From: an uncultured Armatimonadia bacterium
GTDB taxonomy: Bacteria; Armatimonadota; Zipacnadia; CAVVLO01
Assembly (NCBI GenBank): GCA_963749155.1
Contig: CAVVLO010000001.1
Coordinates: 320,001-384,000, forward strand
DNA: 64,000 bases
Reading direction: 5' to 3'
A program made the translations under genes and the position numbers. The notes beneath the pieces are model-generated. The model saw only the letters and a list, made by a program, of their open reading frames with translations, made no database searches and was not told the DNA's origin. Shown piece by piece: positions 1 to 64,000 of the stretch. Each line of letters starts with the position of its first letter. The stretch's first letter is position 1.

Positions 1-551
1 TCGGCGCTGGCGATATTCTTGTCGCCCTCGACCCAATGGCTGGCGGTGATTTCCCAGCGGCCTTCCTTCACGCGTTGCTTGATCTGCTCGAGCATCGCGG
101 GGTTGTGTTCCTCGATGATGCGGTACGTGCTGGCCTGGCTCTGGCTGAACACAAAATCGGGATACTCTTCCATCAGCTTGAGCACGGTCGAGAAGCTGTC
201 ATTGGCGACCGCGACGGTCTCGGGCCACGACCACATCCAGTTCATATCAATGTGCGCGTGCCCAATGCAGTAGACTTCGTAGCTCTTGGCGACCTCGCCT
301 ACGGGGGCGAGGAGCACCTCGGCCTGGGCGATGGCCTGCTCGAGATCGGCCTGGCAGTTGCCCGCTGCGGCTTCGGTGACCTTCGCGGCAGCCTGGCCGG
401 CCAGCGCGCGCCACTCCTCAGCCTTTTCGGGGTTAAGCTGCGCGAGCTTCTCGACGAAATCCAGCTCCGAGTTGATGCGCTCGAACAAGGCGTCAACCCG
501 CTCTTTGCCCTCGGCGAAGGCCTGTCTGAATTGCTCTACTTCGTTTGCCAT
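1..551 (-). CDS. GH38 alpha-mannosidase, 5' part (runs off window start)
   Basis: Not in the ORF track. Manual translation gives MANEVEQFRQ...YCIGHAHIDMNWMWSWPETV...FSQSQASTY...VKEGRWEITASHWVEGDKN, which contains the GH38 N-terminal HxHxDxxW and GRWE motifs. GGAGG RBS upstream. Confidence 0.9.
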   Translation of the reverse strand, partial: MANEVEQFRQAFAEGKERVDALFERINSELDFVEKLAQLNPEKAEEWRALAGQAAAKVTEAAAGNCQADLEQAIAQAEVLLAPVGEVAKSYEVYCIGHAHIDMNWMWSWPETVAVANDSFSTVLKLMEEYPDFVFSQSQASTYRIIEEHNPAMLEQIKQRVKEGRWEITASHWVEGDKNIASA

Positions 552-637
552 TACTTATTCCTCCAGTCTCAGGTCAGCTCCAGGCCGACCTGGTATTTAC
601 CTTGGTTATTTTGGCGCACTAGCACCGGGGGGCTTAT

Positions 638-663
638 TTCGCAGTCGAAGGGAAGCTCCCTGC
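638..663 (-). promoter_or_regulatory. sigmaH-like promoter motif GCAGGG-N15-GCGAA upstream of GH38
   Basis: One copy of the motif that recurs at transcription-unit starts across the window, oriented toward the gene. Confidence 0.6.
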
Positions 664-680
664 CGGCCTTCCGGCTCTTT

Positions 681-1859
681 TCAAGAAGAAGTAACCCAGA
701 TTGGACTCGACCAGGCGCGCCTGCCGTCTGCCTGTGTGACGCGCACGTAGTAGTAATCTGTTTTGCGCTCTGCCTGCCAGTCGGTCAAGGTGAACAAGAC
801 CTGTTCTGCGCTGCCATCCAGATGCTGACAGACATAAGGCTGGCTGTTCTTAAGTAATTCAACCTGGCCCAGAGAGCCTTCACCGACCACTCTCACCCAA
901 AGGCGTCTGCCAGCCTCCTCTGGAAGGGTGATTTCTTCACCCATTACGGCTCCATCAAGGCGGAAGTCTATCAGAATTCGGGCGCCAGAGGCCGCATAAC
1001 AACGTCTTGTTTTCAAAGCTTCAAAGATTGCCTGGCGAGAAAGCTCCGGTGCCAGCACTGCAACTAGCCCGGGATTGTCATAGCGAAGATTACCTCCCGA
1101 GTGGTGAACAAGACCAGGATGGGGAGAGTGCACGTCCGAGCCACCAAGGCAGCCCATACGCGCCCCGCGCTCCAGCGCCACCTGCCAGTGGCCGCCGCGC
1201 GCCTCTTGAGTGACAGGTTCGGGGTTGCCGAAGTATTCACTGGCGCCCCACTTGCTGTAGACCTCCATCAAAGGGGTCATCAGCTCGAGCGGCAGCGCGT
1301 CGAAGTTGGCCCCCTGCGAAAGCGTTGCCGTGTGGTGAGGCAGCGCGAGGATATCGTCGCGCGCAAGCAGCGCTTCGAGCTCCACGCGGGTTATCTCGCC
1401 CTCCTGGACGCCCCGCACGAGGTCGCCCCGGCCCTCGCGATAGTAGAGACAGAGATTGGCGTAGTAGGGCCAGGAATCTCGCTCATAACCAAGCAGCGTC
1501 ACGAAGGTGCCCGGCTGATGGTACTCGGCGACCTTCTGCTGGGTAAGTTCCCACTTCTCGCCCCACAACTCGGCCCGTCCGACGCCCCCGTGGTCGTGGT
1601 CGGTGACCGCGCAGAAGTCGAGTTTCGCCTCATCTCGAGCTGCAGTGAAGTAGTCGTCGAGGCTCCCCTGCCCGTCCGAAAGACTCGTGTGGCCGTGCAC
1701 CTCGCCCCAGTAGACGTTGAAGTCACGCTCTGGCGGCGACTCCATCTTGCCAATCAGCCGACGTTGCTCGTTGGTGAGGTTAGATCCGCCGTAGACGACC
1801 TGGGTACGCTCGAGGTCGCGCGATTCATGCGTGAAATGCCTGCCAGGTTGCTTCATCAT
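681..1859 (-). CDS. PHP-fold metallohydrolase (CehA/McbA / DUF3604-like)
   Basis: YWGEVHGHTSLSDG, FCAVTDHD, LPHH, GGSDVH motifs; C-terminal YYYVRVTQADGRRAWSSPIWV. Confidence 0.85.
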   Translation of the reverse strand: MMKQPGRHFTHESRDLERTQVVYGGSNLTNEQRRLIGKMESPPERDFNVYWGEVHGHTSLSDGQGSLDDYFTAARDEAKLDFCAVTDHDHGGVGRAELWGEKWELTQQKVAEYHQPGTFVTLLGYERDSWPYYANLCLYYREGRGDLVRGVQEGEITRVELEALLARDDILALPHHTATLSQGANFDALPLELMTPLMEVYSKWGASEYFGNPEPVTQEARGGHWQVALERGARMGCLGGSDVHSPHPGLVHHSGGNLRYDNPGLVAVLAPELSRQAIFEALKTRRCYAASGARILIDFRLDGAVMGEEITLPEEAGRRLWVRVVGEGSLGQVELLKNSQPYVCQHLDGSAEQVLFTLTDWQAERKTDYYYVRVTQADGRRAWSSPIWVTSS

Positions 1860-1948
1860 CAGTCCTCTACTTCATATATTTGTCCCTGGTCGAAGCCCAG
1901 GTCTTTGCCTCAGGCAACTGAGGCCCAACGTCCGGATGACCGCGCTCA

Positions 1949-4114
1949 CTATTTCACGTCCTGGCGGAAGGGGAAAGTCGGTAATAATCCGGCTCGACTC
2001 GGATCTACCGAGTGGATGCCTAAGGCAAAGGCGGGTGAGTCAGGTCTCAGTCGGTAGTCCATCGTTTGCCTGTTAACGAAGAGTGGATCTGCGAACCCTG
2101 TATGTGCGTCATACTTGCCGCCGGCGCGCGCCCGCCAGGCTTCCCAATCCTCGGCGACCCAATCTACTACGACCTTATACCAATCGTGAGAGTTGTAGAA
2201 GAGGTTGTAGTCACTTTCGGCAAGCATATCCTCAGCCCAGGGCCAAAAGGCATACAGCCAGGCCGCTCCTTCATCGTGGATGATATTGTGAGACAGATTT
2301 ATGTTGCGGATGCGCTCGTCCTCGGCGCCTGGGGGCGACTCGGCGGCACCGGTGGTGCCGGCCGAGATGACATAAAAATGTTGCGCCGCGCTATTGTCTA
2401 CCGACACGTTGTTAAGGAAGGTGTTGTCCATCCCCTTTATCATATAGGGATAGCCGTTTTTGGTGCCGCGCAGGCGCGCCACGACGTTATCCTCCACCGT
2501 GAAGCCCGCCGAGGCATCGTCCAGATATATGCCTGCCAGGTAGGCGTCATCGCGGAACGCCTTGAGGTGGTGGATGAAGTTGCCACGGATGACCATCTCA
2601 TCGCCCACGCCCCAGGAGTAGAACGCCCCGCCATCGCTGCTATCCGCCATCACATTGCGGCACTCGTTGTAGAGTAGCTTGTTATGGCGAGTGAAGATGA
2701 AGTCCAGGCGGTTCTCGAAGTTGATCTTGTGCCCCCAGGCCTCCCCGCCCAGGCCTCCATGCTCCCTGGGCAGCTGCATCAGGTTGTAGGTGCCGCCGAC
2801 CTGGTTTACCGCATGGCGCGGCATGGCCTCGAACAGGCAGTGTTCTATGACTGTGTCGCCTGTGTGGGCAAGCCATATACCCGAGCCCTGCCCCACGCGT
2901 TGCCCGCAGTGGCCGAAGTAGCAGTTGGAGATATGCACGAACTTGCTGATGTAGGCCTCTTCGGGCCCCGCAAAGTCACCCAGCCCTGCCGGCCAGCCAG
3001 CAAAGCTGGCTCCACAGAAACCTGCCCCGCTGAGCCAGCAGTCGGTCAGGGAGATATCCTCGTTGGCCAGACTCCCCATCAGGCAGTCTTCGCCCGCATT
3101 TCTCAGCCGGCAGGCGCGGAAGTTGATAGCCCGGGTATTATTCAGGAAGACCATCCCGTCAGACCAATGCTTGTCCGGCGACAACACTTTGGTGGAGTCG
3201 CTGATTGAGAAATCGATATTCTCGAAGGTCAGGTCATGGGCGCGTTGGGTCCTTGAGGAGCCCTGCAGTTCGAGTAGCCGCTCCACCTTTGGTGCGATGA
3301 TGAGCTGGCGTTCGATGGGCAGCTTTCGAGGCCAGTAGTAGAGCCACCCCTCCGTCTCATCCAGCCAGAACTCTCCTGGCGCATCGAGGAAGGCCCTCGC
3401 ACCTGAAACGAAGTAGCGGTTTTCCTCGGCCAGGTACCAGAAGGTACCCGAGTCAAGCCTGAGTGTGCGAGTCTCCTTATCGACACCGGCAAGGGGCGAG
3501 AGGGTAGTATACCAATCGTAGTTGACGCCGAAGTCGTGCCTGCCAGCCCACACTGTCACGAAAGCGCCCTGGGCCTCGAACTCCGGTAGCTCGCCCGGCT
3601 TCCAGCGTAGCCAGCCGGTATTGCCCTGAGTCTCGGCGTCCTCGGCGTGCAGGTAGCCACTGTTTGGATGCCTTGCCAGTGTGGCCCATTGCCCGTTCTC
3701 GAACAAGGCCGAGAACCGCCAGTCGCCACCCACCTGGGCGCGGAAGACATGTTCGTCCACCGGCTGCCAACCTGTTACGGGTGTCCCGCCCACCAACTCG
3801 GCGCGCTCTCCAGGGAAACTTTTCCAGGTGATTAGCTGGCCTGGCTTTCCACAGTCCTCGTCCCTCAGGCGCAGTGTCTGGTCCAGATAGTAGGTGCCAC
3901 CCCGCAGCACAACCTCGAGCGGTCCTTCCTCGCCTCTGGCCAGTGCCTGACGCAGGCGTGAAGCTGCCTCCTGGACCTGCTTTACAGGTCGCTCAAGCGT
4001 TCCCGGCGCCGCGTCGTCGCCCGTCGGCGCAACGTAGCAGACCGGCCTGGCCAGGACGACCGAGGCGCACAGCAAGGCCACGGCTCCAGTGAATGCCAGC
4101 AAGCTCCCCCTCAT
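1949..4114 (-). CDS. Secreted right-handed parallel beta-helix protein (pectin-lyase fold, GH141-like architecture)
   Basis: Signal peptide MRGSLLAFTGAVALLCASVVLA; YVAPTGDD..PGT..P, VVLRGGTYYL, LDAPGEFWLD, DGGAFY, GIYLDD motifs; AAGGAGG RBS before ATG 4114. Confidence 0.85.
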   Translation of the reverse strand: MRGSLLAFTGAVALLCASVVLARPVCYVAPTGDDAAPGTLERPVKQVQEAASRLRQALARGEEGPLEVVLRGGTYYLDQTLRLRDEDCGKPGQLITWKSFPGERAELVGGTPVTGWQPVDEHVFRAQVGGDWRFSALFENGQWATLARHPNSGYLHAEDAETQGNTGWLRWKPGELPEFEAQGAFVTVWAGRHDFGVNYDWYTTLSPLAGVDKETRTLRLDSGTFWYLAEENRYFVSGARAFLDAPGEFWLDETEGWLYYWPRKLPIERQLIIAPKVERLLELQGSSRTQRAHDLTFENIDFSISDSTKVLSPDKHWSDGMVFLNNTRAINFRACRLRNAGEDCLMGSLANEDISLTDCWLSGAGFCGASFAGWPAGLGDFAGPEEAYISKFVHISNCYFGHCGQRVGQGSGIWLAHTGDTVIEHCLFEAMPRHAVNQVGGTYNLMQLPREHGGLGGEAWGHKINFENRLDFIFTRHNKLLYNECRNVMADSSDGGAFYSWGVGDEMVIRGNFIHHLKAFRDDAYLAGIYLDDASAGFTVEDNVVARLRGTKNGYPYMIKGMDNTFLNNVSVDNSAAQHFYVISAGTTGAAESPPGAEDERIRNINLSHNIIHDEGAAWLYAFWPWAEDMLAESDYNLFYNSHDWYKVVVDWVAEDWEAWRARAGGKYDAHTGFADPLFVNRQTMDYRLRPDSPAFALGIHSVDPSRAGLLPTFPFRQDVK

Positions 4115-4206
4115 CACGCAGCCCTCCTTTATGGATTCCAAACACTTTGGAATCTCTCCCACTCAGCGATGCCCAACGGCATCGCGAGCTAGCTACCGGT
4201 TGAGGT

Positions 4207-7095
4207 TTACTCGAAGGGATCCTCCACATCGGCTGAGAGAAGTCGCGCAAGCCCCCAGACCGAGTGGTCGCACGAGTAACCATCGCCTCCATTCAGCACT
4301 CGCAGAGTCAACTTGCGGGCTCCGGTCACGGCGACCTTCAACCTTTGAATCTGGCCCTGATTCAGCACCGGCGTTTCTACGACCAGCTTGTCGTCCAGTA
4401 GCACCTGGAACTGGACCGTGCCGTTGGCGGTACCCTGATCGACGCCCACGTTGGCGGCGAACCAGGCGGCGTTCAGCCCTGAGAGGTCCCAGACTATATC
4501 GGCAGGAGTAGCGTCGGGGAAGGCATGCGTCCACAGCCCGCGCGGCTGAGGCTCGCCCGCCACGTTTAGCTGGGCGCTGGAGTAGCTCTTGTCGCGGAAG
4601 GGCCCAACGCCTGAGCCGGCCTCGGCCTTCTCCCAGGGCAGATCGGAGAGGAAGACGACCCCCGCCGGCAGGTCAAGAGGTGGAGTGGTGAACTGTTTCG
4701 ATCCGCCCTCATTCCAGCGCTTGCCACCCCAGGAACGCGCCTCGACCCCCCAGTAAAGCTGCTTGCCGGCAGGCAGCGTGACCACTTCCATCGCGGGAGT
4801 GTAGCTTGTTACATCGGCAACAGGCTCGGAAAGGTCCTCCTGGGTAGAAACGAGCACGCGCCAGCTCTGAGCCTCAGGTGCCCGCTGCCACACGAAGCGC
4901 GCGTTTGCAAAATATTGGTCGCTGTTGGTGACTGCCTCGCCCAGAGTAAACCGCTCCGGAGGAGCCAGCCCCTCGGGCAGGGGGAGGGCTTCGTCCTGCA
5001 CATAGACCAGTTCGGACTGGTAATAGCCTGAAAGGGCAAAGGTCAGTCCCTTTTCCATCAGCTGCTTGCCCTTGAGCCGCGCCGGAGGCAGGTTGCCGTC
5101 CTCGCACCACACGTGGTAATTACGGTCCGGCGCCAGGCCCTTCAGCAGCACGGTGCAGGTCGGCTCCTCCGACTTCGGCTTGAAGACGAACAGCAGGCCC
5201 CGCTTGAGCGGTTCGCTGAAGAAGAAAAGCGCGTCCCAGTGCACTCCGTCCGGCCGGGGCAGCACATGATGCACCCGGCAATCTTGCAATACCGGTCGCA
5301 CCGACTTTTTGTATAGGTCCACCGAGTGTTTGAAACTTGCCGCAAGACCCGGCGAGTAGCTCGCCGAGTTGATGGGCGCCGCCTGCCAGGAGGCCATCAT
5401 CGCGCTGCGCCAGAAGTACGGCCCTGGCTCATCCTCCTCTCCCATGCGCCAGTCCTGGGTATAAACCTGCAGCATCGTGGGCGGGAAGGCATAGGTACTG
5501 TCGTAGAGGCTGCAGCGGTTGGGCAGCGCCGACAGCCAGTCGGTGGAGGTGCAGTAGTGGCTGCGCGCCATCGCGCCGAAATCTTTGATATGGCCCGCGC
5601 CCGAGCAGTTCTCCAGTACCAGCCAGGGGAAGGTTTGCTTCAGGTGTTCCATCACCTGGTAATAACCGAGCGTGGCCCAATAGCTCACATCCACCCCATA
5701 ATGGTGCCTGTGGGTGGTCTTGTTGCAGGTCGTCACAATAGGCGTGATGTCGTGCTTGTAGTAGTCGAGGTGGCTCTCTTCGACTGTCCTATCCACTGTG
5801 GCAAGGACCCACTCCTTTGCTGGCTCGCAGGCCAGGCAAAGCAGACCGCCGTAAAAGGGCCCTGGCTGCCAGTCCGGGGGATAATCGGCATTCAGCCACT
5901 CAGCGTTGCGCCGGACACTCAGCGCCTGCGGGTCCTCCGAGAGCCCCGCGTTGGTCCAGGCATGCCAGAGGCCCATCTTCATCCCCTGCTCGTGCACCCA
6001 ACTGGTAATCGGGTCGGGGCCCTCGGGGAAGCGCTTCGGATCCCAGCGCCAGTCGCCCACATGCGGAAACCACATCGCGTCAGGGATAAACACCTCGAAG
6101 CCCGCCTTCGCCGCGTTGCGCGCGCTTGCGAGGACGCCCTCCGTGGTCGCGGCGGAGTAGCCTGGCGGATTCTGGGGGCCTGCGTCAAAGTAGCAGTTCC
6201 ACGCCAAAACCGGATCCTGCAGCCAGGCAGGCGATTCGGCGCGCAGGTGCTTCATCAGGAAGCGTCCCAGCCGGTAACTGCCTTCTTCTACATCGCCCTG
6301 ATGGCAGCCAACGAAGGCCGGCGGCACGAGGAAGGTCTCCCCGGCATATACATCGGTGCGGAAGTCGGGCATCAGCCCCACTCGGACAGTCAACTCTTCC
6401 GCAGTCTGGCCAGCGGAGGCCTCGACTCGCCCGATGGCGGAGAACTCCCAGCCCACATATAGCCCCTGTTTGTTCCCGGCCTGCACCGCCAGCCAGGGCA
6501 CGGGGGCATTGCTGCGTTCGGGATGGCTGACGAGTTCGAGGTCGAGGTCGCTTTCCACTGGCTGACAGACGGTCGCTCCGTCAACCCTTGAGTCTTGCGC
6601 GCCCCTGCGGATCCACCACAGGTCGGTCGGGCCGGCAAGCTTCAGGCCCTCGAGACTGAGGCTGTCCTGGTGCCCGACGCAGAAGGTGGTGGGTGAGTTA
6701 TTAACCAGCTCCATCCAGTGCTGGACAGGCCCAGGTCCCTCGAAGGCGCGCCAGCACGAGCGTAGCGTTAGTTCGGGCTTTGCGCACTCGAAGCTCAGCA
6801 CGAGGGTCTGCTCATCGCGCTGCTCTGCGCTGGCAAACCGCCAGTCCAGCACAACTGGGGCGCCCTCGACCCAGCCTTGCTCTGGCAAGGGTAGCCTCAG
6901 GCCAGCTTCAGCCCAGTTGTAGCCGACCTTGGGGCACTCTAGCTGCTCCATAATCAGCTCATCGGCGACAATTGAGAGGCGCACTCGCGTGTCCTCGGTC
7001 AACAGCTTCCACGGCCCGGCGTGTTTGTCGGCCCCCAGCGCGCGCGCTGACAGCAATACCAGAAGAAGCAGCGGGACCAATAGTTCGCCTCTCAT
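4207..7095 (-). CDS. Secreted GH36-like alpha-galactosidase with FnIII-like and C-terminal NPCBM/NEW2 domains
   Basis: Signal peptide; FIPDAMWF..GDW..D..RFP, MKMGLW, DYYKHD, ENCSGAG; C-terminal VFLSDLPW...GLWTHA...FAANVGVD...GTVQFQV...CDHSVWGLARL typical of NPCBM. Confidence 0.85.
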   Translation of the reverse strand: MRGELLVPLLLLVLLSARALGADKHAGPWKLLTEDTRVRLSIVADELIMEQLECPKVGYNWAEAGLRLPLPEQGWVEGAPVVLDWRFASAEQRDEQTLVLSFECAKPELTLRSCWRAFEGPGPVQHWMELVNNSPTTFCVGHQDSLSLEGLKLAGPTDLWWIRRGAQDSRVDGATVCQPVESDLDLELVSHPERSNAPVPWLAVQAGNKQGLYVGWEFSAIGRVEASAGQTAEELTVRVGLMPDFRTDVYAGETFLVPPAFVGCHQGDVEEGSYRLGRFLMKHLRAESPAWLQDPVLAWNCYFDAGPQNPPGYSAATTEGVLASARNAAKAGFEVFIPDAMWFPHVGDWRWDPKRFPEGPDPITSWVHEQGMKMGLWHAWTNAGLSEDPQALSVRRNAEWLNADYPPDWQPGPFYGGLLCLACEPAKEWVLATVDRTVEESHLDYYKHDITPIVTTCNKTTHRHHYGVDVSYWATLGYYQVMEHLKQTFPWLVLENCSGAGHIKDFGAMARSHYCTSTDWLSALPNRCSLYDSTYAFPPTMLQVYTQDWRMGEEDEPGPYFWRSAMMASWQAAPINSASYSPGLAASFKHSVDLYKKSVRPVLQDCRVHHVLPRPDGVHWDALFFFSEPLKRGLLFVFKPKSEEPTCTVLLKGLAPDRNYHVWCEDGNLPPARLKGKQLMEKGLTFALSGYYQSELVYVQDEALPLPEGLAPPERFTLGEAVTNSDQYFANARFVWQRAPEAQSWRVLVSTQEDLSEPVADVTSYTPAMEVVTLPAGKQLYWGVEARSWGGKRWNEGGSKQFTTPPLDLPAGVVFLSDLPWEKAEAGSGVGPFRDKSYSSAQLNVAGEPQPRGLWTHAFPDATPADIVWDLSGLNAAWFAANVGVDQGTANGTVQFQVLLDDKLVVETPVLNQGQIQRLKVAVTGARKLTLRVLNGGDGYSCDHSVWGLARLLSADVEDPFE

Positions 7096-7131
7096 AAGGA
7101 ACCTCCAACTAGCTTAAGCTACCCAGCTACC

Positions 7132-7183
7132 TTCGCCTTCAGGCTGCCGGCTCCTATGCAGGTATGTTGTGGCAGTCGGCTAA
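7132..7183. promoter_or_regulatory. Back-to-back sigmaH-like promoters: ATAGGA-N15-GCGAA (-, 7132-7157) and GCAGGT-N15-GCTAA (+, 7158-7183)
   Basis: Two motif copies between the divergent GH36 and GH42 genes, each pointing at its gene. Confidence 0.6.
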
Positions 7184-7218
7184 TTCTCACCGCGGTATCA
7201 GGACAGGAGGCGAGGCAG

Positions 7219-9304
7219 ATGAGCAAGCTGCCCTTCGAGGCTGCACTTGGCAGATATCCCTATGGCACCGAGTATTATCGCGCGCCGACGCCCCGGCCCG
7301 AGGAATGGGCTGGCGATCTGGCGGAGCTTGGCAGACTGGGTTATACCCATGTGCAGTTCCACACTCAGTGGATCTGGCATGAACGGCTGCGCGGGCAATT
7401 CGTCTGGGACGACCTGGACCAGCTCTTCGACCTGTCACACCAGAATGGGCTGAAGGTCATCCTCAAGCCGATGCTGGAGTGCGCCCCCGACTGGGTTTAC
7501 AACGAGCTGGAGGGCCATCGGGTTGACCTGCAGGGCAACCACATCGGCCCCTGGGCGCATGGCTGCGCCTACGTGGGCGGCTGGCTGCCTTGTTTCGATA
7601 ATCCTGCCGTTGCCGAGGCCGGCGCCAACTGGACGCGAGCCCTGGTCAATCGTTACGCCAACCATCCTGCGATGTGGATTTACAACGCCTGGAACGAGCC
7701 GCGCAGTCGGCCCCTCGGCCAGTGCGCGTGCCGGCACTCGCAGGAGCTTTATCGAGAGTGGCTGAGGCAGCGTTTCGTTACCATCGAAGCCCTGAACGAT
7801 TTCTACGGTAAAGCCTGGCAGAGTTTCGAGACCATCACGCCGCCGACCGCGCCCTGGGACTATGCCCAGATGCACCTGTGGCGGACCTGGGCGACTGATC
7901 GCGTCGCCGCGCATGTCAGGCTGGTCTACGACGCCATCAAGACCGCCGATCCCAAGGCCTTCGTGATGACCCATGTGGGGATGTGTTCGGTCTTCCAGGA
8001 CGCCGCCTGCGATGCCTCTGACGATCTCCTCAACGCCGCGCAGGTGGACCGGTATGGCACCTCCTTTCCCGTGAGCCTTGCGCCCGCCTCGCCAAGCGGC
8101 TTTGCTTGCGCGGATCTGGTCTCCGACTGGCTGCGCCGAGTAGACCCGCATTACTGGTGCCAGGAGATCTATGCCAACCACGGCGAATGGAGCCGTCCCC
8201 CGGTGCCTGCCGCGATGCGTCGTATGCTCTGGCAAGCCGTCGCTGGCGGGGCAATCGGCATTACTTTCTGGCAATGGCGTTCTGAACGCGCCGGCAATGA
8301 GACCAACGGTTATGGAGTGAGGAACGTAGATGGCTCCCAGACCGAGCGAGGCGAGGTTGTGGACTCGGTGGCGGCTATCTTGCGCGACCGGGGAGAGGCC
8401 CTGATCGGTACCGAGCGGCCCCAAAGCCCCATCGCGTTGCTGTACAACCGCCCTTCCGACCTGCTTTCGCGCGTCCTGACGCTGAGGCTGACCGATGTCC
8501 AGCAGTCGGGCAATCTGGAAGCGGGCAGCGTTGACTACCCCTACAAGCGCGCTCTGCACGCGGCCCATGCGCTGTGGCATGCCCTGGGCTACACGGTGGA
8601 GTTCGTCGTGCCGGGCGATGACCTTTCAGGTGTTAAGCTGCTGCACGTCACCTGTGATGAACTCATCAACGCCGAGACTGCCGACTGGCTGCGCGCCTTC
8701 GTCCAGGGCGGCGGCAAGCTGCTGGTAGAGTTCCCCTTCGCCTCCAGGGACGAGAACACCTGGGTGGCGCCAAACGCGCCCGGCCCAAGGGCTGGCCGAC
8801 CTGCTCGGTTGCGCTGAACAGGAGCGCGTCGTCACCGGCGGGCAGGACTCGGTTACCTTCCCATCTGGCACCCGGCTGGTGGCCTCGGACTGGCGTATAG
8901 ACCTCGTGCCGCGCGGGGGAGAAGTGCTTGCTCAGTGGGACGAGGGCAAGCCGGCGGCGGTGAGGCATAGCTACGGCGCAGGCGAGGTCGTCAGTCTCGG
9001 CCTTAACCTCAGCCTCGCCTTCCGCGACAGCTTCAGCGACGGGGCGCTTGCGGTGTTTGGCCAACTTGTGCGCGAACTGCTGCCCGACGTCCAGCCGGAA
9101 GGCCAACCTGACCTTTGGGTGCGCCGCCGCGTTAGCGAGGCGCGCGAGGTGTGGTTCGTCTTCAATCTGGCTGATACGGAGCGCGTCCTGACCTTGCCCG
9201 CCCAGCCGACCGCCATCTGGGACGGCGAGGGCTGCTGCCTCTCCGGCCTTGAGTTGCGCCTTCCAGCCAAAGCCACCTGGGTTGCCGAGCTTCCAAAAGT
9301 CTAG
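7219..9304 (+). CDS. GH42 beta-galactosidase-like protein (frameshift near 8775-8790)
   Basis: YGTEYY, W...E...G.F.W..LD, WNEP, FREWL..RF.TIEALN..YG, FWQWR; the trimerisation domain continues in ORF 8879..9304 (GLADLLG... after the shift); AGGAGG RBS. Confidence 0.85.
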
Positions 9305-10734
9305 TCCGGCAGCTCCAGCACCTGACAGACGCCCGGCGCGCTCGGCACCGTCAGAGGCTTGCCGTCTACGGCGAGTGTCACTGGCTCGCTGGTCTCGTCG
9401 AAATCAGATCGTCTCACCAGCACCTGGTCGCCAAGCCTGAGGCCTGAAACGACAGGGCCTTGCCAGGTCGGCACCTCGAAGCTGACTGGCGTCCCTTTTG
9501 CGAGAAAATCGCGATATTCGAGGCTGGCCGCCCAGACCTCGTGCAGCAGCCGGACCTCTTCGGGCGCCTCGTCACTCGGGCACCACAGGAATAGCCCGTC
9601 CATCCCGCGCAGCAAGAGATGCCAAAGCAATTCCTGATAGGCCTCGGGGCTCATCTGGACGACGTGTTCGGCAGGCTCGGGCGGGGGAGAAGTCGTATGC
9701 CAGTGCACGAAACTGATGAGCGGCAGGTCGGCCGGCGCGCTCCTGGTCGCGTTGGTGCCTACCATAAGCAGATTGTAGAACCAGCGGTAGTCGGGATTCT
9801 CGAATCCGTACCAGTCGAAGATCCGATACCAGGTGTAGACGACCGGCATCCCGTAGGTGAAGCCTGTCTCGGGAAATTCCTGATACCACTCGCGATAGCG
9901 GGCTTTCTGGTCGGTGCGATAAGGGACGTTGTCAGGTGCAAAATCCTCGAAGTAGTCGTACCAATAGCGCCAACCATCGTTCGGGTAGACGGCGTAGTTG
10001 CCGACCAGCGCATCGGGGAAACGACTCGTTAGCGGTTCGGTGTAGGCCTCTCTCTGGAGCCTCGACCGGATTGACCTGAGCGTCCGCTGGAACTCCCGGA
10101 AGTCTTCGATAGGCTTAAGGTTGGCCTGGCAGCGCGCACAATGCTTGCTGGCTTCCCAGGCGCCGTTCCACTCGAGGGGGCCGTCTATCTCCCAGTCCGC
10201 GAACACGAAGTCCGGCGCGATGCCAGCGTCCTCGTAGGCCTTGGCGAAGTATTCCACCTGCGCCTTCATCGCCGGGATGCGCCCCTCCAGCGCGAAGGGG
10301 CAGCCCTGCTGCTGACCTGCGCAGGAGGTGTCCCAGAAAGGCTTGCCCTCGGCGTCCACGTGGGCCAAGGCTTCATCTCCATTGAAGAAGCGATAGGTCA
10401 CACTGTTGGCGTCCACGCAGATCGGCAGCCCGAGTTTACGTTGCAGCTTCGCGAGGCGCAGTGCCTTATCGAGGCTGCCTGCTGGGTCACCTTGTTGCCA
10501 GGAGGCAATTGCCGCGATGCCATGTTCGTTCAGGGCCAGCAAGGTCGCCTCGGCGTCAGGCTCGTCCGGTGAGACACAGTCAATCGCCGGCCAGAGCAGC
10601 AACGGCAGTCGGTCCCCACGTTCCCACTTCAAGGGCTGGGTGTTATCGAGTAGCAACTTTGCGCGTTCAGTCATCGCGTTCCCACTCCCCGTAATCAGCG
10701 CCAGCAGGACTAAAAGCGCCAGCAGTCTGGTCAT
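9301..10734 (-). CDS. Secreted hypothetical protein, possible TIM-barrel glycoside hydrolase
   Basis: Signal peptide MTRLLALLVLLALITGSGNA; ORF sits in an operon 4 nt after the upstream stop; aromatic-rich, FADWEIDGP and CxxC. No family recognised. Confidence 0.7.
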   Translation of the reverse strand: MTRLLALLVLLALITGSGNAMTERAKLLLDNTQPLKWERGDRLPLLLWPAIDCVSPDEPDAEATLLALNEHGIAAIASWQQGDPAGSLDKALRLAKLQRKLGLPICVDANSVTYRFFNGDEALAHVDAEGKPFWDTSCAGQQQGCPFALEGRIPAMKAQVEYFAKAYEDAGIAPDFVFADWEIDGPLEWNGAWEASKHCARCQANLKPIEDFREFQRTLRSIRSRLQREAYTEPLTSRFPDALVGNYAVYPNDGWRYWYDYFEDFAPDNVPYRTDQKARYREWYQEFPETGFTYGMPVVYTWYRIFDWYGFENPDYRWFYNLLMVGTNATRSAPADLPLISFVHWHTTSPPPEPAEHVVQMSPEAYQELLWHLLLRGMDGLFLWCPSDEAPEEVRLLHEVWAASLEYRDFLAKGTPVSFEVPTWQGPVVSGLRLGDQVLVRRSDFDETSEPVTLAVDGKPLTVPSAPGVCQVLELPD

Positions 10735-10738
10735 CCTG

Positions 10739-13153
10739 TTAGCCCTCCAACCGCAGCAGCGCATTGATGATCCGCTCTCGCACAGTGTCCAGATTATCGC
10801 CTGCAAAGGGACGCCCGTCGTTGCTGGCTAGCCACTGTCTGAGTTCAGCAACGAGTTCTGGCTTGTCGGTTGTATTGTCCAGCGCTTCGAGCAGTGTCGC
10901 GAGATACCTGAGGTCGGTGCTGCCTTCTCGATAACCTTCCCACTGCACGGTCGGGATGGGCGCGCCAACACCCGGATAGGTCATCATCGCGTGGCGGTAT
11001 TCACTGGAAACGAAGTCGTCCCAGCAGTTGCCCATCGCTCCCCGGTAGGCCCAGGTGCAACCGCCATCCACACCGACTTCCCAGAGTTGCAGTCCATAGT
11101 TGTTGCGCCAGACCCAGGGATCCTCCGGCCCACCGAAGGGCGCGGCGTAGCGCATTATTTTGTGTCCTGCGCCGTGGACCGCCTCAATTGCTTCGGGCGT
11201 GGGATAGCCCTGGATGTTCGGCAGGTCCAGCTCCGTGAGGCAGATGCCTGCGAAGTCGCCAAGTGCTGCCACCCAGTTGCGCCCGCCCAGCTCCTGGACC
11301 ACCCTGAAGGCCGGCACTTCGGCTCTCAGCGCTTCTCCAGAGGCCTCGTCTATACCATAGAGATAAGCCCCCTCGTAGCCAAACTCCTCGGCCAGGGCAT
11401 TAACCGCGTCGATGGTCGCCTTGAGTTTGGCGCGCTTCTCTTCCTCAGGGGCTGAATCCCCCAGATAGCTGCCTGCCGCATACCCGCCAAGGGTCAGCAG
11501 TGGGCCGCGGTTCAGCCCCGCTGCCTTGCGCAGGGCGAGCTCGGTGCGGGCGGCTTCCATATCTACTTCGTTGCCCTTCGTTGGCAGGCTGTAGGTGGGA
11601 TCGGTCAGCCCGTGAGCTGCAAGGTCGGCCAGCAGCGCCTCGTAGTCCTCGCCCTCGTAGGAGGGTCTGCTGAAGTACATCGAGGCTATAATTGGGTTCT
11701 CTGCAAGCTGGAAGGGCAGCACTTCGATGGTCAGCGGCACCGATAGCGTCCTGTGGCCTCGCGCAGTGAATTCTACCGTGCCGTAATAAGTGCCGGGCTT
11801 CGCCTTTTCTCCGCACTTGACAGTGAACCAGAGCTGCTTTGTCCACAGGGCCGGCAGTGCGAAGGGCACAAGCTCCGGGGCGTCGCGCAGAGCCGCGTTG
11901 GGCTCGACTGCGAGCAGGTTGCGCCCGCGGATCAGATCAACGCGCACGGCAGTGTCATCGTGAAGCAACAACTCGGGCACGAGCCGCTTGCCGCTCGGCA
12001 CAAGGTCCTCTCGCCCCGCCTGATACCAGCAGGCGACCACGCGGATGTCGATAGAGGCATCGAGGGTCCACCCCTCAGCCGAGTGCAGCCCTGATACCCG
12101 GACCCGCACCCGGTCGACGTCCTCACGCGAAAGCACCGCCACCGTGAAAGGCGCCACCTGGCTGCGCGCCATCCGCAGCCGGAGAGGGGCGTTTACCTCT
12201 GCTGCCCTGGGGAGGGTGGTCGGCACTAGATAATCGTTACGCTCGATTGCCGGACGTGTGAAGGCCACCCAGTCGGGATTGGTCTCGTAGTATTGAGCCT
12301 GGAGGAAGGCAAGCTGCGCAGCCTTGGCGGCGGCCAGCTCGCTCACGCGCAGCAGCAGTTCCTGCTGGGCCCGCAATTCTCTGATGCGCTCTCCCAGTGC
12401 CTCGTCACTCTCGGGAAGGGCTTGCTCAGCGGTAGCCTGCCTGAGCGCACGCGAGGCATCGCCTCCCACTTCGGCAAGCTCCGTGATGGCAGGATTCACC
12501 GGCAGCGCGGCCTTGAGAATCGCCAGGTCTTTTTCGAATTGCTCCCCAACGACCAGTGCTTGTCCCGCTCCTTCGAGGGTCTTGCCCCACTTCAGCTTGC
12601 GCCTGGCCTGTTGGGCTTCAGCTTCGGTGGCGAACTCCCGGTCTGCAAGCCCCTTGACGCGCACCAACACTCGCCGCACGGGCGGTTTATGCTCTGGAAA
12701 AGCTACTCGCAGGTCCGCGCCGTGATTCTCGCTATTCGAGAACCAGGCTCCAGCCAGTTCAAACACGGCCTCATCCCACTGGCCTGTGCCCTTCATCTGC
12801 ACCGTGTTGGCCGAACGGAAGGCATGTTGATAGCCGTCCACCAGCGCATCGTAGTTGATGACGATCTCACCTGGCTTCTCGTCAAGATACTCGACCACCA
12901 GCTCGCAGTCCAGGTCGGCCTTGAAGAGGAAACTATCCTCCACGTTGTAGTAGAGGAACAGCAGCGTCGGCCGCACCGCTGGCTGGCCATCGGCCTCGGT
13001 CGTTTCGTAAAGGCCGTCCTGCACTTCGACCATCGAAAGGCGGTTGCCTGTCTCGCCGGCTTGCCATTCCACCTGCCAGCGGAAGCCCTGCGCCCCCGCC
13101 GAACACGTGATCACCAATATCAGGGCAAGCCCAATCCAGCCTGTCGTACCCAT
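10739..13153 (-). CDS. Secreted protein: N-terminal CBM-like beta-sandwich, helical linker, DUF4091/DUF6067 (GH123-like) domain
   Basis: Signal peptide; KQLWFTV...PGTYYGTV, YLYGIDEA, PIPTVQWEGYREGSTDLRYL. Confidence 0.7.
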   Translation of the reverse strand: MGTTGWIGLALILVITCSAGAQGFRWQVEWQAGETGNRLSMVEVQDGLYETTEADGQPAVRPTLLFLYYNVEDSFLFKADLDCELVVEYLDEKPGEIVINYDALVDGYQHAFRSANTVQMKGTGQWDEAVFELAGAWFSNSENHGADLRVAFPEHKPPVRRVLVRVKGLADREFATEAEAQQARRKLKWGKTLEGAGQALVVGEQFEKDLAILKAALPVNPAITELAEVGGDASRALRQATAEQALPESDEALGERIRELRAQQELLLRVSELAAAKAAQLAFLQAQYYETNPDWVAFTRPAIERNDYLVPTTLPRAAEVNAPLRLRMARSQVAPFTVAVLSREDVDRVRVRVSGLHSAEGWTLDASIDIRVVACWYQAGREDLVPSGKRLVPELLLHDDTAVRVDLIRGRNLLAVEPNAALRDAPELVPFALPALWTKQLWFTVKCGEKAKPGTYYGTVEFTARGHRTLSVPLTIEVLPFQLAENPIIASMYFSRPSYEGEDYEALLADLAAHGLTDPTYSLPTKGNEVDMEAARTELALRKAAGLNRGPLLTLGGYAAGSYLGDSAPEEEKRAKLKATIDAVNALAEEFGYEGAYLYGIDEASGEALRAEVPAFRVVQELGGRNWVAALGDFAGICLTELDLPNIQGYPTPEAIEAVHGAGHKIMRYAAPFGGPEDPWVWRNNYGLQLWEVGVDGGCTWAYRGAMGNCWDDFVSSEYRHAMMTYPGVGAPIPTVQWEGYREGSTDLRYLATLLEALDNTTDKPELVAELRQWLASNDGRPFAGDNLDTVRERIINALLRLEG

Positions 13154-13156
13154 CTT

Positions 13157-15830
13157 CTACTCCTCCGCAAGCTCCAGGTTGTCTAGGTAGCAGCTTCCGG
13201 CTACTTCACCGGGAGCAGTGAAGCCAAGCCAGGTAAGGCGCTCAAAGGCTGGATCTCCATACGGGAAACTACCATGGAACTCTTGACCGTCCGCAAGTCG
13301 GGCGGTCACTTCGAAACTTGCGCCTTTGTCAGGCCCCACAGCGAAGACGACAGTAAGGTGAACCCACTTGCCCAGCGGCAGTTGCCCGAGAGTCTGACCG
13401 CTGGCTTTGAGCGCGCCATCGGCTTCGATATCAAGTCTGACGCCAGTGCGGTAGGCGGTCTGGCTCCAGTCGCGCGCCTCGATGTTCAGCGCGCAGGCGC
13501 CCTCTGCTGGCAGCAACAAGTCGAAGGCCAGCCGCACCTTGCCACTGTAAACTGCTGGCTCGTAGTACCAGTGAGGCGCGAAACCAGGCTCGACCGGCCC
13601 ATCGGTCACCTTCAGCGATTGGGTCCCACTGAACCGCTGTTCGTTAGTCACTGCCAGCCCAGTACCCTCAGGCACCGCAAACAGCGCGCGCATCGGTGTC
13701 CGGCCAAGACTCACGCGCTCGAAATCCTCGAGGAAGAACTCCGGCTGACGCGGAGGCGCCGGCGGGGCGTCGGCCCGGGGCGGGTACTTGCCGGGAAGAG
13801 AAGTCCATTCCACTGGCCCATAGAGTCCAGCGGTCTCAAAGGCCTGCGAGGCCAGCTTAAGCCGCGCGCCGCCCAGGGCAAGCAGCCGGCGAACGGCCTC
13901 TTCAGAGTCACCAGGCAGCGCCTCGGGCAGCACCTTCCCGTCCCCATCGCGCCCCTGCCCCTGCCAGTCGGAAAAGGGCTTGCCATCGAAGAGGGGCGTC
14001 ACATCCTGCGGTACCACCCAGAGGTTATCCGAGGCGTCCAGCTTCGACCAGGCGTTCTCAACGAAGGCGAACTGGGAGGTCGGCGCCAGCACATTGCCCG
14101 CCAGGTCGAACATCGAGGCGAAATCCTGCGCATGGTTGATCCATACTGCCACCGGCGAGAGGCCAAAGAGATTACCGCGAAGCTCGTTGGTGTGGCCATA
14201 GTTGATGAAATAGGCTGCTCCGCTCACGTTGTAGACGACATTGCCCTCGACCAGATAGCCGACCGCGCCTTCATCGTTGTAGATACCCGACCCCTCGGTC
14301 GGCGCATCGCCAAGGCCCTTGGCCAGGTGACCGTTGTAGTATTTGGGATAGGCCAGCACATCGTGGACCACGTTGCCGCGCAGCACGCTGCCAGGCGATT
14401 CGCCCAGCGTGTAGATGGCGCCCATATCCGAAAGCATGCCGTGGCCGATGTGGTGGACGCGATTGAACTCGATCACATTGTCATGAGCGGTGGTTGGCTG
14501 ATAGCCCCACTGCCAGCCCACGCTGATACCGATATGCAGGAAGTCGCTGACCTCCGAGTGGCGTATCGTGTTGTAAGAACTGCGGCCGATTAGTATCCCC
14601 GGCCCGCCCGCGAAGAGCAGCGCTCCATCGTGAACATAGCAGTTTTCAACAGTGATGCGCTCCACTGCCTGAGCCTCGTCCGGAGCCGTTTCCGGCTCGC
14701 CGATACGCAATCCACCAGCGCCGAGATCATGGATATGGCATCGCTCCAGCCGGCAGTCCTGGCTGCCGCGCCTGAGCCACAATCCGTGCTCACCAATATG
14801 AGCAATCTCGCAGTCGAGGAAGGCGCACTCTCTGGCGCCCGTCACCATCACAGCTGCCCGTTGAGCGACCGCGGCCTGGGAGACCCCCTTGCCCTCGCGC
14901 GGCAGCTCGGCGTCCGCATAGGCAAAGGTCAGTCCCTCGAAGCGCAGGTCCTCGACAAACCGGCCCTCCTCTGGCTTGCCTTCCACCACCAGGAGGGTCG
15001 GCGCCAGCCTGGGCACAACCACTTCGGCCTTCGTCATATCTTCTCCAGCCAGTGGCCAGTAGTAGAGCCACCCTTCGCGCGCGTCCAGCCACCACTCGCC
15101 TGCGCGGGTCAGCCCCTCGCGCACGCCTTCAATCCAGTAGCGCCGATGGGCCTCCCAGGGGGGATAATGCCCGCCCCAGGGGATGTCCGGGGTGCTCAGC
15201 TCGACATACTTTGCTGCCATATCGAGGCTGTCAACCCAGTGATAGCTGCTCTCCCACAGGTGCAGCATAAACAGCAACCCGTCCTCGGTGAGGTGGGAGA
15301 GACCCTCCAGGTCGGTTTCCTGGTAGTAGAAACCCTTCTCGCGCAGTTGCCGCACTCGGAAGTAGCCTTCGTCGGGCAGCCGGGCGCACTGACGGCGCGC
15401 TCCATCTACCCAGAGCTGATGAAAACGCTTGCCGGACTCGACCTTTGCGCGCATTACACCCTCGGGGAAGCCTTTGCCTGCTGGCTCCCAGCCTGTCACG
15501 AAGCTGCCACCCGAGAGCACGGCGCGCTCACCGGGGCGGCTTCGCCAGGTCGCGCCCGAGTCGCGCTCGTCCATCACAAGCGGCTCTGCCAGCTCGTAAT
15601 TACCCCCTGCCAGTTCGATGGTGACAGTCTCGCCTGCCGCAAGAAGAGTCCGGGCGGCGTCTCTTGCGCCTTGCGGGAGTGGCAAGTGGCCCATCGGTCA
15701 ACCCGGCCGTCCTGAACCGCAGTCTGCCGGACCAGTCATCGTTGCCGCCGGGGCTAACGTAAAGTGTGACTTCAGCCGCCATTACCGAGCCTCCAAGAAG
15801 CAAAAGGATTACCAGGAGTAGACTTCTCAT
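13157..15830 (-). CDS. Secreted right-handed beta-helix protein with C-terminal CBM-like domain (frameshift near 15676)
   Basis: ORF 15600..15830 has the signal peptide and LYVSPGGNDDWSG..DGPLAT; it joins ORF 13157..15694 (GISVGWQWGY, LSDMGAIYTLG, GIYNDEG) if one base of a GGG run is removed. Confidence 0.85.
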
Positions 15831-17257
15831 CCGCCAAGCTCCCTGCGCGCCGCAGTCAATACTTCCTCAAGGGCTTGCTCTGTATCATCGGCAAGCGGCG
15901 GGACATCGCTCGTGGCCAGCAACTCGGCTTTGCGGTGCCGGCAGCGCTCCTCAAGCGACAGCGCCCCCTGCTCGAGCCAGCCCTGATAATACTGGCGGTC
16001 CAGCAGCCGCGGGAACCACAACTCACTTCGGAACCTGTCCGCTGTGAAATCGCGGTCGAGATAACCGCCGCCGGGTCCTGCGACCTCGATCTCGGCCAGT
16101 CCCAGCGCTTCATCGGAAAGGTCTACCTCCCGCAGGACACTCTCGACATAGTCCACGACCTCGTGTTGCAGCACCAGCATATCGAGGCTGGTCGCCTGAT
16201 CCACCCCTGCGATGCCCAGGTGTCCGAAGATGTCCGCCCCTGCCGCCGCACCTGGCAGCAAGGTCGCCGCAGTCTCCAGCCCCGCCTGGGCGTCAGGTCG
16301 TTTGGAATCCGTCAGCCCGACATTTATGTAGACGGGCAGCCCCAGCCACTTGCCAAGCTCTGTCATCGCCACGCCCAGCAACGCTTGCTCGGGTCCGGCG
16401 AAGACAAGCTGCGTGGTGCGCATATCGAAGGCATGGGGGATGCCCCCGTACATCACCGGAAGCCCTGGGCGGATGAGCTGCGTGATCGCGATGCCGGCGA
16501 GTATCTCGGCGTGCTCCTGCACAATCGTCCCGGCGAGGCTCATCGGTGCCGAGAGGCCCATCTGAGCCATCGGCCCAACTGGCACCGGCAGGTTCAGTTC
16601 GGCTGTCTCGAACAGCAGATCTACCCCGTCGAAGGGAAACCGGAGCGGCGAGATAGGTTCAAGGAAGGGGTAGCAGAGGGGATAGTCCTCGGCCAGGCTC
16701 CGGCTGCCGCGCAAAGCGACCATCAACTCAATCAGGAATCGCGTCGAGGCCCGGTCGTGGAACCAGAAATGCACAGGCCTGGTCGTGTGACGGAGGAGCG
16801 AAGCGAACACCTCAACCGGCCGCAGGCGAACCGGCACATCGCTCGGGTCGGTCATCGCGCCGACCACACTGATGCGCTCCAGCCCCTCGGCAAAGCGCGC
16901 AGCGGTGGCGACATCGGCCAGCCGAGCCGGCCGGCGCGCTCCCCCTGGCTCATCAACCCAGAAGGCCTCGCCCGCGATGCTGTTGTAGTTGCGCTGCCCC
17001 TGCCCAAACCGCGCCGTCCTTTTCAGGTCGCGCCCGTAGAGGGTGAACTCGGCGCCCGCCTTCCAGACAAGATGCATCACCAGTTCGGGCTCGGCGCGGA
17101 CGCGCTGACTCTGGAAGTCTACTTCGGCGCCCTCATCGGCGAACCGGGCCAGCACCTCCGGATGGGGTACCTGCAACCCGACGCGTTCCAGCACGGCAAG
17201 CGCGGCCTCGTGCAGCCGTATGAGTTGCCCCTCGTCCAGGAGGCTCGCTTTCAGCAC
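15827..17257 (-). CDS. Trimethylamine methyltransferase (MttB) superfamily protein, non-pyrrolysine
   Basis: IHEAAL.VLERVG-type N-terminus, PISPLRF, APMSLAGTIVQEHAEILAG, GLTDSKRPDAQAG, GPGGGYL. Leu lies at the Pyl-equivalent position and there is no in-frame TAG. Confidence 0.9.
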   Translation of the reverse strand: MLKASLLDEGQLIRLHEAALAVLERVGLQVPHPEVLARFADEGAEVDFQSQRVRAEPELVMHLVWKAGAEFTLYGRDLKRTARFGQGQRNYNSIAGEAFWVDEPGGARRPARLADVATAARFAEGLERISVVGAMTDPSDVPVRLRPVEVFASLLRHTTRPVHFWFHDRASTRFLIELMVALRGSRSLAEDYPLCYPFLEPISPLRFPFDGVDLLFETAELNLPVPVGPMAQMGLSAPMSLAGTIVQEHAEILAGIAITQLIRPGLPVMYGGIPHAFDMRTTQLVFAGPEQALLGVAMTELGKWLGLPVYINVGLTDSKRPDAQAGLETAATLLPGAAAGADIFGHLGIAGVDQATSLDMLVLQHEVVDYVESVLREVDLSDEALGLAEIEVAGPGGGYLDRDFTADRFRSELWFPRLLDRQYYQGWLEQGALSLEERCRHRKAELLATSDVPPLADDTEQALEEVLTAARRELGG

Positions 17258-19768
17258 TAGCTGCCCTCCTTCACCCTCAGCACCGTGATGGACCGGGCGG
17301 GGAAGGTCCAGTTGAAATCCTTTCCAAGGCCTTCGGCAACGGATTTTACTGGGGATACCTTGAAGGGCGCCTCGAAGCTGTTCTCATCCGCGTACTCGCC
17401 CTGTGATGACCCAGGCCGTGCCGGTCGGTGCGATCGCTTTGGCGCCTTCGATGACAATCTGGGCGGGCTGGTCTAGCGAGGAAGCGTTCACGAATTTGAG
17501 GATCAGTTCGCCGGTTTTAGCGTCCCGCCCCACCGTTGCGCGCACGCCGGGCACGCCGCTCAGCGTGAAGTCGTGGATAAGCTCTCCCTCGAGAAGACAC
17601 CGCACCCTTTCGCCTTTGACCTCGATGCGTACATCGTACCAGCGATCCGTCTCGATTTGGCCAGGCACGCTGGGAGAGACTTCGGATTTCACATTGCCGA
17701 CCGTGAGCTCGACCGCGTGGCGCACATTGCCCCAACCGCCCAGGTTCCACCAGGCCGAGTTCCAGCCGTCCGCAACACGGAACATAACGATAAAACCTTC
17801 AGCTCCCTCCAGCTTGCGCGCCTTGAGAGAGAGCGTGTAGTCCTCCCAGTCGTTGTGCGGCAGCCAGATCCGCCCATCGAGGCCGAAACCAGTCTGGCGG
17901 AAGATGCCCTCCTCCACCTGCCAGTTGCCCCCGCCGATGCGCCACCCCTCGAGGTTGCTCTCAGGGCCGCTCTGATAAAGCACCTGACCGTCCGAGTCTG
18001 TTACGACGACGTCCTTATATTCCACCGAAGTGCCCCAGGAGGTGAATCCTATACCCCCCGCCGGTACCGGGCGCGACAACTCGGTATCGCACTTCAGTTC
18101 GAAGGGCACTGTCTCGGTCGGCAGGTTGCGCGCGAACAGCCACTGCGCCCAGTAGGAGGGCGTGCCGTACACCTGATGGCTGTTGAAACAGATGAGGTCG
18201 GGGTTCCACTTGCGGTTGTCCATATTCACGAACAGGGGCGCATAGGAGGCCATATCAACGATATCGCCGTTGTTCTCGAAGCCCGTCATAAAGCCCGCCT
18301 CGGACAGCGCCGCGATATGGTTGCCCAGGCCCGCGCCCGCCACCATCGCGTACTCGCCCACGTAAATCTTCGGGCCACTTCGATCATAGGTATTGTAGCG
18401 ATCGGCCTGCTGCATAAAGAACTGCGGGGTCGAGTAGAAATGCTCATCCACGATTTCCATCGGCGCCTCGGGAACCGGTACGTTGGCGATCAGCTCGAGG
18501 TCGGGATATTTGGCCTTCAGCGCGTTGAAGAAACGCTTGTAGCGCGTGTTGTAGGCCGGCCCGGAGTTCTCGTTGCCAATCTCCAGCAGCTTCAGGCCGA
18601 AGGGCGCAGGATGCCCGGCCGCCGCCCTGAGCGCGCCCCACTTGCTGTCCACAGGGCCGTTGGCATATTCCAGCGCGTCCAGTACGTCCTGGATGTAGGA
18701 GTCCAGTTCTTCCTCGGGCACCAGCTCGCTGCCGCGCGCCTGGCACATCATCCCGCAGTTGAAGACGAACATCGGCTCGGCGCCGAGGTCTTCGGCCAGT
18801 TGCAGATACTCGTGGAAGCCCAACCCGTTGGTCGCGCGATAGCCCCACAGGTTGTAGTTGCTGCCGCGCTCTTCGATTGGCCCGATGGTACGCTTCCAGT
18901 CGAAGGCAGTGCCCCGCGAGATGCCCTCTACGATGCACCCGCCGGGGAAACGCAGGAAGCCAGGCGCAAGGTCGGCCAGCATAGCCGCGAGGTCCGACCT
19001 GAGGCCGTTCTCTCGTGAATTATAGGTCGCCTGGGGGAAGAGTGAGACGACGTCCAGCCAGTAGGTGCCTGGCTCAGTGGCGGTAATCACCAGCCTGGCT
19101 TTCGGGTCGGTCGCGGTCGAGGCCAGCTGCAGGCCGAACTGGCGCCCTTCGGCGCCGATACTCGTGATACTTCCCGAGGCATAGCGTTCTCCATCCGCGC
19201 CTTCCAGGCTGACGTTTAGCGCGCCATGTCCAGCGGCGACTTTGACAAAGCACGAGAAGCCATAAGTGGCATTTTCGACCACCGAGAGGCCCCAGAAGCC
19301 CTCGTTCATTATGCCCACGCGGCCACCTTCGGTACGGGTGGCTTCGAGGCGCAAGGTAACAGGATTGGTCTCGTTCAGGCGCATATCATAATCGAGTGTC
19401 ACGCTGCCCTGGGCGGCCCCTTCCAGCACCGGCGTCCAGCCGGGGATGCCCTCCGGCTCGGGCCAGGCGTCCTCCCAGCCCGCGGGATTACGCAGTTTGC
19501 CATCCGCGACAGTGCAGCCCTCGGGCGGCAGGCTGTCTTCGAAGGAGCGGTTGCGCACCAGCTCTGCATAAAGACCCCCGTCGGCCGAATGGTTGATGTC
19601 TTCGAAGAAGAGCCCATATAACCGCTGGCTAATCGGCACGCCAGCCTTGTCTCGGTGGATTACGAGTCGCGCGATGTCCATCCCAGAAGCCTCCTCATCG
19701 GTTGGCAGCACCCAGCCAGGCCAGGCCAGGCATGCAATACAAACGCACAAAACCAGTAGAACCCTCAT
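17257..19768 (-). CDS. Secreted GH51 alpha-L-arabinofuranosidase with inserted DUF1080-like beta-sandwich (frameshift near 17400)
   Basis: GLFFEDINHSADGGLYAELVRNRSFE, FLRFPGGC, EIGNEN, VDEHFY, YVGEYA, MASYAPLF; the C-terminal ENSFEAP...FPARSITVLR lies in the adjacent frame after an extra base in a homopolymer. Confidence 0.92.
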
Positions 19769-19799
19769 CAGGCACCCCTCCTGTGAAAGGTATTCCTAG

Positions 19800-19826
19800 T
19801 TCGGCTCCCGAGGGCTTCCTCCCTGC
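19800..19826 (-). promoter_or_regulatory. sigmaH-like promoter motif GCAGGG-N16-CCGAA upstream of the GH51 operon
   Basis: Motif copy ending about 30 nt before the ATG at 19768. Confidence 0.55.
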
Positions 19827-19850
19827 GAGGAAACACCACCTCGAAGGCTG

Positions 19851-25814
<5,964 letters not shown>

Positions 25815-25884
25815 GCGTTAACGAGGGGGGCGGGCGCCGCTCGCCCCCTCTTCAATGGACTATGTAAAACCACTTTATCGCCAG

Positions 25885-25911
25885 GCAGGAGATTCTCTGC
25901 CGGAGAGCGAA
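25885..25911 (+). promoter_or_regulatory. sigmaH-like promoter GCAGGA-N16-GCGAA of PD40 unit 1
   Basis: Exact consensus; both boxes are conserved in all three units although the surrounding leader has diverged. Confidence 0.65.
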
Positions 25912-25961
25912 ATCCAATTTCAAACTCTCTTGCCCCGTAAATACTAAATGAGGTGACGTAA

Positions 25962-26907
25962 ATGGCTTCGCGCCACAAACTTCTCTTGAGATCCGCTCTC
26001 GCTGCCCTCGCTGTCTTTCTGATACTCAGTCTCTTGCTCGCCGGTTGCGGCGGCGGAGGCTCTTCTCCCGACCTGGTTAGTCAGATCGCCTTCGCAAGCG
26101 CCCGCGACGGCAACTATGAAATTTACGTGATGGACGCGGATGGGAGCAACCAGACCAACCTGACGAACAACGCCGCTTGGGACATATAGCCCCAGCTGGT
26201 CACCTGACGGCAGCCAGATCGCCTTCGCAAGCGAACGCGACGGCAACGAAGAAATCTATGTGATGGATGCGGATGGGAGCAACCAGACCAACCTGACGAA
26301 CAACGACTATCAGGACGACATACCCCATGCTGGTCACCCGATGGCAGCCAGATCGCCTTCCAGCAAGGCGACACGCGACGGCTAATCTACGAGCGAATCT
26401 ACGTGATGGACGCGGATGGTAGCAACCAGACTCGCCTGACGAACAACGCCGACTCTGACGACTACTGGCCCAGTTGGTCGCCCGACGGCAGCCAGATCGC
26501 CTTCGTAAGCACGCGCGACGGCAACTAGTGAGATCTACGTGATGGACGCTGATGGGGCGCAACCAGACGCGCCTGACGAACAACGCCGCTTACTGACGAA
26601 TCACCCCAGCTGGTCACCAGACGGCAGCCAGATCGCCTTCACCAGCGAACGCGACGGCAACTATGAGAGCTCTACGTGATGGACTCCAATGGCAGACCAA
26701 TATCCAACGACTCACCGAACAACGCTGCTGAATGATGACATGCCCCAGCTGGTCGCCAGATGGCAGCCAGCTCGCCTTTCACAGCGACCGCGACGGCAAC
26801 TATGAGGTTTATGTGATGGACGTCGGATGGCAGCAACCAGCTCAATCTGACTAACAACGCCGCTGACGACGGAGACCCCAGCTTGGGGACCGATGCCCGC
26901 CCTCTGA
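25962..26907 (+). pseudogene. PD40/TolB-like beta-propeller lipoprotein, copy 1, many indels (pseudogene or poorly polished consensus)
   Basis: Lipobox LAGC-GGGG, then about six ~132-nt repeats encoding [33 protein letters not shown] that switch frame repeatedly; ends WGPMPAL-TGA like its paralogues. Confidence 0.85.
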
Positions 26908-26978
26908 TATCTGCACCTTGAGGGGGGCGGGCGCCGCTCGCCCCTTTCATTTGACGATAAAAACCACTTTTTCGCCAG

Positions 26979-27005
26979 GCAGGAGATTTTTTGCTGGAGA
27001 GCGAA
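26979..27005 (+). promoter_or_regulatory. sigmaH-like promoter GCAGGA-N16-GCGAA of PD40 unit 2
   Basis: Exact consensus within the repeated leader. Confidence 0.65.
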
Positions 27006-27054
27006 ATCCAACTGCAGACCAACTTGCCTCGCAAATACTAATGAGGTGATGCAG

Positions 27055-27972
27055 ATGGCTTCAATCTCCAAGCGCCCCGGTTTACTCGTTCTCGGTTTCC
27101 TTGCTGTGTTTCTTCTACTAGGCCTTTGCCTTGCCGGTTGCGGTGGAGGCAGTTCGTCTCCTGACTTGCTAAGCATGATTGCCTTCTCGAGTACCCGCGA
27201 TGCCAACTTGGAGTTATACATAATGGATTCTGATGGAACTGGTCAGACCCGCTTAACCAGCAACGCTGATCCTGATTACGAACCGAGTTGGTCGCCAGAT
27301 GGCACTCGCCTCGCCTTCAGAACCTACCGAAATAGTAATGATGAGATCTATGCGATAGACTCCGATGGGGCCAACGAGGTCAACTTGACCAACAATTCAG
27401 CCTCCGATATTGGACCCAGCTGGTCGCCCGACGGAACGATGATTGCCTTCGTAAGCAACCGTGATGGTAACTGGGAGCTCTATGTAATGGAGGCCGATGG
27501 AAACAATCCGACACGCTTGACTGACAACGCGGTTGGTGATTTGGCGCCCACCTGGTCACCTGATGGCGAGTGGATCGCCTTCGTGAGTGAACGTGATGGT
27601 AACTGGGAGCTCTATGTGATGCAGGCTAATGGGGCTAACCAGGCGCGTCTGACCAACAATACTGTCGAAGATAACTATCCCAATTGGTCCCCTGACGGCA
27701 ACAAGCTAGCTTTTATGAGTGAGCGTGATGGCAATTGGGAGATCTACTCGATGGATGCAAGTGGGCTCAATCCTGCGCGCCTGACCAACAACGCAGCATC
27801 TGACTCACGACCATGTTGGTCGCCCGACTGCAGCCAGATTGCCTTCGTCAGTAATCGCGACAGTAACTGGGAGATCTATGTGATGGATGCCGACGGGAGC
27901 AACCAGACCAACCTGACCAACAACGGATCCTCCGACAGCCACCCCACCTGGGGACTGGTTCCAGCCCTCTGA
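27055..27972 (+). CDS. PD40/TolB-like beta-propeller lipoprotein, copy 2
   Basis: GAGGTGA RBS; lipobox LAGC-GGG; six 44-aa repeats [21 protein letters not shown]. Confidence 0.92.
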
Positions 27973-28044
27973 TATCTGCACCTTGAGGGGGGCGGGCGCC
28001 GCTCGCCCCCTTACAGTTGACGATAAAAACCACTTTTTCGCCAG

Positions 28045-28071
28045 GCAGGAGATTTTTTGCTGGAAAGCGAA
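28045..28071 (+). promoter_or_regulatory. sigmaH-like promoter GCAGGA-N16-GCGAA of PD40 unit 3
   Basis: Exact consensus within the repeated leader. Confidence 0.65.
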
Positions 28072-28121
28072 ATCCAACTGCAGACTCTACTTGCCTCGCA
28101 AATACTAATGAGGTGATGCAG

Positions 28122-29030
28122 ATGGCTTCAATCTCCAAGCGCCCCGGTTTACTCGTTCTCGGCTTCCTTGCTGTGTTTCTTCTACTAGGCCTTTGCCTTG
28201 CCGGTTGCGGTGGAGGCAGTTCGTCTCCCGACTTGCTCAGTATGATTGCCTTCACCAGTAATCGCGGAGGTTATAGCATCTACGTGATGACTAGTGATGG
28301 CACTAATCCAGATCAACTGACCGGCGATCTTGCTGCAGAGAATTACCCCAGCTGGTCGCCTGACGGCAGCAGGCTTGCTTTCAGCTGCAACCTCCCTGGG
28401 AACGATGAAATTTACCTTATGAACGTCGATGAGACCAATCTGACACGCATCACAGATAACGCTCTGACCGACACAGAACCTGCCTGGTCACCTGATGGAA
28501 CTAAAATTGCCTTCCGGCGATACCAGGATGGCAATAACGATATCTATGTGATGGATATCAATGGGTCGAACGAGACACGCCTTACCGACAATCCGGCACA
28601 GGACACTTCTCCCTGTTGGTCGGCCGATGGTAGCAAAATTGCCTTTATGAGCGAGCGCGATGTCAACCGTAATATCTATGTGATGGACGCTGATGGATCG
28701 AACGAGACCCGGCTTACAGATAGCAGCTTTGAGGATATCTCGCCAGCCTGGTCTCCCGACGGCGCCCAGATTGCTTTCTCAAGCAATCGCGACGGCAACT
28801 ACGAGATCTATGTTATGGATGCCAATGGCACCAATATTCAGCGAATTACCAACAATGCGGCCGAAGACAACCTGCCCAGTTGGTCACCCGATGGTAGTCA
28901 ATTGTGCTTTGTGACTTTCCGCGATAGCAACTGGGAGGTATACTCGATGGACGTGGATGGCTCCAATCAGGTGAACCTAACTAATAGCGCCACCTACGAC
29001 GGAGAACCAGCCTGGAGTCCAGCCCTCTGA
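28122..29030 (+). CDS. PD40/TolB-like beta-propeller lipoprotein, copy 3
   Basis: First 44 aa identical to copy 2; six PD40 repeats; ends WSPAL. Confidence 0.92.
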   Translation: MASISKRPGLLVLGFLAVFLLLGLCLAGCGGGSSSPDLLSMIAFTSNRGGYSIYVMTSDGTNPDQLTGDLAAENYPSWSPDGSRLAFSCNLPGNDEIYLMNVDETNLTRITDNALTDTEPAWSPDGTKIAFRRYQDGNNDIYVMDINGSNETRLTDNPAQDTSPCWSADGSKIAFMSERDVNRNIYVMDADGSNETRLTDSSFEDISPAWSPDGAQIAFSSNRDGNYEIYVMDANGTNIQRITNNAAEDNLPSWSPDGSQLCFVTFRDSNWEVYSMDVDGSNQVNLTNSATYDGEPAWSPAL

Positions 29031-29081
29031 TATCTGCACCTTGAGGGGGGCGGGCGCCGCTCGCCCCCTCTTCTCCTCCTC

Positions 29082-29107
29082 GCAGGAAGCCGCCTTGCTT
29101 TGCTGAA
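29082..29107 (+). promoter_or_regulatory. sigmaH-like promoter motif GCAGGA-N15-CTGAA(T)
   Basis: Motif copy upstream of GTG 29144, heading the 29144-35150 operon. Confidence 0.55.
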
Positions 29108-29143
29108 TCCTTTCGGCAGTAAGTCTTGCGGGAGGCGACCCCT

Positions 29144-31430
29144 GTGCGCATCTCACTAACGATTCTGATAATCATCTCATCTTCAATCCTGGCCTTCACT
29201 CCTGCTTTCGCCCAGGAGGGCCCCGCCGACTGGCAAGAGGGCTATCAGCGCCTCTCGGCGCTCGGTTCGGGTTTCCTGGTCTGGGAATCGAGCCGGTCAG
29301 GTGACTGGCGAATCTGGCGGATGGAACTCGACGGTACAGGCCTCCGCCAGCTCTCCCCGGATGAGCCTGGTCGCGACCACTATTGCCCCCACCTCTCGCC
29401 CGACGGCACCAGGCTGGTGTATCAGAGCTTCCCCAAGGACCTCAACACTTACGGCGAATATAAGACTGGCGAGCAGATCCCCCTCCACCTGCTGAGTAGC
29501 GATGGCAAGTGGGATCGCATCCTTGCGGAGGACTCCCGCGCGTATGGAGAAGACCGGTGCGCTGTCTGGCTGGACGACGTGAATCTCATCTACCTCGATG
29601 GCACCCGGGTCACTCGCCGCCTCAATGTCGAGACCGGCGAGTGCGTCGAACTCGCCCGCTACTCAGCCGATAACGCCTCTCTTCTCCGCACCGCCGGCTG
29701 GCTCATCAATCCCACCCTCACCTGGGCGACGACCGGTTCGCCCTGTTTTGCGCCGTATGATGCCCTGACCGGTCAGGTCACGCCTCGCCAGTGGCAGGCC
29801 GGTTGCCAGCCTTACCTGACTCGCGATGGGAAGTGGGGCTTCTGGATGCACAAGGCCGGCGGGCCAGTGGGGAAGCTAAGCCTGGTGGACGGGGAGATTG
29901 GGGAGATTATTGGAGAGAGCGACGCTCGACTGCCCGCCGACCGCCGCTATGTGTTCTTCCCGATGATCTCTGCGGATATGAGGCTCTTCGCCTTCGCCGC
30001 CTCGAAGGGGCAGTATGATCATTTTTACACCGACTATGAGGTGTTTGTCGCGCAGCTCAATCCCGAGACGCTGGAGCTCGTGGGCGACCCGGTGCGGTAC
30101 ACCTTCGATCCAGGCTGTGACCGCTTTCCCGATGTGCATCTCGAGGCGCCGGAGCCGGACACTCGCTCCGATCTGACCGCACCCGAGGTCCGTCGCGCGT
30201 GGGCACAGGACGACCACACCCTCATCGTCACCTTCAGTGAACCCGTCTACACCGGCAAGCTGAAGGTCAGCCTGAAACCCAGCCTCGGCCTCGCCTCAGT
30301 CGAGCTGACAGGCGAGGCGATGCGCCTGGTGCTGAAGCTGAAGCAGCAACTTACCGGTCCGGTGAAGTTAACTCTCGACAAGGTGACCGACCTCGCTCAG
30401 CGCCCAAACAAGCTCGCGAAGACCACTCTCGAGGTTGCTCCTGTGGTCTGGCCGACGTCTGCCGAGGGTCTGGTCTATCTCTTCGAGACAGGTGCTACCC
30501 CTAATCTGGTCACCGATGAAGCCACGGGGCAGCAAGTCTCCTATCCTCTGAAGCCCAGCGGCCTGGCGCGACTCGATCACAACTGGTGGCTGCTCTGCAC
30601 GAGAGGCGCCTGGCAGGTTGAGGGTGTTGGAGAACGGCTGGTCGAAGCCTGCAAGGCCAGCAATCAGCTGACTCTCGAAGCCGTGCTGACGCCGGAGAAT
30701 GCCACCCAGGGTGGCCCAGCGCCCATCATCACTCTGGCGGGGGAGGACGGGAAGCCAGTTTTCACGCTCGGGCAGGAAGGCGACTCGCTTGGGCTGCGCT
30801 TGCGCACCGAGGGAGGAGCCCGGCCCCGCTGTACCCTTTGCAAAGCTGAGCGCCGGGGGCCTTGCCCATGTGGTCATCACCTATCAACCAGGGCGACTTG
30901 CAGCTTTCGTTAACGGCGCCAGGGTTCTGGACGTAGACGACCTTGAGGGCGGCTTTGCGGACTGGACACCAGCCGACTTGAAGTTTGGCGGTGGCTGGAT
31001 GGGCGCCGCGAGCCACCTGGCCCTCTACTCGCGCGCCTTGTCCGATGAGGAGGCCCTGCGAGAGAGCAGCTATCTGCCGCCCAAAGCCGAGGTGGCCGCT
31101 TCCACCGTGCGCGTAAGACTGCTTGGCCGCGCCGAGATGCCGACCCTTCAGACCATCCTGCCCTACCGCGTTGCGCTAGTGGAGGGCGACTTCGAAGTTG
31201 TGGAGACCCTTTCCGGTCCGCCTCTTTCCGGTAAACTGCGCATCGCCCAGTGGGCTCTGCTTGATGGCATCCAGCTTGCGCCGATGCCGGTCGCCCCTGG
31301 CGAGCTCGCTGTCCTCACCCTGGAGCCCTTCGAGGCCAATCCGCAACTCGAAAGTGTGTTCCAGGCGGACAGGCTTGAAGGCGATTGGGATCTACCGCAG
31401 TATTATGATGTGAATCCAAACCAGCTATAA
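29144..31430 (+). CDS. Secreted multidomain protein: TolB-like propeller, Ig-like domain, LamG/ConA-like domain (frameshift near 30820-30830)
   Basis: Signal peptide ending AFA-Q; VWESSRSGDWRIWRMELDGTG, PHLSPDGTRLVY; LIVTFSEPV; LTLEAVL; after the shift HVVITY...FVNG...LALYSRALSDEE. Confidence 0.75.
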
Positions 31431-31446
31431 GTGAGGGGTCTTCCCT

Positions 31447-32831
31447 ATGCCAGCGCGACCGAAACTCGCTTTCTGCCCCATCGGCAAGTTCGTCTTCAGC
31501 CACGAAGATGCTCTGCGTTACAAGCGCTTGCTTGAAGCAAAGCTTGGCGCCTGGGACGTGGACTTCGTCGGGCTGGACGGCGTCATCCCCGATGGGCTGA
31601 TCCGCTCTCACGACCATGTAGAAGCCGCCGTGCGCCACTTCGCCGGGCAGGGGGTGGATGCGCTCTTCCTGCCCCACTGCAATTTCGGCACCGAGGGCGC
31701 CGCTGCCCTCATCGCGCGAGATTTGGGCGTGCCCACGCTGCTCTGGGGCCCTCGCGATGAAGCTCCCCTGGCCGACGGCACGCGCCTGCGCGACAGCCTG
31801 TGCGGGCTGTTCGCCACCAGCAAGGTGCTGGGCAAGCTGGGGGTGCCTTTCTCCTATATCGAGAACTGCCGCCTGGAGGAGCCTGCCTTCGAAGAGGGCT
31901 TCAAACGCTTTATGGCCGCCGCCAACGTCGTGAAGCGCTTCAGGCGGATGCGAATCGGTCAGGTCGGCCAGCGGATAGACTTCTTCTGGACCACCATCGT
32001 GAACGAATCCGAGCTGCTGGAGCGTTATCAGATCGAGGTGCTGCCGCTCGATATGGTCGAATTCATCGAGGCGACGCGCCAGCTCGTGCGCGATCGTCAC
32101 GCCCAATACGAGCCGAGCTTGCCGGACTGCGACAGCGTTTCAGCTTCGAGGGTTATAAGGACGATGAGCCTCTGCTCAACCTGCTGGGCGCGCGCGACAG
32201 GTTGCTCGAGCTCGTCGAGGAGAAGCGCCTGGACGCCCTCTCGGTGCAGTCTTTTATGTCCATCTGCGATGCCCTTGGGGGCCTGGTGGAGTTCGCTTGC
32301 GCCCTCGTCGCCGATGCGGGGGTGCCACTTGCTTGCGAGAGCGACCTCCACGGGGCAATCAGCGCGGTGATGCTCTCGGCGGCCACGCTCGAGACGGAGC
32401 CCATCTTCTTCGCCGATCTCACCATCCGCCATCCCGAGGACGACAACGGCATCCTGCTATGGCATTGCGGCTTCCCTCCGAGCCTGGCAGGAGAAGGCTG
32501 CAGGCCGCGCGTGGGCGACCATTGGATCCTCCCCGGCGAGCTTACCGGTTCTTGCCACTGGCGGCTGAAGGAAGGCCCTATCACCGTCTTCCGCTTCGAT
32601 GGCGACCGGGGGCAGTATTCCGCCATTGCGGGGCAGGGAGAGAGCCGGACGGGGCCTGAGACCCTCAATACTTATGTCTGGATGCAGGTCGCCGACTGGC
32701 CCACCTGGGAGCGCGCCTTCATCTACGGGCCGTATATCCACCACGTCGCCGCCTGTTATGGGCAGCGCGCCGCAGTGCTGAAGGAAGCCGCCCGCTACAT
32801 CCCCGGCCTTGCTTTTGAGGAGTTGCCCTGA
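31447..32831 (+). CDS. L-fucose/L-arabinose isomerase family protein (frameshift near 32110)
   Basis: LPHCNFGTE, LWGPRDE..L.DG.RLRDSLCG, CESDLHGAIS, ADLTIRHP, LWHCG, GPYIHH. Confidence 0.85.
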
Positions 32832-35150
32832 TGCCCGACCCTGGCGCGCACCTGTGGTATGACAGGCCTGCGGGCCCCTTCACCGAGGCGCTGCCAGTTG
32901 GCAATGGCCGGCTGGGCGCTCTGGTTTTTGGGGGGATCACCCACGACAAGCTGGTGCTGAACGAGCAGTCGCTCTGGTCAGGCTCACCGCAGGACGCCGA
33001 CCGCCACGACGCCCACGAGGCGCTGGAGGAGCTCCGCTATCTGCTGCTCGCGGGCAAGCCCGTCGAGGCGCAGGCGCTGGTGATGGAACGCTTCATCTGC
33101 GCGGGCGCAGGCAGCGGACAGGGGCAGGGCAAATCGGTGCCTTTCGGCTGCTATCAGACCCTCGGCGCGCTCGAGACTGGACTGGCAACTGCCCGAGGGA
33201 GAGCCTAAGAATTATGTCCGGACGCTCGACCTCGAGACTGCCATCGCGACCACGAGTTTCACGCTGGAAGGCGTACTGTACCGGCGGCAGGTGTTCGCAA
33301 GTGCGCCTGCTGAAGCTTTAATCGTTCACCTCCTGGCCGACCGGCCGGGCAAGCTGACCTTCACCGCGCGGCTCTCCCGGCCCGAACGCGCCTCCGTGGA
33401 GGCCGTCTCCGCCACGGAATTGCTAATGACCGGCCAACTTGAGAGTGGTTCTGAGGCGCCTGGGATGCGTTTCGCCGCGCGCCTTGAGGCAGTTGTCGAG
33501 GGCGGCAAGGTGGAAGCGATCGATGGAGCGCTTTCCATCAGGGGCGCTGACGAGGTGTTGCTCTTTATCACCGCCGCGACTGACTATCAAGGCTTCGCCG
33601 GACGCCGCACCCTCGATCCGGTCGCCGCGAGCCTGGCCGATATTGAAGCCGCCGCTTCCCAGTCCTGGCGAGCGCTGCTCTCCGCGCATCTGGCCGACCA
33701 TCGGCGCTGGTTTGACCGCTGCAAGCTGGACCTGCCAGAAGGCCCCTCTTCCCACCTGCCTACCGACCAGCGGCTTGCGGCTTTCGCCAAAGGCGAGGCC
33801 GATCCGGCGCTTGCGGCCCTCTACTTTGCCTATGGCCGCTATCTCCTGATCGGCAGCTCTCGCCCAGGTGGCCTGCCCGCCAACCTGCAAGGGCTTTGGG
33901 CTGAGGAATTGCAGACGCCCTGGAACAGCGATTACCACCTCAACATCAATGTCCAGATGAATTACTGGCCCGCCGAGGTCACCGGCCTGTCCGAGCTTGT
34001 CGAACCCCTGGTTGCGCTGACCGAGTCGCTGGTCGAACCAGGTGGTCGCACGGCGCGCCACTATTATGATGCTCCTGGCTGGGTCGCGCATACGGTGACC
34101 AATGTTTGGGGGTTCACCTCACCCGGCGAAAGCGCCCACTGGGGCGCGACGCTGACCTGTGGCATCTGGCTGTGCGAGCATCTCTTCGACCACTATGCCT
34201 TCACGGGCGACCGCACCTATCTGGCACGTGTATGGCCCGTGCTGAGAGGCGCGGCCGAGTTCGCCCTGGCCATCCTGGTAGAAGAACCCTCTCACGGCTG
34301 GCTTGTAACCGCCCCGTCCAACTCGCCCGAGAACAGCTACCGGCTGCCTGACGACCACGTGGTGTCGCTTGCCCTCGGCCCGACGATGGATATGCAGCTA
34401 CTCCGCGAGTTATTTTCCAACTGTATCGAGACCTGCCGCGTGCTGGGAGTGGACGGCGATTTCTCGCGCAAGCTGGAAGCCGCCCGGGCGCGCCTTGCGC
34501 CCAACCAGATCGGCAAGCATGGCCAGTTGCAGGAATGGCTTCAGGACTGGGAGGAAGTGGAGCTTCAACATCGCCATACCTCCCACCTTTACGGTCTTTA
34601 TCCGGCCTCCGAGATAACCCCAGAGGGCACTCCGGAGCTTGCCGAAGCCGCCAAAGTGACGCTGGCGAGGCGCGGAGATGTCGGTACCGGCTGGTCTCTG
34701 GCCTGGAAGGTCGCCTTCTGGGCGCGCCTCCTGGATGGCGACCATGCACTGAGGCTCCTCGCCCAACTGCTGCGGCCGGCTGGCGGAGGCGTGGACTATG
34801 CTGGCAACGGCTCCGGCACTTATCCCAACCTGTTCTGCGCTCATCCGCCTTTCCAGATGGACGGCAACTTCGGGGGCTCGGCAGCCATCGCAGAGCTGCT
34901 GCTCCAGAGCCACGCTGGAGAGCTTCACCTGCTGCCGGCCCTGCCCGCGGCCTGGCCGGAAGGGCGCGTGAAGGGCCTTCGCGCGCGCGGCGGCTTCCAG
35001 GTGGACCTCGCCTGGGAGGAGGGACGACTGACCGAGGCCGTAGTTCGTTCGACCCTCGGAGGGCGCTGCGTGGTGCGGTATGGTACGACTCGGCAAGAAC
35101 TCGCCACCGAGCCAGGCGGCGTCTATCACCTCGGCCCGCCGCGCCCTTAG
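32831..35150 (+). CDS. GH95 alpha-L-fucosidase (frameshift near 33175)
   Basis: [96 protein letters not shown]. Confidence 0.95.
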
Positions 35151-37088
35151 GGGAACATATTAAGCGTCTGCAGTCCTGTGACGATGCCGAAAAGGTTCCA
35201 CCAGGTGGCCATCAGGAACTCTCCGAGCACCAGCCCGAGGAAGAAAGGCAAGGCCGTGCGGTAGAGGCGCAGGCCTCCGTAGCGCATTATAAGCAGCTTC
35301 GCGAGCCAGGCGATGAAGAAGGACACCCACAGCAGGTTGGTAGACCAGTTGCCCGCCAGCGCAAAGCCCACCGGGTGGAAGGGGAACCACATCAGTCGCA
35401 TACGCAGGGTGTTGAGCAACAGCGTCAGCCCCAGCCCGCCCCCAGCAGCCCAGGCGGCGCGTATTTCCGGCTGGCCTGTCCCGCGCAGGAAAGACTCCAG
35501 CCTGGCCCAGGGCTCCATACCGAACCAGCGCGGGCTCTGCATCTTCGCAAGTGCCCCAAACTGATACGCCGCGTGAAGCTCTGCCCACAGGCCCGACAGG
35601 AAGCCGACCCCGAGCGCCAGCATCATCGCCCAGGCAAGCTTCCGATAGCCGAAATGACCGCGCTCGGCCAGCTTGAAGCCTTCCAGCTGCAGAGGCATCG
35701 GGTGCGAGCGATACGAGCGGTTGTACCACCAGTTCAGGGTCATCCCAATGAGGTTCTCCCTGCCCAGCCTGTGCGGCCCGATAAACTTCGGTAGCAGACT
35801 GTCAGGCCCCACCAGGTAGAAATCCTGCACCGGCGGGCCAAGTTCGGCTCTCATCCGCGCCTGCGCGATGGCCAGTGCGATATAGATGGCGAGGAAGGCC
35901 ACCGTGAGCCAGTTGGCCATCCCCACGAAACGCCCGAAAGCGAACAGGATTATCAACCCGCCCAGCGCCCCGAAGGCCGCTACGCGATACGGCAGCGGTT
36001 CTCGTTCATCGTCAAGCTTCTCGCCGCGCTTTGTGATGGAAGAGAGCAACCCCAGCAGGTTGCGCCTGCCTGTCCACACCGCAAAGACGAAAAGCCCAAT
36101 CAACGCGCCAAAGGACTGCTCCGCCGGCCAGGGGTAGCCTGGTGTCTGGCTCCACCCGACCAGCGCGCCGAAGACCAGTTGGGCCTTCAGCAGCAGGTAG
36201 AAGAACCACGCCGAGAAGGACAGCTCCACCGGAAGCAGTACGCCAAGGCCTACCGCGAAGGGATACAGGCGCAGCGGAAACCACCCGACCGCGTTCCAGG
36301 GCGGCACTACAAGGTAGGTCTGCAGGTCGATGGCCTTCAAGTTGAGACTCGGCACCGCCGGATAAAGTGTAGTCAATCCGGCCAGTATGTCCTGCGAGGC
36401 CGCAAGCGCCAGGCCAATCCACAGCAGCCTGTTGCGGAAGAAACGCCCCGGATTGGAGGTTAGCTCCAGCGGCAGCAAGGTGAGCGGGTAGGTCAACCGC
36501 TCGCGCTCTGTCCACTGCTTGCGCAGCAGCGTGGTGAAGCAGAGCAGCACGAACGTCAGTACGAGGAAGAAGCGCCATCCAGGCAAGCCCTGGCACCAGC
36601 CAGGCCTTCACCACCGGCCAGGTGTAGAAGGTCGTTGCTCCCTCGAAGAAGCCCTTCACCGCCTCCGGCTGACGCACGGTCAGCCAGGTGGGCAGCCGGT
36701 CTATGAACAACTCGTCCCACTGGTTTTCGGCGGTCGCAAAGCGGAAGGGGTAGACGATTACTGGTACCAGAATCTGCAGCATATCGTGGCTTGGCGCCAC
36801 CGAGACAAGCTCTGCCATTATGTATATGGTGAGCAACTCGGCCTGCGTAAGGGCCTTGCTCGGTAGCCAGCGCTTAAGTGGCGCATTCAGGACGAGTAGT
36901 ACGAGCAGTAAGGTGATGGCATTGTAGAAAAGCGCAAGGCAGGTCGGGTGGCCTGTGTATTTCACGCTCTCGGCCAGATACAGCCAGTAGGAGTTGAAAG
37001 GCGCAAACAGCAGCGCAATAAAGACCGCGCGCAGCGTAACGCCGCGCGCAAGGGACTTGCCAACTGAAGAGTATTCCGCCTGTTGCAT
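35147..37088 (-). CDS. Polytopic membrane protein, DUF6785/DUF6784 type, putative transporter (frameshift near 36570-36590)
   Basis: [71 protein letters not shown]...PFFLGL; many TM segments. Confidence 0.8.
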
Positions 37089-37100
37089 TACCAGGAAGAG

Positions 37101-37156
37101 TTCGCCCTCCCCAACCCGGGTTCCTGCGGGGCAGGGGCTTGCGCTTCAACACTGAA
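37101..37156. promoter_or_regulatory. Back-to-back sigmaH-like promoters: GCAGGA-N16-GCGAA (-, 37101-37127) and GCAGGG-N15-CTGAA (+, 37131-37156)
   Basis: Two motif copies in the short divergent gap between the DUF6785 and GH106 genes. Confidence 0.6.
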
Positions 37157-37190
37157 CTAGACCCTCACTGTTTCCTGGGGAGGACTTGAT

Positions 37191-40100
37191 ATGAGCAGAC
37201 TTGCGCTGATTGTACTGGCAACGATTGCCCTGTTTAGCTGTTTGACGCCACTTTGGGCCGCTGGCGAGTTGGCTGCCGGCTTCAACACTCCGCCCGACTG
37301 GTCAAGGCCCTGGGTTTACTGGTTCTGGCTGAACGGCAACATAACGCGCGAGGGCATCACCCTCGACCTCGAAGCGATGGCGCGCCAGGGCATTGGCGGC
37401 GTGCTTATTATGGAAGTGGACCAGGGCGCCCCGGTAGGCCCGGTCGACTTTGCCAGCGACGAGTGGCGCGACCTGTTCAAGTTTGTCTGCAGCGAAGCCG
37501 ACCGGCTTGGCCTTGAGGTTAATATGAACAGCGACGCCGGCTGGAATGGCTCCGGCGGGCCGTGGATCACCCCAGCCCTCGCGATGCAAAAGGTGACCTG
37601 GAGCGAGACCCCTGTCACCGGCCCCTCCTTCTTCGATGCCGACCTGCCCCAGCCGGCGACGGTTTGGGATTATTACCAGGACATCGCCGTGCTGGCTGTG
37701 CCAGCTACCGACTGGCGCATCCCTGACATACTGGCAAAGCGGCCTTCCGTCGGCAGGATTTCGGCAACCAGGCTAGCTATGGAGAGGCTCCCGAAGGCCA
37801 GAGCGTCCCGCGCGAACAGGTACTTGATATTACGTCCTCCATCGTTGCCCCAGGCCACCTGCACTGGGATGTACCTGAGGGCAAGTGGACGATCCTGCGC
37901 TTCGGTTTCACGCCAACCGGCGCGGTCAATGGTCCCGCCCCCGCCTCGGGTACTGGCCCTGAGCCTGACAAGCTGAGCAAGGCCGGTGCAAAGGCCGCAA
38001 TTGACGGCTTCATCGGCAAGCTGGCCGACCGATAATGCGTCTCTGACCGGCAAGAGCTTCGTCCGCACCCATATTGATAGCTGGGAGAACGGCTCACAAA
38101 ACTGGACTCCCTTGATGCCGCAGGAGTTCGAGGCTCTGCGCGGCTACGACCTGAAGCCCTTCCTGCCCGTCTTCACTGGCCGCGTCGTGGACAGCCTGGA
38201 GATCTCAGAGCGTTTCCTTTGGGATCTCCGCCAGACCGTCTCCGACCTGCTGCTCGAAAATCACGCCGGCGAGATGGCCCGCCTGGCCGCTCAGCACGGG
38301 ATGGGCCTCTCAATCGAGGCTTACGGCGACACGACAGTGGATAACCTCGCCTACGCGGGCCGCGCGGACGAGCCGATGGGCGAGTTCTGGTCCTGGCCGT
38401 CCTTCGGCGCGGAGGGTACGCTGACCGAGATGGCCTCGGCGGCCCATCTCTACGGGCGCCCGATCGTCGGCGCAGAAGCCTTTACCGCCGGCGATGGCGA
38501 GAAATGGCTCTACGATCCCGCCTACATCAAGTCGATGGGCGACCGCGCCTACTGCCTGGGCATCAACCGGTTCGTCTTCCACCGGTATGCTATGCAGCCG
38601 TGGACCGATCGCCGTCCTGGGATGACGATGGGCCCCTGGGGCCTGCATTGGGAGCGCACCCAGACCTGGTGGGAAGAGTCCGGCGCTTATCATCAGTATC
38701 TGGCCAGGTGCCAGTTCCTCCTGCAACAAGGGAAACCTGTTGTAGACCTGCTCTATCTGGCGCCTGAAGGCGCCCCGCGCGACTACAATGTGCCTCCTTC
38801 ACTCGAAGCCACTGGTTATAAGGGCGATGCCTGCCCCACCGAGATAGTCCTGGAGCGACTTTCGGTTAAGGATGGCCTGCTGGTGACACCCGAGGGGATG
38901 AGCTACCGCGCCCTCGTGCTGCCTGGCTCGCCCACGATGACGCCAGAGCTGCTGGCGAAGCTCTCCTGGCTCGCTCGGTCCGGCGCAACGATCATCGGCC
39001 CGGCGCCGGAGAAGGCTTGCGGCCTTACCGGCTATCCCGAAGCTGATGCCGAGGTCGCCCAGGCTGCCGCGAAGCTGTGGGAGAGCGGCCGTATACTGCC
39101 ACCGCAGGAGCCAACCGAGTGGCTGGCCAAGCGCGGCATCGCGCCCGACTTCACCTCGGACCGTAACCTCGCCTTCGTCCACCATCAGATTGGCGACCTG
39201 GACCTTTACTTCGTCTCCAATCCCTTCAAGCACGCGGTCAACGCCACTTGCATCTTCCGGATGAAGGACAAGCACATCGAGTTGTGGGATCCCGAAACCG
39301 GGCAGATTTCGCCAGTCGCCTCCTGCCAGCCTTATGGCGACCAGACGCTGCTGCCGCTGCGTTTGGAGCAGTCCCAGGCTGTGTTCGTCGTCTTCAGGCC
39401 GGGCAAGCCCACCACTCCAGTGGTTTCCTACATCACGGAGGCAGGCGCGCATATATGGCCGGCCGAGACCGCCCAGTCTCCGGTGACTATCCTTCGCGCC
39501 ATCTGGGGCCCCAGGCGTTCCAGAGATGTCACAGGCTATGTACAGCGCATCGTGGACAGCGGCCGCACCAGCTTCCCCGTGTTGGAGCTGCTTGGGGCTG
39601 GCGATCCCGCGCCTCAGATCGTGAAGACGCTTACCGTGGATTATGAAGTCGAGGGCAAGCAGCTCTCGGCAGCCGCCAAGGATGGGGAGACTATAACCCT
39701 TCAGGCGCCGAGCGGCGCCAAGGTCGCCATCACGCGCGCCACCTGGGGCCCGACCGGCGATGAAGAGCGCTTCAAGGACGTCACCGAGCAGGTGCAGCAA
39801 CTGCTGGACAGCGGGCGCAAGAGTTTCGTTGTGGCCGAACTCGCCAGTAAGGGCGATCCCGCTCCCAACATCGTGAAGACGCTGGATGTCGAGTATGAGA
39901 GCGAAGGCCAGCAATACCAGGTCTCTGCCACCGATTCGGAATCTATCTACTTCCAGTTGCAAGAGGATGAGCAGCCCCGCCTGATGCCCTTCCGCGATGC
40001 CGGAGGCGCGTTGAAGCTCGAGGTCAGCCAGGCCGGCGAATATGAAGTCGTCCTGAGTGACGGCTCCTCGCGCGCCTTCACCGGAGGCGCTCCGCGTAAA

Positions 40101-40667
40101 ATTGACGTGCTCGGAAGTTGGGACCTGACCTTCTCCGAGGGCTGGGGCGCGCCTGCGCGCGCGACTTTCCCGACGCTGACAAGCTGGAGCGACTCGCCTG
40201 ATGAGGGCATCAAGTATTTCTCCGGCACCGCAACCTATCATAAGACCCTCCGCCTGCCGCGTGGCCTGTTCGGAGCTGACCGAAGGATCTGCCTCGACCT
40301 CGGCCGGGTCGCCTCGATGGCGCGCGTTAAGCTCAACGGGCAGGACCTTGGCCTGCTGTGGAAGGCGCCCTTCCGCCTCGACATAACCAAGGTGGCCAAG
40401 CCAGGCGACAATCAACTGGAGATTGAAGTTACCAACCTCTGGCCCAACCGGATGATCGGCGATGAGTTCTTGCCCGAGGACAGCGATCGCTGGTCCAATG
40501 GCACACTCAAGGCCTGGCCCGACTGGCTCGAAGAGGGCAAGCCCAGCCCCACCGGCCGCTTCACCTTCACCTCGTGGCGGCTTTGGCACGAGGGAGATGA
40601 ACTGCAGCCCTCCGGCCTGCTTGGCCCTGTCACTGTGACTTCGACGCAGTTGATCTCGCTTGATTAG
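37191..40667 (+). CDS. Secreted GH106 alpha-L-rhamnosidase-like protein (frameshifts near 37740 and 38030)
   Basis: F..PP..SRPWVYWFWLNGNITREGIT.DLEAM, GWNGSGGPWI, HIDSWENG.QNWT, PMGEFW, VGAEAFT, GINRFVFH, IKYFSGTATY, EVTNLWPNRMIGD, SGLLGPV. Confidence 0.92.
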
Positions 40668-40678
40668 GAGAAGCTCAG

Positions 40679-41926
40679 ATGACCTGCTCGCAGGCTGATC
40701 GCGATATCGTCCGGCGTCTGGCGGAGGAATATGCCGCTCTCGCAGCGCTGCCTATCCAGCGCGAACGCGCCGCCGAGTGGACGCGTCTGAATGACCTCGT
40801 CCCAGGCCGGCCGCTGCTCTGGATCAACGAGTTGCCCTGGCAGGAACTCAACTTCAACAACGAGCTGACCCTCCTCTGCCAGGACGCTTTCTGCCAGGGC
40901 GTGGAGTGGGAGCTGCGCTCTACTCTCTATCAGTGGCGCCATCTCCCAGGCGATATGGTGATCGAGCCAGTCCTCTACAGCAACCTGGTGATCCACGACA
41001 CGGGCTTCGGCATCCAGCAGGAGGGGGAGATAATCATCCAGGAGGGCGGGGCCCTCGCCTCGCAAGAGTTCGACCCTCAGATCACCTGCGAGGCCGATAT
41101 CGAGAAGATCAAGACGCCCGTCGTCACGCACGATATTGAAGCAAGCGAGGCCAATTTTCAGCGGTTGGTGGCGCTCGTGGGCGACCTCGTCCCCGTCCGC
41201 AAGCGCGGCATCGCGACCGCGTGGTTCGCGCCCTGGGATGAGCTTATCCGCTGGTGGGGTGTCCAGCCGGCCCTGATGGATATGGTCGAGCGACCCGAAC
41301 TCGTCCATCTGGGGATGGACCGCCTGGTAAACGCCTATCTCGCGCGCCTCGACCAGTGGGTGGAACAGAACCTCCTCTCCCTGCCCGAGGGCAATTATCG
41401 CGTCGGTTCGGGCGGTTATGCCTACACCAGCGACCTGCCGGCGGCGGATTTCGACCCCGAGCGCGTCCGGCCCCTCGACCAGTGGGGTCATGCGACGCCG
41501 CAGATCTTCTCGACTGTCTCGCCGGCGATGCACGAAGAGTTCGCTCTCCAGTACGAGCGCCGCTGGCTCGAGCGGTTCGGCCTGACCTATTATGGCTGCT
41601 GCGAGCCGCTGGACGTGAAGCTTGGCATCCTCGCCTCGGTGCCCAACCTGCGGAAGGTCTCGATGAGCCCGTGGGCCAGCCTCGCCTCGGCCGTCGAGCA
41701 GGCGGGCGGGAAGTATGTCTTCTCCCACAAGCCCAACCCGGCCGTGCTGGCGGAGGATCGCTTCAGGCCCGAAGTCGCGCGGCAGTTCCTCTCCGAGGCC
41801 CTGGAGCAGTGCCGCGGCTGCCCGGTGGAGGTCATCCTGAAAGACGTCAGCACCGTCCGCGGCGACCCTCAGCGCCTCTGGGCCTGGGCCGAGCTGGCCA
41901 GAGAAGTGTGCGAGGAGTTTGGCTAG
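40679..41926 (+). CDS. Uroporphyrinogen decarboxylase / MtaA-like TIM-barrel family protein
   Basis: VSPAMHEEF, YYGCCEPLD, NLRKVSMSPWA, SHKPNPA, EVILKD; GGAG RBS. Confidence 0.7.
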   Translation: MTCSQADRDIVRRLAEEYAALAALPIQRERAAEWTRLNDLVPGRPLLWINELPWQELNFNNELTLLCQDAFCQGVEWELRSTLYQWRHLPGDMVIEPVLYSNLVIHDTGFGIQQEGEIIIQEGGALASQEFDPQITCEADIEKIKTPVVTHDIEASEANFQRLVALVGDLVPVRKRGIATAWFAPWDELIRWWGVQPALMDMVERPELVHLGMDRLVNAYLARLDQWVEQNLLSLPEGNYRVGSGGYAYTSDLPAADFDPERVRPLDQWGHATPQIFSTVSPAMHEEFALQYERRWLERFGLTYYGCCEPLDVKLGILASVPNLRKVSMSPWASLASAVEQAGGKYVFSHKPNPAVLAEDRFRPEVARQFLSEALEQCRGCPVEVILKDVSTVRGDPQRLWAWAELAREVCEEFG

Positions 41927-42064
41927 GGCGGGGCTTGCCAAGGCTCAGTTTCGCATGCAGAAAACTTCATATGGATTTAATATCGTGGTGGGGGGTAAAG
42001 GGTATTAAAGGTGTATAATAGTATCAGAAGCGCCCATTTTACTCACCAGCTAGAGGTGGAGAAG

Positions 42065-43181
42065 ATGAAGTTCGCTACAATTCCCTTGCTGTGTGCACTT
42101 GTTTTCGCCCTTTGCCTACCTTCCTTCGCTCTGACCGAACAACAGGCCATCCAGGCAGTTCGCGATTTTGAGAAGAACCAGAGCCTGAAGGTGACAGGCG
42201 GCTCTTCTGGAGCGATGCGGCCTCATTCCCAGCTGGGCCTCGGTACTTCGACTCACTCAGTATACGCAGTCAAGGCTGACGTCTGCATTAACGGATGTAC
42301 AGAGGCCTACATGATAGCCGAATATCGCGTCGGTTCAGGTCCAGTCTGTCGCCTACACAATGGAAGGCGCCGGGCATCCTGTAACCGAAGTCCACAGGCC
42401 GAGGTCATTGCTGACAGTTATGCCACTGCACATACGCCAGGCTTTAGCCAGGAGCCAGTGGACAGCACTCGACGGCGAGTGCTGAGGGGACCACAGAGTA
42501 CCTTACTATCGGGCCCTTGCCAACGGTGCGAAGCCGACCTTGATGGTTGTACGGTGGATGTACCTGTGCACAGGTGTGTGACTGCATACACCAGACCACG
42601 AGGGCGTACGTCGCGCAGAGCGGTGACAGCCACGCTAGTCATCTCGAGCAGACGCGGCTGCTCGCTGTCGTTGATGAGTTCCTATCTCTGACGGCAGACG
42701 CCGGACGAGTAGTGTACTGGTCGCGACTGCAGACTCACTCCGTGTACTACCAGTTCCATTTCGGGAGCCAAGACTGAACAGGAGATTGATGCAGGCTTAC
42801 CTGTCAGTCTGTCGCCGTAGATGCAAACAGTGGCGATCGTTGTGTATGTGACTGGCTAGCGTGGTACCTCATCTCCGGAACCCCAACATGCCGCCGACGG
42901 GAGAAAGGGTCAGGAGATTGGAACCATACCACCGCTCCGCATGAGCTACACTGAGTACCATACAAAGCGGTGGACTGAAGGCCCTGGCCAGGCGCTTGAC
43001 CTATACGTGGCTTCGCCGTCAGACGTGTTCTGGATGATCACGGGTGACATGCAGCCAGGTCGAGGCCGCCGTGTTCTTCCTCGCGTGCTTCGGACTACTT
43101 GGGCTGGGGCTGTACCGGCTCAACAAGTGGCTGGTCCACAGTCGTCGGGCACCAGCACCTCAAACAACAGTTAACGAGTGA
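42065..43181 (+). pseudogene. Heavily disrupted secreted PepSY/YcdB-like gene followed by a fragment encoding a TM helix
   Basis: GAGGTGG RBS and clean signal peptide MKFATIPLLCALVFALCLPSFA-LTEQQAIQAVRDF; later fragments in shifting frames (AEVIADSYATAHTPGF, VAVDANSG); final fragment AAVFFLACFGLLGLGLYRLNKW. Confidence 0.5.
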
Positions 43182-43200
43182 GTGGTCACTTAATCATAGA

Positions 43201-43234
43201 AAAGCCCCGGCCGTCCTCGTGAGGTCGGGGCTTT
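43201..43234. terminator. Intrinsic terminator-like hairpin between convergent genes
   Basis: AAAGCCCCGGCC-N10-GGTCGGGGCTTT with A/T flanks. Confidence 0.7.
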
Positions 43235-43255
43235 GCTTTGGCGGCGGAGTTTGCT

Positions 43256-45536
43256 CTACTCCTCCCCCTTCGCCCCGAGCACCTGCACCTCGACGAGTTC
43301 GAGCGTGCCGGCCCAGGGTTCCTCCAGGTGCTGGCTGGCGCCGAGTTCCACCCGCAGATAGCGGCCTGGGCGGCTTCCCCCCGCCACTTTGTAGCGCCAG
43401 AAGTCGGCTGAGTAGGGCGCGCCCTCCTTCGGCACGTGGTTGGTCTGCAGCCACGGGCCCGCCTCGCCTCCGCCCTCGTGCACGGTCAGGAAAGTCAGCG
43501 GAGACCATTCTTGCCCCGCCTCACTCGTCGAGAAGCTGAGCACGCTCGGGATGAACCAGTATGTGCCGCCGATATCGCGAAACTGCAGTTGCACCTCGCT
43601 GATGGGCAGGCTCTTGCCCAGGTCAATCACCACCCACGAGGCGCTCTCGGAGTCGCGATCGTTCACCCAGAAGTTCTCCCCGTCGTCCTGAGCCAGCCAC
43701 CCATCGGTCAGCTTGCCCTCGATGCCCTGATAACCGCGCGCCGTGCTCGAAGCCGTCACGGGCCGGCCGTAGGCGAGGTTGTCTTCTCCCACCGGCTGCG
43801 GGAAGGCCGGCGGCCTGAGGTGCGTCGCCTGCAGGCTGCAGATACGCACGAGCTCATCGCATACCGGCTGAAGTTGCTGCTGGGTGGCTTCCTCTCGCAC
43901 CGACCCCTCGGAGAGGATCGCGTCCATCCGCGCCCTCAGCCAGAAGAGCCGCCAGCGCCAACTGACCTGGCTCCACTCGGGCAGTCGCGCGTCGATGGCC
44001 TCGGCCAGCTCGAAGGCCTCCGGCGCCTGCTCCAGCGACTGCGCGACCCAGTTGTAGCGCGGATGCGTGGCCTCCAGCAGATGGGAGAGCTTCACGAAAT
44101 CGCCCGTCACGTCGGGAGAGAGATAATAACTCGCCCATTCGGCCAGCGCCTCCTCCTGAGAGCGCTCTGGAGCCCAGTAGAAAGCCAGCCACTGCCACTT
44201 GGAGAGGTCCTCATAGCACCCTTCAGAGTATGGCCAGCCTCCGGAGATATAGGGTTTCATCAAGGCCTCGACGCGTTCGTTGAACTCCGGCAGCGCCGTT
44301 GCGCCGAAGCCGCCCCAGGGGTAGCTCTGGTACATCGAGATCTCGGGGAAGGCCACCAGCGGCCAACGCTCGGGGTCCTTGCGGTCGAGCAGCGGCTGCT
44401 GCAGCACATATTCGTCCTGCCCGGTGATGATTCCGGACAGCCAATCGGGGTGCTTCTCGTCCAGCCACTTCAACACGCCGGCGATCTCGCCCTGCGTCTT
44501 GGGGAAGTAGTCCATCTTCCAGGTCGAGAGCCATATCTCGGCCTCCGGGAAATGCCGGTGATACATCTCTCCGAGCGCATCACAGCACCGCAGGAAGCCG
44601 TTGCCTCCCCAGGGTTGGCACTCATCGCACCAGCAACCGCCCTGATCATAGGGCCAAAGCCAGAAGCCATCCACCTCGCCGAAGGCCAGGGCTATCTCTT
44701 CGAGGTTCTTCACAATCAATTCCAGTCCGCCGGGCTTGCTTGGGCATATCTCAACGCCGTAAGCGCCGAAGGTCCCAGGTGCGACGCGCAGCTCTGGAGG
44801 GCTTGCTCCGTAGCCCTCATTGGCCAGGCAGGTCAGGCCGAACTTCATCCCGAAACGATGCGCTGTCTGGCCAAAATGCTTCAGCCGCTGGAAGTGCTTC
44901 ACAGCCGCTGGGTCGTGGAAATCGGTGTACTGGTGCTGGTCGAACCAGACGAACAGGTTGTTGCAGCCCCAGAGAGCAAGGTCTTCGATCAGCCTGTCTA
45001 CGTCCTCGTAGGGCGCGACCTCGTAGAAGTTGCCGAAGTGCGAGGCGAAATACATCCCCCGCACAGGCATCGCCGGACTGGACGCAAGGCGCAGTTTCGG
45101 CAGCTCCAGCTTGCCCGGGGAGTAGCGCCCAAGCCGCAGCAGCTTGCCGACGCCCGCCACAAGCCCGGACTCGGACTGGCCGATGACGAACAGCCGCCCG
45201 GCCTCATCCGGCTCGGTCAGCAGGAGGAAACCATCCGGCCCGAGGGCCTCTCTGCTCGGCTAGCGCGGCCAAATCCGGGTCGGCAAGCGTGCCGAGGACG
45301 AGCTGGAAGGGCTGTTTGCCCTCACTCCCAATCGCAGGCGTGACCCCGGTGCGCTGCTCAATCTGGCGCGCGGCGAGTTCAGCGATGTTGAAGGCCACGG
45401 AACCTGCCTCGCCCCTCGGCGCAAGCTGCAAATCACCAATCGTAAAACTCTGATAGTCAGCCGCCATAAGCGCGCTCCCTCCTGATACTAAAAACAAGCA
45501 GAGTAGCAAGACCAGTAGCTGCCTGAAAATCTTCAT
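43256..45536 (-). CDS. Secreted GH20/GH67-like TIM-barrel protein with C-terminal F5/8 type C (CBM32-like) domain (frameshift near 45230-45260)
   Basis: Signal peptide in ORF 45204..45536; RGMYFASHFGNFY, DLALWGCN, WPYDQGGCWC; C-terminal NLAYGRPVTASS...LTDG...WVVIDLG...RYLRV. Confidence 0.7.
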
Positions 45537-45582
45537 CCGAATCGCCCTTCTGCCCAGGCCAGCCAGAGCGCCTCCGCCTGTT

Positions 45583-46959
45583 TCATCTGCCCGCCTTCTT
45601 GATAATCGCGACCAGCTCGCGTTCTTCTGCTTCGGAAATCAACGGCTCGGGCTCGAAGGCGCGTTCGAAGGCCAGCGCTTTGTCGCGAGCCTGCTCTGCA
45701 TCCGTACGTCGTCCAGTAGAAAGCCAGGCGCTGGTGAGCTGGCGCGACCACAGATGAGGTTCCCACAGCGCCTCGCGGAAGTTCATCACCGTGTATTCGG
45801 TCATCAGATGGCCCCCACCAGGCCCTGCCTCGGCGATCTCGGCGACCACTTCGTCCAGGTCGTCCAGCCCCAGTTCCGCAAATTGAGCCTCCAGTGCCCG
45901 CGCGAGTTCGTCATCCAGCAGCAACTGGACAGGGGAGCAGATCTCATCCAGTCCCAGCAATCCCGCCTGGATGGTGCCCAGCCCGCAGGTCAGGGCCGCC
46001 GTGACGGCGCTGGTGGCTTTCTGCGCGCCCGCCTCGAAGCCCGGCGCCTTGGCGTCGGTGAGGCCCGAGCCACAATTGACCGCGCACCCGTAGAAGCGTC
46101 CAAGCTCCGCAAAAACGAAAGAGAGCCGCTGCTGCTCGGGCCGCCCATAACACGGCGCGCCCTGCCGCATATCCACCGTCACGATGGAACTGGACAGGTG
46201 CCAGACGGTTTCAGGTCGGAAAGCCTTGTGAAGCAAAAAGAGGAAGAGCTGCTCCGCCAGTGTCAGCACCGCGATACCGCCGAGGGTCACCGGCGCCGTC
46301 CCGCCCTGGGAGGGGAGATGGCCGATGTACATTGGCAGACCGCGTTCAGCAAACCACAGCATCTGCTCGCACTCGGGCCGGGCCAGTTTGAGGGGCGAAA
46401 CCAGATAACCGACTGCGCTGAAAAGGTCTTCGAGCTGTCTTCCTGTCTGCGCCCCGCGCGCCTCGCATAACTCGACCAGCGGTTCGCAAAGGCCAGTGAG
46501 TTGCACGCTGCCGGAGTTCACTGCGCCATATTTCCAGCAGTAGAGCCGCTCCAGCAAAGGGATATGCCGGGGACTGAAGCCTGGCGGGACGAAGGGCAGT
46601 CCCAGCAGCCAGAGCCTGTCCTCGACGGCGAGCGATGCCGCCAGTGCGATGTAACAGGCCAGCTTGCGCTCATCGAAGCCGACCAACTCGCCTGTCTCAG
46701 GCTCCGCGTAATAGGACTGATAGATGCCCGTGGAAGCCGAGATGCGCGGCCTGCCTTCGTGGGGCGGCGCCTTGGGCGCCTCCGCCAGCGCCGCCTCGAC
46801 GGCCTGCGCGGGAAAGCGCACTCTTCCGCTGGCCTCATCCGTCACCCCTCCGACCGAGGTCAGCCGGTGGCGCAGTGCCTCGTGTTCGACCTCGACCCCC
46901 GTCTCAGCCAGCACGCGCAGCGCGGCAGCGTGCAGCTCCTTGGCTTTGCCTTCTGTCAA
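45583..46959 (-). CDS. MttB superfamily methyltransferase, non-pyrrolysine, second copy
   Basis: LHAAALRVLAETGV, VSPLKL, GGTAPVTLGG, GLTDAK.PG.EAG.QK, GPGGGHL.TE.T...FR. Confidence 0.88.
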   Translation of the reverse strand: MTEGKAKELHAAALRVLAETGVEVEHEALRHRLTSVGGVTDEASGRVRFPAQAVEAALAEAPKAPPHEGRPRISASTGIYQSYYAEPETGELVGFDERKLACYIALAASLAVEDRLWLLGLPFVPPGFSPRHIPLLERLYCWKYGAVNSGSVQLTGLCEPLVELCEARGAQTGRQLEDLFSAVGYLVSPLKLARPECEQMLWFAERGLPMYIGHLPSQGGTAPVTLGGIAVLTLAEQLFLFLLHKAFRPETVWHLSSSIVTVDMRQGAPCYGRPEQQRLSFVFAELGRFYGCAVNCGSGLTDAKAPGFEAGAQKATSAVTAALTCGLGTIQAGLLGLDEICSPVQLLLDDELARALEAQFAELGLDDLDEVVAEIAEAGPGGGHLMTEYTVMNFREALWEPHLWSRQLTSAWLSTGRRTDAEQARDKALAFERAFEPEPLISEAEERELVAIIKKAGR

Positions 46960-46998
46960 GCCAGCGGTCAGTGTTCAATTCTGCCGTCTCCCGAGAAA

Positions 46999-48138
46999 TC
47001 AGTACCTGCCATAATTTCTCGCCGTTTCTATCATCGCATACAGATTTTCATCGGGCGTATCTCGCCCGCACTGGTCACCGGTCGACAGGATGAACCCGCC
47101 CCCCGCGCCGGCGTCGTCAATGGCCCGCTTACTCTCCTCGATTACTTTCTCCACGGACCCCAGCAGCATCACTTCGGTGGTGTGGAGATTACCCATCAGG
47201 CTGATCCGGTCGCCCCAACGCCGCTTGAGGTCCGCCAGGTCACAGTCACCCATAGGAGGCGGCTCCAGCGGGTTGATGTTGTCGAGATCGGATTCCTCGG
47301 CAGCCAGTTTTACCAGTTGGCGTTCAGGCCCGCAGCAGTGGATCTGACTGATAACGCCTGCTTCCTTGCACAGCTTCGTCACCGCCTGCAGGGTTGGCAG
47401 GGCAAGCTGGCGGAAGATAGGCTCCGGGTTCGTAATCATGAAACCCGAGATGCCAATAAGGATGAGATCAGGTTGCGGGTCCAGCGCGAGGAAGGCCTCG
47501 GTCCGCTTGACCGTCGCCTCGTGGTATTGCTCGCAGCGCGCAATGACGACCGAGGGATTGTCGTACCACTCATAGCTGCTTTCAGGATTGAGCCCCAGGC
47601 CAGGCAAGCCGACACAAACTCCCACAACGCCTGCCTCACCAAGCTGCTGCCTGGCGGCGCGATAGGCCTCGAGCCCAGGATAACTGGTGCGCGCCTCGAC
47701 TTCTTCCCACTCGGTCGGCGCGCTGGTCGGCAGCCCGACCTTCGAGAGAGGCAAACGGACGGTTGGGGGATCGGCGATGTAATAGACATTGCACCAGTCC
47801 GTCCACTGTTCGACCCCCTCGACCAGGCGATGCAGCCTCGTGTAGATACGCTCTGGCGTCCGCGCGACGATGGCTTCGCGCCACTGAGGCTGGCTCTCGC
47901 GCCAGGCGATGTCAGCCTCCAGCTCCAGCGGTACGCCAGGCAACCACCCATCGAACTCGTAATGCTTGACTGTGTCGATGTAGGCCTGCCACAGGGGCGG
48001 ATCCTGATAGAGGTAGATATCCCAAAAGGGCTTCCCCGTGAGCTTGCAAGGGATCATATTGCTGGTATCCGGCGAGACCGGCACACTGTCCGGCTGGCCA
48101 TTGCGCATCGCGATGAGCATCCGCTCTCGACTGGTCAA
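46999..48138 (-). CDS. URO-D / MtaA-CmuA family protein
   Basis: MTSRERML.A....PD.VPV.P, QIHCCG, INPLE, LMGNL, GFILSTGDQC. Confidence 0.85.
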   Translation of the reverse strand: MTSRERMLIAMRNGQPDSVPVSPDTSNMIPCKLTGKPFWDIYLYQDPPLWQAYIDTVKHYEFDGWLPGVPLELEADIAWRESQPQWREAIVARTPERIYTRLHRLVEGVEQWTDWCNVYYIADPPTVRLPLSKVGLPTSAPTEWEEVEARTSYPGLEAYRAARQQLGEAGVVGVCVGLPGLGLNPESSYEWYDNPSVVIARCEQYHEATVKRTEAFLALDPQPDLILIGISGFMITNPEPIFRQLALPTLQAVTKLCKEAGVISQIHCCGPERQLVKLAAEESDLDNINPLEPPPMGDCDLADLKRRWGDRISLMGNLHTTEVMLLGSVEKVIEESKRAIDDAGAGGGFILSTGDQCGRDTPDENLYAMIETARNYGRY

Positions 48139-48162
48139 AAGGGCTTCCTCCCTAATCCAAAA

Positions 48163-50250
48163 CTATTCTACTTCTACGGTGCTGCCGGCCTCTCCGCCCT
48201 GAGGCAGAGTCACCTCATACGATGCGCCGGCGACTGTTACTGTCAGTTGCTTCAGTTGCTGCGTCGGGTCGCTGGCCCAAAGTTTGCCTTCGGCCAAATC
48301 AAGCGCCACGATGCAAGCCTCGGAGGCTGTCATCCGCTTGCCCGGCGAGTATTCGAGACTGCCAGAGTCCCAGAATATGGCTGCGACCAGTGTCCCACCG
48401 GCAGCGCGCACCGCCTGCAGCTTCGGCCTGTTGGCTAGCAGTGTGAGTCCGAGCTGCGAGGCCCGTTCGGCTGTCTGCTCGCGCGTTACACCGGGCAGCA
48501 CGATATAGGCATAGGCGGCCGCTTGAGGGTCCACGCCGTGGTCGAGGGCCAGGCGGAAGAGTGGCGCTGTGACTTCTTCCTGAGGCATCGTTATCTTGTC
48601 TTCTATCAAAGTCCACTTGCCCCTTGCAGGCTGGTTGAAGACCTCGACGGTCGCCGGACCGGGGAAGACATACCCGAGGCCATCGTGCCACACCCAGCGG
48701 ATTGCCGGGAGGGTATGACTGCCCTGTTCCAGTAGTTGGGCCTGACCTTCACTGCCTGCCCAGACCTCTCCCTGCAGCTCGCGCTGGTCGAGAGTGGTCG
48801 CGATTGGGTCAGTGACGGCCTCGCTGGCGCGGATGCCCGCTCCAAGCGCCACCACGCAGTCGGGCAGAAACACCCAGGCCTTGCGCGCCGAGACGCCATC
48901 TCGCAAGTAATCCAGCGCCGCGACACCGACCTGCCCAGTGCTCACGGCGCCTGCAAAGTCAACTGGCACGCGCGCATTGCCCTGCCAGGGGAACTTTTTC
49001 TGGCTCTGCGCGAGTGTCGTCCCGGGGATGGCCGCCCAATCCATCACAGGGCGGATGGCTTCGTATTCATCGCCGTTGAGGTAGAAGAAAGTCGCCCCGT
49101 CGCTGGTGTAATAGCCGCGGACGTTTTCGCTGTTGAGGGCTTCGGCGCCGATGGTGCGGTTGGAGGAGAGCTTGAGCGAGGCCATCCACTCCGCCTGACG
49201 ATGGATCAGATAATCTGAACGCCAAAAATAACGCGTCCCGACGAGGTCATTGGCCGCTGCTTGCTGGTTGCGAGTGACTACCGCCTGGTAGTCCGCAGCT
49301 TGCTCTGGATCCAGGCGCTGCAGCGCGCCGGCGACGCCGCTGACCGCCCGTCCCTTGCCGAGTTGGGCGTTCGGCCCGAGCTGGCGGCCGCAACTGCTGA
49401 AGTCCATATAGCCGCGCCAGCAGACCCACGCCTCGCCTTCCAGCACATAGTCTCTGATGATGGCGACTTTCTCCGGAGAATAGGCAAATCCAGTGCCCGC
49501 CACCAGGCCAATCCAGCGAGCGGATTCACTGGCGAAGGCAAGTCCATAATTTCCGAACTGCTGCTGCGGACCATGCTGGTGGAAGCTGTAATCGGGCTGG
49601 ATTCCCTCGCTGGTGGTGATAACGACCTCGCCCGAGATAGCAGCGATTGAGTCGCGCACGAGCTGCTCATCGCCAGTCAACGCGCCGCGCACGAAAGTAT
49701 TGGCGGCCAGCCAAATCTTGTTCTGGCCTGTCATCCTGATGCCCGAGCGCATCATTATCACGCCCGTCCCCTGATCGAACTCCTGCTGGGTGAGCGCCGG
49801 ACCGAGGACCACATACAATCTGCCGATTTCGCGGGGCGTCCAGATCTCGTTGTACCACCAGTTGGGACACTTGAAATCGCTCTCCAGCCAATAACCGAGC
49901 GCCTTGTGGATGCCCTCCAGCAGGCCCTCATCGCCTTCCAGTGGGCAGCCGGGCGTCGCCCAGGCCTTGGCCAGTTCGTTGAGCCTCGTCAGATGTAAAG
50001 TGGTGCGCCAACCGCCGCGCTGGGTGCAGTTGTACACGACATCGGGCCAGGCGCCCTCGGAATTCAGTGCCGCAAGAGAATCGCGTATCCGTTGCACGGC
50101 GGCCGCATCATAGACTGGCGCCGCACCGGTAACTGGATCAAGCCCCAGCGCTTCGGCGCGCAGCCGGTCTTTGAGCAGCCCCAGTTCATCCGCCGAAGCC
50201 AGGCTTAGAGCCAGGAACAGCGCCAACAGGCTGATAACTAGCACCTTCAT
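48163..50250 (-). CDS. Secreted PL8 polysaccharide lyase (chondroitin AC/hyaluronate/xanthan lyase family)
   Basis: NWWYNEI, TGQNKIW, EGIQPDYSFHQHG.Q...GNYG, GRQ, DW..IPGTT, ARKAW, LDHG..P..A.YAY. Confidence 0.92.
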   Translation of the reverse strand: MKVLVISLLALFLALSLASADELGLLKDRLRAEALGLDPVTGAAPVYDAAAVQRIRDSLAALNSEGAWPDVVYNCTQRGGWRTTLHLTRLNELAKAWATPGCPLEGDEGLLEGIHKALGYWLESDFKCPNWWYNEIWTPREIGRLYVVLGPALTQQEFDQGTGVIMMRSGIRMTGQNKIWLAANTFVRGALTGDEQLVRDSIAAISGEVVITTSEGIQPDYSFHQHGPQQQFGNYGLAFASESARWIGLVAGTGFAYSPEKVAIIRDYVLEGEAWVCWRGYMDFSSCGRQLGPNAQLGKGRAVSGVAGALQRLDPEQAADYQAVVTRNQQAAANDLVGTRYFWRSDYLIHRQAEWMASLKLSSNRTIGAEALNSENVRGYYTSDGATFFYLNGDEYEAIRPVMDWAAIPGTTLAQSQKKFPWQGNARVPVDFAGAVSTGQVGVAALDYLRDGVSARKAWVFLPDCVVALGAGIRASEAVTDPIATTLDQRELQGEVWAGSEGQAQLLEQGSHTLPAIRWVWHDGLGYVFPGPATVEVFNQPARGKWTLIEDKITMPQEEVTAPLFRLALDHGVDPQAAAYAYIVLPGVTREQTAERASQLGLTLLANRPKLQAVRAAGGTLVAAIFWDSGSLEYSPGKRMTASEACIVALDLAEGKLWASDPTQQLKQLTVTVAGASYEVTLPQGGEAGSTVEVE

Positions 50251-50282
50251 CGTCTCCCTCCACCTATCAGGGTCTCTCCCTA

Positions 50283-50346
50283 TTGGCGATGAGGGCCGGA
50301 GTTCCTTGTCAAGCCAAAGGCAGGAAGCTGCTCTGTCAGAGGCGAA
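50283..50346. promoter_or_regulatory. Back-to-back sigmaH-like promoters: CAAGGA-N15-GCCAA (-, 50283-50308) and GCAGGA-N16-GCGAA (+, 50320-50346)
   Basis: Two motif copies in the divergent gap, each about 33 nt before its ATG. Confidence 0.6.
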
Positions 50347-50379
50347 TCTCCTCCCACATCGCCTTGAGGAGGCTTCTCA

Positions 50380-51627
50380 ATGCCCCTGCCAGTTGTCCTG
50401 TTGATCGGATTAGTGGTGCTGATCGTTGCACTGGCGGCGCCAGGCCACACTTACGACTTCGCAAAGCCTGGGCCGGTGACTCTGGCCGAACTGGCAAGGT
50501 TGCCTCTTGCCGGTGTCACTGCGCACGAAGTTAACGACTATGCCCCTGGCCATTACGAGGGGCCTATGGAACCAAGTCCCCCTCACGCCGATATGAACGC
50601 CAGAAGGGCCCTGGTAATCCGCTGGGAAGACCGCCCCGAACGTTTCATCTTCAGCCATGAGGCCAGCTATTGCCCGCTACTCGAGCTGCCCAGCGGGGCC
50701 GCGATGTGCAACCAGTTCTTCGAGGGCAACCTCGGCGATGCGGAACTCTTCAACGATCCTGGACGCAAGGAACGCAACAGCTATGTGGATGTCGTCGAGG
50801 CTACCTCCCAGCGCGTCTGGGTGCGCTGGACCTACCTCTGCGTGAATATGAACGATGACACTAGCCCCCGCCTGCGAGGCACGGAGGACTATTTTGCCTA
50901 TCCCAACGGCCTGGTGCTGCGCCGGATGAGCTACGAGAGCCTGATGCCGGGCGAGGTGGTCGGCTACAGCACCCAGCCGGTCGAACTCTTCGGCGTCGGT
51001 CCAGTTGGCTCTACGTTGCCGGACCTCTTCCCTCTGGAGGCTACTCACGGCGACTACCTGACCCACCTTGCGCTCGATCTTTATTCCGACAAACGCTATG
51101 CCCTCTACTGGACGGAGGAGGGCGGCGTTCGGCGCGAGGGCGATGACGCGACCCTCGCGGCTATCTCGCGTTCAGGCTGCGCGCTGGTGTTGCCCTTCAA
51201 GGAGAAGCTTCTCTTTGCAGTGCTCGGCCCGGCCAGTGGTTTCGCCCCCGAGCGTAACCAGTTGATAGACCACTGCACCGCCGGCGCCGAAGGCGGCTGC
51301 GGCTGGGGCACAGGCCTCTGGGACCACTGGCCCATCGGCTGGCTCAACTCGCAGACCAGCTATTGGAAGCCAGGCTCCGAGTATCCCTTCAGCTTCGGCT
51401 CTATCGGGCAGTTCTTCGTCCCCCCGGGCGAGCGCATCAAGGCCTTCAGCCCTGACTATTTCGATCTGTGCAAGGATATGGAGAACAACCGCTGGACCGA
51501 ACGGCGCCTCTTCACCGTGCTGCTTGGCGCCGCGGACGACCTGGACGAGGTGCGTCGGATCGGCCGGGCCTGGCTGGACCAGGGCTCCTTCTGCAACCAG
51601 CCGGCCAGCCTGCGCAAGCTGAGGTAA
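50380..51627 (+). CDS. Secreted or membrane-anchored hypothetical protein
   Basis: GAGGAGG RBS, hydrophobic N-terminus, 415 aa with genome-typical codon use. No family recognised. Confidence 0.75.
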   Translation: MPLPVVLLIGLVVLIVALAAPGHTYDFAKPGPVTLAELARLPLAGVTAHEVNDYAPGHYEGPMEPSPPHADMNARRALVIRWEDRPERFIFSHEASYCPLLELPSGAAMCNQFFEGNLGDAELFNDPGRKERNSYVDVVEATSQRVWVRWTYLCVNMNDDTSPRLRGTEDYFAYPNGLVLRRMSYESLMPGEVVGYSTQPVELFGVGPVGSTLPDLFPLEATHGDYLTHLALDLYSDKRYALYWTEEGGVRREGDDATLAAISRSGCALVLPFKEKLLFAVLGPASGFAPERNQLIDHCTAGAEGGCGWGTGLWDHWPIGWLNSQTSYWKPGSEYPFSFGSIGQFFVPPGERIKAFSPDYFDLCKDMENNRWTERRLFTVLLGAADDLDEVRRIGRAWLDQGSFCNQPASLRKLR

Positions 51628-51653
51628 GCCCTACCCTTGGAGGAGGAGCTCTT

Positions 51654-54566
51654 ATGCAATTGCCTTTGATACTAATCCTGCTTCTGCTGACGCTACTAGC
51701 GGCTTTCAGCTTCGCCGCGGATTTGCCTTATGACGCCTATCGCGAGTGGGAGATCGCCTTTGACTTCGCCCAGCGCCTGGACCATGCCACCCAGCTCAAT
51801 ATGCCAGGCGCCAGCGTCCAGACCGAGACAGCCGGAGGCGTGGCGCTGCAGGCTATCTTTCAGCACTCCAATCTGGAGGGGCCGGGTGTCTCTACCCTCG
51901 TTTATGACCAGGTCGAACTGCCCGAGCTGGCCGCCGGAGAGCGCCTCCTCTTCGTGTTTGGTATCGGTTTCCCCGACCGGCTGGGCGACTTGCCCAGTTT
52001 CGATGGGTGCGGCTTCTCCCTCGAGATTGCCGGGGCAGAGGTTTTTTCAAAAGAATGGACCGCAGCGCCAGTGGGATTTCCATGAGGTGGACCTTTCGGA
52101 CTTGGCTGGCCAGAAGGTAAACGTGAGCTTCTACGTCGACCGACTGACAACCTCCAACGCCGACTGGGCCAACTGGGCGCAGCCGCGTATCTACATCGTC
52201 GGTCGCCCGCGAGTCCTGCCCGAAGGGCCGAAGTCCAGTTCGCTGCTGGTCGAGGCTCTGCTTGCAAAACCAATTCCTGACCGCATCGTGTCACAGACCG
52301 ATGGGGAAGCCGGCACAGTCGTTCTAGCGACCCTCGACCCAGGGCTTGACCTGCCCTGGCAGCTTTCGCGGTTGGCCGCTGAAACTGGCCCGGCCCCTGT
52401 GCCTCTGGCTCCGCGTCTGGTGGTGGGGGAGGGCCCCGACCCCGAGAACCACACCTTCGTCAAGGTGCTCTCTCAATATGGCCTGGCCGACCTGCAATTT
52501 CTGGCTTTCCCGCCCGAGGTGCGCGGCGGGGTGGCTGTCCGAATCGCGAAGCTGCCCACTGGCCAGCAGGTAATCATGGCGACCGCGCTAGCCCAAAGTC
52601 TGCCCTCGCGCGTCTTCGACCTGGCGGGAGTGTTCCTTGGAGAAGCCTCCCAGCTTGGCCTTGCCCCTCCTCCTGCCGATTTTGGCGCGGCAGAATTTGC
52701 TTCTGCTTTCGAGGGCGAACGGCTGCAATCAGTTGCCGACCCTTACCGGAGCCTCTTGCGTTCGGTGAGCAATTCCGGGACCCGGCTGCTGGATGTCGGC
52801 GCAAGGGAAAATGACTTCTGGTATTGCTGGTATCCCTGGAAGGAAGAACGTCCCGAGGCGGAGCGCAACTCCGACCACATCAGATTCGCCGAGTATCGCC
52901 ATCTCCGCACCGATTATGCGACCCCGGCCCGTATGCAAGCCGACTTCGAGACCAATGACGACTTCGAAGCCTGGGCGGGTGAGGGGCTGCGCAACGCAAT
53001 GGCGGGCAGTTTCAACGATTACAACACCGCCCCCCCCGTTATGTGGGAGCCCTGTTTCACTCATCGCTGGGCCAAGCCGCTTTTCCAGTCCTGGATAGAT
53101 CTCAAAGAGGCCGAGACTGGCCTGCCCAAATATGGGATGCTCACCCGCAACAACAACGTGGATGAATATGGCGAGTTTGGCCGGATTGATTTCTACGGGG
53201 GCACCTATGCTTTCGGCTGGCCGGCTGTGGACGGCTCTATGTCTGGCCTTTGCGGTCGGCTCTGCGCCAGCTCGCGCCGCTCTTCCGGGCCAATCCCGAG
53301 CATTTCGTTGCCGTCGAGCCGAACCACGAGCAGGAGATAGCCGTGCAGGCCGAAGGCACTCAGGGCGACTACAACCTCAAGATGATTGAGGGCTTCTTCC
53401 AATACCTGGCCGAACGCACTGGCCGCGACATCGAAGCCCTCCGGCAGGAATATGGCGCTCCCTTCGAGGGCTATTTCGACGCTCCACGCGACTGGGAGCG
53501 GGCTGATTGGGACGCCTATTCTGGCGATAATCCTTTCTTCAAGGCCTGGATAGACTATAACCGCTACATCGTCAACCGCCGCCTTGCGGAAACTTATCGC
53601 GAAGCGCTGCTTGCCGGCTTCCCGCCCGAGGCCATCAAGAGCCATCAGATTCCCGACCGCTATGCGATAGGCGGGCTTGCGGCCTTCAGCAGCGTCACCA
53701 ACCGCCACACGCCGATTGACTATGCGATGAACGCCGGTATTGGTTATGGCTACACGCGGTATGGCGTCTGGTATCAGGAGCAGCACAATGTCCAGCAGGG
53801 CGCCTGGTCCAGTGGCTTCGATCAAGTGATAATCGGCGAATACCAGGCGCTGACAACAGAGGTCGAGGACGCTTACGGCCAGCTTCGTTATATCTTCGAC
53901 CACGGCGGGCAGGGCGTGCATTGTATGGTCTGGCCCGATGACACCTTCAACGGCACAATGGCTCAGGCGCTGGACCAGCTCCTCGAGGAAGACCCTCTCC
54001 GGCCCGGCATCACGGGGGGAGTCGGGCAGGTCAGGCCTTTCGTGGAAGGCGACCGGCGCTTCAACCTGGTCAGCCTGGGCACCGGCCCCGAGCGCACTGG
54101 CCTCATCAAGAGCGTAGATGCCGCAGGCGCCTGGGAGGGCAGCGTCTATGTCGTGCCTTTCCACGCCCATCTCGAAGCCGAGGTGCTGGAACTCGCTGGA
54201 GACGAGTCTGGCTTCAGCGTTGGGCCCCTCTCAGGACTCGACTCGGGTCAGCAGGTAGAGGTAACTTTCGAGGCCCGCGCAACAGGCTCGAGGGGCACGA
54301 TAACCTTTAACGCGCTTGCGGGGAGCGTCCCGCTCGAAGGGCTTGAAGCCACTGTGCAAGTCGGCTCCAACTGGAAGCCAGTCCGTTATGTGCTGCGCGT
54401 CCCGCTGCCTTTCGATAATCTCGTTATCCAGGTCACTTGCGAAGGCGCCGAGTTGCTTGCGCCGCTTGCGGTACTCGAGACCGAGCAGACCACCAAGGTC
54501 TATACCGGCAAGCTGGACGGCCAGCGCCACAAGGGCGGCGTCACTTTCGATGTGATTTCCAACTAG
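51654..54566 (+). CDS. Large secreted hypothetical protein: N-terminal beta-sandwich, GH42-like C-terminal barrel (frameshifts near 52065 and 53235)
   Basis: GGAGGAG RBS and signal peptide; three overlapping ORFs join; NADWANWAQPR (NPCBM-like end), EPNHEQE, FFQYL....DIEAL...YG, IIGEYQ. Confidence 0.65.
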
Positions 54567-54581
54567 ATGGGGGAGCATCAA

Positions 54582-56578
54582 ATGAAGTCAACGCTCATCT
54601 CGCTACGCATCGGCACGCCCTTCTGGTTTCCCGAGGAGGGTTGCGAGGGCCTGCTGCGTTCTCTGGCGCCTTACACCCCGCCGCTGGAGGAGGTCGCTCT
54701 CTTCACCAGCTTCACGCACCCACCGGTGCCACTGGAACGACTGCGCACAGTGGCTGACCGCGCCGGCGAAGTAATGCCGCGCTTCCGCGAGCTTGGATTG
54801 CGCGCTGGAATCAACCTGCTTTCGGTCTATGGGCACCTGGACGAGAATCTCGACAACTCGCTTCAAGGCCCTTTCCAGCGGATGATGGACCTCGAGGGCA
54901 ACACCGGCCAGGGGTCTTTCTGCCCGCTCGACCCTGGTCTTCAGGATTACGCCCGGCAAGGGCTTATCGCGCTGGCCAAATCAGCACCTGACTTCATCTG
55001 GATTGACGATGACTTGCGGCTGGAAGGCCACGGCCCCGTCGGATTTGCCTGTTTCTGCGACCGGTGTCTGGCGCGCTTCGGCGAGGAGACCGGCCGTAGC
55101 TGGACTCGCGCAACGCTGAGGCAAGCTTTCGCTGGCCGCGAGAGCCTGCCCCTGCGCCGTGCCTGGCTCGCTCACAACCGCAGTGCTGCTTCGCGGCACA
55201 CTGGAACTCCTCCGCGCTGCCGTGGATGAGGTAAATCCAACTCTCCAGCTTGGCCTGATGAGCGGTGAGGCCACTTACAGCGGACTGGGCTTTGGCGAGT
55301 TGCTTGCGGCGCTTAGTAGCGAAGCCGCAGGCCCTGCCTGCTATCGGCCTGGAGGGGGTTTCTACCAGGACCACTCGCCCACCGACCTCGTGGATAAAGC
55401 CCACGGTATCGGCCGTCAGGTGGCCTTTGCCGGGCCTGCGATACTCAATATCCAGAGCGAGCTTGAGAATTTCCCTTATTGCCGCCTGACCAAAAGCACG
55501 ACTACCGTCTTCAACGAAGTAGCCACCTATATCGCCGCGGGCTGCACGGGCACCGCCCTCAACTTGCTGGGCGGGCTGGATGAGCAGCACGGCCTGGGCG
55601 AGTATGAGGACTACCTGAAGCGGATGGCGGACGTGGCGCCCTTCCTCGCGAAGGAGGTCTCCCTGTTCGGTCGCAGCGCCTGCGAGGGCCTCTGGCCGGC
55701 TCTTACACGTGATGTCTTCGCGGCAACCAATCCGGACGGTGACTGGTTGAACGCCCCTGCCTGGGGGAGCCGCGCCGCCTTCGCGCAGGAGCTTTCTCTT
55801 ATCGGCTTGCCGCTCGCTTATCAACGTGAATCAGCCTCCCTCGCCCTGCTCTCGGGCGATAATGTGCTGGCTTTTTCGAAGGAAGAACTGACTGAACTCC
55901 TCTCTGGGGGGTTGCTGCTGGATGCGCCAGCCCTTGCGCGCCTGCAAGAGCTTGGCCTCGGTGAGCACACAGGCTTCGCCCTTGCTGGACAGCGCGCTGA
56001 TGATACGTTGGAGGTCTTCGGCGATGACGAGTTGAGCGGAGCCTTCCCTGGCTGGGAGCGCGACTGCCGCCAGTCCTTCCGAGCCTGGTGGCAGCCTGGC
56101 TGGCTGCTGGAGCCTCTTTCGCAGGCTGCACGGCCTCTCTCTCGCGCTGTAGATTACGCCGGTAAAGATTATGGGGCGCTCGCGGGAGCCTTCGAAAACA
56201 CCCTTGGCGGGCGCGTGGCAATCCTCGGGTACTACCCCTGGAGCTATCAGCTCTGGCGAGGCTCGAGTGACAGGCTGAAGCGTCTGGCCCGCTGGCTTTC
56301 GCGCGATTCTCTGCCCGCCTGGTGTCGCGAGCCACCACCGGATGCCGCTCTGGGTGAGGCGCGATGAAGAAGGCAGACCGGCGCTTTTTGCCCTGAACGC
56401 CAGCCTTGATGCTGCCGAAGGGTGCCAGATTGCGGTCAAGGCTTCCGGCCCGGCGCGTTTTATTCCGGTCAGTGGAACTGAACAACGCCTGGAGCCAGGC
56501 GTCCAGCAAGGCGGCTATACCTTGTACGAACTGCCTTTGCTTGCGCCCTGGCAACCGGCGCTAGTGGCCTTCGACTAG
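54582..56578 (+). CDS. Cytoplasmic putative glycoside hydrolase, TIM barrel with GH42-like trimerisation region (frameshifts near 55185 and 56335)
   Basis: FCPLDP, FIWIDDDLRL, CFCDRC, RPGGGFY, QSELENFP, FENTLGGRVAILGY.PW across three overlapping ORFs. Confidence 0.65.
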
Positions 56579-56591
56579 CCCTGGCTGTCGG

Positions 56592-56621
56592 TTGACGGCT
56601 TTGCGGCCCTGAGAATAATAT
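56592..56621 (+). promoter_or_regulatory. sigma70-like promoter TTGACG-N18-TAATAT
   Basis: Near-consensus -35 and TAnnnT -10 about 100 nt before ATG 56725. Confidence 0.45.
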
Positions 56622-56724
56622 AGAACTCGCTTTGTTTGCAGTTCGACCTGGACAGTCTCGATCTCGCCTGGCCCATCTGATGCAGTGAAGTCGATCGGAT
56701 TTTTCCGCTGGAAAGGGAGATAAA

Positions 56725-57705
56725 ATGCAGAACTTAAAATTCGGCGCCTGTTTGCCGACCTTTGATTCATGCGCTGACAGGTATTGCCTGTCCGGTTATG
56801 GGCCGAAAAGAAGCCTGGACGAGATGTTCGAACGGGCATCCCAGGTAAAAGCTCTCACCGGGGTTGAACTGGTCGGAAACTGGCATCTCAACGACGATAA
56901 CTTCGAGCATATTAAGCAGACACTTGCCAGATACAACCTCGAAGTCAGTATGATGGTGCCCGACCTCTGGACGCAGGCCAAGTGGGGGAAGGGCTCCTTC
57001 GCCTCGAAGGACGCGAAGGTCAGGAAAGAAGCGGTCAAGGAAGTCACCAAAGTCATGGATATGGCGGCCGACATAGGCTGCGACAAGGTGGATGTGTGGC
57101 TGGGCCAGGATGGGTTCGACTACTCCTTCCAGTCTGACTATGTTGAAGACTGGAATAATATCGTGGAGTGCACAAAAGAGTGCGCAGCTCACCGGCGCGA
57201 CATCAAGGTCTGCATCGAATACAAGCTGAAAGAACCTAGGTCGCACTGCTATGTAGACTCGGCGGCGAAATCTCTGTTGCTCATCAACGAGGTCCAGCAG
57301 GAGAACGTAGGGATACTGCTCGATGTGGGCCATTCGATTGCAGCAGGTGAGAACCCGGCGGAGGCAGCCGCCCTGATCAGCAGATACAAGAACAAGCTGT
57401 TCTACATACATCTCAACGATAACTACAGGTCCTGGGACGATGACCTGATGTTCGGTTCCGTAAATACCATCACGCTGCTCGAGTTTATGTACTGGCTGGA
57501 CGAGCTAGGGTACGATGACTATTACACGCTCGACATTTTCCCTTACAGGGAAGATGGGATTCGGGCCGCGGAAGAATCCATCGAGTGGGTTAAAGGAATG
57601 AAACGCCTGCTCGACAGGATGGGAAGAGAGACCATAAAAGAGGTTCTGCAGTCAGGCGATGCGACCGAGGCCATGAGGCTGATCCGCGAAGCTATCTGTG
57701 CATAA
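56725..57705 (+). CDS. Xylose isomerase-like TIM-barrel sugar isomerase/epimerase
   Basis: WLGQDGFDY, IEYKLKEPRSH, LDVGH, IHLNDNYRSWDDDL, LDIFPYRE; AGGGAG RBS. Confidence 0.9.
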   Translation: MQNLKFGACLPTFDSCADRYCLSGYGPKRSLDEMFERASQVKALTGVELVGNWHLNDDNFEHIKQTLARYNLEVSMMVPDLWTQAKWGKGSFASKDAKVRKEAVKEVTKVMDMAADIGCDKVDVWLGQDGFDYSFQSDYVEDWNNIVECTKECAAHRRDIKVCIEYKLKEPRSHCYVDSAAKSLLLINEVQQENVGILLDVGHSIAAGENPAEAAALISRYKNKLFYIHLNDNYRSWDDDLMFGSVNTITLLEFMYWLDELGYDDYYTLDIFPYREDGIRAAEESIEWVKGMKRLLDRMGRETIKEVLQSGDATEAMRLIREAICA

Positions 57706-57724
57706 TGTGATCAGGGAGACCAGG

Positions 57725-58417
57725 ATGTACAACGAGAAAGACCTTGAGGAAGTAGTAGCCGGTGTCATTAAGAAATGCATCCCGGACCTGGGGCAGACGC
57801 CCAACGTTCATCCCAGGGCGAAGATATTCGAGATAGGCAGGCTTATCTATGACAGGAACCTGTCTGATGCGGCGGGGGGCAACCTGAGCTGCCGTCATGC
57901 GGGGAAAATCTACCTGACCCCCCGCTATATGGGGGAGCAGCACCGTTATAACGTGCAGCATGACGAGATCATATCAACCAACCTGGATGGCTCGATTGTT
58001 GAAGGCGATGCCGCAATGGTAACCCGGGAGGGCTCCGCCCACTATGCGGTGTACAGGAAATACCCCCAGGTAAACGGCATCATCCATGCCCACCCGAGGA
58101 ACATCCTTCCCTTCGCGACGGTCGGTGTCACGATCCCTCCGATAACCGAGATGCTGGAACACTTCGGCGTCGGCGAGATAGAGATATGCGAGCGGGCCGA
58201 TCCGGCAACCCCCAGACTCGCAGAGACGGTATTAGATTACCTGAGCAGGAAAGAGGAGGCGTTGAACAGGTTCGGAGCAGCGGTTATGATTCCCAAGCAC
58301 GGCATACTGGTGGCTGGGAAGGACCTTGACTACGCCTATGCAATACTCGAAAGCATAGAGACTGCAGCCTATGTCTATATGCATTCGTGCATCCTGAAGG
58401 GCATATGTAAAATCTGA
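57725..58417 (+). CDS. Class II aldolase/adducin family protein (FucA-like)
   Basis: GGNLS, TRE...HYAVY, IIHAHP, IPKHG..V.G.DL..A....E.IE (Zn-binding His pattern). Confidence 0.9.
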   Translation: MYNEKDLEEVVAGVIKKCIPDLGQTPNVHPRAKIFEIGRLIYDRNLSDAAGGNLSCRHAGKIYLTPRYMGEQHRYNVQHDEIISTNLDGSIVEGDAAMVTREGSAHYAVYRKYPQVNGIIHAHPRNILPFATVGVTIPPITEMLEHFGVGEIEICERADPATPRLAETVLDYLSRKEEALNRFGAAVMIPKHGILVAGKDLDYAYAILESIETAAYVYMHSCILKGICKI

Positions 58418-58428
58418 TATTTCTCTTC

Positions 58429-58457
58429 GGCCCCTGGAGCCAGGCGCTCCGGGGGCC
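58429..58457. terminator. Terminator-like hairpin between convergent genes
   Basis: GGCCCCTGGAGC-caggc-GCTCCGGGGGCC followed by TCTTCTT. Confidence 0.7.
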
Positions 58458-58468
58458 TCTTCTTGCGA

Positions 58469-59992
58469 CTAGTCTTCTGTTGACGGTGGAGAAGCAGCTT
58501 CCTCAGCGGTCCTGGTAGCCTGTCTCAGGCCGCTATGCCGCGCTCCGTAGAGGAAGTATATAACCAGGCCGATAAGCAGCCAGACGCCCAGTCGCACCCA
58601 GTTAACGGTGGGTAGTGACAGCATCAAGGTCAGGCAGAAAAGCACGCCCATAATCGGCACGAAAGGCACCCAGGGGCAGCGGAAGGGCCGCGCCGCATCG
58701 GGGTCTCTCTTCCTCATCACCAGCACCGCCACGCACACGACCAGGAAGGCCAGCAGCGTGCCGATGTTGACCAGCTCCGCCAGTATGCGCAGTGGAAGCA
58801 CAGCCGCCAGCAGGCAGACCACCAGCCCGTTCAGCAGAGTGCCCTTCCAGGGGGTGCGAAACTTTTCGTGCACCGCTCCAAAGAATCGCTTCGGCAATAG
58901 CCCATCGCGCGCCATCGCGAGCATCACGCGCGGCTGGCCCAGCATCAGCGCGAGCAGCACTGTTGTGATTCCGACCACCGCGCCGACCGCTATCAGCATC
59001 TGCGCCCAGGGCAGCCCCACCTGGGCAAAAGCCTCTGCGACAGGGGCGCCGAGGTCCATCTGACTAGCTGGCACCATCCCTGTCAGCACGACGGTTACGG
59101 CCACATAAAGCACCGTGCAGATAAGCAGCGAACCAATAATCCCAATTGGCACGTCGCGCTGAGGATTACGCGCCTCTTCCGAATGCGCAGACACCGTGTC
59201 GAAGCCGATATAAGCATAGAAGGCGATCGCAGCTCCCGCGAGCATACCGACAGGTACCCCTTCGCTGCCCGCCTGGCCCAGGGTGAATCCAAAGATGGAC
59301 AGGCCGCCCCAGCCAAAGGGGGCAAAGGGATGCCAGTTGGCCGGGTCGATATAGAAGACACCGACCACGATGACAAACACCACCACGGCCAGCTTGAACA
59401 GCACCATCACATTGTTGACCAGGGTGCTCTCGCGGATGCCCTTTACCAGTAGTAGCGTTAGCACAACGATTATCAGCACAGCCGGCAGGTCGATAATCTG
59501 GCCAGTGCCAAAGATATAACCTGTGGCAGGTTCCATATCTATTGGCGGGCCTGCCAGCGACTCAGGGATTATGATGCCGAGCGATTCCAGCAGGTTGCGC
59601 GCGTAACTCGACCAGCCGCTCGCTACCGAGGCCGCCGCGACTGTGTATTCGAGCAGCAGATCCCAGCCGATAATCCAGGCGAACAACTCGCCCAATGTGG
59701 CGTAGGAATACGTATACGCCGAACCCGCCACCGGCACCATCGAAGCGAATTCCGCATAGCACAGCGCCGCCAGAGCGCATGCCGTGCCGGCCACCACGTA
59801 GGAGAGGGAGAGCGCTGGGCCTGCTTTGTCATGCGCGGCAACGCCTGTCATTACGAAGATGCCTGCCCCGATGATGCACCCAATGCCCAGGCTGATAAGC
59901 GCCCAGGAGGTGAGTACTCGCTTAAGGCGATGATCGCCCGCTTCCTCCGCGAGCAATTGAGCTACTGGCTTCCTGGCGAAGAGGTTACTCAT
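58469..59992 (-). CDS. APC-superfamily amino acid permease (cationic amino acid transporter-like)
   Basis: LGIGCIIGAGIFV.TG, AGPA, YAEFASMVPVAGSAYTY, GWDLLLEY, AYIGFD.VS...EE.RNPQRD.P, RV..AMARDGLLP. Confidence 0.95.
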   Translation of the reverse strand: MSNLFARKPVAQLLAEEAGDHRLKRVLTSWALISLGIGCIIGAGIFVMTGVAAHDKAGPALSLSYVVAGTACALAALCYAEFASMVPVAGSAYTYSYATLGELFAWIIGWDLLLEYTVAAASVASGWSSYARNLLESLGIIIPESLAGPPIDMEPATGYIFGTGQIIDLPAVLIIVVLTLLLVKGIRESTLVNNVMVLFKLAVVVFVIVVGVFYIDPANWHPFAPFGWGGLSIFGFTLGQAGSEGVPVGMLAGAAIAFYAYIGFDTVSAHSEEARNPQRDVPIGIIGSLLICTVLYVAVTVVLTGMVPASQMDLGAPVAEAFAQVGLPWAQMLIAVGAVVGITTVLLALMLGQPRVMLAMARDGLLPKRFFGAVHEKFRTPWKGTLLNGLVVCLLAAVLPLRILAELVNIGTLLAFLVVCVAVLVMRKRDPDAARPFRCPWVPFVPIMGVLFCLTLMLSLPTVNWVRLGVWLLIGLVIYFLYGARHSGLRQATRTAEEAASPPSTED

Positions 59993-60043
59993 GCTGTGTC
60001 CCCCCGGAACAGCTACCTGACCAGCTAACGAGCCTGATGGGTA

Positions 60044-60069
60044 TTAGCGAAAAGTCACTCTCCTCCTGC
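60044..60069 (-). promoter_or_regulatory. sigmaH-like promoter motif GCAGGA-N15-GCTAA(T) upstream of the permease
   Basis: Motif copy in the 83-nt gap. Confidence 0.55.
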
Positions 60070-60075
60070 CCGGTT

Positions 60076-61593
60076 TTAGTCACTCCCCGCAGTGGATATT
60101 GCTGCCAGGGGCGCACCTGCCTCAGCAAGTTCATCCAGCGTCAGAAAGTCTGTATCGTTGTAGGCTGCTGCAAGCGCTTCCTGGGGGTTCCACACGCCAT
60201 CTGCTACATAAGGGCCTGTCCAGGTGCAGAACCACAGCCAGCGCGCCTCAAGCACCCGCATCGTCTCTGGGCTTGGAATGGTGCCATTCTCGGTCATTGC
60301 CACTAGCTTCTGGCCACCGAAGGTGGTCTGCAACTCATCCCATTCGCCCGAGCCTGCAGCTGCCGATGCTCCCCCTTCTTTATATTGGTCCCAGCCCACG
60401 ATGTCCACCACATCATCACCTGGATACCAGTCTGGTTGGCTCGGGCCATTGCTCAGTACCCAGATCAGGTTGTGTAGCCCGTGATGCACTGTGAGGCGTT
60501 CATAAAGCAGTCGCCAGAGCTTTACGAAGGGTTCTGGGCCTTTGGCGCCCCACCAGAACCATCTGCCGGAGGCCTCATGCAGCGGCCTGAATAGCACCGG
60601 CACCTTCGCATCACTCAGCTTGCGCAACTCCTCCGCGATCGCATCGATATCTCTTAACAGCAACTGATAACGCTCCGAATCCGGGTCCGCCAGTGCTGCT
60701 GCTACATCAAAGGTCGTCGCTTTGGTGTAAAAACCTGCCCACCATTCTTTACCGGGTTCATCTAGCAGGTCCGCAGGCGCGTTCCAGTGCCAGCTCAGGG
60801 CTACCAGCCCTTGGCGACCCCAAAGCACTGCCTGCTCGGTCATCTCGCCTGGATTCGCCCCGCGCTCTCTGCGTGAAGGGGAGTAGTCCATGAAGTCATA
60901 ACTGCGCAGTGCCGGCTGTTTGCCTGTTGCTTCCAGGATGAGATTGAGCTCCTTGTCACCGCCCATCTGCTGGCCTGTGATGGTGTAGCTGCCATAGATA
61001 CTCTGAAGCCACGTAAAAAGCGCCTTTGCCTCGGGTGAGGCGTCTGGATCACCTAGCTCACTCTTCACAGGCAGGGGGGCCTTCACTTCGACCTTAGTGA
61101 GCCGAAGTTGGTCTACGTTGTACCAGCCCCATCCTTGGTTGATGCGAAGGGTATGCAGGCCTGCTGATAAGGCGAGTTTACCTGCTGAGGTTTCGGCCCA
61201 CTTGCCCTCTGCAGTCTGTTCGAACAGCCCCCCACCCGCGCCTTGTCCATCTACGGCCAGGTCGAAGCCTTTTTCCCCAAAGGGGGAAGCATAACGTATC
61301 ACCACTTGCCAGACGCCTTTGATGGGTACTTCGATGTCCACTTCCACCGCATCTGAGGCGGAATCGAAGCTTGTCACATAACCTGTCCCGCAGTAGCCAG
61401 CAAGGGCAGTGTCGACCTCGGTGCCAATCAGCCGCCCCGATTCGAATTCGGCTAGTAGCGCCTCAGACTGTGCCCACCCCTGGAGGTTGGGCAAGATTAG
61501 AAACCCACAGAGGCCAAGAAGCCTTAGAGCATGTCTCCAGACTGGTTTTGATTCAGGCTCTGAGGAGGACCGAAAGCTCAGTTGATTTTTCAA
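60076..61593 (-). CDS. Secreted GH26 beta-mannanase with N-terminal CBM35
   Basis: GY.GTGYVT, GWGWYNVD (CBM35); YDFMDYSPSR, WHWNAP, FRPLHEASG.WFWWG, WYPGDDVVDIVG.D.Y, AMTENG. Confidence 0.93.
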   Translation of the reverse strand: MKNQLSFRSSSEPESKPVWRHALRLLGLCGFLILPNLQGWAQSEALLAEFESGRLIGTEVDTALAGYCGTGYVTSFDSASDAVEVDIEVPIKGVWQVVIRYASPFGEKGFDLAVDGQGAGGGLFEQTAEGKWAETSAGKLALSAGLHTLRINQGWGWYNVDQLRLTKVEVKAPLPVKSELGDPDASPEAKALFTWLQSIYGSYTITGQQMGGDKELNLILEATGKQPALRSYDFMDYSPSRRERGANPGEMTEQAVLWGRQGLVALSWHWNAPADLLDEPGKEWWAGFYTKATTFDVAAALADPDSERYQLLLRDIDAIAEELRKLSDAKVPVLFRPLHEASGRWFWWGAKGPEPFVKLWRLLYERLTVHHGLHNLIWVLSNGPSQPDWYPGDDVVDIVGWDQYKEGGASAAAGSGEWDELQTTFGGQKLVAMTENGTIPSPETMRVLEARWLWFCTWTGPYVADGVWNPQEALAAAYNDTDFLTLDELAEAGAPLAAISTAGSD

Positions 61594-61648
61594 ACGGCAT
61601 CACTAGTGTAGAAAAATTGCCAGACACATAAAGTGGCCGGGATCTGGG

Positions 61649-61680
61649 AAAGGATTAGCTCCAATCGGCGCGAATCCTGC
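61649..61680. promoter_or_regulatory. Overlapping divergent sigmaH-like promoters: AAAGGA-N15-GCGAA (+, 61649-61674) and GCAGGA-N15-GCTAA (-, 61655-61680)
   Basis: Both strands of the same 32 bp match the motif, between the divergent GH26 and URO-D genes. Confidence 0.6.
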
Positions 61681-61684
61681 TGCT

Positions 61685-62765
61685 ATGGTCAAGCTGACGA
61701 AACGAGAGCGCGTAATGCGCACGATGCGGTTCGAGGAAACCGACCGCCCACCGCTGTATGACATCTTCCAGAACGATGCCATCATCGAGCATTACTCGGG
61801 CGGCAAGTTCGCCCCAGGCAACGGCGCGCGCCTGACAGGCCTGGCGGTTGGCGCCGTGCTGGATATGACCAGGATGGCCAACGGCCCAATCGAGAATCCA
61901 GGCACGGTAGCGACGCCCGATGGCTGGGAGCATCGCTCCGAGCGCTGGACCTATTGGGTCACCAAACGACCTTTCAACGACGAGGCAAGCTGCGCGGAGT
62001 TCATCAAGCAGCAAATCCAGCACTTCTCGCAGGTTGAGCACGGCCAGGCGACCCGCGACCAGTTTCATGCCTATCTGCGCGAGCGCGAAGCCTGCTTCAT
62101 CGAAGGCGATCCTGACGGCGATCCGACGGTGCAGATTGTCGAAAGCCTGCCAGGCCTCACCCATGTCTACAGCACGGCTACCCACGAGCTCCTGGCCTAT
62201 CTGCTTGCCGACCAGCCAGGGCTTATCGAAGAGTGGATGGAAGCCCTCACCCAGGCGGAGCTCAAACGCATCGACGCCATCGCCGATCCGGAGCTAATCC
62301 CGCTTGCCCTCACCGCCGACGACCTGGCCTTCAAGACCAGCCTGCTCCTGTCGCCCACGTGGCTCAGGCAGGTGTTTATGCCGCGATTCAAACGCCTCAA
62401 CGACGCCTGGCATGAGCGCGGCGCGCTGTGTATCTTCCACTCGGACGGCAATCTCTGGCCGATTATGGACGACCTCATCGCCGCCGGAATCGATGGTCTG
62501 AATCCGCTGGAGCGCCTTGCGGATATGCATCCGCGCGAGTTACGGCAGGCCTACCCCAACCTGGTACTCACCGGGGGGATAGACGTCAGCCAATTGCTTA
62601 CTTTCGGCAGCGTGGCAGAAGTGCGAGAGGCGGTGCTGGACGCCATCGAGGCGACCGACGGCGTGAGGTTACTTCCTCGGCAGCACCACCGAACTGCACT
62701 GGGATGTCAACCTGCAGAACGCCATCACAATGTTCGACACTGTGAAGAACTGGCGCAGGGGGTAG
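61685..62765 (+). CDS. URO-D / MtaA family protein, third copy (frameshift near 62668)
   Basis: LTKRERV, ADDLAFK..LL.SP, FHSDGN, GIDGLNPLE, GGIDVSQLL.FGS; the corrected frame continues YFLGSTTELHWDV...WRRG-TAG. Confidence 0.85.
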
Positions 62766-62837
62766 TATCCCCTGCACCCCTTTTAGGCCTTCGGCGCGAA
62801 GCGAATCCGGGGGGTGTGGGGGCAACTTGCCCCCGCG
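62755..62837. repeat. REP/REPIN-like inverted hairpin doublet
   Basis: GCAGGGG-gtagtat-CCCCTGC-ACCCC ... GGGGTGT-GGGGGCAA-c-TTGCCCCC: two GC hairpins with inward-facing complementary tails. Confidence 0.5.
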
Positions 62838-62847
62838 CTTGTCCGTC

Positions 62848-64000
62848 TTAATCCACCGCCACGCCTGCTGCCTCTCCCAGCCCTTCCACATACTGCGGCC
62901 AGGTGGAGAGTTGCAGTTCCACCGAACCCTCGGTCACTGAAAGTGGCCGCTCCCGCCCCTGCCAGTCAGTGAGGGTGACCTGCTGGACGCCTGGGAGGTT
63001 CACTTTTACCGGCCGCTTGAGGTCTAGCGCTGACCCCGCGTGCGCTGCTTCACCGAGCTTGGAGCCGTCTGCTCGCGCGCCTGCGATAAGCTCTTCGGGA
63101 GTCACTTCTGTCACCCACCCAACCAGCAGCGGATCGTCCTCTGGGCCGAAGAGATAGAGCCGCACGGCGCTGTCCGGGTGCGCGAGTCGCCTGAGGAAGG
63201 GCCTCCCCCCGACCGCGCGCGTTGAACTGGGCATACGCGACATACGCTGGCCTTGGCGAGTAGTCGAATCCCACCAGCCCGAAGTTGTGTTCGTTCTCGA
63301 CTGGGTTCGCGCCATCACACAGGAAGTCATAATAGAACACTCGCGCGTAATCGTCCGGCATCGCCGCTACCAGCAGCGCCATCCGCGCCGCCTGCTGCGC
63401 CTGGCCTGCCAGGCCGACCGCGTTACTCGGCCAGCCGAGTTCGGTAATCCAGAGGCCTGGCCGTTTCGCCAAGCCGCGCGCCTGCTGGATATCCGACGCG
63501 AAGGTGCCAGTAAGCCCCTGCGCCAGGTCCAGTGAGGCCCGAGGCACCGGCGCGCCTTCGGTCGGGTACCCGACATCGCAAGTCGAGGGACTGGTGTACG
63601 GGTGGACGCTGAAACTGTCCATCCACGCCGCCCCGCCCACCTCGCGCAGCGCGGGTATATACCAGCTTGCCCAGCCGCCCGGCGCGGCGCCCGCCACGCC
63701 GACTACGAAGGCGTCCGGATTACCAGCCTTCACGCCTTCGAAGCCCGCCTTCACGATGACCGGGTATTGGTCGGGGGACAGCACTGAGAAGCCGTTTGGC
63801 TCGTTCCACAGCTCGAAATGGTCTACCGTCCCTGCCAGCGTCCGCGCAACGAATTCGGCGTAGCGTCCATAGGCTTCGGCTTCCTCCGGGGTGGCATGTG
63901 GATAGAGTGGATTATCATAAGCAAGGATGGCCAGCGTGCTGATACCAAGCTCCTTCAGCCGCTTGTATGCCGCCACGTTGTAACTCGGTAGCGAATACTG
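62848..64000 (-). CDS. Clan GH-A TIM-barrel hydrolase (GH39/GH5-like), 3' part (frameshift near 63220)
   Basis: ILAYDNPLY, FELWNEPN, DSFSVHPY, LWITELGWP, EHNFGL...PRPAYVAY; the C-terminal beta domain is in ORF 62848..63330. Confidence 0.8.

Follow-up and report, generated by a model that had tools for sequence, protein, structure and literature searches.

The DNA analysed here, a stretch of 64,000 nucleotides that we call the window, probably carries three paralogous genes in tandem for predicted TolB-like propeller lipoproteins, a cluster in which homologous recombination homogenises the junctions between units and old propeller cores remain distinct. Direct observation covers the anatomy of the array, junctions that are 96% identical beside nearly saturated cores, core alleles that are stable between samples, and one recombinant junction. 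Spacers this similar beside old, divergent cores most likely arise because homologous recombination repeatedly copies the promoter and signal-peptide region that the units have in common. A first-pass annotation had proposed an undescribed cassette system; the array instead appears to follow a known tandem-paralogue pattern. On this reading it is of modest importance, a clean case, from an uncultured lineage, of homogenised junctions beside old propeller cores.

Anatomy of the array

The features of the array are summarized in Table 1. Four hairpins recur at the spacing originally described (1097, 1065, and 1058 nt), and the outermost pair is indeed identical over 31 nt; hairpins 2 and 3 match that pair over only 25 and 27 nt. 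An identical 20-nt 3' tail precedes hairpins 2–4, and the stop codon of the GH99-like gene lies 8 nt 5' of hairpin 1. The units are self-contained as claimed, each with a promoter-like motif, a ribosome binding site (RBS), a signal peptide, a propeller, and a terminator-like hairpin.

Table 1. Features of the array and its neighbours, in window coordinates.
Feature	Coordinates	Strand	Remarks
GH99-like glycoside hydrolase gene, 438 aa	24498..25814	+	PF16317 33.9 bits, cut-off 33; upstream of array
Hairpin 1, terminator-like	25823..25853	+	31 nt same as hairpin 4
Unit 1 SigH-like promoter motif	25885..25912	+	match to GCAGGA-16 nt-GCGAAA
Copy 1, PD40 lipoprotein gene	25962..26907	+	frame broken; 14 insertions (28 nt), 0 deletions
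Junction 2	26896..27190	+	3' tail, hairpin 2 (start 26920), promoter motif (26979-27006), RBS, first ~44 codons
Copy 2, intact six-blade PD40 protein, 305 aa	27055..27972	+	lipobox
Junction 3	27961..28257	+	3' tail, hairpin 3 (start 27985), promoter motif (28045-28072), RBS, first ~44 codons
Copy 3, intact six-blade PD40 protein, 302 aa	28122..29030	+	lipobox
3' tail and hairpin 4	29023..29073	+	hairpin at 29043-29073
Downstream gene, one weak PD40 match	29126..30913	+	outside repeat; own GCAGGA box near 29082

Each unit would be transcribed from its own SigH-type promoter and end at its own terminator. The motif GCAGGA-16 nt-GCGAAA is a putative SigH-like promoter; strict sites of this kind number nine, three of them in the array, against zero to four for six control -10 boxes, a weak enrichment. 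A scan for sigma-70 promoters returned no sites. The Tt-RpoE1 promoter, given as tGTTAC-N16-CGTC in the available part of PMC3397946, does not match the array motif.

Low GC in the cores had also been pointed out, and copies 2 and 3 do have GC contents of 0.54 and 0.52 compared to ~0.59 for the genome (GC3 of 0.60 and 0.57 against a median of 0.69). However, this is a trait common to the family rather than of the array, since unlinked paralogues in the same genome are low as well (0.52 and 0.54).

Of the three lipoprotein open reading frames claimed, those of copies 2 and 3 are intact and that of copy 1 is not. Relative to the other two copies, all 14 lesions in copy 1 are insertions, at ~15 per kb, whereas control genes totalling 19.7 kb contain 2 frame changes. 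We compared the array with contigs from eight runs of other samples (X1–X8); contigs among them, which may come from other organisms, lack the extra base at 26189, 26554, and 26882. Both observations argue against copy 1 being a true pseudogene; its insertions are probably assembly noise, and the gene is probably intact in vivo. It may be intact but poorly assembled, perhaps because only a fraction of the population has it. Cover of copy 1 is low in X4 and X8, which at depths of 2-5 carries no weight.

Junctions, cores, and recombination

The near-identity of the two internal junctions and the strong divergence of the cores of copies 2 and 3 are both borne out. Junctions 2 and 3 align with 284 identities, 11 mismatches, and 2 gaps (96%); junction 1 is only ~75% identical to either. 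The cores approach synonymous saturation, with differences at 37 of 55 four-fold degenerate sites against 3 of 29 in the shared leader, and synonymous differences are spread throughout the core. Against the unlinked paralogue, whose last register is off by one residue in the four-fold and blade comparisons, copies 2 and 3 differ at 27 of 37 and 19 of 34 such sites, comparable to the difference between the two cores. Blade-by-blade identity between the two copies is not above that of shuffled blade order (p 0.21), and a quick tree of low support, from which copy 1 is left out, does not recover their cores as supported sisters. Sliding identity and four-fold sites together place conserved gene-end blocks on either side of divergent cores, as in arrays of the tipC/esaG type. 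Variation had been placed mainly in the loop before P.WSPDG; blade positions +10, +12, and +17 are in fact about equally variable.

The identity of the junctions is not the product of a collapsed repeat, as contigs from independent runs bridge the leader into both cores: X2 into copy 2 (27088-27316, 5 differences), and X1 (28193-28367) and X3 (28175-28325) into copy 3. Overall, segments of both cores turn up across samples at 95-100% identity, with 0-2 differences per 150-440 nt in X2, X3, X4, X5, X6, X7, and X8 and ~96% identity in X1. The core alleles of the array are thus old and stable, and the flanks that link them were homogenised recently.

One X4 contig runs from 25825-25869, matched exactly, straight into 26965-27141, matched with 13 differences over 177 nt; junction 1, for its part, shows 47 differences over 179 nt. 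This places the crossover in the promoter region, ~16 nt downstream of the hairpin. This is the sole crossover seen. The contig, with a depth of 4.95 and aligned at 90% likeness, differs from all three junctions of this array, and agrees with junction 1 at 4 of its 6 listed differences; instead of the loss of unit 1, partial conversion or a third allele could account for it. Most other contig joints were blade cross-matches from other organisms and were ignored. Within the eight runs, no contig spans the whole array and none shows an empty-site allele or a circular form; one X8 contig matches to 25852 and continues with 15 unaligned letters. GTDB held no genome of the same family for comparison.

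The idea of a recombination-driven array therefore stands in part—recombination has homogenised the junctions, and a different junction exists in at least one other population—but the cores, which had been associated with surface variation, are not rapidly varying. It is quite improbable that the array is a fixed, ancient cluster of three genes with a pseudogene as copy 1, one old conversion, and no ongoing change in copy number. Core alleles that are nearly invariant across samples would fit such a cluster, as would the arrangement in X1, where the hairpin and junction 2 come after a gene end resembling that of copy 1, and variation in the array is so far documented by a single contig of depth ~5. 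The lesion pattern of copy 1, the missing extra bases, and an X4 junction unlike any of the three found here all speak against it. Under the preferred model, the junctions likely stay alike through homologous recombination between the shared blocks of gene end, terminator, promoter, and signal peptide; gains and losses of whole units likely arise in the same way, and the old cores remain distinct.

The analogy drawn with the staphylococcal lpl genes turns out to be inverted. In the accessible portion of Tsuru and Kobayashi (2008, PMC2568036), S. aureus lpl genes have a conserved, recombining centre and variable 5' and 3' ends; the array has the reverse. The two are alike, on that portion, in having tandem lipoprotein paralogues rearranged by homologous recombination, with the 3' end, intergenic region, and next 5' end moving as a unit. 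The streptococcal tipC arrays are the better match. In the text available of Garrett et al. (2022, PMC9484751), tipC and the S. aureus esaG immunity arrays comprise recombining paralogues subject to loss and expansion, and tipC shares with our array tandem paralogues and conserved, recombining blocks at the 5' and 3' ends. In contrast to tipC/esaG, the array proteins have a different fold and no cognate toxin or secretion system is known for them. We found no description of tandem PD40 lipoprotein arrays in the mostly open-access literature searched.

Propeller fold and the variable face

Copies 2 and 3 contain PD40 repeats at an exact period of 132 nt, with a PF07676 (PD40) match at 195 bits. 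The structural model of copy 3 (pLDDT 95.5) superposes on the TolB propeller 1c5k with a TM-score of 0.93 and an rmsd of 2.1 Å; by this model, the array proteins are six-bladed PD40/TolB-like propellers. They share the fold and the 44-residue repeat of the TolB C-terminal propeller (PF07676; PDB 1c5k, 2hqs, 4r40). Unlike TolB, they lack the N-terminal domain, carry a lipobox, have blades that are much more alike, and occur as several paralogues. The TolB of a Tol-Pal system was rejected as an identity for them: TIGR02800 scores 243 and 250 bits against a cut-off of 343, and TolB_N (PF04052), found in 2 of 14 controls, was not found in the genome. Both intact copies begin with a basic N-region, a hydrophobic H-region, and a lipobox, LAGC, at residues 26-29 (read by eye), and are predicted to be membrane-anchored lipoproteins.

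The six most variable blade positions (168 blades) are -6, -4, -3, +10, +12, and +17. TolB residues H246 and T292 correspond to positions -6 and -4, and the H246/T292 double mutant fails to bind Pal, according to the part of PMC7066135 consulted; the array's variable positions would thus include those of the Pal-binding residues. We infer that the variable residues lie on one face, the one that TolB uses for Pal, and for this reason the copies probably bind different, putative ligands. The equivalence to the Pal face also makes for a well-defined ligand screen.

Repetitive propellers provide a further comparison. Like those treated in the available portion of Pereira and Lupas (2022, PMC9218822), the array genes have blades whose likeness within a gene roughly equals or exceeds that to a paralogue's matching blades: blades are 82% alike in DNA within copy 1, and ~80% alike within genes from G014, G026, and G034. 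That portion concerns the amplification of blades; in the array, whole genes are repeated, with homogenised junctions.

Hairpins, mobile elements, and the wider family

The hairpin is predicted to be terminator-like, and occurs in the genome as four copies at up to 4 mismatches, or five with a relaxed pattern. As only four copies are of the exact type, a common genome-wide terminator was rejected as its identity. A related hairpin follows an unlinked paralogue at C1:897-898 kb, which has no copy upstream. A dedicated system that inserts at a palindromic site had been suggested, and several results count against it: the sole crossover lies outside the hairpin, the hairpin ends an unlinked paralogue without an upstream copy, and no empty site was seen. 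A viral origin was rejected, as viral sequences yielded no match to the hairpin pattern and none of eight candidate stretches encodes a relative; a metagenome scan gave five matches at unrelated loci, with no homology to the array beyond the hairpin. Homologous recombination leaves unexplained the 31-nt match between hairpins 1 and 4, beside the shorter matches of the inner two to them (25 and 27 nt).

The absence of a nearby recombinase was correctly noted: none of the recombinase families searched matches inside the window. Elsewhere in the genome there are two tyrosine recombinases, XerD and XerC/D-like, and six serine-recombinase matches, all distant from the array (C1:949-951 kb and C2:4-9 kb). 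An integron was rejected, with a best match to the integrase model TIGR02249 of 74.6 bits against a cut-off of 265. attC sites carry the motif pair RYYYAAC/GTTRRRY; no such pair was found by eye between units, nor any credible Rfam match. A diversity-generating retroelement was likewise rejected, as the reverse transcriptase PF00078, present in 3 of 14 controls, was not found in this genome, which is rated 100% complete. Nor are changes adenine-specific (mismatch by copy-1 base: A 0.29, C 0.38, G 0.29, T 0.23).

It is very improbable that the hairpin is a REP element and that the array is assembled and rearranged in trans by a RAYT transposase. The hairpin has a stem similar to that of a GTAG-REP family, present in ~14-25 copies in G005, G009, G011, and G065, and this genome (G000) has two Y1-type transposase-like genes, one of which lies beside a REP that shares the hairpin's outer stem. 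In vitro, TnpA-REP can cleave and recombine BIMEs; however, its binding and cleavage need GTAG (both from the accessible part of Ton-Hoang et al. 2012, PMC3333891), which the array hairpins lack and the genome's abundant REP has. The inner stem and loop also differ from that REP, the hairpin occurs only five times with the paralogue copy included, and the nearest Y1 gene is ~72 kb away. Compared with REP/BIME as presented there, the array shares a GC-rich, imperfect intergenic palindrome with an outer stem similar to that of a REP family of this class, but its palindrome lacks GTAG and is present in few copies, the spacers are kilobases long and carry genes, and no RAYT lies next to it.

Somewhat less remote, yet still unlikely, is the view that the ~1-kb promoter-gene-terminator unit is a mobile cassette without an integrase, which arrived as a circle by a single crossover at the terminator behind the GH99-like gene. 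Entry would have duplicated the terminator, and further cassettes with different cores would then have accumulated. The identical outer hairpins agree with this, as does the lack of a blade-order signal of recent common origin between the cores of copies 2 and 3. Other genomes add suggestive cases. In G014 (another family of the same class) one such gene lies between two copies of the final ~37 nt of an LptD-like gene; G029 and G073 have the flanking genes of that site with no insert, G026 has two copies at that site, and G019, G072, and G074 have none. In the Dehalococcoidales locus L107, one such gene sits between two ~130-nt copies of the promoter and start of a neighbouring gene, presumably argS. 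In G011, the GH99-like orthologue is followed by a similar stem. On the other side, the array locus shows no empty site or circle in eight runs, its sole crossover lies outside the hairpin, the three direct-repeat cases have no common target sequence, and, at three unlinked paralogues in this genome and one more distant PD40 gene, no flanking repeat reaches a score of 34. Decayed islands, or duplication then deletion, could equally have left such repeats behind. Around GH99-like orthologues at 10 loci in other families, too distant to count as empty sites, there is no nearby PD40 open reading frame of at least 200 aa.

A broader version is similarly doubtful: small PD40 binder genes would be integrase-free cassettes of ~1 kb that cross phyla, produce target duplications of 30-130 bp, and stack into arrays of TolB-face binders, possibly as decoys for envelope-targeting proteins. 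Entry would be by a single crossover at any short homology carried—the terminator here, the LptD-like 3' end in G014, or the argS-like promoter and start in L107. If true, this would amount to an integrase-free route of gene gain and a prokaryotic repertoire of binders. Flanking direct repeats were found around 9 of 63 family members and 5 of 139 controls (Fisher p 0.013), with a threshold chosen after viewing and loci that are not independent. Several of the nine matches resemble Poribacteria dispersed repeats or promoter look-alikes.

The array also points to a very large, unstudied family whose variable residues include equivalents of the TolB Pal face; 2258 of the 8000 proteins scored belong to it at E 1e-60 or better. 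None of 63 leader-only candidates passed as a further allele, and among the full-length matches listed none exceeds 58% identity. Tandem arrays are common in this family: PD40 open reading frames stand in tandem at 26 of 77 homologue loci, with three or more at 17. In arrays from Poribacteria, junctions do not consistently exceed cores in mean identity, so the sharp contrast described here is not general.

Array anatomy and hairpins

Three paralogous genes for predicted PD40 (TolB-like propeller) lipoproteins lie between GC-rich hairpins on contig C1 of the source genome (4.17 Mb, 7 contigs; the window is C1:320001-384000). The first-pass annotation had described three lipoprotein units; copies 2 and 3 stand as intact genes, whereas copy 1 is interrupted.

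Coordinates of the array genes and hairpins in the window
Feature	Position	Description
Hairpin 1	start 25823	GC-rich
Copy 1	25962-26907	reading frame broken: 14 insertion events, 28 nt in total, zero deletions
Hairpin 2	start 26920	GC-rich
Copy 2	27055-27972	intact ORF, LAGC lipobox, PD40 match 195 bits
Hairpin 3	start 27985	GC-rich
Copy 3	28122-29030	intact ORF, LAGC lipobox, PD40 match 195 bits
Hairpin 4	start 29043	GC-rich

Against the 14 events in copy 1, 14 control genes, 19.7 kb in all, show 2 frame changes. The blades of copy 1 are 82% alike in DNA, and at three of its insertion sites the extra base is absent from contigs of other runs, whose source organisms are possibly different. We read these lesions as probable consensus error, not decay. 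Several window genes, one for a GH2 beta-galactosidase among them, appear split across two frames each (21258-24507, 29126-31430, 31447-32831, 32831-35150, 35147-37088, and 37191-40667); this points to indel errors in the assembly. On the minus strand, a gene at 19851-21365 within a carbohydrate-use region codes for a membrane protein whose interior contains a TIR_2 domain (PF13676, 48 bits), and the GH99-like gene upstream of hairpin 1 has three more paralogues at C6:6,600-15,600—two of them adjoin each other.

The outermost hairpins match over 31 nt, as had been claimed; for the inner two, the match to these is 25 and 27 nt long. Each hairpin lies 8-12 nt past a stop codon and has a 12-14-bp stem (z -2.0 to -3.8) with a short run rich in pyrimidines on its 3' side. 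It is probably a terminator; of the four copies, a simple terminator scan flagged only the one at 26929. A common genome-wide terminator is ruled out, as the 26-nt core, with up to 4 mismatches allowed, is restricted to the four array sites. A relaxed pattern finds one more hairpin, directly 3' of an unlinked paralogue (C1:898 kb) that has no copy upstream; the hairpin thus accompanies the gene family.

In its stem it is similar to a GTAG-type REP family that is abundant in some relatives, with about 25 copies in comparison genome G005, 20 in G009, 16 in G011, and 14 in G065; of 79 genomes, 55 contain some match to the pattern, for the most part at about the control level. GTAG is absent from the array hairpin. 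The source genome contains REP families of its own, together with two genes resembling Y1 transposases. E. coli TnpA-REP binding and cleavage require GTAG (PMC3333891), and E. coli amplification junctions show no preference for REPs (PMC1428787). The two Y1/RAYT-like genes, at C1:88,200-88,900 and C1:417,000-435,000, are each flanked by a palindrome family of their own; one family numbers about 30 copies, and the other gives 72 pattern matches; a third palindrome (19 matches) lies in BIME-like composite repeats of ~200 nt. In G011, the locus L200 (C164:6800-7350) holds seven tandem REP-type hairpins at 87-91-nt spacing.

Junctions, cores and other populations

Junctions 2 and 3—each running from the 3' tail through the hairpin to the first ~44 codons—share 284 identities with 11 mismatches and 2 gaps, close to the ten or so differences previously counted by eye; identity to junction 1 is about 75% for either. 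The propeller cores of copies 2 and 3 are as strongly diverged in DNA as had been described: they differ from each other at 37 of 55 four-fold degenerate sites (shared leader, 3 of 29) and from the unlinked paralogue (C1:897 kb) at 27/37 and 19/34 such sites. Core divergence is thus at paralogue level, blades paired in matching order resemble each other no better than blades in shuffled order (p 0.21), and a quick tree of 80 proteins does not resolve copies 2 and 3, each on a long branch; the cores are therefore old, and the junctions became alike recently. A collapsed-repeat artefact is ruled out as the source of the junction identity, since in contigs from independent runs the shared leader continues into the copy-2 core and into the copy-3 core.

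Eight of 24 listed runs from other samples were compared, all as contigs; no run contained more than 20% of the sequence words. Fragments of the cores of copies 2 and 3 turn up in seven runs with 0-2 differences per 150-440 nt, and in run X1 at ~96%; the cores are therefore stable alleles, not hypervariable. X1 also shows the end of a copy-1-like gene ahead of the hairpin and of junction 2; copy 2 is thus preceded by a unit elsewhere as well. A contig of run X4 (230 nt, depth 4.95) matches exactly over 25825-25869 and then follows 26965-27141 with 13 differences; junction 1 differs from it at 47 of 179 positions over the comparable stretch. Either unit 1 was lost or its leader was converted, and in both cases the exchange took place beyond the hairpin, within the promoter region. 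As the sole exchange observed, it tells against the proposed insertion at a palindromic site. No empty-site allele was seen among the contigs of the eight runs; a contig of run X8 extends from the GH99-like gene through 25852, after which its 15 end letters do not align.

Recombinases, a possible cassette origin and arrays elsewhere

Mismatches between copies show no adenine bias, and neither a reverse transcriptase match nor an integron integrase was found in the source genome. That no recombinase is nearby was borne out, with the serine recombinases far from the array; the suggested search for an unlinked tyrosine recombinase returned two, XerD and an XerC/D-like protein.

Behind an LptD-like gene in G014 (C15; L032:7300-8400), a single PD40 lipoprotein gene is flanked on either side by a version of the final ~37 nt of the LptD-like gene. 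In G029 (L045) and G073 (L141) the neighbouring genes are the same and nothing is inserted; the site holds two family members in G026 and none, but other DNA, in G019, G072, and G074. On a Dehalococcoidales contig (L107:5810-7070) a PD40 gene lies between two copies of ~130 nt that include a promoter and the start (~22 codons) of the next gene downstream, presumably argS, the upstream copy being in frame with the PD40 ORF. Flanking repeats scoring at least 34 accompany 9 of 63 arrays or singletons (window array included) versus 5 of 139 control ORFs (p 0.013, a post hoc value with non-independent controls from overlapping loci). These observations speak for PD40 units as integrase-free cassettes; however, we consider this unlikely, as decayed islands, or duplication then deletion, would leave identical marks, the target sites have no sequence in common, and several of the nine cases resemble dispersed repeats.

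The array is instead probably a cluster of tandem paralogues, with homologous recombination between the conserved blocks at their ends as the shaping force. Such recombination is already published for tipC, and the array is best read as this known kind rather than as the undescribed system first proposed. The earlier comparison with lpl holds for a paralogue cluster with recombination, also published, but the geometry of the conserved block is reversed. The repetitive propellers are of the kind described by Pereira and Lupas.

Close homologues were compared at 77 GTDB loci, drawn from the best 80 of at least 575 confirmed stretches: tandem PD40 ORFs occur at 26 of the loci and three or more at 17; the multi-copy loci are mostly from Poribacteria, with up to 11 copies. 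Some junction pairs in these arrays reach 0.89-0.93 identity, but the mean over junctions does not consistently exceed the mean over cores. G026, of the same class as the window, has two copies with the leader duplicated. No paper on tandem PD40 arrays came up in the literature searched; for Poribacteria, the available part of one source reports abundant WD40 domains and nothing further in this regard (PMC3909097). On five Poribacteria contigs (L099, L061, L083, L068, L089), small PD40 genes stand in arrays of 7-11, and the short junctions between them are homogenised in part.

A second tandem array in the source genome (C2:1,003,000-1,015,000) has three ~3.9-kb units, each encoding two large paralogous proteins with N-termini we take to be SLH-like. 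The units are 87-97% identical with variable 3' parts, a related GC hairpin stands at each internal junction, and C3:63.8 kb has a similar junction; this is possibly a variable surface-protein locus.

Putative promoter motif and propeller face

Every unit has a GCAGGA-N16-GCGAAA motif, weakly enriched genome-wide, that resembles the SigH promoter consensus; a SigH-like sigma factor in the genome scores 268 bits against a cut-off of 295.

The model of copy 3 (pLDDT 95.5) matches the TolB propeller at TM 0.93; unlike TolB, the copies score below the TolB cut-off and lack its N-terminal domain, which was found nowhere in the source genome. Across 168 blades the scaffold is nearly invariant. The claim that variation lies mainly before P.WSPDG holds for positions -6, -4, and -3 from the Trp of WSPDG, but +10, +12, and +17 are also among the most variable. 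With the chain ranges and the printed alignments of TolB as guides, H246 and T292 of E. coli TolB map to -6 and -4, and the double mutant fails to bind Pal (PMC7066135), which suggests that the variable blade positions may form a diversified binding face.
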